This document shows positions 1 through 64,000 of a DNA stretch of 64,000 nt, one piece after another. A program made the position numbers and the translations under genes. This stretch comes from an uncultured delta proteobacterium (GTDB lineage Bacteria > Desulfobacterota > Zymogenia > Zymogenales > Zymogenaceae), in contig CAWBYW010000009.1 of the NCBI GenBank assembly GCA_963792965.1, positions 1 through 64,000 of the forward strand, written 5' to 3'. The notes beneath the pieces were generated by a model that was not told where the DNA came from, searched no databases, and saw only the letters and a list, made by a program, of their open reading frames with translations. Positions within the stretch are counted from its first letter, which is position 1, and every line of letters starts with the position of its first letter.

Positions 1-33
1 CCTTTAAAAACCAACGCACAAAAAACGCTTCGC

Positions 34-1754
34 CTAAAATTCGTAGGTGAGCGTATTGATCGACCGGACGATCGGTCCCAGCTCTCGCGCTCAAAGGTGA
101 CCGGATTCCGGTAATCAAAGGTGTACCGGTGAACAGGATGCCGAACTCCGAATTGAAGCTCAGGCCTTCCATGATCTTTAGGTCGCGCCGAGGTCAACTT
201 CCCAGCCCAGCTGGTCGCTGATCCCCGCGGGGATGTACTCGCGGCCAGGTGCAAGGGGACTCGGAGAGACAGTTCATCGGATGGCCGTAGAAGGCGTTCC
301 AGTTCTGAACGAGGGCGCCGTTGCTGTAACGCGCGTACCGCCCGACGGGCTCCGTGTACTTGGCCCAGATGAACGCGCCGTGGATGTCCAGCCTCTCCGT
401 AGGATTAGTGGACCAGTGGAGCTTGACTGCGGTGACGTTTTCCTCGTTGTTGGTAAGGCCGAGCCGCCCGTTCTCAGTATTGGAACCGAGCAGCTGATAA
501 TTACCGTTCACGATGACGTTGCCGAAATGGAAGTCGTCGTTGCCGGTCGTGTTGAAGTTGAAGTGCCTCTGGGTGAACGGGTTCCAGCGCTCTTCGCCCG
601 ACCCGTAGAGGGCCGCCACGCCGATCTTCATGAAGTCGAAGTCGTAGGAGAGGTCCGCATACACGTTCAGGCCGTCAACACCGAGTGTCTCGGGCATTTG
701 CCGGAGGGGAAAACCACCGCCGGTCTCCCTGTGCAAGCAGTAGCGCATTGAACCCTTCACCTCTCGCGTTCATCGTCGCGCACCCCGATCTTTATCGAAC
801 TCGCCCTGGAACTCGAGCTTGTCGTTGAGGAACTTCAGGTCGGCGTAGCCGCCCGCGATGAAGAGGTTGGCGCCGTACAAGCCCGCACGGCCGAGGCCCG
901 CGTTGGGGCCCACTCCTAACGGATTCGGCCACAGGGCGCCGCCCGGGACAAAAGCAAAGAAGTCGTGCTCACCCCTGAACGACCCGGGGAAGAGGCCGAC
1001 GCCGTTGATCCCCCGCACCAGGAGCGTGGCCGCGATGGAGTTGGGGTCCAGGATCCACTGGAAGATGCCGCCGACTTTGACTTTGTCGGTGACGTAGTGG
1101 GCGGTGAGGACATAGGTGTCGGTGTCGGAATTGTAGTACCTGGACGCCGGTCCGCCCAAAGCATCGATGAGCCCGCCGTGGGGCCACGCCTGGAAGAAGC
1201 CGGCCGGGACGCCCGCTTGGTTGTCAATCACGTTCTGGACGGAAGTCGAGATACTTGGTGTAGGTCAGACGTGGCGATAAATCTTTTGATCTTGATTCCG
1301 TACGTGATCTCGGGGTTGTTGGTCCCGTTGCCGTTGATCCCGCTGTCCGACCAGATCCCGAAGCCGTAGCGGTTCGTCCGTTCGTGCCCAGCTCGAACAG
1401 GCCGACGGGAGTGATCGCCTGGATGTACGCCGTGTTGATGAAGCCGTCGGTCGTGCCCGTGCTGTTGTTGAACCGCAGCCTCTCTGGCTGGCCCCAGATG
1501 TCCTCGGCAAGGTCGATGATCACGACGGCCTTGAGGTACTCGCTCCGCTTGTGGGTGATGGTCAGACGAAACCTCTGGTCGAAGTAGCCGGTGTACAATG
1601 CGTTATCGAGGTTCGTCGGCTGCTTCTGCAGGTTATAGTCCATCACCGAGCGGATTCGATAGCTACCCGTGAAGGTTGTTTCCGCCGAAAAGGAGGGGGC
1701 GGCAATGACAACCACTGCAAGGGCGGCTATTGCCAAAATCCATAATTTCCTCAT
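34..1754 (-). CDS. Outer-membrane beta-barrel/porin-like protein, split by several frameshifts
   Basis: Signal peptide MRKLWILAIAALAVVVIAAPSFSA, then FTGSYRIR...DQRFRL; consecutive fragments 1224-1754, 770-1231 and 194-760 have alternating beta-strand patterns; ends ...INTLTYEF-stop at 34 (terminal Phe beta-signal); SD GGAGG. Confidence 0.75.
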
Positions 1755-1876
1755 TAAATACCTCCTGATTTTCCACTAAATGTTATTTCCGGCTGTGAAT
1801 TTGAAAAACCGTTCGTTTTCCAACCAGGAAAAGTTTCGGCTGTCTTTTTCCATTCGTGACAGCCGGCCTTCATCAT
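1754..1876 (-). CDS. Putative 40-aa upstream ORF in the porin leader
   Basis: AAAGGAGGTG followed by ATGATG; 40 open codons; its TAA overlaps the porin ATG (TAATG). Confidence 0.3.
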   Translation of the reverse strand: MMKAGCHEWKKTAETFPGWKTNGFSNSQPEITFSGKSGGI

Positions 1877-1989
1877 CACCTCCTTTCATATTGTTATTTT
1901 ATTTAGTTCGGAGCCGCCGGCGGTTTTTACGTCCTGAGAGGGGGTGCCGGCAACCCAAGAATATCTAACAATACCCACAAATTTATCCT

Positions 1990-2018
1990 TTTTTACCACC
2001 CCCGAAAAGCGAAGTCAA
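1990..2018 (-). promoter_or_regulatory. Sigma70-like promoter of the porin gene
   Basis: TTGACT-17 bp-TAAAAA with TG just upstream of the -10. Confidence 0.45.
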
Positions 2019-2277
2019 GAAAAAAATTAAAGAAATCTAATTGAGCCTTTCTAATCTTGGACGGCGGCGCCGGCGGCGGGACCAGAGCGTCGACCCGGCC
2101 GACGGGCGCGCGCAGGCGGCGGAAACCGGAGGTGAATGGGAGGATTGGTTTATTTTCTGGCAGTGTGGAAAGCGGAAGCGGGACACGGCGCGGCCCACCG
2201 GACGCCCCGAGGGCGGGTGTGAGCTTTTCGCGTACTCTGGCGGCGGCGACGCCGGGGATCAGACGCGTCGCCGACCC

Positions 2278-3333
2278 TTATTTCACCATGATGTCGATGT
2301 ATTGGGCGCACCAGCGCAGAAAAGACGCCTTTACGAAGGGGATCGTCACCACAAAGAGGCCCGCCACCGCAAGCAGGAGGATCCACTGGTTAAGGCCGGC
2401 CGCGCCGAGGATATAGTTGATCACGAGGGCAGAAATGCATATCGCCAGCAGGAGGTAGACGTATCCGAACAGCGGTCTCGATTTGCCGGAGAACTCAAAC
2501 TCGATCGTCCTGTCCAGCCCGATGACGTTCGTATACCTCAACAGCCACGCGATCACCCCGCGGAGGAGCGACGGGAGGAACAGGAAGAGGAACAGCGGCG
2601 ATATCACGGCGCCGATCCCGTACCAGAAGAGGCTCCTCCCCGTCCCGGAGAAGGTCGGTTTGAGCTCGGCGTCTTTTCCCGTGATCAGGGTGCTCTCCAG
2701 GCACCACTGGAACGCGGCGGTTGCGGCCCACGGGAGGGGCAGCCCCGCGACAAAAAGCGAGAAAATGATCTTTAGGGCGTGCCAGAGGGCCGTGCGCCCC
2801 TTGCCGGAAAAGGTGAGCGTATAGGGCACGGAGTCCACCTGGATCTTCGTGTGCGCCACCGTGTATCGCTTCTTGGCGGCCCAGAGCCACGCCAGGGGGA
2901 TGAGCAGCAGCACCGAGGCAAGCACGAGGGCGACCTGGGCGACTCCCGTCACGGTGCCCGTGATCCCCCACCAGAACAGGAAACCGGATATCCAGAGGAT
3001 CACGAGCGCCGGCACCCAGTATTTTAAGAGGCCCAGGCCGCTGCCGTCAAACGAGAAGACGACCTTCTTTCCGGAGTTCGTGCACTGGATGTTTCTGTAA
3101 AGCCACTTTCGGATGGCGACGGTTACAAACGGCAGCGGCACCAGAAGAAGGGCCGCGCTCAGGACCAACAGCAGCGAAAGGCCAAAAAGCCCGAGTCCCG
3201 TCCCGGTAAAGACGACCCCTCCCGTCTTATCTTTCTTTACGGCTTTGTTTTTGGCCGCTTCATCCTTCTTAGCGGGTTCATCCTTTTTAGCGGCTACTTC
3301 CTTCTTTACGGGTGCGTCCTTTATATCTGCCAC
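2278..3333 (-). CDS. DUF898/YjgN-like membrane protein
   Basis: Repeated F-[TSD]-G-x-G plus hydrophobic-helix units; GTG start behind AGGAGAGGTG. Confidence 0.7.
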   Translation of the reverse strand: MADIKDAPVKKEVAAKKDEPAKKDEAAKNKAVKKDKTGGVVFTGTGLGLFGLSLLLVLSAALLLVPLPFVTVAIRKWLYRNIQCTNSGKKVVFSFDGSGLGLLKYWVPALVILWISGFLFWWGITGTVTGVAQVALVLASVLLLIPLAWLWAAKKRYTVAHTKIQVDSVPYTLTFSGKGRTALWHALKIIFSLFVAGLPLPWAATAAFQWCLESTLITGKDAELKPTFSGTGRSLFWYGIGAVISPLFLFLFLPSLLRGVIAWLLRYTNVIGLDRTIEFEFSGKSRPLFGYVYLLLAICISALVINYILGAAGLNQWILLLAVAGLFVVTIPFVKASFLRWCAQYIDIMVK

Positions 3334-3438
3334 GGTATCACCTCTCCTATGGTAAATGAGCGGCACGCGCCGCGCGCCCGCCGCTCTCTCACGGATTTGC
3401 TCGCCTTCCCCGGTCCTTCATGGCCCGCCATCAGGGAC

Positions 3439-6120
3439 CTACTTCTTTTTCTCGGTGACGGCCGCCTGGGCCGCGGCCAGCCGCGCGATCGGCACCCGGT
3501 AGGGCGAACAGCTCACGTAATTGAGCCCCGCCCGGTGACAGAAGTCGACGCTTCTGGGCTCGCCGCCGTGCTCGCCGCAGATGCCCACCTTGAGGTTCTT
3601 TCGGCTCGCGCGCCCCTTCTTGACGGCCATCTCGATGAGAGCGCCTACGCCTTCCTCGTCCAGGACGATGAAGGGATCGTAGGGCAGGATGCCCATCTGG
3701 ACGTACTTCGGAAGGAACGACCCCGCGTCGTCCCGGGAAAGCCCGAAGGTCGTCTGCGTCAGGTCGTTGGTCCCGAACGAGAAGAACTCGGCCACCTTCG
3801 CGATCTTATCGGCGGTCAGCGCCGCGCGCGGCAGCTCGATCATCGTGCCGACGAGGTAGTCGACCTTGATCCCTTCCTTCTTGAAGACTTCGTCGGCGAC
3901 CGAGACCACAAGCGCCCGCTGGAGCTCGAGCTCCTTGACGTCGCCCACCAGCGGGATCATCACCTCCGGGTGAACGTCGATCTTCTGCTTCTTTACCCGG
4001 CAGGCGGCCTCGAAGATCGCCCGCGCCTGCATCTCGGAGATCTCCGGGTAGATGATGCCGAGCCGGCAGCCGCGGTGCCCGAGCATCGGATTGAACTCAT
4101 GGAGCGACTCGACCTTCGCCTTGATTTTCTCGGCCGGCACTCCCATCTTTTTCGAAAGCTCATTGATCTCGTTATCGGTGTGGGGCAAAAACTCGTGCAG
4201 GGGCGGGTCTAAAAGTCGGATCGTAACGGGCTTGCCCCTCATCACCTTGAATATCCCCTCGAAGTCTCCGCGCTGCATCGGGAGGATCTTGGCCAGGGCC
4301 TTTCGGCGCGACGGGACGTCTTCGGCGATGATCATCTCCCTCATGGCGTCTATCCGGTCGCCCTCGAAGAACATGTGCTCCGTCCGGCACAGGCCTATCC
4401 CCTCGGCCCCGAAGTTGACCGCGACCTGCGCGTCGTGCGGGGTGTCTGCGTTCGTGCGGACCCCAAGCCTCCTGATCTCATCGACCCACCCCATGAACGT
4501 CCCGAAATCCCCGGACATGGTCGGCTCCACCAGCGGCATCTGGCCCGCCATCACCTCTCCGCGGCTCCCGTCCAGCGTGATCCAATCGCCCTTCTTGATG
4601 GTCTTGCCGCCGGCGATAAACTGCTGCTTTTCGTAGTTTACCTGTATGTCGCCGGCCCCGGCCACGCACGTCTTGCCCATCCCGCGGGCGACCACCGCCG
4701 CGTGGGAGGTCATACCGCCGCGGGCCGTCAGGATACCCTGGGCGGCGTTCATGCCGTGGATATCCTCGGGCGAGGTCTCGATGCGCACGAGGATCACCCG
4801 CTCCTTTTTCTCGGCGGCGGCCGCGGCGTCGTTTGCCGTGAAGACGACCGTGCCCACCGCCGCGCCGGGAGAGGCCGGCAGCCCCTTGGCGATCACGGTT
4901 CGCGCGGCCTTCGGGTCGATCATCTTGTGGAGAAGCTGATCGATCTGATCGGGCTTGATGCGCATGACCGCTTCCTTCTTCGAGATGAGCCCGTCACGCG
5001 CCATGTCTACGGCGATCTTGACGGCGGCGGGCGCCGTGCGCTTTCCGGTCCGCGTCTGGAGCATCCAGAGCTTGTTGTTCTGTATGGTGAACTCGATGTC
5101 CTGCATCTCCTTGTAGTGCTTCTCGAGCTTCTTATAGATGGCGACGAGCTCCCTATATTCCCGGGGCATCTCCTCCTCGAGGGACGGGACCTTCTTGTCG
5201 AGCTTTCGCGCCTTGTTGATCGGCTGGGGGGTGCGGATGCCCGCCACGACGTCCTCGCCCTGGGAGTTTTTGAGGTACTCACCGTAAAAGACGTTTTCGC
5301 CGGTGGAGGGGTCGCGGGTGAAAGCGACGCCGGTCGCGCAGTCGTCGCCCATGTTGCCAAATACCATCGCCTGGACGTTCACCGCCGTCCCCCAATGGGC
5401 CGGAACGTTGTTGAGCGTGCGGTAGGTGACGGCACGGGGATTGTTCCACGAGCCGAATACCGCCCCGATCGCCCCCCAGAGCTGCTCGTAAGGATCCTGA
5501 GGGAATTCTTTTTTGAGGCGCGACTTGATCACCTTCTTGAACCGCTCGGCGAGGTCTTTCAGATCGGCGGCGGCCAGGTCCATGTCGCTCTTCGCGGCGA
5601 CCTCGTCCTTCTTCTTCTGGATGATGACCTCGAAGGGGTCTTCCTCGTCCTCGCGCTCGGGCTTGAGGCCCATGACAACGTCGCCGTACATCTGGATGAA
5701 CCGCCGGTAGGAGTCGTAGACGAACCGCTCGTTCTTGGTCTTGGCGATGAGACCGGCAAGGGTGGCCTCGTTCAGGCCGAGGTTGAGGACCGTATCCATC
5801 ATGCCCGGCATCGACGCCGGAGCTCCGCTCCTCACCGAAAAGAGGAGCGGCTTCTTGGGATCACCGAACGTCGCCCCCATCGATTTTTCCACCCTCTTTA
5901 TATTCTTGGCGACCTCAGCGTCCAGTCCCGCCGGATATTTCCCCTTGCTGGCGAAATAGTAGGAACAGACCTCCGTCGAGATGGTGAATCCCGCGGGGAC
6001 GGGTATTTTGATGTTTACCATTTCGGCGAGGTTCGCCCCTTTGCCGCCTAAGAGCAGCTTCATCGAGGCGTCGCCTTCGGCCTTTCCGTCGCCGAAAAAG
6101 AATACGTATTTTTTCGCCAT
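3439..6120 (-). CDS. ppdK: Pyruvate, phosphate dikinase
   Basis: GGKGANLAEM, SVRSGA-SMPGMMDT, GGMTSHAAVVAR (phospho-His), GLCRTEHMF and FSFGTNDLTQ; 893 aa. Confidence 0.98.
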   Translation of the reverse strand: MAKKYVFFFGDGKAEGDASMKLLLGGKGANLAEMVNIKIPVPAGFTISTEVCSYYFASKGKYPAGLDAEVAKNIKRVEKSMGATFGDPKKPLLFSVRSGAPASMPGMMDTVLNLGLNEATLAGLIAKTKNERFVYDSYRRFIQMYGDVVMGLKPEREDEEDPFEVIIQKKKDEVAAKSDMDLAAADLKDLAERFKKVIKSRLKKEFPQDPYEQLWGAIGAVFGSWNNPRAVTYRTLNNVPAHWGTAVNVQAMVFGNMGDDCATGVAFTRDPSTGENVFYGEYLKNSQGEDVVAGIRTPQPINKARKLDKKVPSLEEEMPREYRELVAIYKKLEKHYKEMQDIEFTIQNNKLWMLQTRTGKRTAPAAVKIAVDMARDGLISKKEAVMRIKPDQIDQLLHKMIDPKAARTVIAKGLPASPGAAVGTVVFTANDAAAAAEKKERVILVRIETSPEDIHGMNAAQGILTARGGMTSHAAVVARGMGKTCVAGAGDIQVNYEKQQFIAGGKTIKKGDWITLDGSRGEVMAGQMPLVEPTMSGDFGTFMGWVDEIRRLGVRTNADTPHDAQVAVNFGAEGIGLCRTEHMFFEGDRIDAMREMIIAEDVPSRRKALAKILPMQRGDFEGIFKVMRGKPVTIRLLDPPLHEFLPHTDNEINELSKKMGVPAEKIKAKVESLHEFNPMLGHRGCRLGIIYPEISEMQARAIFEAACRVKKQKIDVHPEVMIPLVGDVKELELQRALVVSVADEVFKKEGIKVDYLVGTMIELPRAALTADKIAKVAEFFSFGTNDLTQTTFGLSRDDAGSFLPKYVQMGILPYDPFIVLDEEGVGALIEMAVKKGRASRKNLKVGICGEHGGEPRSVDFCHRAGLNYVSCSPYRVPIARLAAAQAAVTEKKK

Positions 6121-6234
6121 GGTATGAATCTCCTTCTTATGATCTCTATTCCGTGGAGCGTGGTCTCACGCGTTCATTCCTTTAGCTCCCTATCCCCTCA
6201 CCACCACGAGCGCCGCGCGATCGCGGTTCATCGA

Positions 6235-8304
6235 TTACTCGATGACGGAGAAATCACAGAGCTTCAAAAAGAGCGACCTGACAAGCCCGAGGAGCGCGAG
6301 CCTGTTTTCCCGGACCTTCTCATCTTTATCCATGACCATGACGCCCTCGAAAAAGGCGTCGATGGCCCCCTTGAGACTGACGAGCTGGGCCGTCGCACCG
6401 TCGAAATCCTCGCTTTCGATCAGGGGAGATATCTTGCCCTCGGCACTTCTATATGCCGAAAGGAGGTTACGCTCCGCCTCCTCATTCAGCAGTTTCTCGT
6501 CGAGCCGCCCCGGCTCCGTGTTCTTGAGGATGTTGCCTACCCGCTTGATGGAGATAGCGAGGTCGGAAAACTCAGCGCGGCTCTTCCACGCCGAGAGAAC
6601 CTCCACCCGTTTTTTGGCCGCCACGACATCTTCCATCCAGACCGAGAGGACCGCCTCCACCACGTCCGGCTGGTATCCCTCGCCGCCGAGCATCCCCGAA
6701 AATCTCCCCTTGAAAAAGCCGAGGACGTCCGCCTTTGTCTCGGCGGGTTTCCTGGTGATTTTGCCGTCAAGGATCTCGAGTGCGCGGTCGACAAACCCGG
6801 GAATCGAGAGCCTGATATTCTTGCCGAGGAGGATGTTGATGATCGCGATCGTATTTCGGCGTAAACCGTAGGGGTCGGCGACCCCGGTCGGCATTTGTCC
6901 CACGCCGAAAAATCCCGCGATGGTATCCATCTTGTCCGCAAGCGAGACGAGTGTCCCTTCCAGCCCCTCCGGCAGCGGGTCCTTCGCCCCCTGGGGGAGA
7001 TAATGCTCGCTGATGGCGCGGGCAACCGAGGGGTTGATCCCCTCGATCAGGGCATATTCCCTGCCCACCGTCCCCTGGAGCGTCGGGAACTGCGCCACCA
7101 TGCCGGTGTCGAGGTCGGCCTTGGCAAGAAAGGCGGCCTGAAGCACGTTGTCTTTTTGCCCCGGCGCGATCCGGTCCGCGAGCCAGCCGGCGAGCTCCCG
7201 AAAGCGCATGACCTTATCAAAGGAAGTGCCGAGCCGTGAGTGGAAGACGACCTTTTTCAACGCCTCGACCCGGTCGGAGAGCTTTACCTTGAGGTCCTCC
7301 TCAAAGTAAAAGCGCGCGTCCTCGAGACGCGCGGCCAGCACCCTCTCGTTTCCCCGCATGACCAGCCCAACGTCCTGGGGCATTGTGTTGTTGACGGTGA
7401 TGAAGTGGGGCAGGATCGAGCCCGACTTATCCACGACGGAAAAGTAGCGCTGGTGCAGTCGCATCGCGGTGACGAGGACGTCCTTGGGCAGGACGAGATA
7501 TTTCTCGGGTATGGAGCCGGACGCGGCGTTGGGGTATTCCGTGAGATAGACGATCTCATCGACAAGCCCTCCGTCGGGAAGGACAGCGCCTCCAAGAGCG
7601 TGGGCAACGTCGTGGATCTGGCGCTCGATGATTGCCTTTCGATCGCCGGGGTCGACGATGACCCGGGCCGCCTTGAGCCTCGTAAGATAGTCGGAGAAAT
7701 CCTTAACCTCAAAAGGGGCCGGCGCAAGAAAGCGGTGTCCACGGGTGGTATTGCCGCTGACGATATTCCCGAAAGAGAGGGGAACGACCTCACCACCAAA
7801 GAGCGCGAGTATCCAGTGAACGGGCCGGGCAAACCGGACCGTGAGATCCATCCACCGCATGCTCTTCTTGAAGGGGATGTCGGCGATGAGTCTGGAAAGG
7901 ATCTCGGGGAGGACCTCCTTCGTTTCCCGTCCCTTGTCTTCCTTGACGGCGACGAGGTACTCGCCCTTATCGGTCTTGACCCTTTTGAGCGCCTCGACCG
8001 GGACGCCCTGTCCCTTGGCAAATCCGGCCGCCTTCTCGTTTGGCTTCCCGTCCGGGCCGAAGCATACCGATACCGGCGGCCCTACCTTCTGGATCGTCTC
8101 CGATCGCTGGACGTCGGCAACCCCGTGGGCGACAAGCGTCAGCCGCCGGGGGGTGCCGATGGTCTTTATCTCACCATAGTCGATTCGATAGGCGTCAAGC
8201 AGCCCCTTGAAAATTCCCCCCATTGCTTCCAGCGCCGGGGGGACAAACCCTGCAGGGATTTCTTCCGTTCCGATTTCAAACAAGAGTTCGTGTGCCACAT
8301 CCAT
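6235..8304 (-). CDS. glyS: Glycyl-tRNA synthetase beta subunit
   Basis: LLFEIGTEEIP, TPRRL, FARPVHW, GNERVLAARLEDARFYF, DPYGLRR and NRLALL. Confidence 0.97.
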   Translation of the reverse strand: MDVAHELLFEIGTEEIPAGFVPPALEAMGGIFKGLLDAYRIDYGEIKTIGTPRRLTLVAHGVADVQRSETIQKVGPPVSVCFGPDGKPNEKAAGFAKGQGVPVEALKRVKTDKGEYLVAVKEDKGRETKEVLPEILSRLIADIPFKKSMRWMDLTVRFARPVHWILALFGGEVVPLSFGNIVSGNTTRGHRFLAPAPFEVKDFSDYLTRLKAARVIVDPGDRKAIIERQIHDVAHALGGAVLPDGGLVDEIVYLTEYPNAASGSIPEKYLVLPKDVLVTAMRLHQRYFSVVDKSGSILPHFITVNNTMPQDVGLVMRGNERVLAARLEDARFYFEEDLKVKLSDRVEALKKVVFHSRLGTSFDKVMRFRELAGWLADRIAPGQKDNVLQAAFLAKADLDTGMVAQFPTLQGTVGREYALIEGINPSVARAISEHYLPQGAKDPLPEGLEGTLVSLADKMDTIAGFFGVGQMPTGVADPYGLRRNTIAIINILLGKNIRLSIPGFVDRALEILDGKITRKPAETKADVLGFFKGRFSGMLGGEGYQPDVVEAVLSVWMEDVVAAKKRVEVLSAWKSRAEFSDLAISIKRVGNILKNTEPGRLDEKLLNEEAERNLLSAYRSAEGKISPLIESEDFDGATAQLVSLKGAIDAFFEGVMVMDKDEKVRENRLALLGLVRSLFLKLCDFSVIE

Positions 8305-8523
8305 TCCTGCTCAATATAAGAATACAACCGTCTCGACTATGGTAAAACCGTGCGGTATATCCGGGCGGCCTCCCGCCCGCCACGCCAAAACTTCGGCAGC
8401 TCGTCGCGAAGGCCGGCCCCCGGCATTCACACGACCCATACCGGAACAGGGGTAACCCCCCGCCCGGTAATCTCCTCGCGTCTCTGAGGGCTTGGGTGAC
8501 GCTCAGGGGCTCACTACGAGAGA

Positions 8524-8928
8524 CTAAAAACCAATCTTGTTGCAGTCACACCCGACGCCGACCTGTCCCGTTATCAGCGAGACGCCGTTGAGGACCTCCG
8601 CCGGCACGGTCGAATAGAAGTTGGCCTCACTTCCTTCGAAGACCCTGATCCTCTGCTTCTGTTGGAAGATCAGGTTTCCCGTCGGCCCGAAGACCTTGAA
8701 ATAGGCGCAGCCGAATAATACCGTGGTCTTCGCGTCCACCGTCACGTAGATGTGGGCCTTGCCGATGTTTTCTCCGCTCGTCACGTAGTTCAGCCCGAAC
8801 CGGACGATGCTGAGCTGAGTGGGGCAGTCGTTGAAGAGGACGGTCGTCGGTCTTGTTAACCAGGTGCCTGCATCGGCAACCGTAACGGCCAAGAAGAGCG
8901 CTAAGAATAAGAGCACGATCTTCTTCAT
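8524..8928 (-). CDS. Secreted hypothetical protein, Cys-containing (134 aa)
   Basis: SD AGGAGA; signal peptide MKKIVLLFLALFLAVTVADA; four Cys in the mature part. Confidence 0.7.
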   Translation of the reverse strand: MKKIVLLFLALFLAVTVADAGTWLTRPTTVLFNDCPTQLSIVRFGLNYVTSGENIGKAHIYVTVDAKTTVLFGCAYFKVFGPTGNLIFQQKQRIRVFEGSEANFYSTVPAEVLNGVSLITGQVGVGCDCNKIGF

Positions 8929-8956
8929 ATGCTTTCTCCTCTCGTAGGGCAAAAAA

Positions 8957-9847
<891 letters not shown>

Positions 9848-10100
9848 CGTAACCTCCCCAAAAAATTATATAATAAACAGGATGTTTTAGCAATGTCAAG
9901 TAAATTGAATTCTCACTTTTTTATTGAAATATGTGACCAAACTATATATATATTTACTTTATTCTGAGGTTCCTATCCCATATCGGGTCTTCAACCGAAG
10001 CTCGGGGGCCTGGGCGCCCGCGTCAGGCGGCCCGTTTCGTCTCTGACTACCGCGCAGCGGCACGACTCACCTCCATACCCTCTGAGGGGATAACGCAGCC

Positions 10101-11052
10101 ATGAAGACACGGAGGCTTACCGCCATTCTTCTCGGCACGGCCCTGTTGGTTCTTACGAGCCCTTTCGTCGCCTTGCCCGCAGAGCTCGAAGTCACGGTCC
10201 ACAAGACCGAGGAGCAGGGCCTGCCCAACAACTCGGTCAGCGCCCTTGCGCCCGAGGGGGACTCCGGCGTCTTCATCGCCTCCGACGGGGGGCTTCACGT
10301 CCTGCTCGACTATTTCTTCCTCCCCCTCTTCCAGCATCTCAGGGCGACGGCGCTTGTGCGCGACCCCGGGGGCGATCTCTGGGCGGTCACGGACTCACGG
10401 CTTATCTATCGAATCACGCAGACAGACTCCATCTGGACGGCAACCAGATACCCATTTAACGGGAAAGAGAAGATCACGGCGATCGCGGCCCAAGATGACG
10501 CTCTCTTCATCGGGACCGACCGGGGCCTGTCCTGGTTTTCCGAGCACGGATCGGACATTTCATCAGGTCATGAGAGAGGGCGCCGTAACGGCGCTCGCCT
10601 GTCTCCCGGACGGCACCCTGATCGAGGCCGTAAAGGACACCTCCCGATCAAAGACCGGACTTGCCATTATCGGGGGTCGTTTTCTTTCACGGACGGGATG
10701 GGTGGGGGAACTGACCGGCGTGGTCATCTCCTCGCTTTTTGTCGACGATGATCGTCTCCTGGCCGGTACACAGGATGGCAGGGTCTTTCTGTGGGACTCG
10801 TCCGGAATCCGGGAGATTCCCCTTGAACAAAAGCCGGGCACGGTGCGCGCCCTCCTGTTGGCCGGAAATATTCTGGTGATCGGATCGGATGACGGACTCT
10901 TCGGGGGCCCGATAAACGGTCCTCTCTCCCGGCTCGTGGCCAAGGACGGCACCGCGATCGCCGGGGTCACCTGCCTTGCCGCCGGCCCCGGCTCTTCCGT
11001 CTGGGTGGGCACAAGCGAGGACGGCATATACCTCGTGAAGATACGGCCTTAG
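10101..11052 (+). CDS. Exported beta-propeller protein (two-component regulator propeller-like), frameshifted near 10560
   Basis: Signal peptide; GLPNNSVSAL, LFIGTDRGL and VWVGTSEDGIY repeats across two frames. Confidence 0.65.
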
Positions 11053-11157
11053 GGCGCGTCCCATCCGAAAGCGGAGCGGTTGCTCGGCCTCGTGTCTATC
11101 TCCTTCTTGGAGCCGGCGGCGCCGGTCAGCGCCGGCGCGGAGAGGTGCGATATATCG

Positions 11158-12290
11158 ATGTTTGACCAACACGTCACGCGCGACACTCGTGCGGTCGTCG
11201 ATCTGGGCGCGCTAGCCGATTCCATTCGTGGGATAAAGCGCCTCGTCGGCGACGCGTGTCGAGGTCATGGCGGTCGTCAAGGCCGACGGCTACGGTCACG
11301 GCGCAATACCGGTCGCCCAGACGGCGCTAAAAAATGGGGCGCGCTCACTCGGCGTGGCCTACGCCCAGGAGGCGGTCGAACTCCGTGAGGCGGGGATCAC
11401 CGCCCCCATCCTCGTGCTCGGCATCGCCCCCCCCGAAGGCATCGAAGCCGCCCTCACGACATGATCTCGTTCAGACCGTCGCCGATGCCGACACCCCGAA
11501 AGCCCTCTCCGCGCGCGCCCCGTCCGACCGTCCCGCCCGCGTCCACGTCAAGGTCGATACCGGTATGGGGAGGATCGGGGTCACGCCCGAGGATACCCTC
11601 GAGTATATACGTTTCCTCAAGCGGCTCCCGGGTATCGTGGTCGAGGGTATCTTCACGCATTTTCCTCGCTCAGACGAAGCCGACCCTTCCTTCACGGACC
11701 GGCAGATCACGACATTCACCGGCCTGATCAGAGACCTCGAGGGAGCACGAATTCATGTTCCCAAGCGTCACATGGCAAACTCCGGGGGTGTGCTGGGCTT
11801 TCCCGATTCGTACCTCAACCTCGTTCGCCCCGGCATCATGATCTACGGGCTTTACCCCTCGGCGGAGGTCAAAAGGACGGTAAGGATCTCGCCCGCGATG
11901 AGCCTGGTAACGAAGATCCGCTTCCTCAAGCGCGTGGGCGCGGGTACCCCCATCAGCTACGGCGGAACCTACGTGACGAAATCCGAGACCGCCGTCGCCA
12001 CCCTCCCCCTCGGATACGCCGACGGCTACCGTCGGCTCCTCTCCAACTCCTACGAGGTGCTCGTGCGGGGACAACGCGCGCCCGTCATCGGCCGGGTCTG
12101 TATGGATATGACGATGGTCGACGTGACGCAGATCGAGGGCGCTTCGGTCGGCGACGAGGTCGTCCTTATCGGCAGGCAGGGCGATGAAGAGATATCGACC
12201 GACGATATGGCTCGCAGGCTCGATACCATCAACTACGAGGTGACCTGCCTGGTCGGCAAGCGGGTCCCCCGGGTCTATATCAATGGGTAG
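11158..12290 (+). CDS. alr: Alanine racemase (two apparent frameshifts)
   Basis: [11 protein letters not shown] (PLP Lys), [31 protein letters not shown] and TINYE spread over three frames. Confidence 0.93.
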
Positions 12291-12293
12291 ACG

Positions 12294-13223
12294 ATGACCG
12301 CGGCCCGCAACACGTCTCGTGGCATCAATCGGGCGGCCGCCGGCCCGCCGCTTTCGATCCCCCCCGGTTTCGCGAAACGGGCGGTCCCGGGCGGGACCCT
12401 CATCGTCAACGCCCGGCATGAGGCCCCCCTCATCTCCTCGGGCATCCTGACGCGGGACATCACCGCTCTCAGGTCGTCCGACGCCCGGTCGCTCTCGGGT
12501 GGGAGGGGATCGGCATTTATCGTGGTCGTCCCAGGGATAGGAGACGTGGTGATTCGCCGCTACTTGCGGGGGGGGCTGATCGGGAAGCTGTGCCTTGACT
12601 CCTATCTGTTCCCCACCAGGCCCACTCGAGAGCTCGCGGTCCTGGCCTACGCCCGGTCTCGCGATGTTCCTGTCCCCGAGGTCTTGGGGGCCTCCGTCAT
12701 GTCCGCCGGGCTCCTCGGATACCGCGGCCGGATCGCAACCCGAATGATCCCGGATTCAAGGACTCTTCCTGTCTTCATCGTGGAGAAAGGGGAAGACGGC
12801 CGACGCATTACGGGCGTCTTGAGAAAGTCAGGTGCAGCGATCAGGCGGATGCACGAGGCCGGAATTGCACACGCCGACCTCAACATGAACAACATCCTCA
12901 TAGCCTCAGACGGCGCGCCATTCATTATTGACTTTGACAAGGCGACCGTGCATCGCGAACTCGGTACACGAAACCGGCTACGAAACCTCAGACGGCTCTT
13001 GCGCTCGGCCCGGAAACTGGCGGGACTGGGCCTTGGCTTCTCGGACGCTGATTACGAGACGATCCTCGAGGGCTACTGCGGGGGGGATAGGCAATCCCTT
13101 GAGAGGCTGAAAAGATCGACGGTCGGCTCGCGCCTGGCCTGCACTGCGCGGGCGCTTCTCCAGGTTCCTCCATCGATTTTAAGAGTTAAGGTGACACCAT
13201 ACTTAATTACAACTTTCTATTGA
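12294..13223 (+). CDS. Kdo kinase/LPS kinase (KdkA/WaaP family)
   Basis: VIRRYLRGGL, HADLNMNNIL, IIDFDK and NLRRLLRS motifs. Confidence 0.8.
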   Translation: MTAARNTSRGINRAAAGPPLSIPPGFAKRAVPGGTLIVNARHEAPLISSGILTRDITALRSSDARSLSGGRGSAFIVVVPGIGDVVIRRYLRGGLIGKLCLDSYLFPTRPTRELAVLAYARSRDVPVPEVLGASVMSAGLLGYRGRIATRMIPDSRTLPVFIVEKGEDGRRITGVLRKSGAAIRRMHEAGIAHADLNMNNILIASDGAPFIIDFDKATVHRELGTRNRLRNLRRLLRSARKLAGLGLGFSDADYETILEGYCGGDRQSLERLKRSTVGSRLACTARALLQVPPSILRVKVTPYLITTFY

Positions 13224-13262
13224 ATTAGCGGAAAGATTCGCTAATTAAGTATGGTGTCACCT
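13189..13262. repeat. REPIN/MITE-like palindromic element, copy 1
   Basis: Perfect 21-bp inverted repeat AGGTGACACCATACTTAATTA / TAATTAAGTATGGTGTCACCT; shares 25 bp with 43925-43949. Confidence 0.85.
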
Positions 13263-13270
13263 GTTGGGCC

Positions 13271-13870
13271 TTATTCCTTCGGGAAAAGCGAATCGACAGT
13301 CCTGTCCACCTCCAAGAGCCATCCCTCTCTCATCTCCGGAGTGCTGGTGACGACGACCGAAAAGGTCATCCGGTAGTGGCGGGTTATCCCACAGAACTCG
13401 AAAATGGACGTCTTCCAGAACGCCTCGAGGGGATCGCCGAAGACGGTCTGCTCCCTCTCGGGAGAGGTATTGGAGGTGTTGAACACGAGCGCCTTCTTGC
13501 CCTCGAGCAACCCCAGAGGGACGCCCTCGCCCGAATCGCCCTCACGAAACCGATACGCGACCCCCGGCCGGAAGACCCGATCGATCCACCCCGTCAGGAT
13601 CGCGGGGGGCATTCCCCACCAGTTGGGGTGGACGATGACGAGGCCGTGGGCTACGGTGAGCTCCCTGCAATAGGCTTCGACGGTGCCGTCGACCTCGGCC
13701 CCTTCGGGGATCTCGGAGGCGGGAAGGATCGGGTTAAACCCCTCCCGATAGAGGTCGTGAAAGAGGGGCCGGTGGCCGTTTTCGATGAGTCTGTCGACGC
13801 ACCGCCGGGCGATGGCGAAATTGAGACTCCCCGTGTCGGGATGGGCCAGGATCACCAGAATATCCTTCAT
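13271..13870 (-). CDS. NAD(P)H-dependent oxidoreductase, flavodoxin-like (MdaB/KefF family)
   Basis: ILAHPDTGSLN, DLYREGFNP and HPNWWGMPPAILTGWIDRV. Confidence 0.9.
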   Translation of the reverse strand: MKDILVILAHPDTGSLNFAIARRCVDRLIENGHRPLFHDLYREGFNPILPASEIPEGAEVDGTVEAYCRELTVAHGLVIVHPNWWGMPPAILTGWIDRVFRPGVAYRFREGDSGEGVPLGLLEGKKALVFNTSNTSPEREQTVFGDPLEAFWKTSIFEFCGITRHYRMTFSVVVTSTPEMREGWLLEVDRTVDSLFPKE

Positions 13871-13906
13871 ACTGGGTCGCTCCTTGCGAGACTCGACAGG
13901 TCTCCC

Positions 13907-14619
13907 CTATCGCCTCACCGACGTGTATATCGCCGTCGGCGGGAGGTCCTCCCGCAGGTTTTCGTCGGCGATCAGCTCGACCTCGGCGTTGCCGAAGGCT
14001 CCTTAAGGTTCTCCATCAACAGATCGTCGTGTCGATTTGACCAGACACCGAGGACCCCGCCCCTCTTGAGGGAGCGTCTGATCCGCCTGAGCCCCCGCAC
14101 GGTGTAAAGTCCGGCGTTGCCCTCGAAAATCAGAAACGACGGGCCGTTGTCGACGTCCATGAGGACGGCGTCGAAAACCCCCCACCTTCTCCCCATCACG
14201 TCCATCACGTCTCCACAGCGGACCGCCACCTTACCGTCGAGGACCGCGCCGTCGTTGAATTTCCTGAGATGGGTGCGGTTCCAGCGGATGATCGCTTCCT
14301 CGATCTCGGCCACAATGACGTGCTCGACCCGGGGGTCGGTCAGCGTCTCCATGAGCGTCAGCCCAAGCCCCAACCCCCCGACAAAGACGACGATCCCCTC
14401 CGTCTTCTCGATACGCGAGAGCACCGCCCGTGAGAGCCTCCGCTCCGTCGGCCCGTCGGACGCCGCCATGACGAAATGGCCCCCGATGGTGATCTCGTAG
14501 CGCATCCCCGCGGGCGTTGAGCGCTCAAAAAGCATGAGTGTCCCGCTCTTGCCCTCGAGGCTTTCCACCACGCGCGGCCGCACGCCCCTTTCGTTTCTTA
14601 CTTTTGCTCGATCAGTCAC
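13907..14619 (-). CDS. Spermidine synthase-like SAM-dependent transferase, frameshift near the 3' end
   Basis: VGGLGLGLT, VAEIE, DAVLMDVDNGP and GGVLGVWS. Confidence 0.8.
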
Positions 14620-14848
14620 GACAGCTAAATTATACTGTATACAAAATAGATATCACGTATGGATAACCTGTTGATAATTGGCGCGCCCACGCGTGAAACT
14701 CATCGAAAAGACAGGTCATTTCAGGGCCTGCCTATTATTTAAGCAGCTCAATAGAGCAATAATATCAACATGATACGCCCTTCCTGCAAATGATTCTTAA
14801 GGAAAATCTTAAACTTATTACCCTGCCGAAGGACCGGCCACACACGGC

Positions 14849-15852
14849 TCAGGTGCCTTTGACGACCGCGTGCGCCGCATTCCACTACCTCACCGGCCGT
14901 GATCGACTCCATGCACCGTCGATCCGTCGGGCAGCTCCTCTCCAGGCAGCCCGAACACTCGATCTCGTGCCGGACGATCGCCGCCTTCCCCATCGGACCG
15001 GTCGTGGCGGGATTGGTGGGACCGAATACAGCCACGATCGGGACACCGAGCGCCGCCGCAATGTGCATCGGCCCGGAATCGTTGGTGATAAAGAGCCGGC
15101 AGCGCGAGATCAACGCGATCAAGTGTCCGATCGATGTCTTGCCGGCGGCCCTGATCGGTTTTGTCTTCATCGCACCGGCCACCGCTTCTTCCGTTTCCCG
15201 ATCCTGCGCCCCGCCGAAAATAACCGCCGTGCCTTTCAGCTCCCGGGCCAGACGATCGGCGACTGCCGCGAACCGCTCGGGGTGCCACCGCTTCGCGTCG
15301 CCGTAGGCGGCACCGGGGTTGATCCCCACAAGCGGGCCGCCTCCGTATCCCGACTCTTTCAGGAAGGCGTCCGCCCACGACGCTTCCTCTTTGCCCACGA
15401 AAAGCCGGGGGACGACGAGCGGACCTGGCTCGCCAAGCGCGGCCACAAGGTGCCGGTAATAGTCGCTCTGGTGGACGGCCGTAATCTCCTGGCTCCGCTT
15501 TATCGGCATGGTCAAGAGCATCGACCTGCCGTCGGCCGCATATCCGAGGCGCCGGCGCGCCCCGCCGAGAAATATCAGGAGGGCCGAGTGAAGGCGAGCG
15601 CGGGAAGATGACACCGAGGTCGTACCGGTTTTTCATCATCGCGCGCACCAGATCGATCTCTCCCGCCAGTCCTTCCTCGTACTGCAGGACCGTATCGATA
15701 GCCGAAAGCCCCCGGACGAGGTCGCCGAGGGGCTTTTTGAGGGCGATGTCGATCACGGCATCGGGATAGATATGGCGCAGCGAAAAGACCGCGGGCAGCG
15801 AGAGGAAGACGTCACCGATCCAGTTGGTTCCCTTGACGATGATCTTCTTCAT
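14849..15852 (-). CDS. waaF: LPS heptosyltransferase II (GT9), frameshifted
   Basis: TNWIGDV, GINPGAAYGDAKRW and ITNDSGPMHIAAALGVP-VAVFGPT. Confidence 0.88.
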
Positions 15853-15862
15853 GCCGTCGGTC

Positions 15863-16033
15863 TCAATCCAGCTTCTTTGCCTCATCGATGAGCATGATGG
15901 GGATATCATCCTTGATCTCATAGACGAGACGGCACTTCTTACACACCAATCCGTCGCCCGCTTTGGTCAGCTCTACGTCCCCCTTGCACTGGGGACAGGC
16001 GAGGATCTTAAGCAGCTCCTTATCGATCGCCAT
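15863..16033 (-). CDS. Trm112-like protein (YcaR/UPF0434)
   Basis: LLKILACPQCKG...LVCKKCRLVYEIKDDIPIMLIDEA. Confidence 0.92.
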   Translation of the reverse strand: MAIDKELLKILACPQCKGDVELTKAGDGLVCKKCRLVYEIKDDIPIMLIDEAKKLD

Positions 16034-16049
16034 GTAGGTGCCTCCTTTC

Positions 16050-16628
16050 TTACGTTCCACTTAGGATATAGTCAACCGCGGCCCCGATGTCCGCGGCGAC
16101 GTGGTCCGGGATCGTCCCTTCCTGCGTTAGTTTCTCCAGTTCCTCGGCGCCGTGGCCTGTGAGAACGAAGATCGACGTGGCCCCGACGTTCCTGCCCAGC
16201 ACGATGTCACCCCGGTGGTCGCCCACCACAAAGGATTTCTTGACGTCTATGCCGAAACGCCGCGCAGCCCGCTCCACCATCCCCGGGCTCGGTTTTCGAC
16301 AGTCGCATTCCCGGCGATAGTCACCCTCACCGAACTCGGGGTGATGCGGACAATAGTAGACCGCATCCAGGCGCGCCCCGTGGAGCCGTAGCTCTGTGAC
16401 CATCCGCTCATTTACCCTGCCGACATCCTCCTCGGTAAAATAGCCCCTGGCCACACCCGATTGGTTTGAGACGACGACAACCACGAAGCCGGCGTCATTG
16501 AGCCTCTTGATGGCCTCGGCGCTCCCCGCTATGAGGACGAAGTCCTCCGGCCGGGAGAGGTAGCCCACCTCGACGTTGATCGTTCCGTCCCGATCCAGGA
16601 AGACCGCACGCTTTTCCGATTGTCTCAC
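16050..16628 (-). CDS. gmhB: D-glycero-D-manno-heptose 1,7-bisphosphate phosphatase
   Basis: FLDRDGTIN, SNQSGVARG, YCPHHP and CDCRKP. Confidence 0.93.
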   Translation of the reverse strand: MRQSEKRAVFLDRDGTINVEVGYLSRPEDFVLIAGSAEAIKRLNDAGFVVVVVSNQSGVARGYFTEEDVGRVNERMVTELRLHGARLDAVYYCPHHPEFGEGDYRRECDCRKPSPGMVERAARRFGIDVKKSFVVGDHRGDIVLGRNVGATSIFVLTGHGAEELEKLTQEGTIPDHVAADIGAAVDYILSGT

Positions 16629-17710
16629 GTCGACTCCTTGTGAAGCTTCGCGCGGATCGAGTTGACCAGCGTATCATCGCCTCGGACCGTAAGTCCCATC
16701 ACCAGAGCGGCGATACTGCGGGCGAACGAAGTGTTCCCCGGGAGGCGCACAAGGTCCTTTTCGGTGGTGATAACAAGTTGTGACTGCACCGCCGCCGCCC
16801 GGCCCTCCAACCGCGCCAGATCCTCACCGCTATAGCGGTGGTGGTCGGGAAACGTTACACGTTCCGCGACGATCGCCCCAAGGCGATCGAGGGTCTCAAA
16901 GAAGCGCCCGGGCCGCCCGATACCTGCAAACGCCAAGACCCTCTTCTTCGTCAGGGTCTCCAGCCCAACCTCTTTCCCCGAGCCTGTCTTCAGACCACAC
17001 GGATTGACGGCCGCTCTCACCACCGGGGCGTCGGGAGCGTATGTATGGACCTCCGGTGGGATTTCGCCCGTGCCCACGAGCCATATAACGTCCGCGCGCC
17101 CGATAGCGGACGGCGGTTCCCTCAGCGGGCCCGCCGGGAGGACCATACCGTTTCCGAAGGGACACGCCGCGTCCATCACCAGGATGTTAATATCCCGCCT
17201 GAGGGCCAAGTGCTGAAACCCGTCGTCCATGATGACGACCTCGGCCCCGAAGAGCCTGCACGCCGCCAGCCCCGCACGCGCGCGCCGAGGGGAAACCACG
17301 ACCGGGACCCCGGGGAGCTTTTCGGCCGTCATGAGCGCCTCGTCCGGACCCCGCCCCGGGGCGAGATAGACTCCGTCCGGCCCGGACACCACTAAGAATT
17401 CACCGCTGACGGGAAAGCCGTAACCTCTTGATATTATTGCTGTCTTGATACCCACATCGACGAGCCGTTGCGCGATATGGATTACCGCCGGCGTCTTGCC
17501 CGAGCCCCCGGTGGTAATGTTTCCGACACAGACGACCACTGCCCTGATCTTCTCGGACCGAAATATCCCCGCCCGGTAGAGAAACGCGCGAAGCCTCATC
17601 CCCGCCCCAAAGATAAGCGACATCAGGTAGAGCGGGAAGAGTCCCACCATGACCCACGTTCTCGCGGCCCGGTCGTAGTGGAGGGCGGTGATCGACTCAG
17701 ACAGCCCCAT
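16625..17710 (-). CDS. lpxK: Tetraacyldisaccharide 4'-kinase
   Basis: VGNITTGGSGKTP, SRGYG, DDGFQH, LPAGPLRE, FPDHH and TTEKD. Confidence 0.95.
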   Translation of the reverse strand: MGLSESITALHYDRAARTWVMVGLFPLYLMSLIFGAGMRLRAFLYRAGIFRSEKIRAVVVCVGNITTGGSGKTPAVIHIAQRLVDVGIKTAIISRGYGFPVSGEFLVVSGPDGVYLAPGRGPDEALMTAEKLPGVPVVVSPRRARAGLAACRLFGAEVVIMDDGFQHLALRRDINILVMDAACPFGNGMVLPAGPLREPPSAIGRADVIWLVGTGEIPPEVHTYAPDAPVVRAAVNPCGLKTGSGKEVGLETLTKKRVLAFAGIGRPGRFFETLDRLGAIVAERVTFPDHHRYSGEDLARLEGRAAAVQSQLVITTEKDLVRLPGNTSFARSIAALVMGLTVRGDDTLVNSIRAKLHKEST

Positions 17711-19580
17711 GTCCCCCTCTCCGGCCTCCCGCGACAAGGGGCAGGAGTGCCGCCACGGTCCGCTCCATCGCCCCCCGGCCCGAATTAGCCAGGCTCAACG
17801 CGCTCCTCCCCGCTTCGTGGGCGAATGTTGGATCGGCCAGGAGCCTTTCGGCGACACGAACGATCTGTTCCGGGTCCTTTGCGATAAAGCCTCCCCCGCC
17901 CTCTACAAGCTCCCGGGAGATATCGGGGAAATTATCCATATGGGGGCCGAAGACGACCGGCTTACCGAGGACCGCGGCCTCGAGTATGTTGTGCCCCCCC
18001 ACCCCGGCGACGAGGCTCCCGCCGATCAGGACGACGTCGCCGAGCGCATATATTCCCGCGAGCTCCCCGATCGTGTCCAGCAGAAGGACATCGAAGTCGC
18101 CGTGCGCGCCCCCGTCCCCAATCCGGCTTCGTCTCAGATAGCGGGCCCCGGCGGATTTGAGCGCCTCCTGGACCTCGTCGATCCTCGTCAGATGACGCGG
18201 CGCAAGGACAAGAAGGAGGTCGGGGAATTCTTTCTTGAGCGCGGCAAAGGAGTCAAGAACGATCTCCTCTTCTCCCCCGTGGGTGCTCCCCGCGATCATG
18301 ATCCTCCGCTTATTCCCCGATAGAAATCTCTCGATATCCTTGGCAACTCCCTTCGTCGTCTTACCGATGTCGTATTTGATATTTCCCGACACCAGCACTT
18401 TTCCGGGATCGCACCCGAGGTCGACGTACCGCTTTCTATATCCGTCCGACTGGGCGATGACCAGCGAGAAGCGGCGCAGCACCCCAGCGATGAAACCTCT
18501 TACCAGTGAGAATCTCTTTTCGGTCCTGGCCGACATCCTGCCGTTGACGAGGATAACCGGGATGTCGCGTTCGCGCGCCTCCCTGACGAAGTGGGGCCAG
18601 ATCTCCGCCTCGATAAAGATCACGCATCGGGGACGAATTCTCTCGAGGACCCTTTTGACCGTCCACGGGAAGTCGAAGGGGAAATAGAAGATCTCGGTCC
18701 CTTTCAAACGCTCCTGCGCCAGTTTCCTGCCGGCCGTCGTATTGACCGATAACACCGCGGCAAGGCTCGGCACTCGCCTTCGTATCTCGGCCAGAAGCGA
18801 GACGGCCATCACGACCTCCCCCACCGAAGCGGCGTGGATCCACAGCGGCCTGCCCGATACGGATTCGATCTTCCCGAACCGCTCGTGGAACTCTTTTCTC
18901 CCCTCGCTTTTCCGTACGATCGACCATCCCCAGACCAGGAGGATGATGGGAAACATGAGGACTATCACCGCGGTATAGAGGAGAAACCACCCCTCGTCCC
19001 CGACGATCCGGCCGCTCCGTTTTGCCCGTGCCCACGACGCCTCCCCAAGGTCGCCGAGCCGGGCGATCATAATCCCGCACAAGACGCCGATCACGATCCC
19101 GCCGATCACGTCCAGCGGCCAGTGGACCCCCACGTAGACCCGCGAGACGGAGACGATCAATCCGATCGGGATCATGACGACGGCGCTTGCCGGGAGATAT
19201 CTGATCATCACCGTCGTTGCCGAGAAGATATTGGCCGCATGCGCCGACGGAAACGAATAAGTGGAGGTACACCCCTTGAGGAGGTGGACCCCCGCCAGCA
19301 CGTGGCAGGGCCGAATGCGCACGATGAGCTTCTTGAGGATCTGGGAGCTGATGAGGTCCGACAGGCCCACCGCCAGACCCATGAGCAGGATCACCCAGAG
19401 TGCCTTCCCCTTCCCCTTCCAGAGGGCGTAGACGGCGATAATGGAGATCATGAGGATCTTGGAGAGGTCCATCGTCGTCATGAACGTCATGAAACCGTCA
19501 AGAAACGACGTGCTCATGCCGTGGTTGATCAGGTAGAAAACCTTGATGTCAAAGTCGGAGAGGTATCTCACCAGCCCCAT
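17697..19580 (-). CDS. waaA: Apparent fusion of an N-terminal PAP2 phosphatase and 3-deoxy-D-manno-octulosonate transferase
   Basis: PAP2: KKLIVRIRP, SFPSAHA, SRVYVGVHWPLDV. KdtA: WIHAASVGEV, EAEIWP, AGSTHGGEE, APRH, GGHNILE. One open frame. Confidence 0.85.
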   Translation of the reverse strand: MGLVRYLSDFDIKVFYLINHGMSTSFLDGFMTFMTTMDLSKILMISIIAVYALWKGKGKALWVILLMGLAVGLSDLISSQILKKLIVRIRPCHVLAGVHLLKGCTSTYSFPSAHAANIFSATTVMIRYLPASAVVMIPIGLIVSVSRVYVGVHWPLDVIGGIVIGVLCGIMIARLGDLGEASWARAKRSGRIVGDEGWFLLYTAVIVLMFPIILLVWGWSIVRKSEGRKEFHERFGKIESVSGRPLWIHAASVGEVVMAVSLLAEIRRRVPSLAAVLSVNTTAGRKLAQERLKGTEIFYFPFDFPWTVKRVLERIRPRCVIFIEAEIWPHFVREARERDIPVILVNGRMSARTEKRFSLVRGFIAGVLRRFSLVIAQSDGYRKRYVDLGCDPGKVLVSGNIKYDIGKTTKGVAKDIERFLSGNKRRIMIAGSTHGGEEEIVLDSFAALKKEFPDLLLVLAPRHLTRIDEVQEALKSAGARYLRRSRIGDGGAHGDFDVLLLDTIGELAGIYALGDVVLIGGSLVAGVGGHNILEAAVLGKPVVFGPHMDNFPDISRELVEGGGGFIAKDPEQIVRVAERLLADPTFAHEAGRSALSLANSGRGAMERTVAALLPLVAGGRRGGHGAV

Positions 19581-19620
19581 GATTTAATCCAATCCTAAAT
19601 AACATTACAATAACAAGACA

Positions 19621-20469
19621 TCAGGAGTTCCCGGCATCGCGCGCGGGGTGGCCGACCAACTCGATTCCGCCCGCTGCAATCGACTCTTTCACCTCAGGCG
19701 AGATCAGTGCTTCAAGCTCACGCTCCCAATTCATCTCCCACCCGTATCGGGACACGACCTCGGCCACATCCGCTCCGGGATGCACCATCAGCTCCGTTGT
19801 CCCGCTGCCCAGTCGTTCGATGATCGCCAGCAGGTCTTTCTTCGTGAGGCGGCCGGAGTACTCGAAGCCCGTGAAGTGATCCGAGCTCTCCATCGACCCT
19901 CTCTTGAACTTCCCCTGCAGACGGCCGGAGAGGATTTCCACGGCCGGCCTCACGACGCCTCCCCCCCCGCGGGGAAGACGGATGTACCGAATGCCGTAGC
20001 GCTCAGCCTCTTTGATGACGACGTCGGCCACCTTCGGCAAAAGGTGCACGTGCTGGTGAGAATCCAGGTGTGTAAGTATAACTCCCGCCGACAGCGCCCG
20101 CTCGATCTGCGCCGAGACCTCCCGCCGCACCTCGTCCCTCTTGATCGAGAGATAGCGAGCCACGAAGTCAAAATAGGATCGGGGAAACCTCCCCCTTCCG
20201 TCAAGGAGGGTGGGCACCGCTTTAGGGTCACAGACCGGCCCGTCCCCTCCCACGAGCGTCACGTGTATTCCCACTGAGAGGCCCCGGTTGTCTCCGATTC
20301 GCCGCACCGCATCGTCAAACCCCGGGGCGTTGACGATAAGCGAGGCCGACCTCACGATCCCCTCGCGAAAGGCCCTGATAATCCCCCGGTTGATGCCGGG
20401 CGACAGTCCCAGGTCGTCCGCATTGACGAGGAGTCTCTTAGTCGGCGAGGTATTTTTCCTTGTTTTCAT
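19621..20469 (-). CDS. YdjC/ChbG/HpnK-family deacetylase (NaxD/LgmC-like)
   Basis: VNADDLG, GIHVTL, THLDSHQHVH and ELMVHPG. Confidence 0.9.
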   Translation of the reverse strand: MKTRKNTSPTKRLLVNADDLGLSPGINRGIIRAFREGIVRSASLIVNAPGFDDAVRRIGDNRGLSVGIHVTLVGGDGPVCDPKAVPTLLDGRGRFPRSYFDFVARYLSIKRDEVRREVSAQIERALSAGVILTHLDSHQHVHLLPKVADVVIKEAERYGIRYIRLPRGGGGVVRPAVEILSGRLQGKFKRGSMESSDHFTGFEYSGRLTKKDLLAIIERLGSGTTELMVHPGADVAEVVSRYGWEMNWERELEALISPEVKESIAAGGIELVGHPARDAGNS

Positions 20470-21193
20470 CCAGGGGTTTGAGGGCTTTCAGCTGGGGCAT
20501 TAGGCCGAACATGTCTCTGGTCATCTTGATGATCACCGGGAAGCTTGAGAGCCGCGATATGCCGCGCGTGCGCGGGAAATAGTCAACCCCGATCTGGAAG
20601 ATCCGGTAGCCGAGGTTATTCGCCCGGATGAGGAGCTCGGCGTCGATGAAGGAGCTTTCCGATTTCAGCTGAACGTGCTTGAATATTTCCCGGCGGCAGA
20701 GCTTGAACGAGAAGTTTATGTCCCGAACCCTGATGCCGTAAAGGATGCGCACCAGCGTGTTCCAGACGTAGGAATAGACCGTTCTCCGATAGCCTTCGCT
20801 CGTCCGGTCGAACCGATACGCCGAGACGATATCACAGTGCTGGATGACACGGACCGCTTTCTTCAGCTCCATCATGTCAAAGGGGAAGTCGGCATCGGAA
20901 TAGAGCACGAGGTCTTTTGTGGCGGCCCCGAATCCGCTCTTCAGCCCGCCTCCGAGCTGACGGTTGGTCTCGTGGTGGATGACCCGGATGTGGGGGTCCG
21001 CCTGGGCCAGCCGATCTGCTATCTGACCCGTCCCGTCGGTCGAGGCATCATCCACGATGATGATCTCATAGTCATCGGTGATCTCGCGCAGGACCTCCAG
21101 CGTCGTATCCATCGCCTTTTGTATATTATTCTTCTCGTTGTACATCGGGAAGAATACGGTGATGCTGCTCCCCATCAGGTTTCCTTTTTTCAA
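20438..21193 (-). CDS. GT2 glycosyltransferase (polyprenol-phosphate sugar synthase-like)
   Basis: FFPMYNE, IVDDASTDGT, YSDADF and FIDAELL. Confidence 0.88.
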   Translation of the reverse strand: MKKGNLMGSSITVFFPMYNEKNNIQKAMDTTLEVLREITDDYEIIIVDDASTDGTGQIADRLAQADPHIRVIHHETNRQLGGGLKSGFGAATKDLVLYSDADFPFDMMELKKAVRVIQHCDIVSAYRFDRTSEGYRRTVYSYVWNTLVRILYGIRVRDINFSFKLCRREIFKHVQLKSESSFIDAELLIRANNLGYRIFQIGVDYFPRTRGISRLSSFPVIIKMTRDMFGLMPQLKALKPLDENKEKYLAD

Positions 21194-21220
21194 ATCGGAT
21201 TTGCCGCCTCTTCCACGACC

Positions 21221-22990
<1,770 letters not shown>

Positions 22991-23025
22991 GTTCTTTATT
23001 TTATTTCAGCATATCGATTGAACTG

Positions 23026-23766
23026 TCACTGTTTTAGGTGTCCATATTTTATGCGAAACCTGACGATCATCGCCAGGCTGTTAAGGGTGATCCTCACGTT
23101 AAATTTCGGCGAGCCCGCTCGCCGCTCGGAGAAGACAATCGGGATCTCGACCACCGAAAAACCCTTGGCAAGCGCACCGATCAGCATCTCCTGGACGATG
23201 GAGGGACCCACCGATATCATATTGTCCCAATCCAGCGCCTCGATGACTTCCCGCCGGAAGAGCCTGAATCCCGAGGTCGGGTCCTTGACGGTGAGGCCGA
23301 GGACAAGACGAATATAGAGGGCGGCCCCCGCGGTAATCACGCGCCTGACGATCGATCTGCCCCGTTCCGCCCCGCCCCGGGCGCCCCGAGAACCTATGAC
23401 TATATCATATTTACGAATAGCTTTCAAAAAATCTTTTATATACGCCGGGTCATGTGAAAAGTCGGCGTCCATCTCCCCGATATATCGTGCATCGGTCTTG
23501 AGCGCAGACCGAAAACCCACGATCCCGGCGCTTCCCCTGCCCCGCTCATTTTTCCTGACGATCAGGCGAATCCTTCCCCCACGGTCCCCCATCGATCGAA
23601 TGATCGCGGGCGTTCCGTCGGGCGAGTCGTCGTCCACGATCAGCACCCCCACCTCACCCGATTGCGAGAGGACCGCCTCGATGAGGTCCTTGATGTTTTC
23701 GGCCTCGTTAAACGTGGGAATCATCATCAGCGTCGTCGGGGATTTCATCTCCGGTCTCCGTTTCAT
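23026..23766 (-). CDS. Polyprenol monophosphomannose synthase-like GT2
   Basis: IPTFNEAENI, VDDDSPDGT, MDADFSHDP and DPTSGFR. Confidence 0.88.
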   Translation of the reverse strand: MKRRPEMKSPTTLMMIPTFNEAENIKDLIEAVLSQSGEVGVLIVDDDSPDGTPAIIRSMGDRGGRIRLIVRKNERGRGSAGIVGFRSALKTDARYIGEMDADFSHDPAYIKDFLKAIRKYDIVIGSRGARGGAERGRSIVRRVITAGAALYIRLVLGLTVKDPTSGFRLFRREVIEALDWDNMISVGPSIVQEMLIGALAKGFSVVEIPIVFSERRAGSPKFNVRITLNSLAMIVRFRIKYGHLKQ

Positions 23767-24353
23767 CAGGCAAATCCGTAGACTGCGGCGACGCCGCAGA
23801 CGATCAGCGCCACCACGATCCCGAGGACGGCGCCCCCGGCCACATCGAGCGGGAAGTGGATACCGAGGTAGATCCTCGAAAACGACACAATGAACGCATA
23901 GACAAGGGCGAGCGGAACGTACCACCCCGCCCAGAACCACGTCACCACGACGAACGTTCCGAACGCCGTCTGGGCATGGCCCGAGGGAAAAGACTTGCCC
24001 CTGGCCCGCTCGAGGACCGTATGGACGTATACCGTGCCGTTCTTGATGTCTTCCCTGAAGGCCCCGAGCGGCCTTTTGCGCTTGATGATGTTCTTGATGA
24101 TGCTGCCGATAATGCCCCCGAGCGCCAGGGCGGTGCCGATCACAATGAACCGATGGGACAGCCACACCCCTTCGACGAGATAGAGGAGTACCGCAATCAA
24201 GGGCACCACCACCCACGCGTTGCCGAACTGCGTGAGGATTACCATCAGGAAGTCCAGCGGGCGGGAGTGAAACGATCCGTTGAGGTAAAAGAATACCTTC
24301 CGGTCCTTGTCCCTGAGCCGCTGGCGAAATGGTTTCTTCGTATCCGTGTCCAT
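23766..24353 (-). CDS. PAP2-family phosphatase
   Basis: KNIIKRKRP, SFPSGHA and SRIYLGIHFPLDV; SD TAAGGAG. Confidence 0.9.
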   Translation of the reverse strand: MDTDTKKPFRQRLRDKDRKVFFYLNGSFHSRPLDFLMVILTQFGNAWVVVPLIAVLLYLVEGVWLSHRFIVIGTALALGGIIGSIIKNIIKRKRPLGAFREDIKNGTVYVHTVLERARGKSFPSGHAQTAFGTFVVVTWFWAGWYVPLALVYAFIVSFSRIYLGIHFPLDVAGGAVLGIVVALIVCGVAAVYGFA

Positions 24354-24415
24354 CTCCTTATGAGGGGCCTCCCCTTTCAAAGGCCGCCGACTTTTCACGG
24401 CGCTGGCGGCTGCCG

Positions 24416-25051
24416 TCAGCCCGGGGTCGTTCCGCGGGCCGTTTTGCCGCGACTCACATATATCCTTTTTACCGCCTCCCATGATCCGTATATCGCGACG
24501 GCAGACAATACGCCGACCAGAGCCCCCGCCGCGACGTCCAGGGGAAAGTGGACGCCGAGGTATATCCGGGAGAGCCCCACGCCACAGGCAAGCGCAAAAA
24601 TCAGCGGGGTAAACCATCCCCGCCAGTAGCAGGTCAGGGCCGTGGCCGCGCCGAAGGCGGTCTGTGTGTGGCCCGAGGGAAACGAGCTGTGCTTCCACCG
24701 CTCAAAGACGGTGTGCACCCAGACGGACCCCGAGGCGATCTGATCGGAATAGAATAGCAGGGGCCGCGGCCTCGCGACAAGCCCCTTGATAATTTCGTTT
24801 ACAAGCGCGCCTACCACGACCGCGGCGGTGATGACGAAAAATCGCTCGGCGAAGTGCTTCCGGTCGCCGAAGAAAAGCACGGGAACAAGTATCGCCGCGA
24901 GGACGAGCCCGTTGCCGAACAGCGAGAGAAACACCATGACGACGTCCGCCGTGGGCGAGCACCATCCGTTATTTATCGAGAAAAAAAGCTCCCGATCGAT
25001 CGCCATGATTCGCCCGACGATATCCACGTCTCCCCCCGAAGACCGTCTCAC
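24416..25051 (-). CDS. PAP2-family phosphatase
   Basis: KGLVARPRP, SFPSGHT and SRIYLGVHFPLDV; clear paralog of its neighbour. Confidence 0.9.
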   Translation of the reverse strand: MRRSSGGDVDIVGRIMAIDRELFFSINNGWCSPTADVVMVFLSLFGNGLVLAAILVPVLFFGDRKHFAERFFVITAAVVVGALVNEIIKGLVARPRPLLFYSDQIASGSVWVHTVFERWKHSSFPSGHTQTAFGAATALTCYWRGWFTPLIFALACGVGLSRIYLGVHFPLDVAAGALVGVLSAVAIYGSWEAVKRIYVSRGKTARGTTPG

Positions 25052-25066
25052 TGGCTCAGCTCTGCG

Positions 25067-26647
25067 TTACTCCTTCATCCCCCGATAGCCGTAGCACTTA
25101 TACAGGTAGAAGGTCCGCGCCTTATATCCTTTCGTCCTCCAGACCGTGATCACCTCCGGCCCCTCGATTCGATCGAAATAGTATCGCTCCTCGGGGCGGC
25201 TGTCATAGTGGTCGTTGATGATGTAGATGCCGTCGCGGCCGATGAGCGTTGTCAGATCCTGCCAGAAGTCGAACTGATCCGTTTTCGTTGAGAGGCAATA
25301 GACGTTCGTCGTGTCTTTCATCGCCCAGGAAATCTGAGAGGCGGGGTTGTAGTGATAGCTGAAGATGAAAGGCACCTTCCCCGTCTCCTTCTCCATCTCG
25401 GTGGACACCTCACGCACCCTTTTGGCTGCGGTGTCCCAGCCGTAAAAGTCGTTGGTGATGTCATACTTGCTCTTCTCGGGACGATAGAGCGGGTAGAAGA
25501 TCTGGATGTTCATAAAGACGATGAAAAAGAGCGGGAAGGCGATCCCGACTGCGACCAGCGTCCTGAAGGCGGAGGTGCGCTCCATCCATTTTTTGAGCCG
25601 TCCGAAGCCGAGGGCCCGTATCCACCTGAACTCCGAGAGCTTCTTATCTCCCCACTTTGCAAGATACTCACCGTAGATCCCCGCCGCTCCGATCACGAGG
25701 GGAACGTAGCCGAGGGCCGGCCAGTGGGGCTCGGCCTTGTTGGTGAAACACATCGTGATATAAAAAAAGACGAGCGTGGGCACCGAGGTCCAGAAGATGA
25801 ATTTATACCTGACGTCCTTCTTTTCCGAGAAGCCCCGCTTCCAGCTGACCCAGAGCGCCCCGAAGAGAAAGTAGAGGAGGATGGGCGTCATCGACATCTG
25901 CCCGCCGATCATCTTGCCGACGTTTCCGAGCGTGAACCCGTTGCTGTGTCGCTCGATCAGGTGAAACTTGAAGCTCGGCCACTGGTGCGCCGCGTTCCAC
26001 CAGAATACGGGCGTCATGATGATGAAGGCCAAGAGCACCGCCAGGTACGGATGCGGTGTCTTCAGATACTTCCGCGTCTCCTTGTCCGACAGCAGAAACA
26101 GGAGAGTCGTGGGCAAAAGGAGGATCGCGAAGTATTTGCTCAGGAAGGCCAGCCCGACGACAGCCCCTAACAGGTACCAGTACCACCAGCGCACGCCCTT
26201 CGTCGTCTGATAGAGGAGCAAGAGGAAGAGCGTCCAGAGCGTCGCCAGCGGCGCGTCGGGAACGGTGATGATCCCCACGATAAAATAGAGGGGAACGATA
26301 TTGGTCAGCACCGTTGCGTAGAAGGCGGCCCTGCGGCTCTTGAAGATATCGACGGTCAACAGGTAGACAAAGATCGTCGTCAGCATGAAGAGGATCACCG
26401 TGCCGATCCGGACAAAGAAGGGGTTGTCCCCCCCGATCGACGTCGTCAGGTGGATGAGGTAGGCCACCATCGCCGGGTGGTCGTAGTAGCTGAGGTCCAG
26501 GTGCTTGCTCCAGGTCCAGTAGTAGGCCTCGTTATCGCCGAGGCCCACAAAACCGATGAGTGCCAGATGATACAACAGCACAAGGACGATCACAAGGATC
26601 GAGAGATTCCGGTAGTTTTTCTCTTCCGCGGTCAGTGGGTTACTCAT
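25067..26647 (-). CDS. ArnT/GT39-family polyprenyl-sugar transferase
   Basis: NEAYYWTWSKHLDLSYYDHP, PDAP, LSKY; many TM segments. Confidence 0.85.
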   Translation of the reverse strand: MSNPLTAEEKNYRNLSILVIVLVLLYHLALIGFVGLGDNEAYYWTWSKHLDLSYYDHPAMVAYLIHLTTSIGGDNPFFVRIGTVILFMLTTIFVYLLTVDIFKSRRAAFYATVLTNIVPLYFIVGIITVPDAPLATLWTLFLLLLYQTTKGVRWWYWYLLGAVVGLAFLSKYFAILLLPTTLLFLLSDKETRKYLKTPHPYLAVLLAFIIMTPVFWWNAAHQWPSFKFHLIERHSNGFTLGNVGKMIGGQMSMTPILLYFLFGALWVSWKRGFSEKKDVRYKFIFWTSVPTLVFFYITMCFTNKAEPHWPALGYVPLVIGAAGIYGEYLAKWGDKKLSEFRWIRALGFGRLKKWMERTSAFRTLVAVGIAFPLFFIVFMNIQIFYPLYRPEKSKYDITNDFYGWDTAAKRVREVSTEMEKETGKVPFIFSYHYNPASQISWAMKDTTNVYCLSTKTDQFDFWQDLTTLIGRDGIYIINDHYDSRPEERYYFDRIEGPEVITVWRTKGYKARTFYLYKCYGYRGMKE

Positions 26648-27768
26648 TTTTTCACCTTCAGATGTTTTTTCAGGACTCCCAGTGTTGCCGTCAGGACCTC
26701 GTCGATACCGATTACGTCCATGCAGCCCGGGCTCCTGTCGCAGACTCCACGGTAACAGGGCGCGCACTCGATGGCCGTGACCACTTTCTCTCCGAGCCCG
26801 AAGAGGTCCACCTCCCGGTGGGCCGTGGGGCCGAAGATCGCGATGGTCGGGATGGAAAGGCCGACTGCCAGATGCAGCGCCAGCGTATCGCCGGTAACCA
26901 CGAGATCACAGAGCGAGAGCATTGCGGCAAACTCCGGGAGGCTCTGACTCCCTCCAATTGTGACCGCCGCGCCGCCTGACAGCGTCTCGATCTCTCTGTT
27001 TCGCTCCCTCTCGCGCTCCCCCCCCAACAGGACGACCGTGGCGCCCGCCTTCTCGTGGAGGGCCCGCGCGAGCCCGGCAAAGCCCTCCGGAGTCCACGCC
27101 TTACGCGTGAAGGCCGGGCCGGAGCCGGTGTTCAGGCCGATGAGCAACGGCCTGTCCGACAATCCCTTTTCGGCAAAGAGGCGCCGGGCATAGTCACGGT
27201 CCTTCGGGTCGAGCGTGACCGTATATTTATCCCCCCGGTAGGGAATGCCGCACATCTCATAGATGATCTCGGGATATGACTTCTTGTTCTCGTAGAACTT
27301 CAGCGGGTCATCGAGCCCGAGGCGGAGCGCGTATGCGCTCTCGGGATTGAATATCGTCAGCGAGCCCTCGGCCGATAGGGCAAACCCGAGTTTCTTTTCG
27401 GCGGGCACGAGCCCGGCAAGTCCCACCGCCCGCGGCTCCTTGTCCAGGCAGATCAAAACGTCAAAGCGTTGCGCCATGAGAGCCAGGACCGTCCCGAGGT
27501 CGAACACGAAGAGCCGGTGTATGCCGGGATTTGCAGAAAGCAGTCCCGCGGCGACCGGGTCAGTGACCCAGGTAACGTGGGGGTCTTTATAGTGCCGCAC
27601 AAGACCGGCAAGGAGCGAGGTGGTTCTCAGCACGTCGCCGATGGCGGCAAGCTTGATCACCAGGATACGCGTCCCCATCGGACGATAGTGGTCGCACCCC
27701 TCGCAGAGCCGCTTAAACCGGCACGGCTTTTCTCCGATATAATAGATGCAGTCAAGGTTAACTTTCAT
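26644..27768 (-). CDS. GT9-family glycosyltransferase (heptosyltransferase-like)
   Basis: IKLAAIGDVLRTT and VTGDTLALHLA-IFGPT; Cys-rich N-terminus. Confidence 0.88.
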   Translation of the reverse strand: MKVNLDCIYYIGEKPCRFKRLCEGCDHYRPMGTRILVIKLAAIGDVLRTTSLLAGLVRHYKDPHVTWVTDPVAAGLLSANPGIHRLFVFDLGTVLALMAQRFDVLICLDKEPRAVGLAGLVPAEKKLGFALSAEGSLTIFNPESAYALRLGLDDPLKFYENKKSYPEIIYEMCGIPYRGDKYTVTLDPKDRDYARRLFAEKGLSDRPLLIGLNTGSGPAFTRKAWTPEGFAGLARALHEKAGATVVLLGGERERERNREIETLSGGAAVTIGGSQSLPEFAAMLSLCDLVVTGDTLALHLAVGLSIPTIAIFGPTAHREVDLFGLGEKVVTAIECAPCYRGVCDRSPGCMDVIGIDEVLTATLGVLKKHLKVKK

Positions 27769-28928
27769 CGCCCAAGCATCTCCACGACTTTCAGCGCCAC
27801 CCGCCGGCTCGCCCCCGGCTCACCGATCTTCCTCCTGACATCGGCGAGGTCTTCCTTCATCCGCCGCCGGACGGCATCGTCGGTGAGAATCGTGATGACC
27901 TCGGCGGCGATCCTTTCGGGGGATGCGTCGTGCTGGATCAATTCCGGCACGACCTTCCTGCCCGAGATCAGGTTGACCATCGCGATAAAGGGCACGTCCA
28001 CCAACAGCCGCGCCAATCGGTACGTCGGCTCACTGAGCCGATAGATAACGACCATCGGCGTGCCGATCAGCGCCGTCTCGACGGTGGCGGTCCCGGAGCT
28101 GACGACGGCCGCGTCCGAGTCCTTCAGCACCTGATGAAACGCGCCCTGCCTCACCGTAATCGGGACGTCGCTCTTCTTCAGATACGGCTCGATGTCTTCG
28201 GCCGAGAGCGTCTGCGCCAGAGGGATCGTAAAGGAGACTTCGCCGATTTTTTCCTTAATGATCCGTGCCGCCCCGAGGATGGCCGGCATGTGCCGCTCGA
28301 TCTCGCTCTTTCTGCTGCCCGGAAGAAGCGCGACGGCGCGCCCCTTTTTCTTTCCGACCACAAGCCCTTTCTCCGCGTTCGTCACCACGTCCATCAGGGG
28401 ATGGCCGAGGAACTCGACATCGACTCCCGCCTCTTTATAGATATCCACCTCGAAGGGAAAGATCACCACCATCTTGTCCACGAGCCGTGCGAGGGTCTTC
28501 ACCCTGCCCCGGCGCCACGCCCATACCTGCGGGCTGATGTAGTAGCATATCGGGACGGCCGCCTTTTTTGCGGCGTCGGCTACCCGGAAGTTGAAATCCG
28601 GAAAATCGATGAGAAGGACGAGGTCCGGCCGCATCGAAGAGATCGATTCCGTGACTGTCCCGAGCGCCCGCCGTATGGTCGAAAGGTGTCTGATGACCTC
28701 AAAGAGCCCGACCACCGTGATGTCTTCCGACCTGACCAGGGCGGCAAGGCCCGCCTCCCTCATCCGACTTCCCCCGACCCCGAAGAAGTTGACGTCGGGG
28801 CGAATCGCCTTTACCTCTCTGATCAGCTCCCCGCCGTAGAGATCGCCGGAGGCCTCCCCCGCGACGATCAGGACCTTCTTGCCCGTCGACGAAGGCGCCA
28901 CTATGTCGTTATTTTTTCGCTCGATCAT
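27765..28928 (-). CDS. lpxB: Lipid-A-disaccharide synthase
   Basis: AGEASGD, IDFPDFN, SPQVWAWR, LLPGSR and SGTATVE. Confidence 0.96.
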   Translation of the reverse strand: MIERKNNDIVAPSSTGKKVLIVAGEASGDLYGGELIREVKAIRPDVNFFGVGGSRMREAGLAALVRSEDITVVGLFEVIRHLSTIRRALGTVTESISSMRPDLVLLIDFPDFNFRVADAAKKAAVPICYYISPQVWAWRRGRVKTLARLVDKMVVIFPFEVDIYKEAGVDVEFLGHPLMDVVTNAEKGLVVGKKKGRAVALLPGSRKSEIERHMPAILGAARIIKEKIGEVSFTIPLAQTLSAEDIEPYLKKSDVPITVRQGAFHQVLKDSDAAVVSSGTATVETALIGTPMVVIYRLSEPTYRLARLLVDVPFIAMVNLISGRKVVPELIQHDASPERIAAEVITILTDDAVRRRMKEDLADVRRKIGEPGASRRVALKVVEMLGR

Positions 28929-29907
28929 TATCCAGGATACCCTTTTCCCTCAACCGCGCAAGCGACTCCTCGAGCCGTTCTCTGATCATCATCGCAACCT
29001 CGAGGGCGCGCTTGCCGTCTTGCCCGGTTACGGGAGGGGTCTTTCTGGTGCGGACGGAGTCGATGAAGGATCTGATCTCGTCGTCGAGGTAATCGGAGTG
29101 TGAGATGTTCATGTCCTGTCTGACGATGGAAAAGTTGTCATTGCCGTCGCTGACCCGCTTGTAGACGGTGATCTCCTGCGCCGCGTAATCGATGGATATA
29201 TAGGCGTCGGACTGAAAGATCCTGATCTTGCGCATCTTCTCCGCGCTCACCCGGCTGGCGGTAACGTTGGCCACGCAGCCGCTCTCGAAATTCAGCCGGG
29301 CGTTGACGATATCGACCTGAGACGTGATGATCGGCACCCCCACCGCGTCGATATGGCTTATAGGAGACTTGACGATGTTGAGGATAATGTCGATATCGTG
29401 GATCATCAGATCGAGGATCACGTCGATATCGACGGATCGCTCCGGAAAGGGGGAAAGCCGGTGCGATTCGATGAACATCGGCTCCTTGAGGGTCCCTTGG
29501 AGCGCGAGGACGGCGGGGTTGAAGCGCTCCAGGTGCCCCACCTGAAGGATCAATCCCTTCGACTCGGCGGCCTTGACCAGCTCCTCGGCCTCCCGAATGC
29601 GTGCCGTGATCGGCTTTTCCACGAAGACGTCCACGCCCGCCGCCAGAAAATCCATCGCCACCGGATGGTGATGGATCGTCGGGACGACGATGCTCACCGC
29701 GTCCACCTTCCCGAGGAGATCGTGGTAATCGGAAAAGCAGTCGACCTTGAAATCATTCTTTACTTTTTTGAGAGTGCCGGCGTTCGTATCGGATACGCCG
29801 ACAAGCGTGACGCCCTCGATCCCGAGGTATTTCTCGACATGGAACGTGCCGAGGTACCCGACCCCGACGACCCCGACCCTGATCGCCTTATTATCCGTTT
29901 GTGTCAT
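28909..29907 (-). CDS. Gfo/Idh/MocA oxidoreductase (GnnA-like)
   Basis: GVGYLG, VEKP, VGHLERFNP and DLMIHDID; sits between lpxA and lpxB. Confidence 0.85.
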   Translation of the reverse strand: MTQTDNKAIRVGVVGVGYLGTFHVEKYLGIEGVTLVGVSDTNAGTLKKVKNDFKVDCFSDYHDLLGKVDAVSIVVPTIHHHPVAMDFLAAGVDVFVEKPITARIREAEELVKAAESKGLILQVGHLERFNPAVLALQGTLKEPMFIESHRLSPFPERSVDIDVILDLMIHDIDIILNIVKSPISHIDAVGVPIITSQVDIVNARLNFESGCVANVTASRVSAEKMRKIRIFQSDAYISIDYAAQEITVYKRVSDGNDNFSIVRQDMNISHSDYLDDEIRSFIDSVRTRKTPPVTGQDGKRALEVAMMIRERLEESLARLREKGILDNDRAKK

Positions 29908-29974
29908 ATGTTTAAGAAGTCCTTAGAGGGAACTCTCGCCTGTGTGTATAGCACGACAGACACGGCCCACCGTG

Positions 29975-30759
29975 TCAGCGCGTGATCCCCCGCTCAGACC
30001 GACGGATAAAATCGATGAGGTATGTCACCTCACTGACCCCGCCTAATTCCTCCTGCACCTCCCTGAGCGCGTCCTTGAGCAGCTTCTTTGATCTCCAGAT
30101 AATCCGGTACGCCCTTTTGAGGGCGTCAATCGTTTCCGGAGTAAACCCTCGCCGCTCAAGCCCAATGGTGTTGAGGCCGATAAGCCCGGCGCGGGGGCTA
30201 TTGCTGTGCACTGCCTTCATGAAGGGCGCAATATCCATGGGGACCATGGTGCCGCCGCCGATAAAGGCATGCTTGCCGATCTTCACGAACTGGTGAACCG
30301 CCACCAGCCCGCCCAAGCTCACGAAATCCTCGATGGTCACATGGCCCGCAAGCGTCGCAACGTTGGCCATCACGATATTGTTGCCGAGGTGACAGTCGTG
30401 CGCGACGTGCGCATACGCCATCAGAAAATTCCGGTCGCCGAGTGTCGTGACTCCGCCCCCCCCGGCGTGCCGGCGTTGATCGTGACGAACTCACGGAAAA
30501 CGTTGCCCTTCCCAATGACAAGCTTTCCCCCGCCCTCCGTATCCTTGAGGTCCTGGGACTTGGACCCGATGGACGCCTGACTATAGACCACGCAATCGTC
30601 TCCGAGGATCGTGTCTCCGTCGATGATTGCGTGAGGTCCCACCACGGCGTTGCTACCGAGGTGGACCTTCTCCCCGATGATTGCGTAGGGGCCGATTTGA
30701 ACGCCGTCCCCGATCTCGGCGCCCGCCGCCACGACGGCGGTTTGATGGATCTTCTTCAT
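29975..30759 (-). CDS. lpxA: UDP-N-acetylglucosamine O-acyltransferase, frameshifted ~30420-30470
   Basis: Hexapeptide repeats, REFVTIN, MAYAHVAHDC, LAGHV, VHQF and GLNTIGLERRGF. Confidence 0.92.
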
Positions 30760-31190
30760 GGCTCCGCACACATAATAGTGAAAGATGCCTGAACGTACTG
30801 CTCGGTTTCATCTTTAACAAAACCGGAAAACCGAAGCATCGGTTCCTCCCTCGATTTGAGGGTCACCGATATCGTCAGCCCCCGTGGGGGGACAATTGGA
30901 CTCAGGAAACGCGCATTATCGACCTTGACAAGCCTGATGTCCCTGGTGCCTTTCTCTCGGTCCTCCAACATGAGGAAAAGCCGGGCCGCCTGGAACATCA
31001 TCTCGATCTCGAACACCCCGGGTGTTACCGGATGGCCGGGGAAGTGCCCCGCGAAATAGGGCTCGTCTCCCCGGATCTCCTTTGTGCAGACTATCCCCTG
31101 CCCCTCCTGATAGGAGATTACCTCATCGATGAACCGGTACGGCTTTTGATGGGGAAGGGAAGATGTCGCGTTATCGGGTCTTATCGCCAC
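30756..31190 (-). CDS. fabZ: 3-hydroxyacyl-ACP dehydratase, divergent
   Basis: LPH, EPYFAGHFPGHPVTPGV-E; position between lpxD and lpxA. Confidence 0.75.
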   Translation of the reverse strand: MAIRPDNATSSLPHQKPYRFIDEVISYQEGQGIVCTKEIRGDEPYFAGHFPGHPVTPGVFEIEMMFQAARLFLMLEDREKGTRDIRLVKVDNARFLSPIVPPRGLTISVTLKSREEPMLRFSGFVKDETEQYVQASFTIMCAEP

Positions 31191-32220
31191 CTTCTCTCTT
31201 CTCCTTCTCCAGTTCGTCTATCCTTTTCCTGAGCGCGTCGATCTCCTTTTTCAACTCCGGCAGTTTTCCCACGAGGGGCATCGCACGAAGCCATTTCCTG
31301 TGGGGCAACATGGGGTAGCCCGACATCACCTCGCCGGGCGCGATGTCCTTGTAGACCCCGGTCTTGGCCGTCGCGATGGCCCCGTCGCCTATGGTGATAT
31401 GCCCCACGAGCCCCGCCTGTCCGGCGAGGATGACATTCTTGCCGATATGGGTGCTGCCCGAGATCCCTACCTGTGCCACCAGGATGCTGTCCTGTTCCAC
31501 GACCACGTTATGACCGATCTGGACGAGGTTATCCATCTTTACGCCCCGACAGATCCTGGTCACCCCGAGTGCCGCCCGATCGATCGAGCAGTTCGAGCCG
31601 ATTTCCACGTCGTCCTCGATGACCACGATCCCGATCTGAGGGATCTTCACCTGTTTTGGCCCCTCGTGCGCAAACCCGAAGCCGTCGGCCCCGATGACAG
31701 TCCCCCCGTGTATGATGACGCGATCCTGGATGACGCACCGATCCATCACCACGACGTTGGGAAACAGCACGCTCCCCTCCCCGACCTGGGCCCCGTCTCC
31801 GAGATAGACGCCCGGATACAGGACGGCCCGCTTCTTGATCCGGGCGCCCCTGCCGACATACGCAAAGGGATAGACGGCGCACTCTTCGTCGATCACCGCC
31901 TCCGGGTGAACAAAGGCCTGGGGAGAGACCCCGAAGTACGACCGCGAGAACTCGGCAAAAAGGGTGATGATCCTGGCGAAGGCGAGGTACGGGTTTTCGA
32001 TCTTTATAAGCGCCTTGCCCGGAAGCTCGATATCGGGGGAGACGATAACGGCCGAGGCCCTCGTCGTGGCAAGGAACTTCATGTATTTGGGGTTGGAGAA
32101 AAACGTGATCTCCCCGGGTCCTGCCTCCTCGATCGGCCCGACACCGCAGATCACGATGCCCTCATCCCCCACCACCGCGCCGCCTACGAAGGCCGCCAGC
32201 TCTCCAAGCGTCTTTTCCAT
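31171..32220 (-). CDS. lpxD: UDP-3-O-acylglucosamine N-acyltransferase
   Basis: IGADGFGF, KIPQIG, IDRAALG and KMDNLVQIGHNV. Confidence 0.96.
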   Translation of the reverse strand: MEKTLGELAAFVGGAVVGDEGIVICGVGPIEEAGPGEITFFSNPKYMKFLATTRASAVIVSPDIELPGKALIKIENPYLAFARIITLFAEFSRSYFGVSPQAFVHPEAVIDEECAVYPFAYVGRGARIKKRAVLYPGVYLGDGAQVGEGSVLFPNVVVMDRCVIQDRVIIHGGTVIGADGFGFAHEGPKQVKIPQIGIVVIEDDVEIGSNCSIDRAALGVTRICRGVKMDNLVQIGHNVVVEQDSILVAQVGISGSTHIGKNVILAGQAGLVGHITIGDGAIATAKTGVYKDIAPGEVMSGYPMLPHRKWLRAMPLVGKLPELKKEIDALRKRIDELEKEKREGGDKTR

Positions 32221-32430
32221 TTCGACCGTCAGCCCCTCATAACGGAGTTGTCGTCCTGGGTATCCTACCCCTCGTGAGGGTAGTACGAATCCTTTCTCAG
32301 ATTAATCTGACCATTCCCGTGGCCTATACCGGCCACCCCATGCTGCGCCCGACTGCCACATATCCTCTCGGGCCCCCCTGGGTGCGCGGCGCCGTGTAAT
32401 AAGCCGCGGCCCCTTTCGGAATCGGTCCGC

Positions 32431-32952
32431 CTACTTCTTGTTCAGTTCCTCGATTACGGTATCGGTAACGTCGATGTCCGGCGCGCTATAGAGGACACCG
32501 GAATCGGTCCGCTCCAATATCAGCAGATATCCCTGTTGGGTGCCGATCTTTTCGACGACATCTTTCATGACGGCCAGCATCGTCCGGGCGAGCTCGGTGT
32601 TCTTTGCGCTCAGGGTGTATTGATAATTCTCGTACTTTCTCTGATACTCAAGGAACTTATCCTGATAGGTACTCTCCTTCTTGGCCAGGACGTCCGCCGG
32701 GAGGGTCATGGCCTTTGATTCGATCTCTTCCTTCAGCTTGACCAATTCGTCCTGACTCTTCTCCAGGTCTTTCTTGGCCGATGAGAGCTTTGAGGTTATC
32801 TCCGCGGTTGCCTTCTTCCCCTGTTTTGAGAGATCGATGATCTTGGCCATGTCAACGATCCCTATCTTGACCTCTTGTGCGCGTGCCTGCCCCGTCCCCG
32901 TGACAAGAGCCGCCAGAAAGAGGACGACCACTATAACCATTGCTCGTTTCAT
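32431..32952 (-). CDS. skp: OmpH/Skp periplasmic chaperone
   Basis: Signal peptide, KIGIVD, coiled coil and DVTDTVIEELN; downstream of bamA. Confidence 0.88.
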   Translation of the reverse strand: MKRAMVIVVVLFLAALVTGTGQARAQEVKIGIVDMAKIIDLSKQGKKATAEITSKLSSAKKDLEKSQDELVKLKEEIESKAMTLPADVLAKKESTYQDKFLEYQRKYENYQYTLSAKNTELARTMLAVMKDVVEKIGTQQGYLLILERTDSGVLYSAPDIDVTDTVIEELNKK

Positions 32953-33027
32953 CGCGCCCCCCATGCCTTCACACGTAAAAAGGGGGAGAAGCGGACGCTC
33001 CTCCCCCCAGCACGTCCATTCGTGAAT

Positions 33028-35682
33028 TTAGAAGCTTGTGCCCACAGAGAAGCTCCATTCCGACGAGCTTTCTCCCTTTTCGGGTTTGAGGTTATATCCC
33101 CATTCGACCCTGATCGGACCAAGCGGTGAGATCCACCTGATGCCGGCGCCGATGGAGTACCTCAAACCTCCGAAGTCCCAATCCTGGTTTTCACCCCACA
33201 CGTTTCCGGTGTCGAAGAATACCACGCCCTTCATCTTGATATCCTCAAAGAGCGGGAAGATGAGCTCAAGGTTTGCGATGATCTCCTTATTACCGCCGAG
33301 ATACTCTCCCGTAACCGGGTCCTTTGGCCCGACGCTGTCAGGCTTGAATCCACGGATCGTGTTAAGGCCGCCGGCAAAGAACCGGGCGTAGATCGGTATG
33401 TCTTCGCTCTGAAGGCTGTAGGCATAGCCGACGATAAGCCGCGGGTGAAATACCAGTTTCCAGACCACCGGGAAATACCAGCTCGATTCCAACACGCCCT
33501 TGACGTAGTACTCGTCGCCGCCGATGCCGGCATAGAAGACCGACAGCCTGTTCAGGCTCCCCCTGCTCGGATCGAAGGCGTTGTCCCGCGTGTCACGGAC
33601 CAGCATTGCCTCGATGCCGCTCGTAATGGTATGTCCCGGATTTTCAGTGACGTCCTCGGGCGCGTCGGTCTGGATATCGAACAGATTAACATCGTTGTAC
33701 ACATAGGTGACGTAAAGCTCGGTATCCGAGAAGACAGGATATCCGCCTCCGACTTCAAACCCGAGGGTCTCGGCGGAGTAGGTGTCAAATGAGCGCGTCA
33801 GGTCATAGGCCTTGAGCGACACGGTGAGGTTCGTATCAAGGAAATAGGGGTCTATGATGCCCACTTCGTAGTTCGTGGCGATACTGGAAAACTCGCCCAT
33901 GATGCTCACCCGGTAGCCCCTGCCGAAGAGGTTGTTCTCCTGCAGCCTGACCATGCCGGTAAGCTGGGCGATGCTCGAGTAGCCCAACCCCGCGGAGATA
34001 AGGCCGGTCGGTTTTTCCTTGACGTTGACGTTTACGATGACCTTGTCATCGGCGCTTCCCCGCTCCGTGGCGAAGTTGACCTCTTCAAAATATCCGAGGT
34101 TGTTTACCAGTTCCTTGCTCCGCTCGAGGTCGTCACCGTTGAAAAGGTCGCCTTCGGCGAACTTAAGCTCGCGCCTGATGACCTTATCAAGGGTCTTTAC
34201 GTTGCCGCTGATGTTGATCCGCTCGAAGTAGGTCTTCTTCCCCTTGGTGATGCCGTAATCGACATCAACGAGCAATTTTTCCTTGTCCAGGTTTGTCTTA
34301 GGCTGGACGTCCACGAGGGCGTATCCCTCGTTGTTATATTCCCGCGTGAGGTAATCGATATCGGCGATGAGGTTGGCCCTCGAGAAGGTGTCGCCGGACT
34401 TCAACGCGAGCTTCTTGGCAAACAACTCTTTGGCCCTGATAAGGTCGCCGGAAACGTCAACGCTGCCGACCCGGTATTGTTTCCCCTCATTGATCTTATA
34501 GGTAATAAAGATGTTGCTGCCCTTCATCTCGACGACGGGTGGCTCGACCACCGCTTCCAGATATCCATGGTCAAAGTAGACCGCCGTGACCCGCTCCACG
34601 TCGGTGTCCAGCTCTTCTTTCTTGAACTTACCCCGATCGCTGATCCACCAGAACCATCCCTTGTGTTTGTTGGCCAGTCCCTTCTCGATGGTTCGGTCGG
34701 AGAGCTCCTTATTTCCGATGAAGATGACCTTCTTGATCATCATCTTTTCGCCTTCGGATATATTGAACTCGACGGCCACCTCATCCTCGGTGAGCGGCAC
34801 AATCTTGTAATCAACCGTTGCGCCATGGTACTGTTTTTCGGCGTAGAGGTCTTTTACCTTTTCGAGGCTGTCTTTGACATCCTTGATGGAAAGGACCTTC
34901 GGAGGCTTGACCGTGATCACCTCGAAGAGGTCTTTTGAGGAAATGGCGTCATTCCCGTTGAGCCTGACCTCCCGCACGAGCGGTCGCTCCTTCACCGTGA
35001 AGACTACCTCGGTGCCTCCCTCCACCTTCTTCGTGGCGACCGTCACCGTCTCGAAGTATCCCATACTGGTGATCGATTTTACGTCTTCGGCGAGGAATTT
35101 CTCATAGGGAAGCGTACCCTCTCGGCTGACGATGTTGCCCAGCACCTCTTCCTCGGTGAGTCTTTTCAGGCCCACGATGGTGACTTTGACGATCTTGTCG
35201 GAGGCAAATATCTTCTCATTGACCTTCTTGGCCAGCTCGCCGACGCGGTCCAGGACCGTCGCGATACCGTATGTCTCGACATAGAACCTGTCGGCCTCCT
35301 TGTTTGAGCGTGGATCGACGAGTTTTGCGTCAAGACTGATTGTCTCGCCGACCTTCGTCATGCTCCCGAAGACGACGTAATCCGCTCCCAGCTTGCGCCC
35401 CACCTCGCGGGCATAATTCTCGTCGATCTCGGAGGGGAGCTTCGTCCCTACGACCGCCGTTATTTTGTCGATGTCGAGAGGTTCGATTCTTTCATGGTAA
35501 GCCAGCGCGGACAAGAGGACCTCCTGAATATCTCCCTCATACGGCGAGAGGTCCTCGGCGGAGTAGATGGCAAACGGGAGTACCGCCACTTTGATCTTTC
35601 GCTCCGCCGCGATACTCCAAGACGTGAAGAGGGCCATCAAAAAGGCGAGAGCCATAAAAATAATAAGGACTCTTTTCGACAT
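33028..35682 (-). CDS. bamA: Outer membrane protein assembly factor with an extra N-terminal domain
   Basis: POTRA repeats, TLDKVIRRE, GGLNTIRGF, GIRWISPLGPIR and terminal F. Confidence 0.95.
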   Translation of the reverse strand: MSKRVLIIFMALAFLMALFTSWSIAAERKIKVAVLPFAIYSAEDLSPYEGDIQEVLLSALAYHERIEPLDIDKITAVVGTKLPSEIDENYAREVGRKLGADYVVFGSMTKVGETISLDAKLVDPRSNKEADRFYVETYGIATVLDRVGELAKKVNEKIFASDKIVKVTIVGLKRLTEEEVLGNIVSREGTLPYEKFLAEDVKSITSMGYFETVTVATKKVEGGTEVVFTVKERPLVREVRLNGNDAISSKDLFEVITVKPPKVLSIKDVKDSLEKVKDLYAEKQYHGATVDYKIVPLTEDEVAVEFNISEGEKMMIKKVIFIGNKELSDRTIEKGLANKHKGWFWWISDRGKFKKEELDTDVERVTAVYFDHGYLEAVVEPPVVEMKGSNIFITYKINEGKQYRVGSVDVSGDLIRAKELFAKKLALKSGDTFSRANLIADIDYLTREYNNEGYALVDVQPKTNLDKEKLLVDVDYGITKGKKTYFERINISGNVKTLDKVIRRELKFAEGDLFNGDDLERSKELVNNLGYFEEVNFATERGSADDKVIVNVNVKEKPTGLISAGLGYSSIAQLTGMVRLQENNLFGRGYRVSIMGEFSSIATNYEVGIIDPYFLDTNLTVSLKAYDLTRSFDTYSAETLGFEVGGGYPVFSDTELYVTYVYNDVNLFDIQTDAPEDVTENPGHTITSGIEAMLVRDTRDNAFDPSRGSLNRLSVFYAGIGGDEYYVKGVLESSWYFPVVWKLVFHPRLIVGYAYSLQSEDIPIYARFFAGGLNTIRGFKPDSVGPKDPVTGEYLGGNKEIIANLELIFPLFEDIKMKGVVFFDTGNVWGENQDWDFGGLRYSIGAGIRWISPLGPIRVEWGYNLKPEKGESSSEWSFSVGTSF

Positions 35683-35753
35683 TACGTCCTCCAAAAATGA
35701 CTAGGAAAAGCGAAGAGATTATATCAAATAGACACCGGTTGTAAAGGAAAAAA

Positions 35754-36431
35754 TCAGCTTATCCCCGTTATCCGCCCGTCCTCGAGAATCAATGATCTCC
35801 CTTCTCTCTCGGCAAGCTTCAGGTTGTGAGTAACAATTATCAGGGTGATGTGCATCTCTTTATTGAGCTCCATCAAGAGCTCATGCACTTCCTCACCGGT
35901 CTTTGTGTCGAGATTTCCGGTCGGCTCATCGGCCAACACGAGGTCCGGGGTCAAGAGCGTGGCCCGCGCTACCGCCACACGCTGCTGCTCGCCGCCGGAG
36001 AGCTCCCCGGGCTTGTGGTCCACCCGGTCGGCAAGCCCCAGCCGTCCGAGGATCTTGACGGCCTGCGCCCGCGCGGCCGACGTCGGAAAGCGCCCGACAA
36101 GTGCCGGCATCATGACGTTTTCCAGCGCCGTAAACTCAGGCAGCAGGTGGTGGAACTGGAAGACGAAGCCGATCCGCTTGTTGCGGAACGCGGCCAGATC
36201 CCGGTCTCCCATCGAAAAGACGTCGACCCCGTCGTGGATCACTGTGCCGGACGTGGGGCGGTCCAGGGCCCCGAGGATATGCAGGAGGGTCGATTTGCCC
36301 GCCCCCGACGCGCCGAGGATGTTGATCACCTCGCCCCGCTCGATCGTCAGGTTCATCCCCTTGAGGACTTCCACCTTCTTGCCGTCGGCAAAAAAGGTTT
36401 TGTACAGATCTTGAACGTGAATAAGTGCCAT
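35754..36431 (-). CDS. lolD: Lipoprotein-releasing ABC transporter ATPase
   Basis: [27 protein letters not shown] and DEPTGNLD. Confidence 0.93.
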
Positions 36432-36434
36432 CGG

Positions 36435-37655
36435 TTATATCATCCCGCTTTCAATCTTCCGGTTTTTGAACTGCATGATCGTGGATATGGTATTTTCTAC
36501 CCTCATCTGGATATAGTGAGCAAGGCGCTCTTCGATCTCGGGATAGCGCCTCATCTGTTGTTGGACGGCTGGCTTCGGAATCTGCGCCAGATCGGTATCG
36601 GAGAGAGCCGTTACCGTCGCCGTTCGGGGCTTGCCCGTGATCACGGAGACCTCACCGAAAAAATCCCCGGACCTCAGCCGCGCAAGCGTTACCACCGCCC
36701 CTTCTTTTTGAGTGGTGACCCCCACCTCCCCCGAGATGATCACGTACATCCTGTCTCCCTCTTCCCCCTCCCGCACGATCCGCTCTCCCGTTTTGTGGGT
36801 CGAGAAAACCACGGCCGACATCAGCTGCGCTCTCCCCTCGGGCGGCAGCGCGGAGAAGAGAGGCGAAACGGCAAGGAGGGTGTCCAGGACGCGCTCCTTA
36901 TAGAACTTTCGAAGGACCTCATTGACCCGGGGATGTTTTTTCACGATCGACCCGACGTCCTTCTTCCCGATCTCAAGCAGGGTGCAGTCCGTCAGGGCTT
37001 TCACGGACGCCGACCGCTTCTCGCCCGAGAAGTAGCCGAACTCGCCGAAAAAACTCCCCTCGTCGAGGTTCGTAATCCAGACCTCGTTTTGATCCGCGTC
37101 GCTCTTGAAGATCGATACGCGCCCCGAGACGATGATATAGATCGAGTTGCCGACGTCCCCCTCGCGGATAATCATCCCGCCGGCCGCAACCGATAGCGGG
37201 ATCAGCTTTTCGGTCACCGCCGTAAACTCGTCCTGGGTCAAGTCGGAAAAGAGCGGGGGCCTCGGAAAGTCCGCCCTCGTCTTTTTCGTCTCCCCCCGTT
37301 TGATGCCGGGAAGCACGTCTTGCCTGTTCTTCTGCTCAGAGAGAAGCAAGAGCCGTATTTCGCCGTCAGGGAAGTCCGGTTTGATTTTGAGGATCAGCCG
37401 GTGGACGGCGATCGCCTTGATGAGGAACCCCTCTTTTGCGTAGAGGCCGACGAGCCGATCGTAGACGCGGCATGCCTCGTCGTTTTTCCCGAGCTTCGCG
37501 TAGGCGTCCCCCGCCCTCATGAGGGCGTGGAGATCGTCCGGCGACTCTTTCAGGATCTCCATGAAGTTCCTGAGGGCCCGCTCCCAGTTCCCCTTGCCGA
37601 TCTCGAGTGCGCCTTTTTCCTTGAGCCGCGCTATCTTTTCTTTTATATCTTCCAC
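36435..37655 (-). CDS. TPR plus tandem cyclic-nucleotide-binding domain protein
   Basis: Helical TPR-like N-terminus; two cNMP cassettes FFGEF...KRSASV and FFGEV...PRTATV. Confidence 0.88.
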   Translation of the reverse strand: MEDIKEKIARLKEKGALEIGKGNWERALRNFMEILKESPDDLHALMRAGDAYAKLGKNDEACRVYDRLVGLYAKEGFLIKAIAVHRLILKIKPDFPDGEIRLLLLSEQKNRQDVLPGIKRGETKKTRADFPRPPLFSDLTQDEFTAVTEKLIPLSVAAGGMIIREGDVGNSIYIIVSGRVSIFKSDADQNEVWITNLDEGSFFGEFGYFSGEKRSASVKALTDCTLLEIGKKDVGSIVKKHPRVNEVLRKFYKERVLDTLLAVSPLFSALPPEGRAQLMSAVVFSTHKTGERIVREGEEGDRMYVIISGEVGVTTQKEGAVVTLARLRSGDFFGEVSVITGKPRTATVTALSDTDLAQIPKPAVQQQMRRYPEIEERLAHYIQMRVENTISTIMQFKNRKIESGMI

Positions 37656-37668
37656 TGCTGACTGTCTG

Positions 37669-38898
37669 CTATTCGTATCTGAGGGCCTCCACCGGATCCA
37701 TCCGGGAAGCCTGCCACGAAGGATAAATCGTTGCCAAAAGACAGAGCATGAGAGAACAGATGACGATGATCACGATGTCGGAGGTGACCATCTTCACCGG
37801 GAGCGTCGAGATGTAGTAGACGTCCGGGTTCAGCTTGATGAAGTGATAGCGGCCGAGGATCTGGCACATGCCCCAGCCGAAGGCTGACCCGAGCGCCGTC
37901 CCAAACGCCCCGATGATCGTCCCCTCGAAGATGAAGATTCTCATGATGCTCCGCTTCGTGGCCCCCATCGCCTTGAGGATGGCGATGTCCCTGCTCTTCT
38001 CCATGACCAGCATGATGAGTGCCGAGGCGATGTTGAACGCCGCCACGAAGACGATCATCACCAGGATAATGAACATCGCAACTTTTTCCAGCGCAAGCGC
38101 CGCGAAGAGGTTCTTGTTCATGTCCATCCAGTCCATCGTATAGAACGGCATGGAGAGCTCGCCCTGGATGGTCTTGCCCACCTCCTTGGCCTTGTAGATG
38201 TCTTTGAGCCTCACCTCGACGCCGGTGACGGTATCACCCATGTCCAGGAAGGCCTGGGCGCTCGGGATGGAGATGTAGGCAAACGCGGAGTCATAGTCGT
38301 ACATCCCCGCCTCGAAGATGCCGACCACCACGAATCGCTTCATCTTCGGCGTCATGCCCAGCGGCGTTATCTCGCCGCCCGTGGGCGAGAGCATCACGAG
38401 GTAATCGCCGTAGGTTACCCGGAGGAGCTTTGCCAGCTCCCTGCCGAGGATGATCCCCGGCACCCCGTCTTTGCCGGTGGAGAGCTCATCGAGGCTCCCG
38501 ATCTTGAGATTCTTCTTGAGGTCTATGACGCCGCCAGCCGTTTTCGGATCGATCCCCCTGAGCACCGCCCCCGATATCCCGCCGTCCTCGGACGACAGCA
38601 TGATCTGGGTCTGGATATAGGGGGTCGCCGCCACGACGTCCGTGACCTTCGTGATGGTGTCGATCACGGAGCTATAGTCCTGGATGTTCCCCTCGTTATT
38701 CAGCACGACCAGGTGAGAGTAGGCGCCGAGGATCTTGGTCTGGAGGTCCTCCTTGAAGCCCGCCATCACCGAGATGACGATGATGAGCGCCGCCACCCCG
38801 AGGGCGACCCCGCCGATGGAGATGAAGGTGATGAGCGAGATGAAGGACTGTTTCCTCTTCGCCTTCAGGTAGCGCCTGCTGATGAGGAGCTCGTACAT
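37669..38898 (-). CDS. lolE: Lipoprotein-releasing ABC permease LolC/E, copy 1
   Basis: RYLKAKRKQSFISLIT, WMDMNKNLF, IAILKAMGA and DPVEALRYE. Confidence 0.9.
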   Translation of the reverse strand: MYELLISRRYLKAKRKQSFISLITFISIGGVALGVAALIIVISVMAGFKEDLQTKILGAYSHLVVLNNEGNIQDYSSVIDTITKVTDVVAATPYIQTQIMLSSEDGGISGAVLRGIDPKTAGGVIDLKKNLKIGSLDELSTGKDGVPGIILGRELAKLLRVTYGDYLVMLSPTGGEITPLGMTPKMKRFVVVGIFEAGMYDYDSAFAYISIPSAQAFLDMGDTVTGVEVRLKDIYKAKEVGKTIQGELSMPFYTMDWMDMNKNLFAALALEKVAMFIILVMIVFVAAFNIASALIMLVMEKSRDIAILKAMGATKRSIMRIFIFEGTIIGAFGTALGSAFGWGMCQILGRYHFIKLNPDVYYISTLPVKMVTSDIVIIVICSLMLCLLATIYPSWQASRMDPVEALRYE

Positions 38899-38906
38899 GG
38901 CCTCGC

Positions 38907-40415
38907 CTATTCCTTTTCGCGCATCTGGGGGAAGAGGATCACGTCCCGTATCGAGGCCGAGTCCGTGAAGATCATCACCATCCTGTCTATGCCGATGCCC
39001 TCGCCCGCCGCGGGGGGCAACCCGTACTCGAGGGCGCGGATGTAGTCTTTGTCATACTCCCGGATCCCTTCCCCGAAGTCGACCGACTCGATCTGGTGCA
39101 GGAACCGCCGCTCCTGGTCGTCCGGGTCGTTGAGCTCCGAAAATCCGTTGGCGACCTCCATCGCCGCGATGTAGAGCTCGAAGCGGTCGGTGAACCCGGG
39201 CTTCTCGTCCGAGGGCCGCGAGAGGGGCGAGACCTCGACGGGGTAGCTCGTGACGAAAACGGGGCCCGTGAGCTTATCCTCCGCGGTCTTCTCGAAAAGC
39301 TCGAGCAGCAGCTTTCCCCATCCCCACGCCGGCTCCGCCTCGGCGCCGAGTTTTTTGAGCCGGTCGCGCATGAGCGACTCGTCCGTGATCGTCTTTTCGT
39401 CGATACCGCCGTATTTCACGACGGCCTCGGCCATCTCGATCCTCTCCCAGGGCGGGGTCAGGTCGAGCTCCGTGCCCTGGTAGGTGATCGATGTTTTACC
39501 GGTGACCTTTGCGGCGACGGAGGCAAACAGCTCCTCGGTGAGATCCATCAGGTCGTGGTAGGTGTGGTAGGTCTCGTAGAATTCGAGCATCGTGAACTCG
39601 GGGTTGTGGTGCGTGGAGATGCCCTCGTTCCTGAAGTTCTTGTTGATCTCAAATACCCGGTCCATCCCGCCCACGAGGAGCCGCTTGAGGTAGAGCTCCG
39701 GCGCGATGCGCAGGAACAGCTCCATGTCCAGCGTGTTGTGATGCGTGACGAAGGGCCGCGCCGCCGCCCCGCCGACGATCTGGTGGAGCATCGGCGTATC
39801 GACCTCGACGAACTCGTGTCCGATGAAAAAGGCGCGGACCTCGGATATCAGGCGGCTCCGCGTCAGGAAGACCTCTTTGACGCGGGGGTTCACCAAGAGG
39901 TCCACGTACCGCCTGCGGTAGCGCGTCTCCACGTCGACGAGGCCGTGCCATTTTTCCGGCAGCGGACGGAGTCCCTTGGTGAGGAGGCGCGACGAGGTGA
40001 CGTTGATGGTCAGCTCGCCCGTCTTGGTCCGAAAGGGGGTGCCAACGATGCCGATGATGTCGCCGATGTCGTAGTGCCGGGTTTCATCGTAATCCCGGCC
40101 CAGCGCCGCGGCCTGGAAGAAGATCTGGATCTGCCCCGTGCCGTCAAGTAAGTGGGCAAATGCCGACTTGCCGAAGTCCCGCTTGGAGACGAGCCGCCCG
40201 GCGACGGCAAGGGCATCGGTGTTGCCCTCGAGGCCCTCGCGCGTGGCGTCCTTGTATTTTTCGGCGATCTCACGGGAGGTGTGGGTGGGGCGGAAGTCGT
40301 TGGGGTAGGGGTTCTTGCCCGCCGCCGCAATCGCGTCGCGCTTTTCCCTCCGGATTCGAATCAATTCCTGTTCGGGCGCCTGGGTCCCTTCCCGCTCCGC
40401 CACCGTTTCCTCCAT
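38907..40415 (-). CDS. lysS: Lysyl-tRNA synthetase, class II
   Basis: [39 protein letters not shown] and GIGIDRM. Confidence 0.98.
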
Positions 40416-40430
40416 TCGTATAAATGAGTT

Positions 40431-40459
40431 ACTTTACCCTATCGATGGCTGTTAGTCAA
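40431..40459 (-). promoter_or_regulatory. Sigma70-like promoter of lysS
   Basis: TTGACT-17 bp-TAAAGT just upstream of the lysS ATG. Confidence 0.55.
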
Positions 40460-40547
40460 GGGGAAAGGGAGCGCCGAGGAGTGCCGACCGGGCCTGCTAA
40501 GGGTCCCCCTGACGGACAAAGGCAGGGGAGTTTATTGTGCGGACACC

Positions 40548-40575
40548 TTGACATTTACAGTCATTGTGATATCGT
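40548..40575 (+). promoter_or_regulatory. Candidate promoter of khpA
   Basis: TTGACA-16 bp-TATCGT with TG extension. Confidence 0.4.
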
Positions 40576-40745
40576 ATAGAGGCTTACCTTACAATGTACC
40601 ATAATGATAATCCAGATTGAATTGGGCTACCGAGCGAGACCGGAGAGATAAGGCATACTTCTACCCTGTGCACGTAGGTCTTAAACTACACGAGAGGGGC
40701 GGAAATGACGAAAGGGGTAATTCAGGTGAAGATGGGGGTTGAAAA

Positions 40746-40976
40746 ATGAAGGAATTGATTAAGCTGATGGCTCAGGCTCTGGTTGACAATCCTGATAAGG
40801 TTGAGGTGAACGAAGTCGTAGGAGAACAGACGTCGGTCATCGAGCTCAGAGTTGCGAAGGAAGACCTGGGAAAGGTAATAGGCAAACAGGGGCGAACGGC
40901 GTACGCGATGAGGACGATCCTTTCGGCCGCATCGATGAAATTCAACAAGCGCGCGGTGTTGGAAATTCTCGAGTAG
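40746..40976 (+). CDS. khpA: KH-domain RNA-binding protein, KhpA family; copy outside the rpsP-rimM operon
   Basis: MKELI...ALVDNPD...[20 protein letters not shown]...R; GKQG is the GxxG loop. Confidence 0.93.
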
Positions 40977-41021
40977 TATGTCCGGGGAGGGGCGGCCTTT
41001 CATATTAATAGAGGTGTCCAA

Positions 41022-41273
41022 ATGGACGAGAAAGCAAAGAAACTGCTGGGACTTTGGTTAGAAACTAGTAATCCTGATCAGCCCTATGCTCACTCCGATG
41101 ACCTTGAAAGATTCTGTATTTTCGTAAAATACGCCTCACAATTCAAACCCCATGATGTTTTACAGGAAGCTGTAAAAGCATTAGAAGAAAAATATGGGGA
41201 TCGTCGAAGAGAGCTCTTCCATGAAGCCGAGAAATACATATATTTCTATGACACCATAAAGAAGATTGGGTAG
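41022..41273 (+). CDS. Hypothetical 83-aa protein, copy 1
   Basis: SD GAGGTG; 82/83 aa identical to 42119-42370 with mainly synonymous changes. Confidence 0.85.
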   Translation: MDEKAKKLLGLWLETSNPDQPYAHSDDLERFCIFVKYASQFKPHDVLQEAVKALEEKYGDRRRELFHEAEKYIYFYDTIKKIG

Positions 41274-41314
41274 TTGGAACGATATTGTGGACCTGAGGCG
41301 CCCAAATAACAGAT

Positions 41315-41398
41315 ATGCGTTGCGCGATATACGCCTGATATGGCACCGAGCTTAAAGACGACAAGTCTATCGAGGACCAAATCCGGGAGTGTCGGGAT
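41315..41398 (+). pseudogene. Serine recombinase N-terminal stub 1
   Basis: Translates MRCAIYA*YGTELKDDKSIEDQIRECRD; matches the serine recombinase N-terminal pattern AIYARYSS-x-x-Q-x-x-x-SIEDQ. Confidence 0.85.
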
Positions 41399-41449
41399 TC
41401 AAGAACACTCCGGGGAGGGCGGTCTTTTTTATTTACACAATCCTAAGAA

Positions 41450-41728
41450 ATGGTGATTAGTATGAAGCCCGGGGAATTTAAGCTGGAAATAGACCAATCT
41501 GAAAAGGATAAATTGTATAGATATGAAGATGGAGAATATATCTATTCTATATTTCCTTCAGACGCACGTGTATATTACGGTCAAAGAGGTACTCACCCAG
41601 CGATATCATTTAAGGGAGGACTTGACACTCAAAAAATAAGTGATCTTCAGTTTGAAGTAATACAGGGGACAAAATATAGACTGACGATTTCTCCTGATGA
41701 GAAGGAGGTAAAGGTCGAAAGTCTTTAG
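41450..41728 (+). CDS. Hypothetical AT-rich cargo protein
   Basis: 92-aa ORF with AT-rich codon usage; no motif recognised. Confidence 0.6.
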   Translation: MVISMKPGEFKLEIDQSEKDKLYRYEDGEYIYSIFPSDARVYYGQRGTHPAISFKGGLDTQKISDLQFEVIQGTKYRLTISPDEKEVKVESL

Positions 41729-41858
41729 AGCCATCTCCATCTATGACTGGCTTAAGTCCTTATGACTTTTCTTAACAAAGGCGCTGTCTTAGAATGGGGC
41801 AATCTGTCTAGAAATCTATCGTGAAAGTAGGTGATGAAACGAACAAAGCAGATTCACC

Positions 41859-41919
41859 CTACTCCCCCCCGCATCCGTCCTTATGCCCGAAGTCCTCGGT
41901 CTGGTCCGTCCAGCCGATC
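41859..41919 (-). repeat. Displaced 3' end of the SH3-like gene, short copy
   Basis: Encodes IGWTDQTEDFGHKDGCGGE*, versus IGWTDETGNFGHMDGCGE* at the end of 48034-48822. Confidence 0.9.
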
Positions 41920-41929
41920 CTCCCCGCGG

Positions 41930-42074
41930 CGTCCTCATCGAGCTCAGGGTTGCGAAGGAAAATATCGGAGTGGTAATAGGTAAACAGGGACGAACGGCGT
42001 ATGCGATGAGGACGATCCTTCCGGCCGCATCGATGAAATTCAACAAACGCGCGGTGCTGGAGATTATCGAGTAG
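41930..42074 (+). pseudogene. khpA: 5'-truncated khpA copy
   Basis: [45 protein letters not shown]; lacks about the first 30 codons. Confidence 0.88.
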
Positions 42075-42118
42075 GATGTCCGGAGAGGACGGCCTTTCAT
42101 ATTGATAGAGGTGTCCGA

Positions 42119-42370
42119 ATGGACGAGAAAGCAAAGAAACTGCTGGGACTTTGGTTGGAAACCAGTAATCCTGATCAGCCCTATGCTCACACTGATGACC
42201 TTGAAAGATTCTGTATTTTCGTAAAATACGCCTCACAATTCAAACCCCATGATGTTTTACAGGAAGCTGTAAAAGCATTAGAAGAAAAATATGGGGACCG
42301 ACGAAGAGAGCTCTTCCATGAAGCCGAGAAATACATATACTTCTATGACACCATAAAGAAGATTGGGTAG
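42119..42370 (+). CDS. Hypothetical 83-aa protein, copy 2
   Basis: 7 nt differences from copy 1 over 252 nt (manual count). Confidence 0.85.
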   Translation: MDEKAKKLLGLWLETSNPDQPYAHTDDLERFCIFVKYASQFKPHDVLQEAVKALEEKYGDRRRELFHEAEKYIYFYDTIKKIG

Positions 42371-42407
42371 TTAGGACAATACGACCTAAGGCGCTTAGAT
42401 AGCAGAT

Positions 42408-42495
42408 ATGGGTTGCGCGATGTGCGCAATTATCTGGTCCCAAGCTCCAGGATGATAAGTCCGTGGAGGACCAGATTCGCGAGTGCCTGGACTAA
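42408..42495 (+). pseudogene. Serine recombinase N-terminal stub 2
   Basis: MGCAMCA, frameshift, then KLQDDKSVEDQIRECLD*. Confidence 0.8.
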
Positions 42496-42544
42496 TGAGT
42501 ACCACGGGGAGGGCAGTTCTCAACTCATGGGGGGGTTCTAAGTA

Positions 42545-43131
42545 TTGATATTATTTCTGGATACCACGGCTATTTTCTCAGTAAAAAAGATGGAACCCAA
42601 TGGTAGTTTAGTTTGTGAACTTGTAGATCTCTGTAAGGAGAATGAAATCAAAGTATTCTGTAGTTATGCATCGAGTAACGAAAGGCAACCGTGTAGCACG
42701 AAATATAAAGACTATATGGCTGAGACTTCCAAATTATTTAGGGAATTGCTTATTAGTTTGAAATTGGATTATATAGAACCTAAAGAAGTACCATTATTTA
42801 TCCTTGGTGAATCCCGTTTGGGCGAGGCTTGTCTTAGTAGCAAAAAAATAGTTGAATTCGCAAATTCTGCTGCCAAGATAATGTTTGGTATTGACTATGA
42901 AAGTCTTAACTCGCAGTCAATAAATGGATGGAAAAATAGACGAGATGTCGAAATTTTTCTTACTTTTGTCTGTAGCGGTGACGGTATCTTGGTGACTTCT
43001 GACGGGCATTTCCTAAGAAAGAGGGATTTCTTGATAGTGGCGGCAAGAGAAAAATAAGATCAAAGATCGATATTTTAGACCCCGAAAGTGCCCTAAACGT
43101 ATTGAAAGAAATGGTAAGATTGGGAACCTAA
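42545..43131 (+). CDS. PIN-domain-like protein, apparent frameshift in an A-run near 43050
   Basis: FLDTT at the N-terminus, RRDVEIF and ILVTSDGHFL; continues in another frame as ...IDILDPESALNVLKEMVRLGT*. Confidence 0.7.
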
Positions 43132-43179
43132 ATGCGATGTGCAATATACGCAAGATATAGTTCCGAACTTTAAGACGAC
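43132..43179 (+). pseudogene. Serine recombinase N-terminal stub 3
   Basis: MRCAIYARYSSEL*DD with the catalytic YARYS motif intact; starts immediately after the PIN stop. Confidence 0.85.
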
Positions 43180-43204
43180 ACGGGCATTTATTCAGGAGGG
43201 TAAG

Positions 43205-43884
43205 ATGAAAAAGGTTATATGCCTCGTCGTTCTCCTGTTAATGGGATGCGCGACATCTTGGGTAGGTAAGAATATGAACGAATTGATAGCAGCGAAGGGT
43301 GAGCCAACACGGACAATAGATGATGGGCGGGGGGGCAGATATTGACTTACATCTCCCATGAAACGCATATGGCAGGAGGATGGTCTACAGGGTCAGGCGG
43401 CTACTGGATAAATGGCAGATACATACCAAAAACCATGACATACAGAAGACCAACTACTACCAAGGTAACAATAGAAAGGCTATTCTACGTAGACAGTTCC
43501 GGTACTATCTATAAGACGGATTCTAATAGAGATACTTCGACCTACGACACCAACGAAGTAAAACCAACATTGCCTCCAATCAGGGGGAAAACAACCGAAG
43601 ATCAGTTAATGGAATACACTGACAGTATTAACAAAAACCCGAAAGACCCGATACTCTACGCAAAGAGAGGCGACTTCTACTATTCACTCTGGCGAGATGA
43701 CGAAGCACTTGCAGACTACAACAAGGCAATAAGCCTTGAGCCGACTAAGAATGGCTTTATCTACTCTAGCCGTGGCAAACTCTACTTGCGGCTTGGAAAA
43801 AGAGAGGAAGCAAAGAGAGATTTTAAGAAGGCTTGTGAGCTTGGGGAGGGCGATGGTTGTTATCAATATAATATTATGTACTAA
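43205..43884 (+). CDS. Lipoprotein with C-terminal TPR repeats, frameshift in a G-run near 43330
   Basis: SD GGAGG; MKKVICLVVLLLMGC lipobox; YAKRG...EALADYNKAISLEP and EAKRDFKKACELG. Confidence 0.8.
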
Positions 43885-43920
43885 TACTATAGATAGAACC
43901 AGGACCAGACCAGAAGGACG

Positions 43921-43999
43921 GGAATTAAGGTGACACCATACTTAATTACTACTTCTCGGCTTAAACTAGAAGCCTATAGAATGTTGTCACTTTAATTCC
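43921..43999. repeat. REPIN/MITE-like palindromic element, copy 2
   Basis: GGAATTAAGGTGACACCAT ... ATGTTGTCACTTTAATTCC (19 bp, 2 mismatches), between convergent genes. Confidence 0.8.
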
Positions 44000-44028
44000 G
44001 ACTCAATTCAAAAACATTCACTATGGAT

Positions 44029-44628
44029 TTAGGATAGAGACTTTTGAAATGCGCGACCCATCTCAAAATCAATATACCTGCTAAGCTCGATTGAACTTCC
44101 ATCTTTGAAATACACTCTGCAAGTGCAGAGGAATGGTCCGTAAGCCGATGTCCTAACACCGATTATGCCGTCTTTCTCGTCTTCCTCAAAAACCCTGTTT
44201 CCCCACATATGGCCAAAAAAGAATGACGCTCTTGCTACATCTGAAAAATCTGTTGTCTTATGTCGGATAAGATAAATAAAGACGTCATATTTCTGTCCCG
44301 GAACTTTCGATGGTGAAATGACATGGGTTAAGAAGATCCCTTTATTTTTCTGATAGACAAGCGTTCTTTTTGGTGCCCAATCCTCTTCTACTTTCTTGGA
44401 TCCAATCTTATCCTCACCGGGGGGGGCATAATCCAGTTGCCTTAAGTCTGCGCCTATTTCGACGGGACCGGCTTTGAAAGAACTGCCTTTACGTATTCTG
44501 AGAATTATAGTATCGAAGAGGTGAGTGAGTCGCCTGTAAAACACGCATAAGAAGATAGCAATAAGTAGAATCCAGGCAATGGTCTGTAATAAAGGTACAT
44601 ATGGAGCTATCGTGATAAGGTTACACAT
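44029..44628 (-). CDS. Membrane-anchored prokaryotic YEATS (pYEATS)-like protein
   Basis: N-terminal TM helix; YDVFIYLIRH...FFFGHMWGNRVF...TSAYGPFLC...FKDG...LSRYIDFEMG pattern recognised from memory. Confidence 0.7.
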   Translation of the reverse strand: MCNLITIAPYVPLLQTIAWILLIAIFLCVFYRRLTHLFDTIILRIRKGSSFKAGPVEIGADLRQLDYAPPGEDKIGSKKVEEDWAPKRTLVYQKNKGIFLTHVISPSKVPGQKYDVFIYLIRHKTTDFSDVARASFFFGHMWGNRVFEEDEKDGIIGVRTSAYGPFLCTCRVYFKDGSSIELSRYIDFEMGRAFQKSLS

Positions 44629-44694
44629 TCCACAAATCTTTACAGTAACAGCCTGATTATCACGGGTAAGGGCCCAATCCTACTTTTGTGTTTC

Positions 44695-44804
44695 CTATTC
44701 CCCCCCGCACCCATCCTTATGCCCAAAGTTGTCGGTCTGGTCCGTCCAGCCGATCTGTCCCTTACTGTTGCGGATCTTCACCCACCAGGTCCACACGGGC
44801 TCGA
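44695..44804 (-). repeat. Displaced 3' end of the SH3-like gene, long copy
   Basis: EPVWTWWVKIRNSKGQIGWTDQTDNFGHKDGCGGE*; 44765-44804 is identical to 48101-48140. Confidence 0.92.
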
Positions 44805-44806
44805 AG

Positions 44807-47554
44807 CTACCGGTCAGTCCCGTCCAGGACCTTCCGGATCTTTTCCGAGAATTCCCTGAGCGTGGCCGGTTTCTGGATGAATCCTTCGACGCCGCTCATA
44901 TCTATTTCGCCCGCCTTGCCGTTTAGAGTATACCCCGAGGTGATCAGGACTTTCACGCCGGGGTCCGCCTCCCTGAGCCCCGCCAGGGTGTCCTTGCCCC
45001 CCATCTTCGGCATGATGACGTCGAGGATAACGAGATCTATTTCACCGCTTTTCTCCCTGAACATCGAGAGGCCCTGCTGCCCGTTTTCCGCCAGGAGCAC
45101 GCTGTACCCCATCCGCAACAGGTACTCGGCCCACACATTCCTTACCACCGGTTCGTCGTCAATGATGAGGATGGTCTCTTGTCCTCCCTCGTGGTCTTTC
45201 TTGTTCAAGACCCTGTCTTTTTTGACCGTGCCCCTGGTGACCGGGAAGTAGAGGTTGAACGTCGTTCCCTCTCCGGGCTCGCTGTAGACGGTGATAAACC
45301 CTCCATGCTTTTTTACCGTTCCGTACACCGTCGCAAGCCCCATCCCCGTCCCGCCCTGATCCAGCTTCGTGGTGAAGAACGGTTCGAAGAGGTGGTCTTT
45401 CACCTCCTGCGTCATGCCGGTCCCCGTATCGGTCACGGAAAGGACCAGGTGCTCACCTTCCTGGCTGCCGATGTGCGTCCGTACGAAATCGCCGTCCAGG
45501 TATTTATGAGAGGTTTCTATGACCAGGGTTCCTCCCGTGAGCATCGCGTCCCGCGCGTTGATGCAGAGGTTCAGGACGCATTGCTCCACGTAGGAGGCGT
45601 CCACCTCGAAGGACGGCAGGGAATCCGAAAGAATGGTCTTGATCTCGATGGATTTGTCAAACGCCCCCGTTACGAGGGGAAGGATGTGTTCCACGATCTC
45701 GTTAACGCTGCCGGTTACCAGACGGTACTCGCCGGCCCGGGTCACGTTCAGCAGCTCCCGCGTCAGCTGGGACGCCTTGAGCGTCCCCTCGAAAATGGTC
45801 TTCAGGGCCTTGTATTCGGGATCTCCCTCACCCCTCTTACCGAGCAGGTACTCCGAGTACCCCATGATGCCAACGAGGACGTTGTTGAAGTTATGGGCGA
45901 TACCGCCAGCCATGGCCCCGATCGCCTCCATCTTCTGGGCCTGGAGGAACTGCCCCTCAAGCTTTTTCCGTTCCGTGACTTCCCGGGCGAATACCATCAG
46001 GCCCTCTTTCCCCTCCCACGTGATGGCTACCCCGATGGCCTCGTACCACCCGGTTTCACCGGTCTTCTTAATATACCGGTATTCCGAAGGATAGGTCAGC
46101 GAATCCCCCCCGAGTTTCCTGCGGAATTCCCTCTCGGCCGGTTCATTGTCTTCCGGGAAAGTGAGCTCTCCCAGGGATTTCCCTTTCAGCTCCTCGGGGG
46201 AATAGCCGGTCATCCGTTCGGTCATCGGGTTGGCATACACGACCAGCCCGTCGACAAAGATCATGATGGCCTCCTGCGCGTTTTCGACGACCTGACGGTA
46301 TTTCTCCTCCGATTCTCTCAACGCCTCTTCTGCCCGCCTGCGGTCCGTGATGTCCCTCAAAGTCCCCTGAAATCCGACCACACGATTTTCTTTCCTAATC
46401 AGACTGACCGACCCTTCAACGCTTATCTCCTGCCCTTGCCTATTGAGCATTTGGTACATGATATACTCAATCGGCCTACCACTTTCGTATAGACCCTTAT
46501 ATTCCTCTACGATCCGTTTTCTTACTTCGGGTTTTAACCTATCGAACGTGCTTTTTCCTATCGACTCGTTTCCTGGATAACCCGAGAGCAATTCTGCTGC
46601 TTTGTTCATCGAGGTTACCCTTCCTTTGAGGTCTATAGTAAAAATGGCCTCTATTGAATTCTCAAAAAGATTACGAAAGCGTTCTTCCGATTCCCGCAGC
46701 GCCTCCTGGGCCCTTTTCCGCTCGGTGACGTCCCTGAGGACCCCCTGGAACCCGGTAAAAACGCCGTCCCTGTAGAGAAGGTTTGCGGATCCTTCGACGG
46801 TTCTCTTCGTTCCGTCCTTCCTGACGAGGGTGAATTCGAAGTCTCTGACAGGCTCTCCCGACCGGTACATTTGGCTATAGGAGGCGTAGAATCTCCGGGC
46901 GTCCTCCTCGTTCACCCCTTTGCGGAAGCTCTCCCCGATAGTCTCTTTCCTCGGGTAGCCCGTGAGCTCCACGAAGACATCATTAACCTCGGTGAAGTGA
47001 CCTCTCTGATCGAGCGTGAAAAGCGCCTCGACGGAGTCGTTGAAGAGGTTTCTGTACTGTTCGGCCGTGCTTTTCAGCTCCCTGTTTGCCCCCGCAAGCT
47101 CCTTCGTCCGCTCCTCCACCTCCCGCTTGAGGGTCTCCTGTGCTCTCCGCAGAGACTCTTCCAGGTGCTTGTGGTACGCCGCGTATCTTATGGAACGGGC
47201 GAGGACGCCCCCATCGAAATGGCCCTTCAGCAGGTAGTCCTGCGCCCCCTTTTCGAGCGATTCCGTGGCTGTAGCCTCGTCATCCATTCCGGATGCGACT
47301 ACTATCGCCAGCGTACTGTCTGCCGATACGATTTCCTCCAGCGTCGCGATTCCCTGGCTGTCGGGGAGATTCAGGTCCAACAAGACCAGGTCGTATTCCC
47401 CCGCCTCGAGGAGTTCCCTGCCACGGGAAAGCGTGGCGGCGGTATCCAGGGTGTAGGGGACCGCTTTCTGCGCTGAAAGCATGTCCGCGACCACCTGTTG
47501 ATCCAGGGGGTTGTCTTCTATCTGCAGGATCCTGAATGCTTTTCTTCTTGACAT
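44807..47554 (-). CDS. Hybrid sensor histidine kinase (REC-3xPAS-HisKA-HATPase-REC)
   Basis: LLDLNLPD; three PAS repeats; QAQKMEAIGAMAGGIAHNFNN; NLCINARDAM; DTGTGM; PFFTTK; ILDVIMP. Confidence 0.95.
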   Translation of the reverse strand: MSRRKAFRILQIEDNPLDQQVVADMLSAQKAVPYTLDTAATLSRGRELLEAGEYDLVLLDLNLPDSQGIATLEEIVSADSTLAIVVASGMDDEATATESLEKGAQDYLLKGHFDGGVLARSIRYAAYHKHLEESLRRAQETLKREVEERTKELAGANRELKSTAEQYRNLFNDSVEALFTLDQRGHFTEVNDVFVELTGYPRKETIGESFRKGVNEEDARRFYASYSQMYRSGEPVRDFEFTLVRKDGTKRTVEGSANLLYRDGVFTGFQGVLRDVTERKRAQEALRESEERFRNLFENSIEAIFTIDLKGRVTSMNKAAELLSGYPGNESIGKSTFDRLKPEVRKRIVEEYKGLYESGRPIEYIMYQMLNRQGQEISVEGSVSLIRKENRVVGFQGTLRDITDRRRAEEALRESEEKYRQVVENAQEAIMIFVDGLVVYANPMTERMTGYSPEELKGKSLGELTFPEDNEPAEREFRRKLGGDSLTYPSEYRYIKKTGETGWYEAIGVAITWEGKEGLMVFAREVTERKKLEGQFLQAQKMEAIGAMAGGIAHNFNNVLVGIMGYSEYLLGKRGEGDPEYKALKTIFEGTLKASQLTRELLNVTRAGEYRLVTGSVNEIVEHILPLVTGAFDKSIEIKTILSDSLPSFEVDASYVEQCVLNLCINARDAMLTGGTLVIETSHKYLDGDFVRTHIGSQEGEHLVLSVTDTGTGMTQEVKDHLFEPFFTTKLDQGGTGMGLATVYGTVKKHGGFITVYSEPGEGTTFNLYFPVTRGTVKKDRVLNKKDHEGGQETILIIDDEPVVRNVWAEYLLRMGYSVLLAENGQQGLSMFREKSGEIDLVILDVIMPKMGGKDTLAGLREADPGVKVLITSGYTLNGKAGEIDMSGVEGFIQKPATLREFSEKIRKVLDGTDR

Positions 47555-48033
47555 TGAAGCGTCCTGTCCAAATCAAAGGTAAAAGGCACTCGCGTATTCT
47601 CCGGGGAAAAGCATCGAGCGCGGAGTCAGCATTGATTTAGCTGCATGCGCATAGTTATGTACCTTCATCCTGAACCCGCTCACGCATCTCGGGAAATCGT
47701 GTTTCTCAGAAAGATCGAAGGCCGACGTGCCTTCTTTGATGTGCGACTCGAGGGTAGGGAGAGGAACGACGGCCAAGGCGGATTTATTATACGCTCAAAT
47801 ATTCAAAATGCAACTAAAATGATTTACAGGCTGAGTCTCGATTGTTTATAAGTTTGGCAATCGTTTAGGCGGTACTCAACCATGTGTTTCGGGGGCGTGC
47901 TTTTCGGTCAGGTCGTGCACCCGAGCGCCCTCTTCCCGATCCCTTTCGAGAAAGGGTGTGGGAATCAGGGCCAGCGAGCCCATGTGGCAAACGAAAAACG
48001 TCGAATTTCTAAATCTGAATCCCCTTACTCCCC

Positions 48034-48822
48034 TTACTCCCCGCACCCGTCCATGTGCCCGAAGTTGCCGGTCTCGTCCGTCCAGCCGATCTGGCCCTTG
48101 CTGTTGCGGATCTTCACCCACCAGGTCCACACGGGCTCGACCGTCATGACGATCGGCTCATAGCCCTCCACGCTGTCCAACAGCTGCCCCTTGAACCAGG
48201 CCCTGTACGTCCCCTCCCCCTGGTAGGTCAAGTACTCCACGATGTCCCCCACCGCTGCCGGCCGGTTGCCGAGCGGCATGGGCGACCTTATCTCGCCCCG
48301 TCCCGGTACCGTCGTGATCACCACGCCGGTCGTCCCAGTCACCCATTCCCCGGCCTTCGCCGTAAAGACGACCGGCGAGGTGGCCAGCCGATCCGCGCGT
48401 ATCGGCGTATCTTTTGTGACGCTCCAGTCGCGGTAGGTGCAGCACTCAAAGGGGCACGCGCCCCAATCCTCGTAAGGGAGCTTCGGCCCGGCGGGGTCGA
48501 TGGCCGGCTCGAACCTCCGCGCATCGCCGGCGTCGATCGTCAAAAAGTGCCCGAAGACAAACCCCGACCGGTCCCCGAAGGTGATGTAGTACCAGTAGGC
48601 CGGAATCGCCCCCGATCGTCTCGAATACCCCCGTCCGGTTGACGACCGTAACCCTGGTCCCCTTGTCCAGCGAGATGACGACGACGGCGTCCGTGCGCGC
48701 CTCCTCGCGCAGGCGCACGCCGTCCCCGGCGATCGTCGCGTTGTCGGCGCCGAACGCCCCGACCGGCCGACAGGCGCCGCGAGGAGGAGACAGACCGAGA
48801 TCAAAAAGAGGATTTTTTTCAT
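48034..48822 (-). CDS. Secreted SH3-like domain protein, frameshifted in its 5' half
   Basis: Signal peptide; (V)RLREEARTDAVVVISLDKGTRVTV, WYYITFGDRSGFVFG, ACPFECCTY and WWVKIRNSKGQIGW. Confidence 0.7.
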   Translation of the reverse strand: MKKILFLISVCLLLAAPVGRSGRSAPTTRRSPGTACACARRRARTPSSSSRWTRGPGLRSSTGRGYSRRSGAIPAYWYYITFGDRSGFVFGHFLTIDAGDARRFEPAIDPAGPKLPYEDWGACPFECCTYRDWSVTKDTPIRADRLATSPVVFTAKAGEWVTGTTGVVITTVPGRGEIRSPMPLGNRPAAVGDIVEYLTYQGEGTYRAWFKGQLLDSVEGYEPIVMTVEPVWTWWVKIRNSKGQIGWTDETGNFGHMDGCGE

Positions 48823-48867
48823 GTCATAATTTCCTTTATCGGGGTCTCACGGCCGGGGGTCTCTCCC

Positions 48868-50100
48868 CTACTCGTAGCGGATCGCCTCCACCGGGTCCAT
48901 CCGCGAGGCGTGCCAGGCGGGGTAGAGGGTGCAGACGAGGCATATGAAGAGCGACGCGATCGAGATGATCAGGACGTCCGATGCCGCGACTTTCACCGGC
49001 AGCGTCGTGAAGTAATAGATTTTCGGGTCGAGGTCGATGAACCGGTACCGCGCAAGCAACAGGCACATGGCCCAGCCGGACAGGAGCCCCAGCGCCGTCC
49101 CGATGACCCCGATGGTCATCCCCTCCCACACGAATATCCGCATGATCGCGCCCTTCGTGGCCCCCATGGTGCGCAGGATCGCGATGTCCTTTTTCTTTTC
49201 CATGACCAGCATGATGAGCGTCGCCGCGATGTTGAACGCCGCCACGCAGACGATCATCGTCAGGATGATGAAGAGCGTCACCTTCTGCAGCGAGAGCGTC
49301 GCAAAGAGGTTCCTGTTCATCTCCATCCAGTCGATCGCGTAAAACGGAAACGAGAGCTTTGCGGAAATGAGCCTTCCGATCGACCGCGCCTGGTAGACGT
49401 CGGCAAGCCTCACCTCGACGCCGGTGATGGTGTCGCCGAACTCCAGGAAATCCTGCGCGGCGGGAAGCGAGATGTAGGCAAACGTGGAGTTATACTCGAA
49501 CATCCCCGCGTCGAAGAGCCCCACTACGCGGAACTGCCGCATCTTCGGGGTCATCCCCAGCGGCGTCATCTGTCCCCCCACGGGGGAAAGCAGTATCACC
49601 GAATCGCCCTTCGCCACCCCGAGCGCCTTGGCAAGCTCCGTGCCGAGGATGATCCCGGGCTGCCCGCCCTCTTTCGTAGTCAGATCGTTCAGGTTCCCGG
49701 AGACGAGATCTCTCTTCAGCGAAATGACGGACGGCGCGGTGGCAACGTCTATCCCCCTGAGCACCGAGCCCTCAATCTTCCCGTTGCTTGACGAAAGCAT
49801 CACCTGTGTCTGGATGAAGGGGGTCGAGGCGACGATCCCGGGGATGTCCTTGATCTGGTCCATCACCGAGCGATAATCGTTAAAGACCGACGCCTCCTTG
49901 AGGACGACGAGGTGGGCGTAGGCCCCCAGGATCTTGCCGGTGAGCTGCTCGGTGAACCCGGTCATGACCGAGTTGACGACGATGAGCGCCGCCACCCCCA
50001 GCGCCACGGAGCCGATCGAGATGATGGTGATGATGGAGATGAAGGCCTGTTTCCGCTTCGACTTCAGGTAGCGCCGGCTGATGAAAAACTCGTATCGCAT
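48868..50100 (-). CDS. lolE: Lipoprotein-releasing ABC permease LolC/E, copy 2
   Basis: RYLKSKRKQAFISII, WMEMNRNLF and DPVEAIRYE; colinear paralog of 37669-38898. Confidence 0.88.
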   Translation of the reverse strand: MRYEFFISRRYLKSKRKQAFISIITIISIGSVALGVAALIVVNSVMTGFTEQLTGKILGAYAHLVVLKEASVFNDYRSVMDQIKDIPGIVASTPFIQTQVMLSSSNGKIEGSVLRGIDVATAPSVISLKRDLVSGNLNDLTTKEGGQPGIILGTELAKALGVAKGDSVILLSPVGGQMTPLGMTPKMRQFRVVGLFDAGMFEYNSTFAYISLPAAQDFLEFGDTITGVEVRLADVYQARSIGRLISAKLSFPFYAIDWMEMNRNLFATLSLQKVTLFIILTMIVCVAAFNIAATLIMLVMEKKKDIAILRTMGATKGAIMRIFVWEGMTIGVIGTALGLLSGWAMCLLLARYRFIDLDPKIYYFTTLPVKVAASDVLIISIASLFICLVCTLYPAWHASRMDPVEAIRYE

Positions 50101-50121
50101 GATGTTGTGTTTCCGTCCCTT

Positions 50122-50604
50122 CTATGAGCTCTTTCTCGTCGCCGACTTGTCGGAAACGCGGGCCCGGAAGAGCCCGAGCGCCGCCATGACGTTGAGAGCA
50201 AGCCCGAAGAGGTTGAGGGCGACCGCCACCCCCCACGCCACGATCGAATCGTAGAGGAACATGCGGCCGGTCGTCAGGTTGACGATGTGCGTGACCACCC
50301 CGCCGAACCCGAGGGCGATCACGGCCAGCGCCATCAGGATGCGGTAGATCGTGACGTAGTTAAGCAGCGCGGGGACCAGGCACGCCCCGTAGACCAGCAT
50401 GACGACCATCCCCTTGACCGGCTCCGTTGCGGACAGCGGATGTCCGCCGCACCTCACAAGAATGAGGCTGAGGGCATTGTAGCCGATCCCGAGGGCGCAA
50501 TAGACGACCTGCAGCACCAGAAGGGTCGAAAGCGACGGGCCCCCCGCGTTGCCCTGCGCACCCCGTTTAGTATTCTTTTTGACTTTAGGCATATCGTCCA
50601 CCAC
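50122..50604 (-). CDS. Hypothetical membrane protein (~4 TM)
   Basis: Hydrophobic ORF co-oriented with its neighbours. Confidence 0.65.
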   Translation of the reverse strand: MVDDMPKVKKNTKRGAQGNAGGPSLSTLLVLQVVYCALGIGYNALSLILVRCGGHPLSATEPVKGMVVMLVYGACLVPALLNYVTIYRILMALAVIALGFGGVVTHIVNLTTGRMFLYDSIVAWGVAVALNLFGLALNVMAALGLFRARVSDKSATRKSS

Positions 50605-50655
50605 TAAAAATAGAGGACAAAATTATCTCATCGCCGTATTGCCGGTCCCTCCGCG

Positions 50656-51968
50656 TCATTTCCGGCCTTCTTTTGAGACCCTGGCCAGATCGCGGTCGTG
50701 GAAGCGCGCCGCCATGAAAAAGAGGAACGCGCCTAAGAACGCGACCGCCGGGACGAACATGAAGGCCTCGGTCAGGTTCGGCTTGCCGGGAGTCCCCAGG
50801 TGGTCGGAGAGCCACCCCACGGCAACCGGGGCGTAGGCCGCCATCGTCCCGTAGGTGATGAGCACGAGGAGTCCCATGCTGATGCTCCGCATCGACGCCG
50901 GCACGAGGTCCTGGGTAACGGCATAGGCGGGGGCCGTATAGGCAAACATCAACACCCCCGCGATCATAAACAATAGGTACGAGGCCTCAAATACCCGGCC
51001 CAGGTCCGTGAAAAAGCCGAGGTACAAAAAGACGCCGAGTAATAGCGAAATCACGGCGGCCGTGAGCGGCCGCGCGTTCTTCCGTTTCCGCTTCCATACG
51101 TCGGCAAGGATCCCCCCAAGGATGGGGCCGATGCACGCAACCAGGATGATCCCCCCCATCAAGAGAGAGGCCTTGGCCACGTTGATGCCCCTGGTGCGGA
51201 CAAAATAGGTCGGCAGCCAGTAGCCCACCGCTCCCCCGACGAAGCTCAGCGCCCCCACCCCGAAGGAGGCAAAGAGGAGGGTCGGGGTCCTGAAGAAGAG
51301 GAGGAGCCCCTTGCCCACGCCGATGCTCTCCCCCCCGTGCCCCCCGCAGCGGGCGCGGGCGTGGTCCAGTCGCGCGTGAAGAGGACAAGGATACCCAACA
51401 GAATCCCGGGAATGGCGAACAGGAAAAACGGAGAGCGCCAGCCCATCCCCCAGAGGTTCGCCTGGGCAACCACGCCGGCGATCACGATGCCGAGGATCGA
51501 GCCCAGCGGTTGGCCGAGGTTGAAGACCCCGAGGACTTTGGCCCGCGACGCCTCCGGAAACGACCCCGAGGCGTAGGCGATCCCACCGGGGGCAAACCCC
51601 GCCTCCCCCACCCCGACCCCGCCCCGGGCCAGGAAGAGGGGCGAGAATCTGCTCCCCATCCCGGTGAAGAAGGTGGCGGCGCTCCAGAGAATCGCCATGA
51701 TCGACAGCGACTTCTTGCGGCCCCACCGGTCGCAGAGGATCGCGGCCGGCAGCGTGAGCACGGCAACGATGATGAAATATATCGTCCCGAGCCATCCGCA
51801 CTGGGCGTCCGTCAGCATAAGGTCAGCTTTGATAAGCGGGAGCGTGGCCGACAGCACCATCCGGTCCATGTAGTTGACGACGTAAAGACACGTGACGACG
51901 ACCAGCGTGAAGACGGCCCACGGGCCGCCGACCGTAAACGGAGGGGTGGTGGTGTTACGTTGTTTCAT
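50656..51968 (-). CDS. MFS transporter (spinster-like), frameshift near 51330
   Basis: NYMDR, DRWGRK, ARGGVGVGEA and GGILADVW. Confidence 0.85.
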
Positions 51969-51990
51969 ATGATCTCCCAAATCCCGCCCG

Positions 51991-53157
51991 TCAGGCGGTA
52001 ATCGTCAATGCCTCGAGGGTATCGGGCGCATCGGTGAGCCTCACGTTGCCGCTTGCGGTGATCAATACCGAGTCCGAATGCCGGAAGCCCCCCTTGCCCG
52101 GGATATAGATGCCCGGCTCGATGGAGATGAGCATGCCGGGCTTGAGCGTGCGGTCGTCGCCAAGCGCCAGGTAGGGCGCCTCGTGCCCCGTGATCCCGAG
52201 CCCGTGCCCCGTCCGGTGCAGGATGTTGCCCTCGTACCCCGCCTTTATGATGACCTCCCTGACGCGCCGGTCGATCTCCGAGAGAACGGCGCCGGGCTTT
52301 GCCAGCTCGTAGCCGAGGGCGCGCGCCTCCATCATGACCGCAAAGGGTTTCTTGGCCGACTCGGGGACTTTTTTCAGAAAGAAGCTCCTCTCCATCTCCA
52401 TCCCGTAGCCGTCCGCCTGGGCCGTCACGATAGAGACATGGGGCCCTCCCTCTTCCATCGGGAGGTAGGGGGTCGGGACGCGGTGCGGGTCGTGCGAGAT
52501 GGAGGGGGGCCACACCGCCCCCACGAAGCGGGAAACGATGAGGTTTGCCTCCGGGATCTCGGTGAGCACCTTGCCCATCATGGCGCGCACCACCTCGCCG
52601 TAGATGGCGATCTCGAGCACACCCGATCTCGTCACCTCAAGGAGTTTTGCGTGCCCGAAGCTCACGACGTCGGAGGCGTGCACCGAGCGGCCGATCTCAT
52701 AGTCCGTCTTAATGAGGCGGACGTCATCGATGATATCCTCGATGACGACTTTCCCGGGGGTCTCCGTGAATATCCCGACCGGCATCGCCGGCTCCACCCC
52801 CACGTGGGCCGTTTCCGGTATCATCTCTTTGTAGAGGTCAAACCAGTTCTCGCCCTTGGGCGCCGGAAACTCGTAATAGGTGACGTACTCGAGGTCGCAC
52901 CGGGCCCGCGCCTTGACGTGGGTTGACTCCAGGAGCGGGCAGAGCATAGTGGGAGTCCCCGTTTTCGGTATCACGAGGATAAAGGGGCGCTCGTGCACGT
53001 TGTTGGCGAAATTGGTCAGGTAGTAGACGTTGACCGGATCGAACGAGACGTAATAATCAAGGTTCTTCTCTCTCATCTTCTCCCGGACGCGCGAAAGGCG
53101 CCCGTTGAGCTCGGCTTTATCCGGGGGCGTGGTGATGGGTTTGGGTTTTTCGGACAT
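51991..53157 (-). CDS. Xaa-Pro peptidase/creatinase family (M24)
   Basis: HRTGHGLG-HEAP, SIEPGIY and GGFRHSD. Confidence 0.9.
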   Translation of the reverse strand: MSEKPKPITTPPDKAELNGRLSRVREKMREKNLDYYVSFDPVNVYYLTNFANNVHERPFILVIPKTGTPTMLCPLLESTHVKARARCDLEYVTYYEFPAPKGENWFDLYKEMIPETAHVGVEPAMPVGIFTETPGKVVIEDIIDDVRLIKTDYEIGRSVHASDVVSFGHAKLLEVTRSGVLEIAIYGEVVRAMMGKVLTEIPEANLIVSRFVGAVWPPSISHDPHRVPTPYLPMEEGGPHVSIVTAQADGYGMEMERSFFLKKVPESAKKPFAVMMEARALGYELAKPGAVLSEIDRRVREVIIKAGYEGNILHRTGHGLGITGHEAPYLALGDDRTLKPGMLISIEPGIYIPGKGGFRHSDSVLITASGNVRLTDAPDTLEALTITA

Positions 53158-53281
53158 TGTTTCACCTCATAGGGACTCATCTGTGTGAAGGGTCACATGA
53201 CTGACGGGGCCCGCTCGACCGCTACCGGCTGCCGTATCCCGCATCCGTGACGGGGCGGCCGCATACGATATTTTCCGCCGC

Positions 53282-53704
53282 CTACTTTGCCGGATCATCG
53301 ATGACGATGGTCCCGGCCGCCAGGTCCCCGACCCGGTAGCCGTTGGGGTCCACGATAAGATAATAGGTCTCAAACGCGACGATGAGAAGCCCGACGACAC
53401 AGATCATCACCCAGCGGAGGTACGGGACAAGGTAAAAGAGATAGATGATCGCGTAGATCGAGTTCCTGACCAGCGAATCCTTGAAGGTGATGGGAGACCC
53501 GTCCTCGGCACGCACAACCCTGAGCCCGATGACCCGCTTTCCGAGGCTTCTCCCTCCCAAGAGCCCGTCCGCGATGGCGATATAGGTCGCCCCCATGAGC
53601 ACCCCGATCGGAAAGAGCACCATACAAAAGGCCGCGCCGATCAGAAAGTCGATAAGCCGCGCAAGCAGTCGATGGGTCAGATCAGCCTTCTTCAGTGTGG
53701 TCAT
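53282..53704 (-). CDS. RDD-family membrane protein
   Basis: RLLARLID, SLGKRVIGLRVV and RVGDLAAGTIV. Confidence 0.88.
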   Translation of the reverse strand: MTTLKKADLTHRLLARLIDFLIGAAFCMVLFPIGVLMGATYIAIADGLLGGRSLGKRVIGLRVVRAEDGSPITFKDSLVRNSIYAIIYLFYLVPYLRWVMICVVGLLIVAFETYYLIVDPNGYRVGDLAAGTIVIDDPAK

Positions 53705-53876
53705 CGTCGTCTTCCCTTATAAAGAAGATAAAGGCCATGGAGGGCCGCCGGCTGGCCTGCCCCATGGCAAAGGTGATTCCGTTGAATATCCATCCCTCTT
53801 TCGCGTAGCTGTTGACGGCCTCTTCGATCGTCTCTTCGGTGACGATGGAAAGCTCCTTGACCTTATAGGTAAGCAT
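53682..53876 (-). CDS. DUF4177-like small protein
   Basis: YKVKEL...IEEAVNSYAKEGW...FIFFIRE. Confidence 0.7.
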   Translation of the reverse strand: MLTYKVKELSIVTEETIEEAVNSYAKEGWIFNGITFAMGQASRRPSMAFIFFIREDDDDHTEEG

Positions 53877-53932
53877 CGCGTCCGGGTTTACGTCCTCTTT
53901 CCGGGGGGTGCACGGCCGCCCACCCTTCCCGT

Positions 53933-54391
53933 TCACGGCGTCTCAGGCGGCATGTCGAACACGGCCCTGATCTTGTAGGTCTTGACCGCGCCGAGGCGCA
54001 CCACCGTGATCCCCGCCTTTCGCTCGATCTCTTCCACGGTCTGTGCGAGCTCCTTCGTATCCTTACCCCACACGGTGAACCAGAGGTTGAGCGGGCCCTC
54101 CCGCTCGTAGTTGTGCGTCACCTGACCAAACGAGCCGACGACCGCGGCAACCCTTTCGATCCGTCCTTCGGGCACCGTTGCGGCGCAGAGCATCGTCTTG
54201 GCGCCGAGCGATTTAGCGTCCAGGACCGCCCCGATCCTGCGGATCACCCCGGCGTGCTTAAGGGCCCCTATCCGGGAGATCACCTCCCCCTCGGTGAGGC
54301 CCACTTTTTCGGCGATTTCGGCGAAGGGCCGCCGTACGAGGGGAAATCGTCCCTGGATAATCGTAAGGATCTCTCTGTCGGTATCGTCCAC
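53933..54391 (-). CDS. Siroheme decarboxylase subunit (AhbA/NirD-like, AsnC fold)
   Basis: IQGRFPLVRRPF, GVIRRIG and VTHNYERE...NLWFT. Confidence 0.8.
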   Translation of the reverse strand: MDDTDREILTIIQGRFPLVRRPFAEIAEKVGLTEGEVISRIGALKHAGVIRRIGAVLDAKSLGAKTMLCAATVPEGRIERVAAVVGSFGQVTHNYEREGPLNLWFTVWGKDTKELAQTVEEIERKAGITVVRLGAVKTYKIRAVFDMPPETP

Positions 54392-54819
54392 GGTGCTTCT
54401 TCGCGGTCGTTCACGGTCTCGTGACGGCCGCTCGCGTTATATATATAGTAATTCAGGATATTTGTTTTATTATAGAGGAAGAGGGTCTTTTGTCAATGCA
54501 AAAAGGGGGAGAGCGGCCGGGATCGCGGCGCCCGCTCCCACCCGCCGTGATAGGGGTGCCGCAGAACGCGACGTAGCCCGTGTAGAAGCTCCCCTTCACG
54601 GGCGTTTCTCAGATATCCCCGGATCCGCTTTATCCTCGCACAGGCCGGCCGGACCGTCCCCTTCCACCCTTTCCGGATAGCTCCCGGGAGATGTCTATAG
54701 AGACAATCAGGCCATGGTGCAGCAGATCTCGTCGAAGGGGATTGGTATTCCTATCCGTCTGAGACGTCCCTATTATGACGCGGCCGGTCCAGAGTTGAAA
54801 ATCGCACACGTGGCCCCGC

Positions 54820-55387
54820 CTATCCGAGTTTCCTGATCCACTCGACCAGGGCGACGAGAAGCTCCCGTATCTTTTCCCGTGCCGTCTCGTCGGTGAGCCT
54901 GCCGGTCTCGTCAAACTTCTCTTTCGCTGCCGGAACCATGATCTCCGGACGGTTCAGAGGAAGCGCGTTGAGAAAGACCAGCGTCTGCCGCAGGTGATAC
55001 TGGGCCCTGGCACCGCCGAGCATGCCGATGGAAGCGCTCATGATGGCGACCGGTTTTCCGTCAAAGGGGCTTGTCCCGTACGGCCTGGACGCCGCATCGA
55101 TGGCGTTCTTAAGGACCCCGGGAATCGAATAGTTATACTCGGGGGTTACGATCAGCAGTCCATCGGCCGCCTTGATCTTTTCCTTGAGCGCCTTCACCCT
55201 TTCATGTGGACTACTCTCTAAATCCTGATTGAAGACAGGAATGCCTTCGAGGTCGAAGATCTCAAGCTCCACGTCTTCGGGAGCAAGCTTCACGCGCCGC
55301 TTTCAGGAGCATCTTGTTATAGGACCCCTTTCTGAGGCTTCCCGCAAAACCTAAAACTTTGATCTTTTTGCCGTCTCTACTATCCAT
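54820..55387 (-). CDS. NADPH-dependent FMN reductase (ChrR-like), frameshift near 55295
   Basis: GFAGSLRKGSYN, TPEYNYSIPGVLKNAID and GGARAQYHLRQ; SD GGAGG. Confidence 0.9.
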
Positions 55388-55594
55388 GTCGCACCTCCTG
55401 GCAAGTGACATTCTCTATCGTCTAAGTTATCCACTGATGTTGTGAAAGTCAAGGTTAACTAATTCAGATCACGTCCGACGAGTGGGGTTCGCCGCCCGCC
55501 ATAAAAAGGGGGCTCACGCCAAGGCGCGAGTCCCTGATCTTTCCGAAAGCCGGACGGGAGGCCACCCCCCGATCCTTCCCCTGCCGGCCTTTTC

Positions 55595-56176
55595 TCATCT
55601 ATCCCTTTTCTCAAAGACCACGGCCCTGCCGAAAAATACTCGCGGGTATGCGACGGGGACCAGGCCCGCCCTCCCAGCTCGGTCGATCAGGCGAAGAAAG
55701 TGGCCCTTCGTCGTGTGAAAAAGCGGCTCGGCGACAAAGAAACGGCCCCCCGTCCTCAGGGCCTCGGATATCTCGGCAAGAAAGGCCGCCATATCCGGCA
55801 CCTCATGTACCATGAAGAACGCGACCGCAAAATCGACCGGCCCCTTAACACCGACCCGATCCGGCCCGCACACATGCGTCCGGATCCGCCCGGAGAGTCC
55901 CGCTTCTTTTGCCCGCGCCTCCACCATCTTGAGCATCTCGGGCTGGAGATCGGCGGCGATCACCCGCCCACCCTCTCCGACCAGCCGGGCAAGTCCGAGA
56001 GAGGCAAATCCACCCCCGCAGCCGACGTCCAGGACAGTCATCCGCGGCCGGACGTACGGCCCGAAGAGCGTCGCCGTATTGTGGATGAGCGGACGGAGGA
56101 AATTATCGAGATGCCTGACACGTGAGTATCCTCGCCACGGGCAGATCCCCTTATTCCCTGACCGCGGTGCGCTCAT
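55595..56176 (-). CDS. Class I SAM-dependent methyltransferase
   Basis: VLDVGCGGG, ADLQPEML and MVHEVPD. Confidence 0.9.
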   Translation of the reverse strand: MSAPRSGNKGICPWRGYSRVRHLDNFLRPLIHNTATLFGPYVRPRMTVLDVGCGGGFASLGLARLVGEGGRVIAADLQPEMLKMVEARAKEAGLSGRIRTHVCGPDRVGVKGPVDFAVAFFMVHEVPDMAAFLAEISEALRTGGRFFVAEPLFHTTKGHFLRLIDRAGRAGLVPVAYPRVFFGRAVVFEKRDR

Positions 56177-56207
56177 GGCTCCTCCCTCTTCCATCGAAAC
56201 CTCCTCT

Positions 56208-56228
56208 ATTGTTTAGCTTCTAAATAAT
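56208..56228. promoter_or_regulatory. Candidate MarR operator 1 (9-3-9 palindrome)
   Basis: ATTGTTTAG-CTT-CTAAATAAT upstream of the methyltransferase gene. Confidence 0.6.
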
Positions 56229-56253
56229 ATAGCGAAAAAAAACTACCGGTCCT

Positions 56254-56718
56254 TCATGCGCTTCTCGTAGAGGGAAAGGATCGACGAAAGGTCTCTGGCC
56301 AGCTCACCAAATTGCTCGAGATGCGACGCCAGCCTCTCACCGTAGTAGTCGCGAAGAATGGCCAGCATCTGCCGGTGGAACGCCTCGTGGTTCTCAAAGG
56401 CCCGCCTCCCGAGATCGGTAAGTCCCGTGATGACCTCCTTTTCATTTCCCGATATCGTACCTTTTCAACGAGTCCCTTCTTTACGAGCCTTCCCAGCATC
56501 TGGGACACCGCTCCCTTGGTGACCCCCATCCTTTCGGCAAGCCGGGTCACGTTTGTCCCCGGGTTTCTCCCGATCGTCTCGATGGTATGTATCTCCGAGC
56601 GATACAGAGGGATCCCTGCGCCGAAATCAAAACGGGGTGTATGGAGCGATTGCGCCCGCGCGATCAGGCGGCTTACCTCCTCCATCACCCGCTCGAATGT
56701 TGCCAGGTCGTTGTCCAT
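56254..56718 (-). CDS. MarR-family regulator, frameshifted
   Basis: SEIHTI...NVTRLAERMGVTKGAVSQMLGRLVKKGLV. Confidence 0.85.
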   Translation of the reverse strand: MDNDLATFERVMEEVSRLIARAQSLHTPRFDFGAGIPLYRSEIHTIETIGRNPGTNVTRLAERMGVTKGAVSQMLGRLVKKGLVEKVRYREMKRRSSRDLPISGGGPLRTTRRSTGRCWPFFATTTVRGWRRISSNLVSWPETFRRSFPSTRSA

Positions 56719-56722
56719 GAAG

Positions 56723-56743
56723 ATAGTATAGCACCTAAACTAT
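56723..56743. promoter_or_regulatory. Candidate MarR operator 2 (9-3-9 palindrome)
   Basis: ATAGTATAG-CAC-CTAAACTAT just upstream of the marR ATG. Confidence 0.6.
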
Positions 56744-56965
56744 TTACGTCAACTCTTTTCGTCTCAGCAAGATTCCCTCCATCGGCGCCGAGGCCGCCCC
56801 CGGACTCCCGCACGCGGGAGCCCGGGGCATGATCTTGACAGAGGGATGCCGCACGGAGTATAAGGGTCTGAGGGCGTGCTGTATGTCGGATCGAGCGCCC
56901 GTGCATTACCGGACCCCGCCGGTATGCTTTCTCAATCCGATATCGTATATTATAAGGAGCGTCCC

Positions 56966-57907
56966 ATGGAAGCAAAAGATGTGAAGAAGTGTCTGGTCGT
57001 CGGGGCGGGCGTGATGGGTCATTCCATCGCCCAGGTCTTTGCGACGGCGGGCATCGAAGTCGGCCTCGTAGACCTCAATGAAAAGGCCCTGGACCAGGCG
57101 ATGAAGATGATCTCGGCCGACCTCAAGACCCTTTCCGACTTCGGCCGCGTTGACCCGGCTGCGCTGCCCGCCATCCAAAAGCGCATCCATCCCTCGACCG
57201 ATATCGCCACATCCGCCGCGGACGTCGATTTCGCGCTCGAGGCGGTGGTGGAGGTCCCCGAGGTAAAGCAGAAGATATTTTCCGACCTCGACGCCTATAC
57301 GCCACCGCGCGCCGTCCTGGCCAGCAACACCTCGGGGCTTGAGATCTTCAATTTCCTCCAGACGAAAGACCCCTCGCGCGTTGTCATCTCTCACTGGTTT
57401 GCCCCGCCCCACATCATCCCGCTGGTCGAGGTCGTCCCCGGTCCGCAGACGGCCCCCGGGGTGGTCGAATTCACCGCATCCCTCATGAAGCGGCTCGGCA
57501 AGCGCCCGGTCGTCATGCGCGAGTTCGTCCGCTCGTTTATCGTCAACCGGATCCAGAACTATATATTCATGGCGGTCATGGAGACGCTCGACAAGGGGTG
57601 GGCCACCCCCGAGGAGATAGACTACGCGGTAAAGATGAGCCTCGGCGTGCGGCTTCCGATCGTGGGCGTGGTGCAGACCTACGACTTCACGGGGCTCGAC
57701 GTCGTGTTGGACCTCATCAAGAGCTACGGCATGAGCTATCCGATCATCGAAAAGAAGGTCACGGAGGGAAATCTCGGCGCGAAGACCGGAAAGGGGCTCT
57801 TCGATTACAAGGGGAGGACTCCGGAAGAGATCATCAGGAAGCGGGACGAGCTCTACATCAAGATGGGCGATTTCCTGGAGGAGCTCAACGGCTTCGGCCC
57901 GGTGTGA
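56966..57907 (+). CDS. 3-hydroxyacyl-CoA dehydrogenase family protein
   Basis: VVGAGVMG, EAVVE, ASNTS, HWFAPP and GAKTGKG; SD AAGGAG. Confidence 0.92.
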   Translation: MEAKDVKKCLVVGAGVMGHSIAQVFATAGIEVGLVDLNEKALDQAMKMISADLKTLSDFGRVDPAALPAIQKRIHPSTDIATSAADVDFALEAVVEVPEVKQKIFSDLDAYTPPRAVLASNTSGLEIFNFLQTKDPSRVVISHWFAPPHIIPLVEVVPGPQTAPGVVEFTASLMKRLGKRPVVMREFVRSFIVNRIQNYIFMAVMETLDKGWATPEEIDYAVKMSLGVRLPIVGVVQTYDFTGLDVVLDLIKSYGMSYPIIEKKVTEGNLGAKTGKGLFDYKGRTPEEIIRKRDELYIKMGDFLEELNGFGPV

Positions 57908-57978
57908 GGCTCCTGCACGGATTTCGCATGTGTACGGCCGGGCGGGCCGTCTCGGGACGATCGAAAAGGAAATTCCCT

Positions 57979-58428
57979 ATGTACAAAGCAACGGAAATGG
58001 AGCTTGTCGAAGAGATCCGGGAAATGGTCGACCGGGAAACCGAGGCATGGGACAAGAAAGACGCCGATGCGCTCCTTTCGTTGTTCCATCCCGACATGGT
58101 GTGGCCGTGGCCGCCCGACAACCGGTCACACGACCCGATGACGTGGGTATTCGTCCAGGGGAAGTACGACCGCAAGAGATGGCACGATGGGTGGCAACGG
58201 CTGTTTGATACGCACGATCTTGTCCATAACCGGCGCAAGACCCTCCGCATCGAGGTTTCGGCCCAGGGAGACGGCGCGCTCGCCGTGGTCGACGTCGACA
58301 CACTATGGATAGACAGGGCGACCGGGGAGAAGCTTCACTGGAAAGGGCGTGCGGCCAAAGGCTATACGAAGACCTCCGACGGCTGGAAACTGATCATGCA
58401 TACGGGGCTTCTCGATTACGGAAAGTAA
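57979..58428 (+). CDS. NTF2/SnoaL-like protein
   Basis: AWDKKDADALLSLFHPD...DGWKLIMH. Confidence 0.75.
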   Translation: MYKATEMELVEEIREMVDRETEAWDKKDADALLSLFHPDMVWPWPPDNRSHDPMTWVFVQGKYDRKRWHDGWQRLFDTHDLVHNRRKTLRIEVSAQGDGALAVVDVDTLWIDRATGEKLHWKGRAAKGYTKTSDGWKLIMHTGLLDYGK

Positions 58429-58565
58429 CCCGCTCTCGATGGGGGAAGACCCCCGGCGGCCCCGGCGCCGGTGCCCCTCCGTCCGGCGCGGATTAAGGCT
58501 TGCGGACCGGCGGTGCCTGTCCGTTTTTCGCGCATCTCAGCACAATCACTTCCGTGCTTCCCGGA

Positions 58566-60080
58566 CTAAGCTGGCACCGCGACGCACACAAACCCCACGT
58601 CCATGATACGCTCCCGGTATTTCTCGTAGATCGGCAGATTTTCGACCCCATAGAGAACAATAAAATCGTAGGGACACAAGCCGGAGTCCCGGTTTATCGC
58701 CTCCCTGAGCGCGTCTTCGGTAAGCGGGGTGTAGGCCCCCCCCGCGTAGTAGGCGATACGCGGATCGTCCGTCAGGATCGTCGGGCCCGGCCCGAAGTGA
58801 GAGGCGATGTACCTCCCGGCGACCTTTATAGCGAGCTTCTTGTCCTCCCAGTAGGAGGAGCCATTGATCAGGCAGACGATAATCACGGCGCCGATGAAAG
58901 CCGCCATCAGGGCTCTCTGAAGAAGAATGGACTGGTTCCTCTGCATGAGAAGGTTCTCGAATCTCGCCACGAAGAGCCTCATGCCGTAGGCCGCAAACGG
59001 CATCAGCAAAATGACCACCGGGAGAAAGTATCTCCGCGAAAAGACATGGACCTGGGTGAAATAGACAAAATCAAGTACCAGGAGGACCGCGACGACAAAC
59101 AGATAGTAGCGTCCTGTCGGCGAAAAACCCTTCCCCGTCCAGAAGCGCATGACGTTCATGGCAAGGAAGAAGAGATAGAGGCCCCAGATCGCCTCGCTCA
59201 AGAGGCCCAGGAAGACAAGCGCCATGTCGATCCCGACTCGTCCCGTGGTCATTCCCCCCATAATCTTGGATTGGTCTCCGAACCCCAGGGGAGATTGAGA
59301 GAAAAGGGACATATACTCGAGGGGCTTGCCAAGGCTCACGGAAAGACCATGGCTCTTCAGGGAAAAAACGATGATAAGAGACGCGGCGATCGTAAGCGAA
59401 ACCGAGGAAAAGGCGAGGGTGGACAGCGCACGTGCGCGCAACGTCGTCTCTCCCGTGCGCAGGTCCCGCATCCAGATGAAGAGGAGGACCGCGATGATGC
59501 AAAAGAGCCCCTCCGGCTTCGTCAGGTACGCCAGGGCGGCGAAAGAGCCGGAGAGTATCAGAAAACGATCCTTCTTCTCCTTAAGTCCCTTCCAGGCAAG
59601 GCTGAACGCCGCCACCACAAAGAAGATGCTCGTGGAGTCGCGGAGCAGGCCGGCGGCATCCACGAAGAGATAGGGATGTATCGCAAACAGGAATGCGCTG
59701 TAGCGGCCGACCGTGCGGCCGTAGAGGCCCGTGGCCGTCAGGTAAACCGGAAAGACTGTGAGCGATCCGAACAGGATCGAGAGCGCTTTGCCCGCCGTCT
59801 CATAGTCGATGCCGCATTTCCAGGCAACGGCCATGAGGAAAGGAAACAGGGGGTGAACCATCACCGCGAGATTTGTGAGCGAAAGCGAGCCCAGGTCCCC
59901 GAAGGTCTTCGCGGTCTCGATGATCGTGTATGAATCAAGATCTATTATTTGCGTCGCGAGTGACTGGAATACCCTCACGAGGATTGTGAAGACAAACAGG
60001 AGCAGGAAGACGCGGTCGATCGCGGGCGAGTTGTCTCTTAGATCGTCCCTGATTTCGTACGCGTCTTTGATATGGCTCAT
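58566..60080 (-). CDS. GT39/ArnT-like membrane glycosyltransferase
   Basis: HPLFPFL, LAYLTKPEG and RRYFLP; many TM segments. Confidence 0.7.
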   Translation of the reverse strand: MSHIKDAYEIRDDLRDNSPAIDRVFLLLFVFTILVRVFQSLATQIIDLDSYTIIETAKTFGDLGSLSLTNLAVMVHPLFPFLMAVAWKCGIDYETAGKALSILFGSLTVFPVYLTATGLYGRTVGRYSAFLFAIHPYLFVDAAGLLRDSTSIFFVVAAFSLAWKGLKEKKDRFLILSGSFAALAYLTKPEGLFCIIAVLLFIWMRDLRTGETTLRARALSTLAFSSVSLTIAASLIIVFSLKSHGLSVSLGKPLEYMSLFSQSPLGFGDQSKIMGGMTTGRVGIDMALVFLGLLSEAIWGLYLFFLAMNVMRFWTGKGFSPTGRYYLFVVAVLLVLDFVYFTQVHVFSRRYFLPVVILLMPFAAYGMRLFVARFENLLMQRNQSILLQRALMAAFIGAVIIVCLINGSSYWEDKKLAIKVAGRYIASHFGPGPTILTDDPRIAYYAGGAYTPLTEDALREAINRDSGLCPYDFIVLYGVENLPIYEKYRERIMDVGFVCVAVPA

Positions 60081-60188
60081 ACTATTCTTCGACGTTTGGT
60101 TCCCTGCCAACCCTCTTCGTCTATTTTCACGCATTTGCTCGGATTTTCGTTCTTGCGCGGTCGTCGATATCCGTTCGGGCCGGGTTGT

Positions 60189-61298
60189 TCATGAAACGTA
60201 GGAGGGGCAGCGCTCGACGATCGCCTCGATGATCATCTTGAGATCGGGCATCTCCTTTTTCACGACGGCCCAGACGTCTCGCCCATCGCACGTGCCGTCT
60301 AAGCGAGAGAGCGTCTTTCTCATCCTCGAAATCGCTTTCCAGTCTATCTCCGGGTACCTTTTCCTGTAATACCGTTCCTTTATCTTTTTCAGCTCCCGCT
60401 CGATGAGCCTGAGCTCCCCCAGAACAATCCCATGGGGTTTCCCATCGCCGGCGAACTCCTCTTCGGTGAGGCCTTTTAGCAGCTCTTCGATCCTGACTAT
60501 TGAATTCCTGATCCCGAAAACGGACAAGAGCTTCATTTCCACGCTCACCGCCTCGTCCCACCCTATTTCTCTTCTTTCAAGATCGACCAACGTTTCCCTG
60601 ATATCGGTCTGGATCTTTTCGAAAGTATCGTTTCCGATACGGCGGGGGATATATATCGGTTTTGTGCTGGTGGTGATACAGCGGGAAAAGGGCTTGGGGA
60701 TACGCGTTCCATCCCATGTCGGGAGCACCCACTCGTTTCTCCGTATAAAGGAGACCGGGACGATAGGGACGCCGCAATAACGGGCAAGCTCAACAACCCC
60801 CGCCTTCACCTCCCGGGCCGGGCCTGACGGTCCGTCGACGACCATCGCGGCGAGCGCTCCCTGATTGAGGATATCCTTCATATCCTCGAGGGCTTCTTTC
60901 CCCCGCTCCCGCGCCGAGCCTCGAACCACGTAGTATCCCAACAGGTTCAGGATGCGCGACTCGACTTCCCCCGCCTGGGACAGGGCAACCATTATCACCG
61001 TCCGGTCGTTCCATCCGAGGCGCTTGCCGATCGACTGGCTCAGCAGCATATCGCTGTGCCAGACGGCTACTGCAAACGGTTTCCCCGACGACATCAGGTC
61101 GAGCAATTCTTTGGACGCCAGCTGCCGCCAGCGGTATGTCGACGTCAACAGGTTGACAAAGACGTAGACAATCGGTGGTACGATATTTTGATAGATCCAT
61201 ATCCGGATTCTCTTATGGAGCCGCCATCTCTTCCTGATTTCATTGGTGGGCTGTTCTCTCAGTGATAATCGGCGCATCGTCTTTTTCCCTCGGAACAT
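60189..61298 (-). CDS. DUF374 (LpxJ-like) acyltransferase fused to a degenerate DUF86/HEPN domain
   Basis: VWHSD, VRGS, VDGPSGP, KAGV and WDGTRIPKPFS; C-terminal IEELLKGLTEEEF...YPEIDWKAISRMR...VWAVVKKEMPDL. Confidence 0.75.
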   Translation of the reverse strand: MFRGKKTMRRLSLREQPTNEIRKRWRLHKRIRIWIYQNIVPPIVYVFVNLLTSTYRWRQLASKELLDLMSSGKPFAVAVWHSDMLLSQSIGKRLGWNDRTVIMVALSQAGEVESRILNLLGYYVVRGSARERGKEALEDMKDILNQGALAAMVVDGPSGPAREVKAGVVELARYCGVPIVPVSFIRRNEWVLPTWDGTRIPKPFSRCITTSTKPIYIPRRIGNDTFEKIQTDIRETLVDLERREIGWDEAVSVEMKLLSVFGIRNSIVRIEELLKGLTEEEFAGDGKPHGIVLGELRLIERELKKIKERYYRKRYPEIDWKAISRMRKTLSRLDGTCDGRDVWAVVKKEMPDLKMIIEAIVERCPSYVS

Positions 61299-61599
61299 TC
61301 AACTCCTCATACAAAATCCCCTGGCCCTTCCCTGAGCATAGTAAGTGACCCTCGGGCCGCTTGTCAACAGCTAAATTCCGGAGCGAAAGCCTGTGCCGAT
61401 AAGGTTTCTTGCCCCCTGTATCGTATCGCCACGCGGCCAGCGAGCGGGCGCCTCGTCCGACCCACGTACCTCCCCGTGACTTTTCTGCAAAGGAGATGAT
61501 CCGTGAAAAAGATTACGGACCCACGCCTTTGCGTGAGTCCGTGATGTCGGCGCGGCCGGGGGCGCCCCGCCCGAACGGCCACAAGATACCGAGGAAGGT

Positions 61600-62944
61600 C
61601 TACTTTACGCTCTTCTTGCCCTTTGAAGCCGTCGATCCGTCGTCCTTCTCCGCCCGCACCTTCGCGATGCGGTTTTGCTCAACGTCGATGACGGTGAACT
61701 TGTAGCCGTCCTGGTGAATCACCTCTCCCCCCTTCGGCATCGCCTGGAGGCGGGAAAGAATCATCCCCGCGATCGTCTCGTACGCCTCCGAGTCGGTAAG
61801 GGTAAGGCCCCAGATGTTGATCAGATCGCGGATCGATGTAGAGCCGTCGATGACGAACGTGCCGTCCTTGAATTTCTTTACCATATCGCCCGGGCCTACC
61901 TTACTCTCGTCCTCGATTTCTCCGACGATCTCCTCGAAGAGGTCCTCCATCGTTACCAGGCCCGAGATACCGCCGTATTCATCCACGACCAGGGCCAGGT
62001 GCATCCTCTTGGTCTGCATCTCCTTGAGGAGGTCCGAGATGAGCTTGAACTCCGGGACGAAATAGGGGGGAAGCACGATCTCCTTGATCTTGAAGGGCCG
62101 CCTGCTCACGATCCGGCTCAGAACCTCTTTACTGTTGAGAACCCCCACGATCTTGTCGAGGTTTCCGTCGTAGACCGGGGTAGCGGGTAAACCCCTTCTC
62201 GACGATGAACTTGAGGACCTCGTTCTTGCCCCACTCGATATCCACGGCCATGATCTTCGGGTGGGGTACCATGACCTCCTTCACGTGACGGTCGGCAAAG
62301 TCGAAGATCGAGTGGATCAGCTCGTGCTCGGTCTCGTCGATGACCCCCTTTTCCTCTCCTTCCTTGAGGATCTGGAGGATCTCCTCCTCGGTGATGAATG
62401 ACGAATCGGTCTTCTTGGCCAGTCCCATCATGCTCAGCACAAAGTGGTTGGAGAGGGTCAGGAACCTGACCGCGGGGTAAGCCGCCTTCGAGAGGAAGTT
62501 GATCGGGCCGGAGACGACGAGGGCGATCTTTTCCGAATACCTGATGGCGAGCGATTTGGGAACGAGCTCCCCGACCACGAGCGTAAAATAGGAGATCAGC
62601 ACCACCACGATTATGATGGAAATGGCCTCTGCCGAGCCGGAGATAAACGAGACGGGAATCCTCTCTATGAGGCCCGGCAGAAAGTGCACCGCCGCCGCGC
62701 CCCCGACGGCGGACGCCAAGGATGCGACCAGCGTCACCCCGATCTGCGTGGTGGAGAGAAATTTCTCCGGGTCTTCCTTCAACGACAAGAGATCGGCCGC
62801 GCCGGGCTTCTTCTGTTCCACCAGCGACTTGACGCGGCTCTTGCGGGAGGTGATGATCGCGATCTCCGACCCGGCGAAGAACCCGTTGATGATGATGAGG
62901 GCAAAGATCAATATGACTTCAAGTATGAACGTTTCGGTAGACAT
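61600..62944 (-). CDS. CNNM/CBS/CorC hemolysin-family protein, frameshift near 62150-62180
   Basis: [23 protein letters not shown] and [25 protein letters not shown]. Confidence 0.9.
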
Positions 62945-62999
62945 CGTTATCCCTTACTATATATATATAAAGGAGCGCCGCCGGGCGCGGGGCCGCCCG

Positions 63000-64000
63000 C
63001 TATCCCTCAATAGCGGCGCTGCGCAGGGCCCGGCTTGTGGCCGTCAACCCCGTTATGGCCAGGAGCGCCGTCCCCGCCGCGAAGAAGATGACTGTGAGCC
63101 CCGCGTGGGCCAACAGGCCCGTCAGCGCGTACGAGATCGGCTCAAAGCCGATCGCCGCCACCGCGGTGATCCCCATGATGCGCCCCCGCATCCCCTCTCC
63201 CGACTGGATCTGGAGCCAGGTGGTGATGATTACTTCTATCCATCCGTTGGAGACCCCCGTCACGAAATTGACGAGAAGAACCACGATGAGAGGCGGAAGC
63301 AGCCCGAAGATGAGCATACCCGTCCCCATGACGACGCCGGCGGTGATCAGCGCCGCTCCCGCCCGGCGTATGACCGAGACTCCCGCGACCAGGGCGCCGA
63401 TAAAGCCGCCCAGCCCCCATGCCGATATGATCAAACCAAAGGACCGCGCCCCGGAGAAGTGCGTGTCGGCCATGATGCTGCCGCCGATTATCACCGGTCC
63501 GATGAGCGTAAGGTTGATCCCCGCAAGCAACACGATGACGGCCCGAACGGAACGATTGCGCCACGAATAGGCAAATCCCTCGCGTATTTCCCCCAGAAAG
63601 TCGCGGCAGCCGCGCATCGGTTTGGTATGGTCGGATAGGGCCTCGTCCCCCCTAATGCGGATAAACGCCATCACCGAAAGACAGGCGGCGACCACGCTTA
63701 CGGCAAGCGCCGTGCCGGTGCCGAAATATCCGACGACCAGACCCGAAAGCCCCGGCCCGACGACGGTCGTCATGTAGGTCATGAGGCTGAAGACCGAGTT
63801 TGCGGAGTTCAGGTTCGCGGTGTCGACGACCCGGGGAATCAGCACGTTTGCCGCCGGATAGGCTATCGGATCCACGATGCCCAAAAGCATCGCGACGGCG
63901 TAGAGGTGCCATATGTGGACTGACCCGGTAAAGACAAGGGCCGCGAGCCCCGCGGTGATAATGGCGTCGCCTGAGCTGGAAAAGATCAATATTGCCTTCG
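63000..64000 (-). CDS. MFS transporter (DHA3-like); 5' end outside the window
   Basis: Multi-TM; PAANVLIPRVV, REGFAYS and GMRGRIMG. Confidence 0.85.
   Translation of the reverse strand, partial: KAILIFSSSGDAIITAGLAALVFTGSVHIWHLYAVAMLLGIVDPIAYPAANVLIPRVVDTANLNSANSVFSLMTYMTTVVGPGLSGLVVGYFGTGTALAVSVVAACLSVMAFIRIRGDEALSDHTKPMRGCRDFLGEIREGFAYSWRNRSVRAVIVLLAGINLTLIGPVIIGGSIMADTHFSGARSFGLIISAWGLGGFIGALVAGVSVIRRAGAALITAGVVMGTGMLIFGLLPPLIVVLLVNFVTGVSNGWIEVIITTWLQIQSGEGMRGRIMGITAVAAIGFEPISYALTGLLAHAGLTVIFFAAGTALLAITGLTATSRALRSAAIEG

Follow-up and report, generated by a model that had tools for sequence, protein, structure and literature searches.

The window analysed here, 64,000 nucleotides in length, belongs to a metagenome bin of 3.36 Mb (42 contigs, 88.9% complete, 4% contamination). 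Between a second khpA paralogue, khpA2, and a gene for a secreted SH3-domain protein lies an interval, hereafter the slot, that reads in the order full khpA2, cargo 1, SH3' / 'khpA2, cargo 2, SH3' / kinase, full SH3, where a prime marks the truncated end and a slash a joint (Table 1). The canonical khpA resides within rpsP-khpA-rimM-trmD on another contig and is 88% identical to khpA2 at the amino acid level. The SH3 domain of the right-flank gene is found in another frame here, and frame switches are seen; the orthologue in genome G005 matches SH3_3 at 42.1 bits. The cargo downstream of each recombinase gene stub is AT-rich and different in the two units, and the only 1-kb segments below 45% GC in the 337-kb contig are those of the slot cargo. 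Cargo genes lie on both strands, pYEATS and the kinase on the minus strand and the remainder on the plus strand, and several are broken.

Table 1. Features of the slot and its flanks, in window coordinates
Feature	Position	Strand	Evidence or remark
khpA2, second khpA paralogue, left conserved flank	40746..40976	+	PF13083, 85.5 bits
83-aa ORF, copy 1	41022..41273	+	near-orphan
Spacer with ~35 nt of the PIN-like gene 3' end	41274..41314	+	aligns with region upstream of stub 3 (PIN-like C-terminus)
Stub 1, codons 1-29, TGA at codon 8	41315..41401	+	tblastn 70.6% over 34 aa, E 1.2e-11
92-aa ORF, unit 1 cargo, doubtful gene	41450..41728	+	ORF call
SH3 3'-end remnant 1, stop codon plus ~54 nt coding	41858..41919	-	alignment
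Candidate illegitimate joint, SH3' remnant 1 / truncated khpA	41920..41934	.	alignments
Truncated khpA2 copy, from ~nt 88 of gene	41935..42074	+	PF13083 profile positions 27-73 only
83-aa ORF, copy 2	42119..42370	+	99% aa identity to copy 1
Stub 2, degenerate codons 2-28	42418..42492	+	tblastn E 5.5e-4
PIN-like gene	42545..43128	+	ORF (170 aa); premature TAA at 43057, C-terminus in other frame to 43128
Stub 3, codons 1 to ~17	43132..43188	+	tblastn 73.7% over 19 aa, E 1e-3
Lipoprotein-TPR gene, frameshift-split at G7 run (43329-43335)	43205..43884	+	TPR families
Palindromic repeat element, right arm degenerate	43922..43998	.	fold -29.1 kcal/mol, z -3.47
pYEATS-domain protein, hydrophobic N-terminus	44029..44628	-	PF20305, 50.1 bits
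SH3 3'-end remnant 2, ~105 nt	44694..44804	-	92% identity to gene end over 102 nt
Hybrid histidine kinase, REC-PAS x3-HisKA-HATPase-REC	44807..47554	-	Pfam; stop codon 2 nt from remnant 2
SH3-domain secreted protein gene, right conserved flank	48034..48822	-	orthologues 60-61% identity in G002, G005, G007

Pfam searches bore out the labels khpA, truncated khpA, TPR and pYEATS that a preliminary description had given from the sequence. The lipoprotein-TPR gene encodes a signal peptide with a lipobox-like LMGC and switches frame at its G run. The palindrome reported in the preliminary description is real and is a member of a dispersed repeat family with six loci in the bin, which also occurs in the slot of genome G009. 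The 83-aa ORF returned only itself in a word-indexed search and two weak relatives in an exhaustive one, and was present in one of 41 genomes searched, its own. For the 92-aa ORF, no family match was obtained in Pfam, NCBIfam, PADLOC or PHROG, nor any homologue candidate. Elsewhere in the bin the kinase has paralogues that are 43-53% identical to it, and it was not found in the slot of the four relatives compared below.

Repeat architecture and joints

Alignment recovered the two units with shared boundaries and different AT-rich cargo that had been described beforehand. A 0.59-kb block comprising the 3' part of khpA, the 83-aa ORF and the stub is present in two copies (40838-41425 and 41935-42519) at an offset of 1097-1098 nt, and the 3' end of the SH3 gene is present in three, of 62 nt, of ~105 nt and in the gene itself. 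A search of the whole bin showed these repeats to be unique to this locus. Divergence within the block is uneven, at 3% in the 83-aa ORF, 11% in khpA and ~30% in the stub. The khpA parts share 124 of 139 positions (89%), with 15 changed bases and five amino acid changes; the spacer that follows shares 39 of 45; and the 83-aa ORF shares 245 of 252 (97.2%, including an exact repeat of 104 nt), with a single amino acid change and five of its seven changed bases silent. Further downstream, identity is 28 of 41 in the spacer before the stub, 63 of 88 (72%) in the stub and 16 of 24 in its tail. The earlier view that the shared parts differ mostly at synonymous sites thus holds for the 83-aa ORF but not for the khpA piece or the decaying stub. 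One event is insufficient to account for such unevenness, which calls in addition for gene conversion at a later stage or for strong selection acting on the 83-aa ORF. With 11-30% divergence in their non-coding parts, the two units resemble alleles that had diverged before being placed one after the other rather than a fresh duplication, in agreement with the preliminary description.

Both SH3 remnants align to the true gene end (48034-48140) and are 90% identical to each other. Remnant 1 is the more diverged of the two, being 87% identical to the gene as compared to 92% for remnant 2. On its outer side every SH3' copy ends with the stop codon, the point at which likeness between any two alleles of a variable slot would be lost. 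At the inner boundaries lie blocks of perfect identity, of 24 nt between remnants 1 and 2 and of 40 nt at remnant 2. Among the khpA sequences compared, the truncated copy has its nearest match in the khpA2 of this genome (88.8%), ahead of the khpA2 of genus g3 (81-83%) and the canonical khpA (74.4%), and so the donor would have been a fairly close relative or of the same lineage. The SH3'/'khpA joint links unrelated sequences. It is bridged exactly in independent reads by one 151-nt unitig of the public run X2, which covers 41876-42026 with 0 differences at depth 2; the junction at 41919/41930, for which a long-read check had been proposed, is contained in it. None of the contigs placed on the window covers the joint at 44804.

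Recombinase remnants and genome-wide searches

A tblastn search used the first 60 residues of the 548-aa recombinase of the relative G003, an enzyme with Resolvase, Recombinase and Zn-ribbon domains, and showed each of the three stubs to be the beginning (17-29 codons) of a gene for a large serine recombinase. The label "recombinase stub" was therefore correct, and the stub of the repeated block is a decaying pseudogene. Stubs 1 and 2 share their truncation point, and the ATG of stub 3 overlaps the stop of the PIN-like gene. Beyond the stubs, the bin yielded nothing more of the G003 recombinase gene, and searches for an intact relative of the element whose att sites are known came up empty. 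The PIN-like gene has one homologue, P0002 (197 aa, 74% identity), whose C-terminal residues match the other frame at 43060-43128. Its 170-aa ORF gave no match in Pfam, NCBIfam, PADLOC or PHROG; the PIN label derives from a high-scoring language-model lead to PIN clusters, at rank 10, and from motifs seen by eye, and the AlphaFold model (pLDDT 45) is too poor for use.

Searches for a recombinase that might serve the locus were consistent with the earlier statement that no intact integrase or transposase is present, in that no intact recombinase was found there. No serine recombinase exceeded the Pfam cut-off in the bin (best PF00239 score, 14.7 bits) or was found in the four genomes of genus g3; three of ten family genomes have one, all of them without this slot. 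The best score for the integron integrase model TIGR02249 was 83.7 bits, on another contig, against a cut-off of 265, and hence the bin has no integron integrase. There is no intact integrase in the interval or its contig, which has no PF00589 match, and the two full tyrosine recombinases of the bin are both on other contigs. Six inverted-repeat pairs were found in 38000-48000, each marking at most one boundary, and there was no inverted repeat or motif common to the cassette boundaries; the one strong palindrome, at 43922-43998, is the dispersed repeat within unit 2. Cumulative GC skew falls monotonically along the contig and does not turn between 40 and 48 kb, and therefore gives no replication-terminus signature.

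Several classes of element are disfavoured on these grounds. Xer-dependent integrated elements (IMEX) do not fit the lack of a skew turn, nor repeats that consist of 62-110 nt of GC-rich coding sequence rather than a 28-bp dif. An intact large-serine-recombinase element is precluded by reduction of the gene to codons 1-29, 2-28 and 1 to ~17. Integron membership fails since there is no intI near the array, no attC-type palindrome at cassette ends among the inverted-repeat pairs of 38000-48000 and no co-orientation of the cargo. As for accretion by a tyrosine integrase, repeats of the gene 3' end are present, but the inner boundaries are not constant (~62, 105 and 98 nt).

The slot in related genomes

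The slot was compared across five genomes of two genera, this genome and four of genus g3 (G002, G005, G007 and G009). The order lolE2-SH3-[slot]-khpA2-lysS-lolE1 is kept in all four relatives, in each of which khpA2 adjoins lysS, and the cargo differs from that of this genome in every one. At the lysS of four loci from other genera, neither slot neighbour adjoins. G002, G005 and G007 carry an ICMT-like gene, and G009 carries genes for an SNase, an epimerase, an enoyl-CoA hydratase, an unknown 337-aa ORF, a TPR lipoprotein and an FMN reductase. Slot content is thus not invariant, as the comparison proposed beforehand might have revealed. Conserved flanks with different content in relatives are the mark of a hotspot of horizontal gene transfer (HGT), and these data support the interval between khpA2 and the SH3 gene as a hypervariable slot, as the preliminary description had proposed together with additive stacking of its alleles.

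The relatives bear scars of their own. SH3' copies of ~88-94 nt occur in G005 and G007, and the copy in G002 is degraded; in the 10-contig assembly of G009 the scar is in khpA, truncated at ~nt 124, with no SH3' copy. No breakpoint is reused, whether in SH3' (~62, ~105 and ~98 nt) or in khpA (~nt 88 and ~nt 124). The locus therefore presents the features of 3'-end displacement, namely a conserved anchor, directly oriented copies that are truncated and displaced, breakpoints found once each, and a joint of unrelated sequences.

Origin of the stacked units

What remains in the slot is best read as the residue of old insertions that have since decayed, not as a cassette system still at work; it lacks a recombinase of its own, and several cargo genes are broken. 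On balance, we lean towards the slot as a strain-variable HGT hotspot that was filled additively, with one homologous and one illegitimate joint per event, by DNA derived in part from decayed serine-recombinase elements. How the DNA recombined, in which order the events fell and that such elements delivered the cargo are inferred here. At least three additive events would have built the slot, each with flank homology on one side and a non-homologous joint on the other. The route could have been homology-facilitated illegitimate recombination, or else a Campbell-type insertion in which a related strain supplied a circularised fragment. No allele would have been replaced; the older allele would have been displaced, leaving a truncated copy of a flanking gene at each joint. 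The presumed scars are the 62-nt SH3' against 'khpA2 at 41919-41934 and the ~105-nt SH3' against the end of the histidine kinase gene at 44804/44805. Part of the DNA may have come from integrative elements encoding a large serine recombinase, of which one stump still lies behind its PIN-like upstream gene.

Several observations sit less easily with this additive filling by part-homologous events. One is the uneven divergence along the shared block, which exceeds what a single event would leave. The 24-nt and 40-nt inner-boundary blocks are not predicted by plain illegitimate joining, and would fit a crossover inside a short repeat, homologous or site-specific. Of at least four events in the five genomes, the visible scars all lie within khpA2 or the final 110 nt of SH3; joints that fall in unrecognisable cargo would escape notice, so that this clustering is in part a bias of detection, and it could also reflect a preferred site. 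Lastly, no donor allele (a strain with unit 1 or unit 2 alone) was retrieved, the metagenome scan having given two short contigs and the public runs 6-9% of sampled words, and the read support is for one joint in one unitig.

Much of the pattern is also what serial, site-specific accretion would leave, had integrative elements used the SH3 3' end as attachment site, each bringing its own gene-end copy, pushing the older one outward and later losing its integrase. Each block is indeed bounded by direct repeats of the gene 3' end whose outer limit is the stop codon, the perfect inner-edge blocks resemble crossover cores, recombinase stumps are present, and the older SH3 remnant is the more diverged. 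We nevertheless regard this origin as unlikely. Repeat length varies by event, the block between the remnants opens with 'khpA2, the 83-aa ORF and a stub, which is a copy of the chromosomal flank and not an element end, and the G009 scar lies in khpA without an SH3' copy. The recombinase traces, moreover, are only of the serine type, and serine recombinases exchange at a 2-bp core and are not known to make long direct repeats; the lack of an intact integrase in the interval or contig, with the full tyrosine recombinases placed on other contigs, also argues against it. An old tandem duplication within one genome, from khpA2 nt 88 to SH3 nt -62 by unequal illegitimate exchange with later replacement of one copy's cargo, appears more doubtful still. 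It yields the same topology from a single joint and agrees with both the truncated khpA being nearer to the khpA2 of this genome than to any other and the common truncation point of the stub, but it needs extra events for the completely different cargo, leaves the third SH3' copy beside the kinase unexplained, and misfits a divergence that ranges from 3% to ~30% if the copies are of a single age.

There is a slim chance that the assembly strung together alleles from two strains living side by side. The genome was binned from a metagenome, the 83-aa ORF contains the 104-nt exact repeat, and several homopolymer-type frameshifts are close by. Graph assemblers, however, do not invent a non-homologous joint such as SH3'/'khpA, which is exact in the public-run unitig and which, without stacking, would still require either a 1.1-kb circle or a tandem array; a like khpA scar is also present in G009, an assembly of 10 contigs. 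The preliminary description had favoured an integron-like capture locus with a recombinase acting in trans, in which cassettes would enter defined sites (the stub tail and the SH3' end). This we consider very improbable, although boundaries recur, the slot is variable in two genera and recombinase-related sequence lies at the boundaries. The breakpoints differ and the stubs end at different codons (29 as compared to ~17), no attC-like inverted repeat or other motif is common to the boundaries, the cargo is on both strands and partly broken, and the searches found no integron integrase in the bin and no serine recombinase in the bin or the four genus-g3 genomes.

Genomic islands can accrete in tandem at the 3' end of a tRNA or protein gene, and the slot resembles such accretion in that copies of the target-gene 3' end separate successive blocks. 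It differs in its variable repeat lengths, its lack of an integrase and a block that opens with a copy of the opposite flank. With chromosomal integron arrays it shares serial, variable and mostly small gene units at one locus, but it has no intI, attI or attC, its genes are of mixed orientation, and its boundaries are gene fragments with variable breakpoints. The slot is also like core-gene-flanked HGT hotspots (PMC5635113): in related genomes different accessory genes occupy one interval, their composition is foreign, and mobile genes are missing or degraded. On the side of difference, the comparison here covers five genomes of two genera, and the serial stacking of two diverged alleles is unusual. 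In the account of PMC5361080, whose reference list includes Jackson 2009 and de Vries & Wackernagel 2002, homology-facilitated illegitimate recombination is held responsible for arrays of orphan immunity genes in the T6SS clusters of Vibrio cholerae and for the strings of orphaned 3' regions found at Rhs loci. Compared to the Rhs/CDI/T6SS arrays as portrayed there, the displaced ends here come from ordinary flanking genes (SH3 lipoprotein-like and khpA2) and not from polymorphic toxins. The fragments, at 62-140 nt, are short and have neither a functional domain nor an immunity logic to keep them, and the scars lie on both flanks. The slot is nonetheless like those arrays in having a conserved anchor gene followed by directly oriented 3' fragments that have been displaced and differ in the genes lying downstream, and in modules that are added and not exchanged, with no dedicated recombinase.

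Layout of the slot and support for its joints

The slot, the interval between khpA2 (a khpA paralogue beside lysS) and a gene for an SH3-domain protein, lies on a 337-kb contig whose first 64 kb form the window, in a 3.36-Mb metagenome bin of 42 contigs and 88.9% completeness. A repeat search and alignments recovered a block common to the two stacked units (40838-41425, repeated at 41935-42519) and three copies of the SH3 3' end, namely the gene itself and two displaced remnants, and so bear out the preliminary description of the layout. Neither the shared block nor the SH3-end copies occur again in the rest of the bin.

Features of the slot and its flanks, with the bin's copies of a palindrome family (window positions unless a contig of the window's own bin, G000, is named)
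Feature	Position	Strand	Basis
lolE1 and lysS	end at 40415	-	ORF and Pfam
khpA (khpA2)	40746-40976	+	ORF and Pfam
83-aa ORF, copy 1	41022-41273	+	ORF call
Stub 1 (match span)	41315-41416	+	recombinase N-terminus search
92-aa ORF	41450-41728	+	ORF call
SH3 3'-end remnant 1, 62 nt	41858-41919	-	repeat search, alignment
Unmatched bases (~15) between remnant 1 and khpA copy	41920-41934	.	alignment
khpA copy without first ~88 nt	41935-42074	+	alignment
83-aa ORF, copy 2	42119-42370	+	ORF call
Stub 2	42418-42492	+	recombinase N-terminus search
170-aa PIN-like ORF	42545-43057	+	ORF call
Stub 3	43132-43188	+	recombinase N-terminus search
Lipoprotein/TPR gene	43205-43884	+	ORF and Pfam
Palindrome (family copy)	43922-43998	.	
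pYEATS gene	44029-44628	-	ORF and Pfam
SH3 3'-end remnant 2, ~105 nt	44694-44804	-	repeat search, alignment
Hybrid histidine kinase, 915 aa	44807-47554	-	ORF and Pfam
SH3 gene proper; lolE2 beyond	48034-48822	-	
Palindrome family, window	13183-13265		
Palindrome family, C11	5343-5419		
Palindrome family, C16	120293-120374		
Palindrome family, C16	120815-120892		
Palindrome family, C4	~91722-91802		

At 41919-41934 the coding 3' end of the SH3 gene, in antisense, is joined to the middle of khpA. These are unrelated sequences, and assemblers err inside repeats but would not create such a joint. It is crossed by a 151-nt unitig of the public run X2, which spans 41876-42026 with 0 differences. We regard an assembly artefact that would alter our reading as very improbable. 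Read support covers the first of the two joints, and no long read links the two units. Further exact pieces from public runs lie at 41740-41890, 42036-42269, 42972-43121, 43149-43299 and 48032-48242; contigs from two runs leave most of 40000-49000 uncovered, including 44515-45116 with the joint 44804/44805. The public runs contain 6-9% of the sampled words, all belong to one study, and are possibly not independent of the bin's sample.

An ATG within the antisense of remnant 1 opens a 63-aa ORF (41883-42074), in which 14 novel residues are fused to the KH domain's C-terminal half; this fusion is probably not functional. At the far border, a 9-nt unit (CCCCTTACT) stands in tandem duplicate across the SH3 stop codon (48021-48038). 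A G-rich motif follows khpA and the stubs, but was rejected as a special signal because its 11-mer has 13 occurrences in the genome. Promoter and terminator scans were at background (11 vs 8.4 expected and 9 vs 7.9 expected). Searches of the window gave neither an Rfam family nor, by ARAGORN, a tRNA, which excludes a tRNA-type attachment site there.

Recombinase stubs and cargo

Translated, the stub peptides start like a serine recombinase. In the genome G003, of the same family, the domains of a 548-aa gene are Resolvase, Recombinase and zinc-ribbon, by which its product is classed as a large serine recombinase, and the first 60 residues of this protein matched exactly three loci in the whole bin, all remaining matches having E values of at least 0.6. 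Stub 1 is 70.6% identical over 34 aa (E 1.2e-11) with an in-frame TGA at codon 8, stub 2 is a degenerate match (E 5.5e-4), and stub 3 is 73.7% identical over 19 aa (E 1e-3). Later parts of the gene were found nowhere in the bin, and the label of recombinase stub, applied before any search, was well chosen. Codon 29 is the last in both stub 1 and stub 2, and a further ~22 nt are common to them, which indicates descent from one truncation; stub 3, ending near codon 17, is a separate remnant. Full-length large serine recombinase genes are present in G003 (locus L042, 1194-2840) and at locus L043 (1997-3760). The terminal peptide of both (…GFEPVTFG…) is of the kind that translation of a tRNA 3' end typically gives, so that their elements probably occupy tRNA genes, in contrast to the present slot.

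The 170-aa PIN-like ORF has one homologue, P0002 (197 aa, 74% identity), whose extra C-terminal residues match the translation of 43060-43128 in a different frame; the window's copy thus has a premature stop, at 43055-43057. The original stop overlapped the start codon of the recombinase at stub 3, and ~35 nt of the PIN-like gene end also lie upstream of stubs 1 and 2. The PIN-like gene and stub 3 are what remains of an operon with the PIN-like gene ahead of the recombinase. The PIN identity itself is unproven: Pfam, NCBIfam, PADLOC and PHROG gave no match, a language model led to PIN at 0.90, and the fold model (pLDDT 45.1) was too poor for searching. We take the N-terminal FLDT and C-terminal VTSD to be PIN-like in appearance. 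Relatives of the ORF were found in 0 of 121 stretches in GTDB genome contigs and 0 of 31 in viral contigs, and in neither plasmids nor phages; for the G003 recombinase a single distant relative (31% identity) was recovered, and the gene upstream of it is not PIN-like.

The cargo supplies the sole 1-kb windows below 45% GC on the contig, and is foreign and in part broken. In addition to the interrupted PIN-like gene, a lipoprotein signal-peptide ORF and a TPR ORF are parts of one gene, which an apparent frameshift divides within the G7 run at 43329-43335. No match was found for the 92-aa ORF. The 83-aa ORF matched nothing in Pfam, NCBIfam or PHROG, insignificantly in PADLOC (E 0.022), and nothing usable by language model; it was absent from 40 of 40 other genomes searched, and its two weak relatives belong to no family. 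Divergence of the shared block is uneven, being 2.8% in this ORF, with a 104-nt identical run, vs ~30% in the stub, and either gene conversion or strong selection on this nearly relative-less ORF is needed to account for it.

The SH3 gene is open over 262 codons with its SH3_3 domain in a different frame (48446-48822), and contains two compensating 1-nt shifts, near 48600 and 48750, which represent either real compensated frameshift or decay, or sequencing or assembly error. Palindromic elements of ~80 nt with 24-nt arms are intergenic at 6 loci of the bin, and one copy lies in the slot of a related genome, G009, directly upstream of a khpA fragment. The family is possibly of the REP or MITE type.

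The slot in related genomes

The family comprises 10 species genomes. Clear orthologues of the SH3 protein were confined to the four genomes of genus g3, and all four retain the order lolE2-SH3-[slot]-khpA-lysS-lolE1. Among the remaining three genera, 4 of 4 loci examined lack both khpA and SH3 next to lysS; in a fifth genome, outside this set, lysS is at a contig end. The khpA beside lysS is a second paralogue (88% aa identity) common only to this genome and genus g3, while the canonical khpA lies in ffh-rpsP-khpA-rimM-trmD-rplS on another contig (C7, 309449-309688).

In the proposed comparison of cargo, slot contents varied among the genus-g3 genomes. In G005 and G007, ~430 nt are followed by an 88-94-nt SH3 3'-end remnant, 85% identical to the genome's own SH3 gene, and then by a gene for an ICMT-like membrane protein; G002 has the same layout with a degraded remnant. 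The G009 slot holds genes for SNase, epimerase and enoyl-CoA hydratase, the palindrome copy, a khpA fragment from ~nt 124, an uncharacterised 337-aa ORF, a TPR lipoprotein and FMN reductase, and no SH3 remnant. In a metagenome scan with the SH3 alignment, 55 candidate stretches included 2 relatives, whose contigs (1.0 and 1.4 kb) do not show the slot.

The lysS-khpA spacer of G002 (locus L025) has an insertion of ~360 nt relative to G005, containing a 24-nt palindrome and in part resembling the sequence just upstream of the G009 khpA fragment. Two lolE paralogues (37669-38898 and 48868-50100) flank the whole region in the window. In G003 (locus L038) they stand side by side, adjoining lysS; the lysS-khpA2-slot-SH3 segment may accordingly have entered between the two, or a rearrangement may have occurred, in the ancestor of g3 and the window's genus, g1.

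Origin of the stacked units

The locus is best read as a hotspot for insertions, in which displaced gene ends lie among decayed integrative elements. The inner breakpoint is unique to each scar (in SH3, at distances of ~62, ~105 and ~98 nt before the stop; in khpA, at ~nt 88 and ~124). On the outer side each SH3 remnant ends at the stop codon, the point at which alleles of a variable slot lose homology. The block between the two SH3 remnants opens with a copy of the opposite flank ('khpA, 83-aa ORF and stub), and thus represents a stretch of a related chromosome covering the slot from end to end rather than a discrete element. One illegitimate joint together with recombination in the homologous flank would give this exact topology. 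A linear fragment could enter in this way by homology-facilitated illegitimate recombination and a circularised one by Campbell-type insertion, and unequal exchange would have the same result; the kinase block and the scars of the relatives are explained by the same logic. A fresh tandem duplication was rejected on the divergence of the units, and the proposal of two alleles stacked additively is a good reading. Its extension to an integron-like locus with a recombinase acting in trans failed on each of the integron features that were tested, and the data do not require it. The bin contains no serine recombinase over the cut-off and no integron integrase, and its only two full tyrosine recombinases are on other contigs. 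GC skew has no turn at the locus and gives no terminus signal; a dif/Xer reading was rejected on the skew and on repeat type.

The stop-proximal parts of the SH3 remnants differ by ~13-16%, and identical blocks stand next to the inner boundaries (24 nt between remnants 1 and 2; 40 nt between remnant 2 and the gene). The latter suggest a crossover within a short repeat, and keep a site-specific or circle-integration variant alive. In a more novel reading the conserved arms, A (the khpA2 3' half, 83-aa ORF and stub) and B (the last 60-110 nt of SH3), would be portable homology cassettes that mediate recurrent, integrase-free exchange in at least two genera. Recombination between SH3' direct repeats would free circles of one cargo block and one arm, and these circles could use the 24-40-nt identity cores to integrate again at this slot in any relative. 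The 83-aa ORF, an orphan under strong conservation, would be either a helper or a passenger kept by selection. Cassette capture and exchange would then proceed without a dedicated recombinase, a possibility that we regard as unlikely.

If insertion by an illegitimate joint and flank recombination is the correct reading, the slot would be a clear natural case of DNA being acquired additively, in neither a model organism nor a toxin locus, in which scars record each insertion with its breakpoints, as well as integrative elements decaying to 17-29-codon stumps. It would be useful for interpreting "integrase-less" islands in metagenome bins, with the caution that a site-specific system cannot be deduced solely from gene ends that recur at the borders of an island. 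The locus is a fresh example of a known phenomenon: a published model invokes the same process for orphan immunity arrays of the Vibrio T6SS clusters and for strings of orphaned 3' regions at Rhs loci (PMC5361080), and transfer hotspots between core genes are the general picture (PMC5635113).

Follow-up and report, generated by a model that had tools for sequence, protein, structure and literature searches.

Three short remnants in the window (the whole 64,000-nucleotide stretch of DNA that was analysed) are, judged from their sequence, dead relics of serine-recombinase (integrase) genes, each preserving the 5' end of such a gene over 17-28 codons. The best explanation, to which we give a probability of about 55%, is that they are the dead 5' ends of three large serine recombinase (LSR) genes in a hotspot islet, and that the junction at codon 28 shared by two of them was made twice, site-specifically. 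The remnants, referred to as stubs, are the following:

41315-41398, plus strand: stub 1, the first 28 codons of an LSR gene; codon 8 is TGA, and Gly stands in place of Ser10.
42408-42492, plus strand: stub 2, a frameshifted LSR 5' end with codons 13-28 readable, followed by TAA TGA.
43132-43182, plus strand: stub 3, the first 17 codons of a third LSR allele, with TAA at codon 14 and the YARYS motif kept.

The original prediction had placed N-terminal stubs at 41315, 42408 and 43132; the peptides it quoted were reproduced, and all three stubs are matched in tblastn by the LSR of a related genome (G003). Translation reveals a stop codon or a frameshift in 3 of 3 stubs, the frameshift of stub 2 lying near codon 8, and residue 10 of stub 1 is Gly where the G003 relative has Ser10. 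The claim that stubs 1 and 2 stop at the same codon holds for stub 2, whereas the reading frame of stub 1 continues past codon 28 and recombinase similarity alone ends there. Stub 3 breaks near codon 17, and its flank is unrelated to those of stubs 1 and 2. At most residues 1-28 remain of the PF00239 catalytic domain (~145 aa), PF07508 and PF13408 are absent 3' of the stubs, nor were they found in the window's own genome, and the stubs fall short of a functional LSR, whose catalytic domain carries the Ser nucleophile in YARxS. Being too short as queries on their own, they gave no match in Pfam or in PDB sequence searches.

A full-length LSR, which the original prediction had suggested seeking with tBLASTn, was found as an intact 548-aa homolog in G003, a genome of the same family (locus L019:1194-2840). 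A profile search recognized its PF00239, PF07508 and PF13408 domains, and its best NCBIfam match is CcrB (E 3.6e-40), at 138 bits far below the cut-off of 900 bits. Searched by tblastn against the window, this protein matched stub 1 (E 7.7e-10), stub 2 (E 0.003) and stub 3 (E 0.006), the only two other rows being spurious (E 1.3 and 4.9); the per-genome E value for stub 1 is 4.5e-9. Identity to stub 1 is 71% over 34 aa, and the first 28 residues of the G003 LSR match the stubs. Both the G003 LSR and the stub family have the rare MRCAIYARY start, and a degenerate pattern of the first nine codons, to which stub 3 shows 0 mismatches, is present in just two genomes of the 401 searched in the phylum, the window's own (2 sites) and G003 (1 site), the control giving 0. 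The same N-terminal motif is present in 59 other LSR representatives, and the stubs show the similarity to a bona fide LSR 5' end that marks an LSR gene remnant.

Searches for close LSR alleles reached at best 31% identity to the G003 LSR in the genome-contig collection (1 locus), at most 39% in metagenome contigs (80 loci kept), and plasmids and phages gave no more than 34%; a 60% identical LSR representative (P0002) is available as a protein without DNA context. No intact allele of stub 1 or stub 2 was found in any collection searched, which counts against the preferred explanation. A degenerate DNA pattern for DDKS[IV]EDQIREC had no match in the genome-contig or viral-contig collections, and stub 1, lengthened to 40 aa as a protein query, yielded 1 candidate, with none scored. 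In the window's own genome PF00239 and PF07508 gave 0 matches, a control for the PF00239 search having recovered the domain in 12 of 14 known genomes. Neither the matching C-terminal halves anticipated by the original prediction nor any recombinase piece beyond the three stubs (by tblastn) was found in the window or in the genome, whose assembly is 88.85% complete. Since no recombinase sequence past codon 28 was found in the assembly, nothing here can recombine now; a recombinase gene may lie on a contig missing from it, a point against the preferred explanation.

All three stubs lie between two border genes, displaced 3' ends of which also occur nearby:

40746-40976, plus strand: left border, a second khpA-like KH-domain gene, 76 aa, chromosomal (PF13083, E 2.4e-24).
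41858-41934, minus strand: first displaced 3' fragment of the SH3-like gene (repeat D5, 90% identity with 44694-44755).
41935-42074, plus strand: 3' part of the KH gene, displaced and reaching from nt ~92 as far as the stop (repeat D2, 89%).
44694-44796, minus strand: second displaced 3' fragment of the SH3-like gene (repeat, BLAST, translation).
48034-48822, minus strand: right border, the intact SH3-like gene, 262 aa (profile match, synteny).

The rpsP-rimM-trmD operon on contig C7 contains the canonical khpA, and the second khpA-like gene stands at the same place after lysS in G002, G005, G007 and G009, with 86-88% amino acid identity. These relatives keep the order lysS, KH, SH3, lolE and carry other content, 1.5-5 kb long, in the KH-SH3 interval; a displaced KH 3' fragment also occurs in G009. 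GC content is 0.36-0.53 across 40400-44700, compared with 0.58 for the genome. The displaced copies in the window comprise one KH 3' fragment and two SH3 3' fragments, the first of the latter having a BLAST match to 48011-48091 with which its translation agrees, and no tRNA or Rfam family was detected in the window. Foreign composition, conserved flanks, variable content and 3'-end repeats, as looked for in a decayed element at a hotspot, are all present. The 4.3-kb low-GC foreign islet fills an insertion hotspot between convergent KH and SH3-like genes, and this hotspot has been entered repeatedly, because the duplicated 3' ends of both border genes mark separate events. Each arrival of integrative DNA left a displaced 3'-end copy of a border gene.

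Upstream of stubs 1 and 2 lie two copies of an orphan reading frame, against which the divergence of the stubs can be set:

41022-41273, plus strand: 83-aa orphan ORF, copy 1 (ORF list; no family match).
42119-42370, plus strand: 83-aa orphan ORF, copy 2, 7 nt and 1 aa different from copy 1.

Over the 12-codon DDKS-EDQIREC block, stubs 1 and 2 differ by 7 synonymous codon changes plus one I/V change, and the adjacent 83-aa ORFs differ at 7 of 252 nt, counts first given in the original prediction and reproduced here. Third codon positions account for 11/14 differences between stubs 1 and 2 (P 6.9e-4, in a codon-bias test whose small basis of 16 codons counts against the preferred explanation), for 19/24 between stub 1 and the intact G003 gene, and for 9/12 in a third comparison. 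Since the differences are almost all at third positions, the stubs were separate alleles that worked until fairly recently, which bears out the earlier suggestion of different, once-functional recombinase genes; the best reading is that at least three related LSR elements left the stubs. Synonymous divergence (pS) is ~1 between the stubs; for the adjacent 83-aa ORFs it is 0.12, and for the KH 3' part 0.26.

These figures also bear on a different history, in which one truncation at codon 28 was followed by tandem duplication of a ~680-bp block (KH 3' end, 83-aa ORF, stub and flank), either through unequal crossing-over or because a circularised homologous fragment inserted in the Campbell manner; the copies would then have diverged, with the left part kept alike by gene conversion. 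The blocks are colinear with identical ends, the break between stub and flank is common to both units, and the displaced KH fragment is nearest to the window's own KH gene (88.8% identity, versus 83-84% to the relatives). Moreover, one date fits the KH 3' part (89%), the spacer (82%) and the 83-aa ORFs (pS 0.12), and the unit spans mid-KH to the SH3 3' fragment, as expected of a circularised hotspot segment. Pseudogene copies, however, should differ evenly by codon position, contrary to the third-position excess of the stubs; the stub pS stands far from that of the ORFs next door, 0 of 20000 random placements of the stub differences were as synonymous as observed, and conversion from a 70%-identical outside allele seems unlikely. 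This history is accordingly regarded as unlikely, though more probable than the other alternatives. Outside the stub, unit divergence fits one duplication, an observation that was counted against the preferred explanation.

The resemblance of the two units to alleles would also be expected if the assembler had joined two strain variants of one locus in tandem, and the genome is indeed a 42-contig draft with 3.98% contamination. However, exact contigs (0 differences) from two sequencing runs cover parts of the islet, and a 151-nt contig of run X2 (41876-42026) bridges the junction between the SH3 and KH fragments, where the units meet, with 0 differences. Further exact pieces cover 41740-41890, 42036-42269, 42972-43121 and 43149-43299, and no alternative joint within 40600-44800 was seen in the covered parts (two runs, short contigs, low depth). 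Although the two runs may be the source sample, so that their support is not fully independent, such an artefact is the least probable of the readings considered, its likelihood being close to nil.

The codon-28 junction is best described together with a motif that follows the KH gene and recurs in the islet:

40974-41013, plus strand: KH stop codon and ~35-nt downstream motif, copy 1 (alignable to what follows the KH gene in relatives).
41399-41438, plus strand: stub 1 flank, KH-downstream motif copy 2 (shuffle test; dyad).
42072-42111, plus strand: KH-downstream motif, copy 3 (alignment).
42493-42532, plus strand: stub 2 flank, a diverged KH-downstream motif, copy 4 (shuffle test).

Stubs 1 and 2 both end after codon 28 and are joined there to a homologous flank, a copy of the KH-downstream sequence whose homology starts at the position of the KH stop codon. 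When the stub 1 flank was compared with KH1, KH2, G002 and the G009 fragment, 0/2000 shuffles scored as high as the real sequence. For that of stub 2, 5 to 8 of 2000 shuffles did so in comparisons with G002, G009 and the stub 1 flank, and 88/2000 in that with KH1, a weaker match than that of the stub 1 flank. The stub 1 junction is a centre of dyad symmetry (41398|41399; score 9/16, with scores of at least 9 at 28 of 4400 islet positions). The stub 2 junction has no dyad symmetry, which, with its weaker flank match, was counted against the preferred explanation. RNA folds of the motif copies are no better than those of shuffled sequences (z-scores -1.3 to +1.6), and CCGGGGAGGGCGG is not a genome-wide repeat, with 30 sites at no more than 1 mismatch in 3.36 Mb. 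Simple decay is no explanation for two stubs breaking at the same codon; the shared junction was probably made site-specifically. The original prediction of a cut at a fixed point stands where stubs 1 and 2 are concerned (both at codon 28, with homologous flanks) and fails for stub 3 (codon ~17, unrelated flank). Nor does the break at codon 28 extend to a relic in G001, which starts at residue 237, where it was cut.

Under the preferred explanation, the recombinase itself would have produced the codon-28 junction, twice and site-specifically, the reacting sites being its own 5' coding region and a KH-downstream att-like site flanking the integrated element. Such a self-reaction would have deleted the remainder of the recombinase gene along with the element, and stub 3 would represent a separate, ordinary truncation. 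Large serine integrases are not known to recombine an attR-type site with a pseudo-site, which counts against this explanation. At codon 28 the G003 gene shows no dyad, judged by eye, and its similarity to its own att region is not significant, both of which were likewise counted against it. This similarity, a match of G003 codons 25-29 at 12/13 positions beside its own tRNA, was dropped because 196/2000 shuffles reach the score and because it lies in native flank shared with the window's own genome.

The stubs were read in the original prediction, by analogy with SSV-type integrases, as possible att scars, with attP inside the recombinase gene. In the explicit form of this reading, attP would occupy codon 28/29, attB would coincide with the KH stop codon, integration would split the gene, codons 1-28 with the KH-downstream sequence would be the attR scar of two elements, and the C-terminal part and cargo would have been lost later by homologous deletion between KH copies. 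In this scheme the codon boundary common to stubs 1 and 2, the start of flank homology at the position of the KH stop codon and the placement of the stub 1 junction at a dyad centre all find a place; the stubs were coding-constrained until recently, and the crossover would fall on a codon boundary in both genes. Own-gene targets are moreover established for archaeal SSV-type tyrosine integrases (PMC8371274). The split, however, has left no C-terminal half in the window or genome, each 83-aa ORF is preceded by an intact KH stop codon and motif rather than by recombinase codon 29, and no KH-recombinase fusion occurs among the 120 entries listed out of 199 longer KH proteins. The nearest intact genes are whole while integrated: the G003 gene is unbroken in the chromosome, reads toward a convergent target gene and overlaps the 3' half of tRNA-Met with its last 44 nt, and P0002, judged by its tail, is likewise whole with target overlap at the gene 3' end. 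With the different breaks of stub 3 and the G001 relic, the missing dyad of stub 2 and the extra deletion step required in each unit, this scheme is improbable. In a milder form of an attP within the gene, the enzyme would repeatedly delete itself via a pseudo-site in its own 5' coding region. At the G003 locus, the gene upstream of the LSR is unrelated to the 83-aa ORF, and probing for the far end of the island with the tRNA-Met segment returned a second tRNA-Met gene only.

The original prediction had also assigned a cargo gene to each stub. Reading frames do begin after the stubs, at 41450, 42545 and 43205, two of them without a family match:

41450-41728, plus strand: 92-aa ORF after stub 1, no family (ORF list, family searches).
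42545-43057, plus strand: 170-aa ORF between stubs 2 and 3, no family (ORF list, family searches).
43205-43884, plus strand: lipoprotein-like/TPR gene in two frames, 43205-43345 and 43342-43884 (ORF list, profile).
44029-44628, minus strand: 199-aa protein with a prokaryotic YEATS domain (PF20305, E 2.6e-13).

Compared with PADLOC and PHROGs, the cargo ORFs belong to no family except for weak TPR-type matches; for the 170-aa ORF, a weak language-model (Atlas) match to a PIN domain (score 0.90) is a lead only. The 83-aa ORF matched only itself among 5.8 billion proteins and was not found in 60 relatives. It had been suggested that such stubs could be reusable cassette boundaries. In an explicit form of this idea, stub and motif together would form a working platform comparable to an integron attC, where a recombinase acting in trans inserts and exchanges ORFs. 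Short ORFs do alternate with stubs or motifs, and the motif occurs in 4 copies within 1.6 kb, two of which match the 18-mer where 0.11 matches are expected. However, two motif copies belong to the native sequence downstream of KH and also occur in relatives that lack cassettes, each stub is mutated differently, and no serine recombinase was found in the genome. No related array was found in the 60 relatives (83-aa ORF) or the 401 phylum genomes (stub pattern), promoter-like and terminator-like sites are not enriched (9 versus 8.1 and 2 versus 4.7 expected, respectively), and the two runs gave no sign of turnover in the form of alternative islet joints. A working platform is therefore very improbable, and the ORFs after the stubs are best explained as islet neighbours rather than stub-dependent cassettes.

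The stubs thus mark a small integration hotspot beside the second khpA-like gene, through which at least three related serine-recombinase elements appear to have passed; their use lies in island annotation and little else. If the recombinase made the codon-28 junction, a recombination site lies within its own 5' coding region, and if the reading with attP inside the gene were true, it would be a bacterial serine counterpart of the archaeal 'suicidal' tyrosine integrases. In a review, SSV-type 'suicidal' tyrosine integrases are described as found exclusively in archaea, and recombinases that disrupt their own genes as known only among archaeal tyrosine integrases (PMC8371274). The stubs resemble that system in having a recombinase gene fragment at a boundary of foreign DNA, in two copies with a fixed break (PMC8371274). 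According to the same source, both gene halves flank the element in SSV-type integration, whereas N-terminal pieces alone are present here; the SSV-type enzymes are tyrosine recombinases, whereas the stubs are of the serine family and their nearest intact relative is unsplit (PMC8371274). The C-terminal half expected of own-gene targeting was not found in the window or the genome, and a common breakpoint is seen for stubs 1 and 2, not for stub 3 or the G001 relic (residue 237). Within the titles and abstract beginnings of the literature searched, no title described a serine integrase whose own gene contains attP. Compared with the G003 element at tRNA-Met, the stubs belong to the same recombinase subfamily and likewise read toward a convergent target gene; there, in contrast, the gene is whole and target overlap is at its 3' end rather than at codon 28.

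Two further systems are relevant. Integron gene-cassette arrays combine an integrase, attI and folded attC-type sites. As in such arrays, short ORFs alternate with a recurring short sequence in the islet; unlike them, the islet has no resident integrase, no attI and no supported attC-type hairpin, and two of its motif copies are native. SCC composite islands at rlmH with CcrAB/CcrC, and ICE/CIME accretion in streptococci, are instances of accreted elements at gene-3'-end hotspots. The islet differs from these in retaining just 17-28 codons per recombinase and no intact element, in having two remnants with one break joined to target-downstream sequence, and in its targets, a khpA paralog and an SH3-like gene. 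It resembles them in its low-GC foreign DNA between conserved genes, in segments flanked by direct repeats of target 3' ends, in content that varies among relatives, and in its recombinase remnants, whose G003 relative has CcrB as its best NCBIfam match.

The draft genome (3.36 Mb in 42 contigs, 57-58% GC, 88.85% complete, 3.98% contamination) carries, within the window (the initial 64 kb of contig C9), three short 5' remnants of large serine recombinase (LSR) genes, for all of which the peptides quoted in the original prediction were reproduced on translation:

41315-41398: stub 1, 28 codons, TGA at codon 8, Gly at position 10
42408-42492: stub 2, frameshift near codon 8, codons 13-28 clean, then TAA TGA
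43132-43182: stub 3, 17 codons, TAA at codon 14

As the stubs alone were too short to give a match in Pfam or PDB sequence searches, an intact relative was sought. The Recombinase domain is present in 12 of 61 genomes (domain search), and the full-length homolog anticipated by the original prediction exists in G003, a genome of the same family, as a whole 548-aa protein with Resolvase, Recombinase and zinc-ribbon domains, residues 1-28 of which closely resemble the stubs. By tblastn, this protein matches the window at the stubs only (E 7.7e-10, 0.003 and 0.006), two further rows (E 1.3 and 4.9) being noise. The pattern of the first nine codons occurs in 2/401 genomes of the phylum (two sites in this genome and one in G003; control matches, 0), while the N-terminal motif is general in the LSR clade, as seen in the first 60 proteins of a representative search; the closest representative, P0002, is 60% identical and the next 40%. 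Further recombinase pieces were not recovered by tblastn with the stubs or the whole G003 protein, and PF00239 and PF07508 have no match in this 88.85% complete genome (positive control: PF00239 recovered in 12 of 14 known genomes). The assembly thus appears to retain no functional recombinase, and such a gene may lie on a missing contig.

Stubs 1 and 2 belong to two colinear units (40837-41423 and 41935-42517), each running from the 3' part of a khpA-like KH-domain gene (KH) through an 83-aa ORF to the stub, with identity reported as decreasing from left to right:

KH 3' part: 89%
83-aa ORF region: 96%
spacer: 82%
stub and flank: 71%

The sole match of the 83-aa ORF in a set of 5.8 billion proteins is the protein itself, and a search of 60 relatives did not recover it. 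Its two copies differ at 7/252 nt, and the 12-codon block of stubs 1 and 2 shows seven silent codon changes and a single I/V replacement, both counts being as originally given. Over codons 13-28, 14 nt differ between these stubs, 11 of which are third codon positions (binomial P 6.9e-4), with 10.5 synonymous versus 3.5 non-synonymous changes, a bias reached by 0/20000 random placements; pS is ~1 for the stubs, 0.12 for the 83-aa ORFs and 0.26 for the KH part. Compared with the intact G003 gene, third positions account for 19/24 differences in stub 1 and 9/12 in stub 3. This bias indicates that the stubs are three alleles that diverged while they were working genes, bearing out their proposed origin from different functional recombinase genes, rather than drifted copies of a single pseudogene. 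A single truncation followed by duplication of the unit, which would fit the colinearity and the divergence of all parts but the stub, leaves the third-position bias unexplained and is considered unlikely.

In stubs 1 and 2, recombinase similarity stops after codon 28, where a copy of ~35 nt normally found 3' of the KH stop codon begins. The score of the stub 1 flank against the two KH copies of the window, G002 and a G009 fragment was reached by 0/2000 shuffles; the stub 2 flank is weaker (5-8/2000 against G002, G009 and the stub 1 flank; 88/2000 against KH1), and the stub 3 flank shows no similarity to the motif in the same comparison. The suggested cut at a fixed point therefore holds for stubs 1 and 2 but not for stub 3, with its 17 codons and unrelated flank. 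The motif was not borne out as a genome-wide repeat and folds no better than shuffles. At stub 1, dyad symmetry over ±60 nt peaks exactly at the junction (score 9/16, with scores as high at 28/4400 islet positions); none was detected at the stub 2 junction.

An attP within the recombinase gene, as in SSV-type integration, would also account for the break at one codon, the flank derived from the target and the dyad of stub 1, but domain searches and tblastn revealed no matching C-terminal half in the window or genome, and each 83-aa ORF is preceded by an intact KH stop codon and motif rather than by recombinase codon 29. Moreover, the 120 entries listed out of 199 longer KH proteins include none with a recombinase domain. 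The G003 gene is unbroken although integrated, its last 44 nt overlapping the 3' half of a tRNA-Met on the opposite strand (locus L019, contig C36, 2797-2873), and P0002 has the same tRNA-derived residues at its end, which together imply that the target copy belongs to the 3' end of the gene in this LSR subfamily; the genome studied here carries the same tRNA-Met without a recombinase gene. A G001 relic of the subfamily (L130, contig C270, 2416-2880; 54% identity) begins at residue 237 instead. This relic lies directly after a divergent universal-stress-like ORF and extends off the contig end. No serine integrase with attP in its own gene was found in the literature, in which subscription journals were thinly covered, so that absence is unproven. 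SSV-type att scars, as originally suggested, are thus not borne out, and this explanation is quite improbable.

Given the evidence against duplication and against an attP within the gene, we favor, with a probability of roughly 0.55, the interpretation that the stubs are relics of at least three elements and that the codon-28 junction was made twice by site-specific deletion. Such a deletion would have joined a site in the 5' end of the gene to the site downstream of KH that flanked the element; this step is inferred, and it is where the account is least secure. Taken as relics, the stubs are a known type of finding; their shared junction is a curiosity that is cheap to test.

GC drops to 0.36-0.53 across about 40400-44700. 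The order lolE, lysS, KH facing an SH3-like gene (SH3), lolE and further genes is shared with four nearest-genus genomes (G002, G005, G007 and G009), and because this order is kept, the KH of the window is chromosomal. It is a second paralog, and a conserved one: of the two khpA-like KH-domain genes in this genome (C7:309452-309715 and 40746-40976 in the window; DNA ~78% identical), the canonical khpA lies on contig C7 within the rpsP-rimM-trmD operon, and the extra copy adjoining lysS is kept in the sister genus as well. The KH-SH3 interval spans 7 kb in the window and 1.5-5 kb, with differing content, in relatives, including an ICMT-like membrane protein in G002 and G007, and nuclease-like, epimerase-like and hydratase-like ORFs plus a TPR lipoprotein in G009. 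Displaced 3' fragments of both border genes occur in the window:

41858-41934: displaced SH3 3' fragment 1
41935-42074: displaced KH 3' fragment
44694-44796: displaced SH3 3' fragment 2

The left edge of the KH fragment is at ~nt 125 of the gene in G009 versus ~nt 92 in the window, and SH3 3' fragments adjoin KH on its downstream side in G002 and G007. Recurrent copies of the 3' ends of target genes beside foreign DNA are the trace expected of elements that integrated site-specifically several times and then decayed, and comparison with relatives points to the KH-SH3 interval as an insertion hotspot, probably hit repeatedly in this way. A 151-nt contig of another run, possibly the source sample, bridges the SH3-fragment/KH-fragment junction with 0 differences, so the tandem structure is no assembly artefact. 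In G009 (L132, contig C6, 11578-14676), KH and three metabolic/nuclease-like ORFs precede a displaced KH 3' fragment, with no recombinase remnant, and the TPR lipoprotein has 36% identity to the lipoprotein/TPR of the window. The G007 hotspot (L031, 5780-5860) and the stretch directly before the G009 KH fragment (L132, ~11700-11780) hold short, GC-rich, repeat-like sequences of one kind. On the minus strand of region 44694-48106, a gene of normal GC (44807-47554) encodes a 915-aa hybrid histidine kinase/response regulator. It is placed between a ~100-nt SH3 3' fragment and the 3' end of intact SH3 and looks like another insertion bordered by a repeat of the target end; all four relatives lack it at the hotspot.

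The stubs had been described as directly upstream of cargo genes. An ORF does follow each stub, but nothing found links these neighbors to the stubs functionally, and promoter-like and terminator-like sites show no enrichment. Searches of Pfam, NCBIfam, PADLOC and PHROGs place the 92-aa and 170-aa ORFs in no family, with a weak PIN lead only for the latter. The lipoprotein/TPR gene after stub 3 lies in two frames (43205-43345, lipoprotein-like start; 43342-43884, TPR ORF) and looks like one gene whose reading frame shifts in a G-run near 43323-43336; it is a pseudogene, or the shift is a sequencing error. The islet also encodes a 199-aa protein (44029-44628) with a prokaryotic YEATS domain (E 2.6e-13) and no PADLOC match; this domain has been linked to conflict systems.

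A gene of G003 size (1647 nt) starting at stub 3 (43132) would end at ~44779, inside the convergent SH3 3' fragment 2 (to 44796). The SH3 3' end may thus have been the target of the stub 3 element, or the placement may be coincidence; the projected end within a convergent SH3 fragment resembles the end of the G003 gene within a convergent tRNA-Met.
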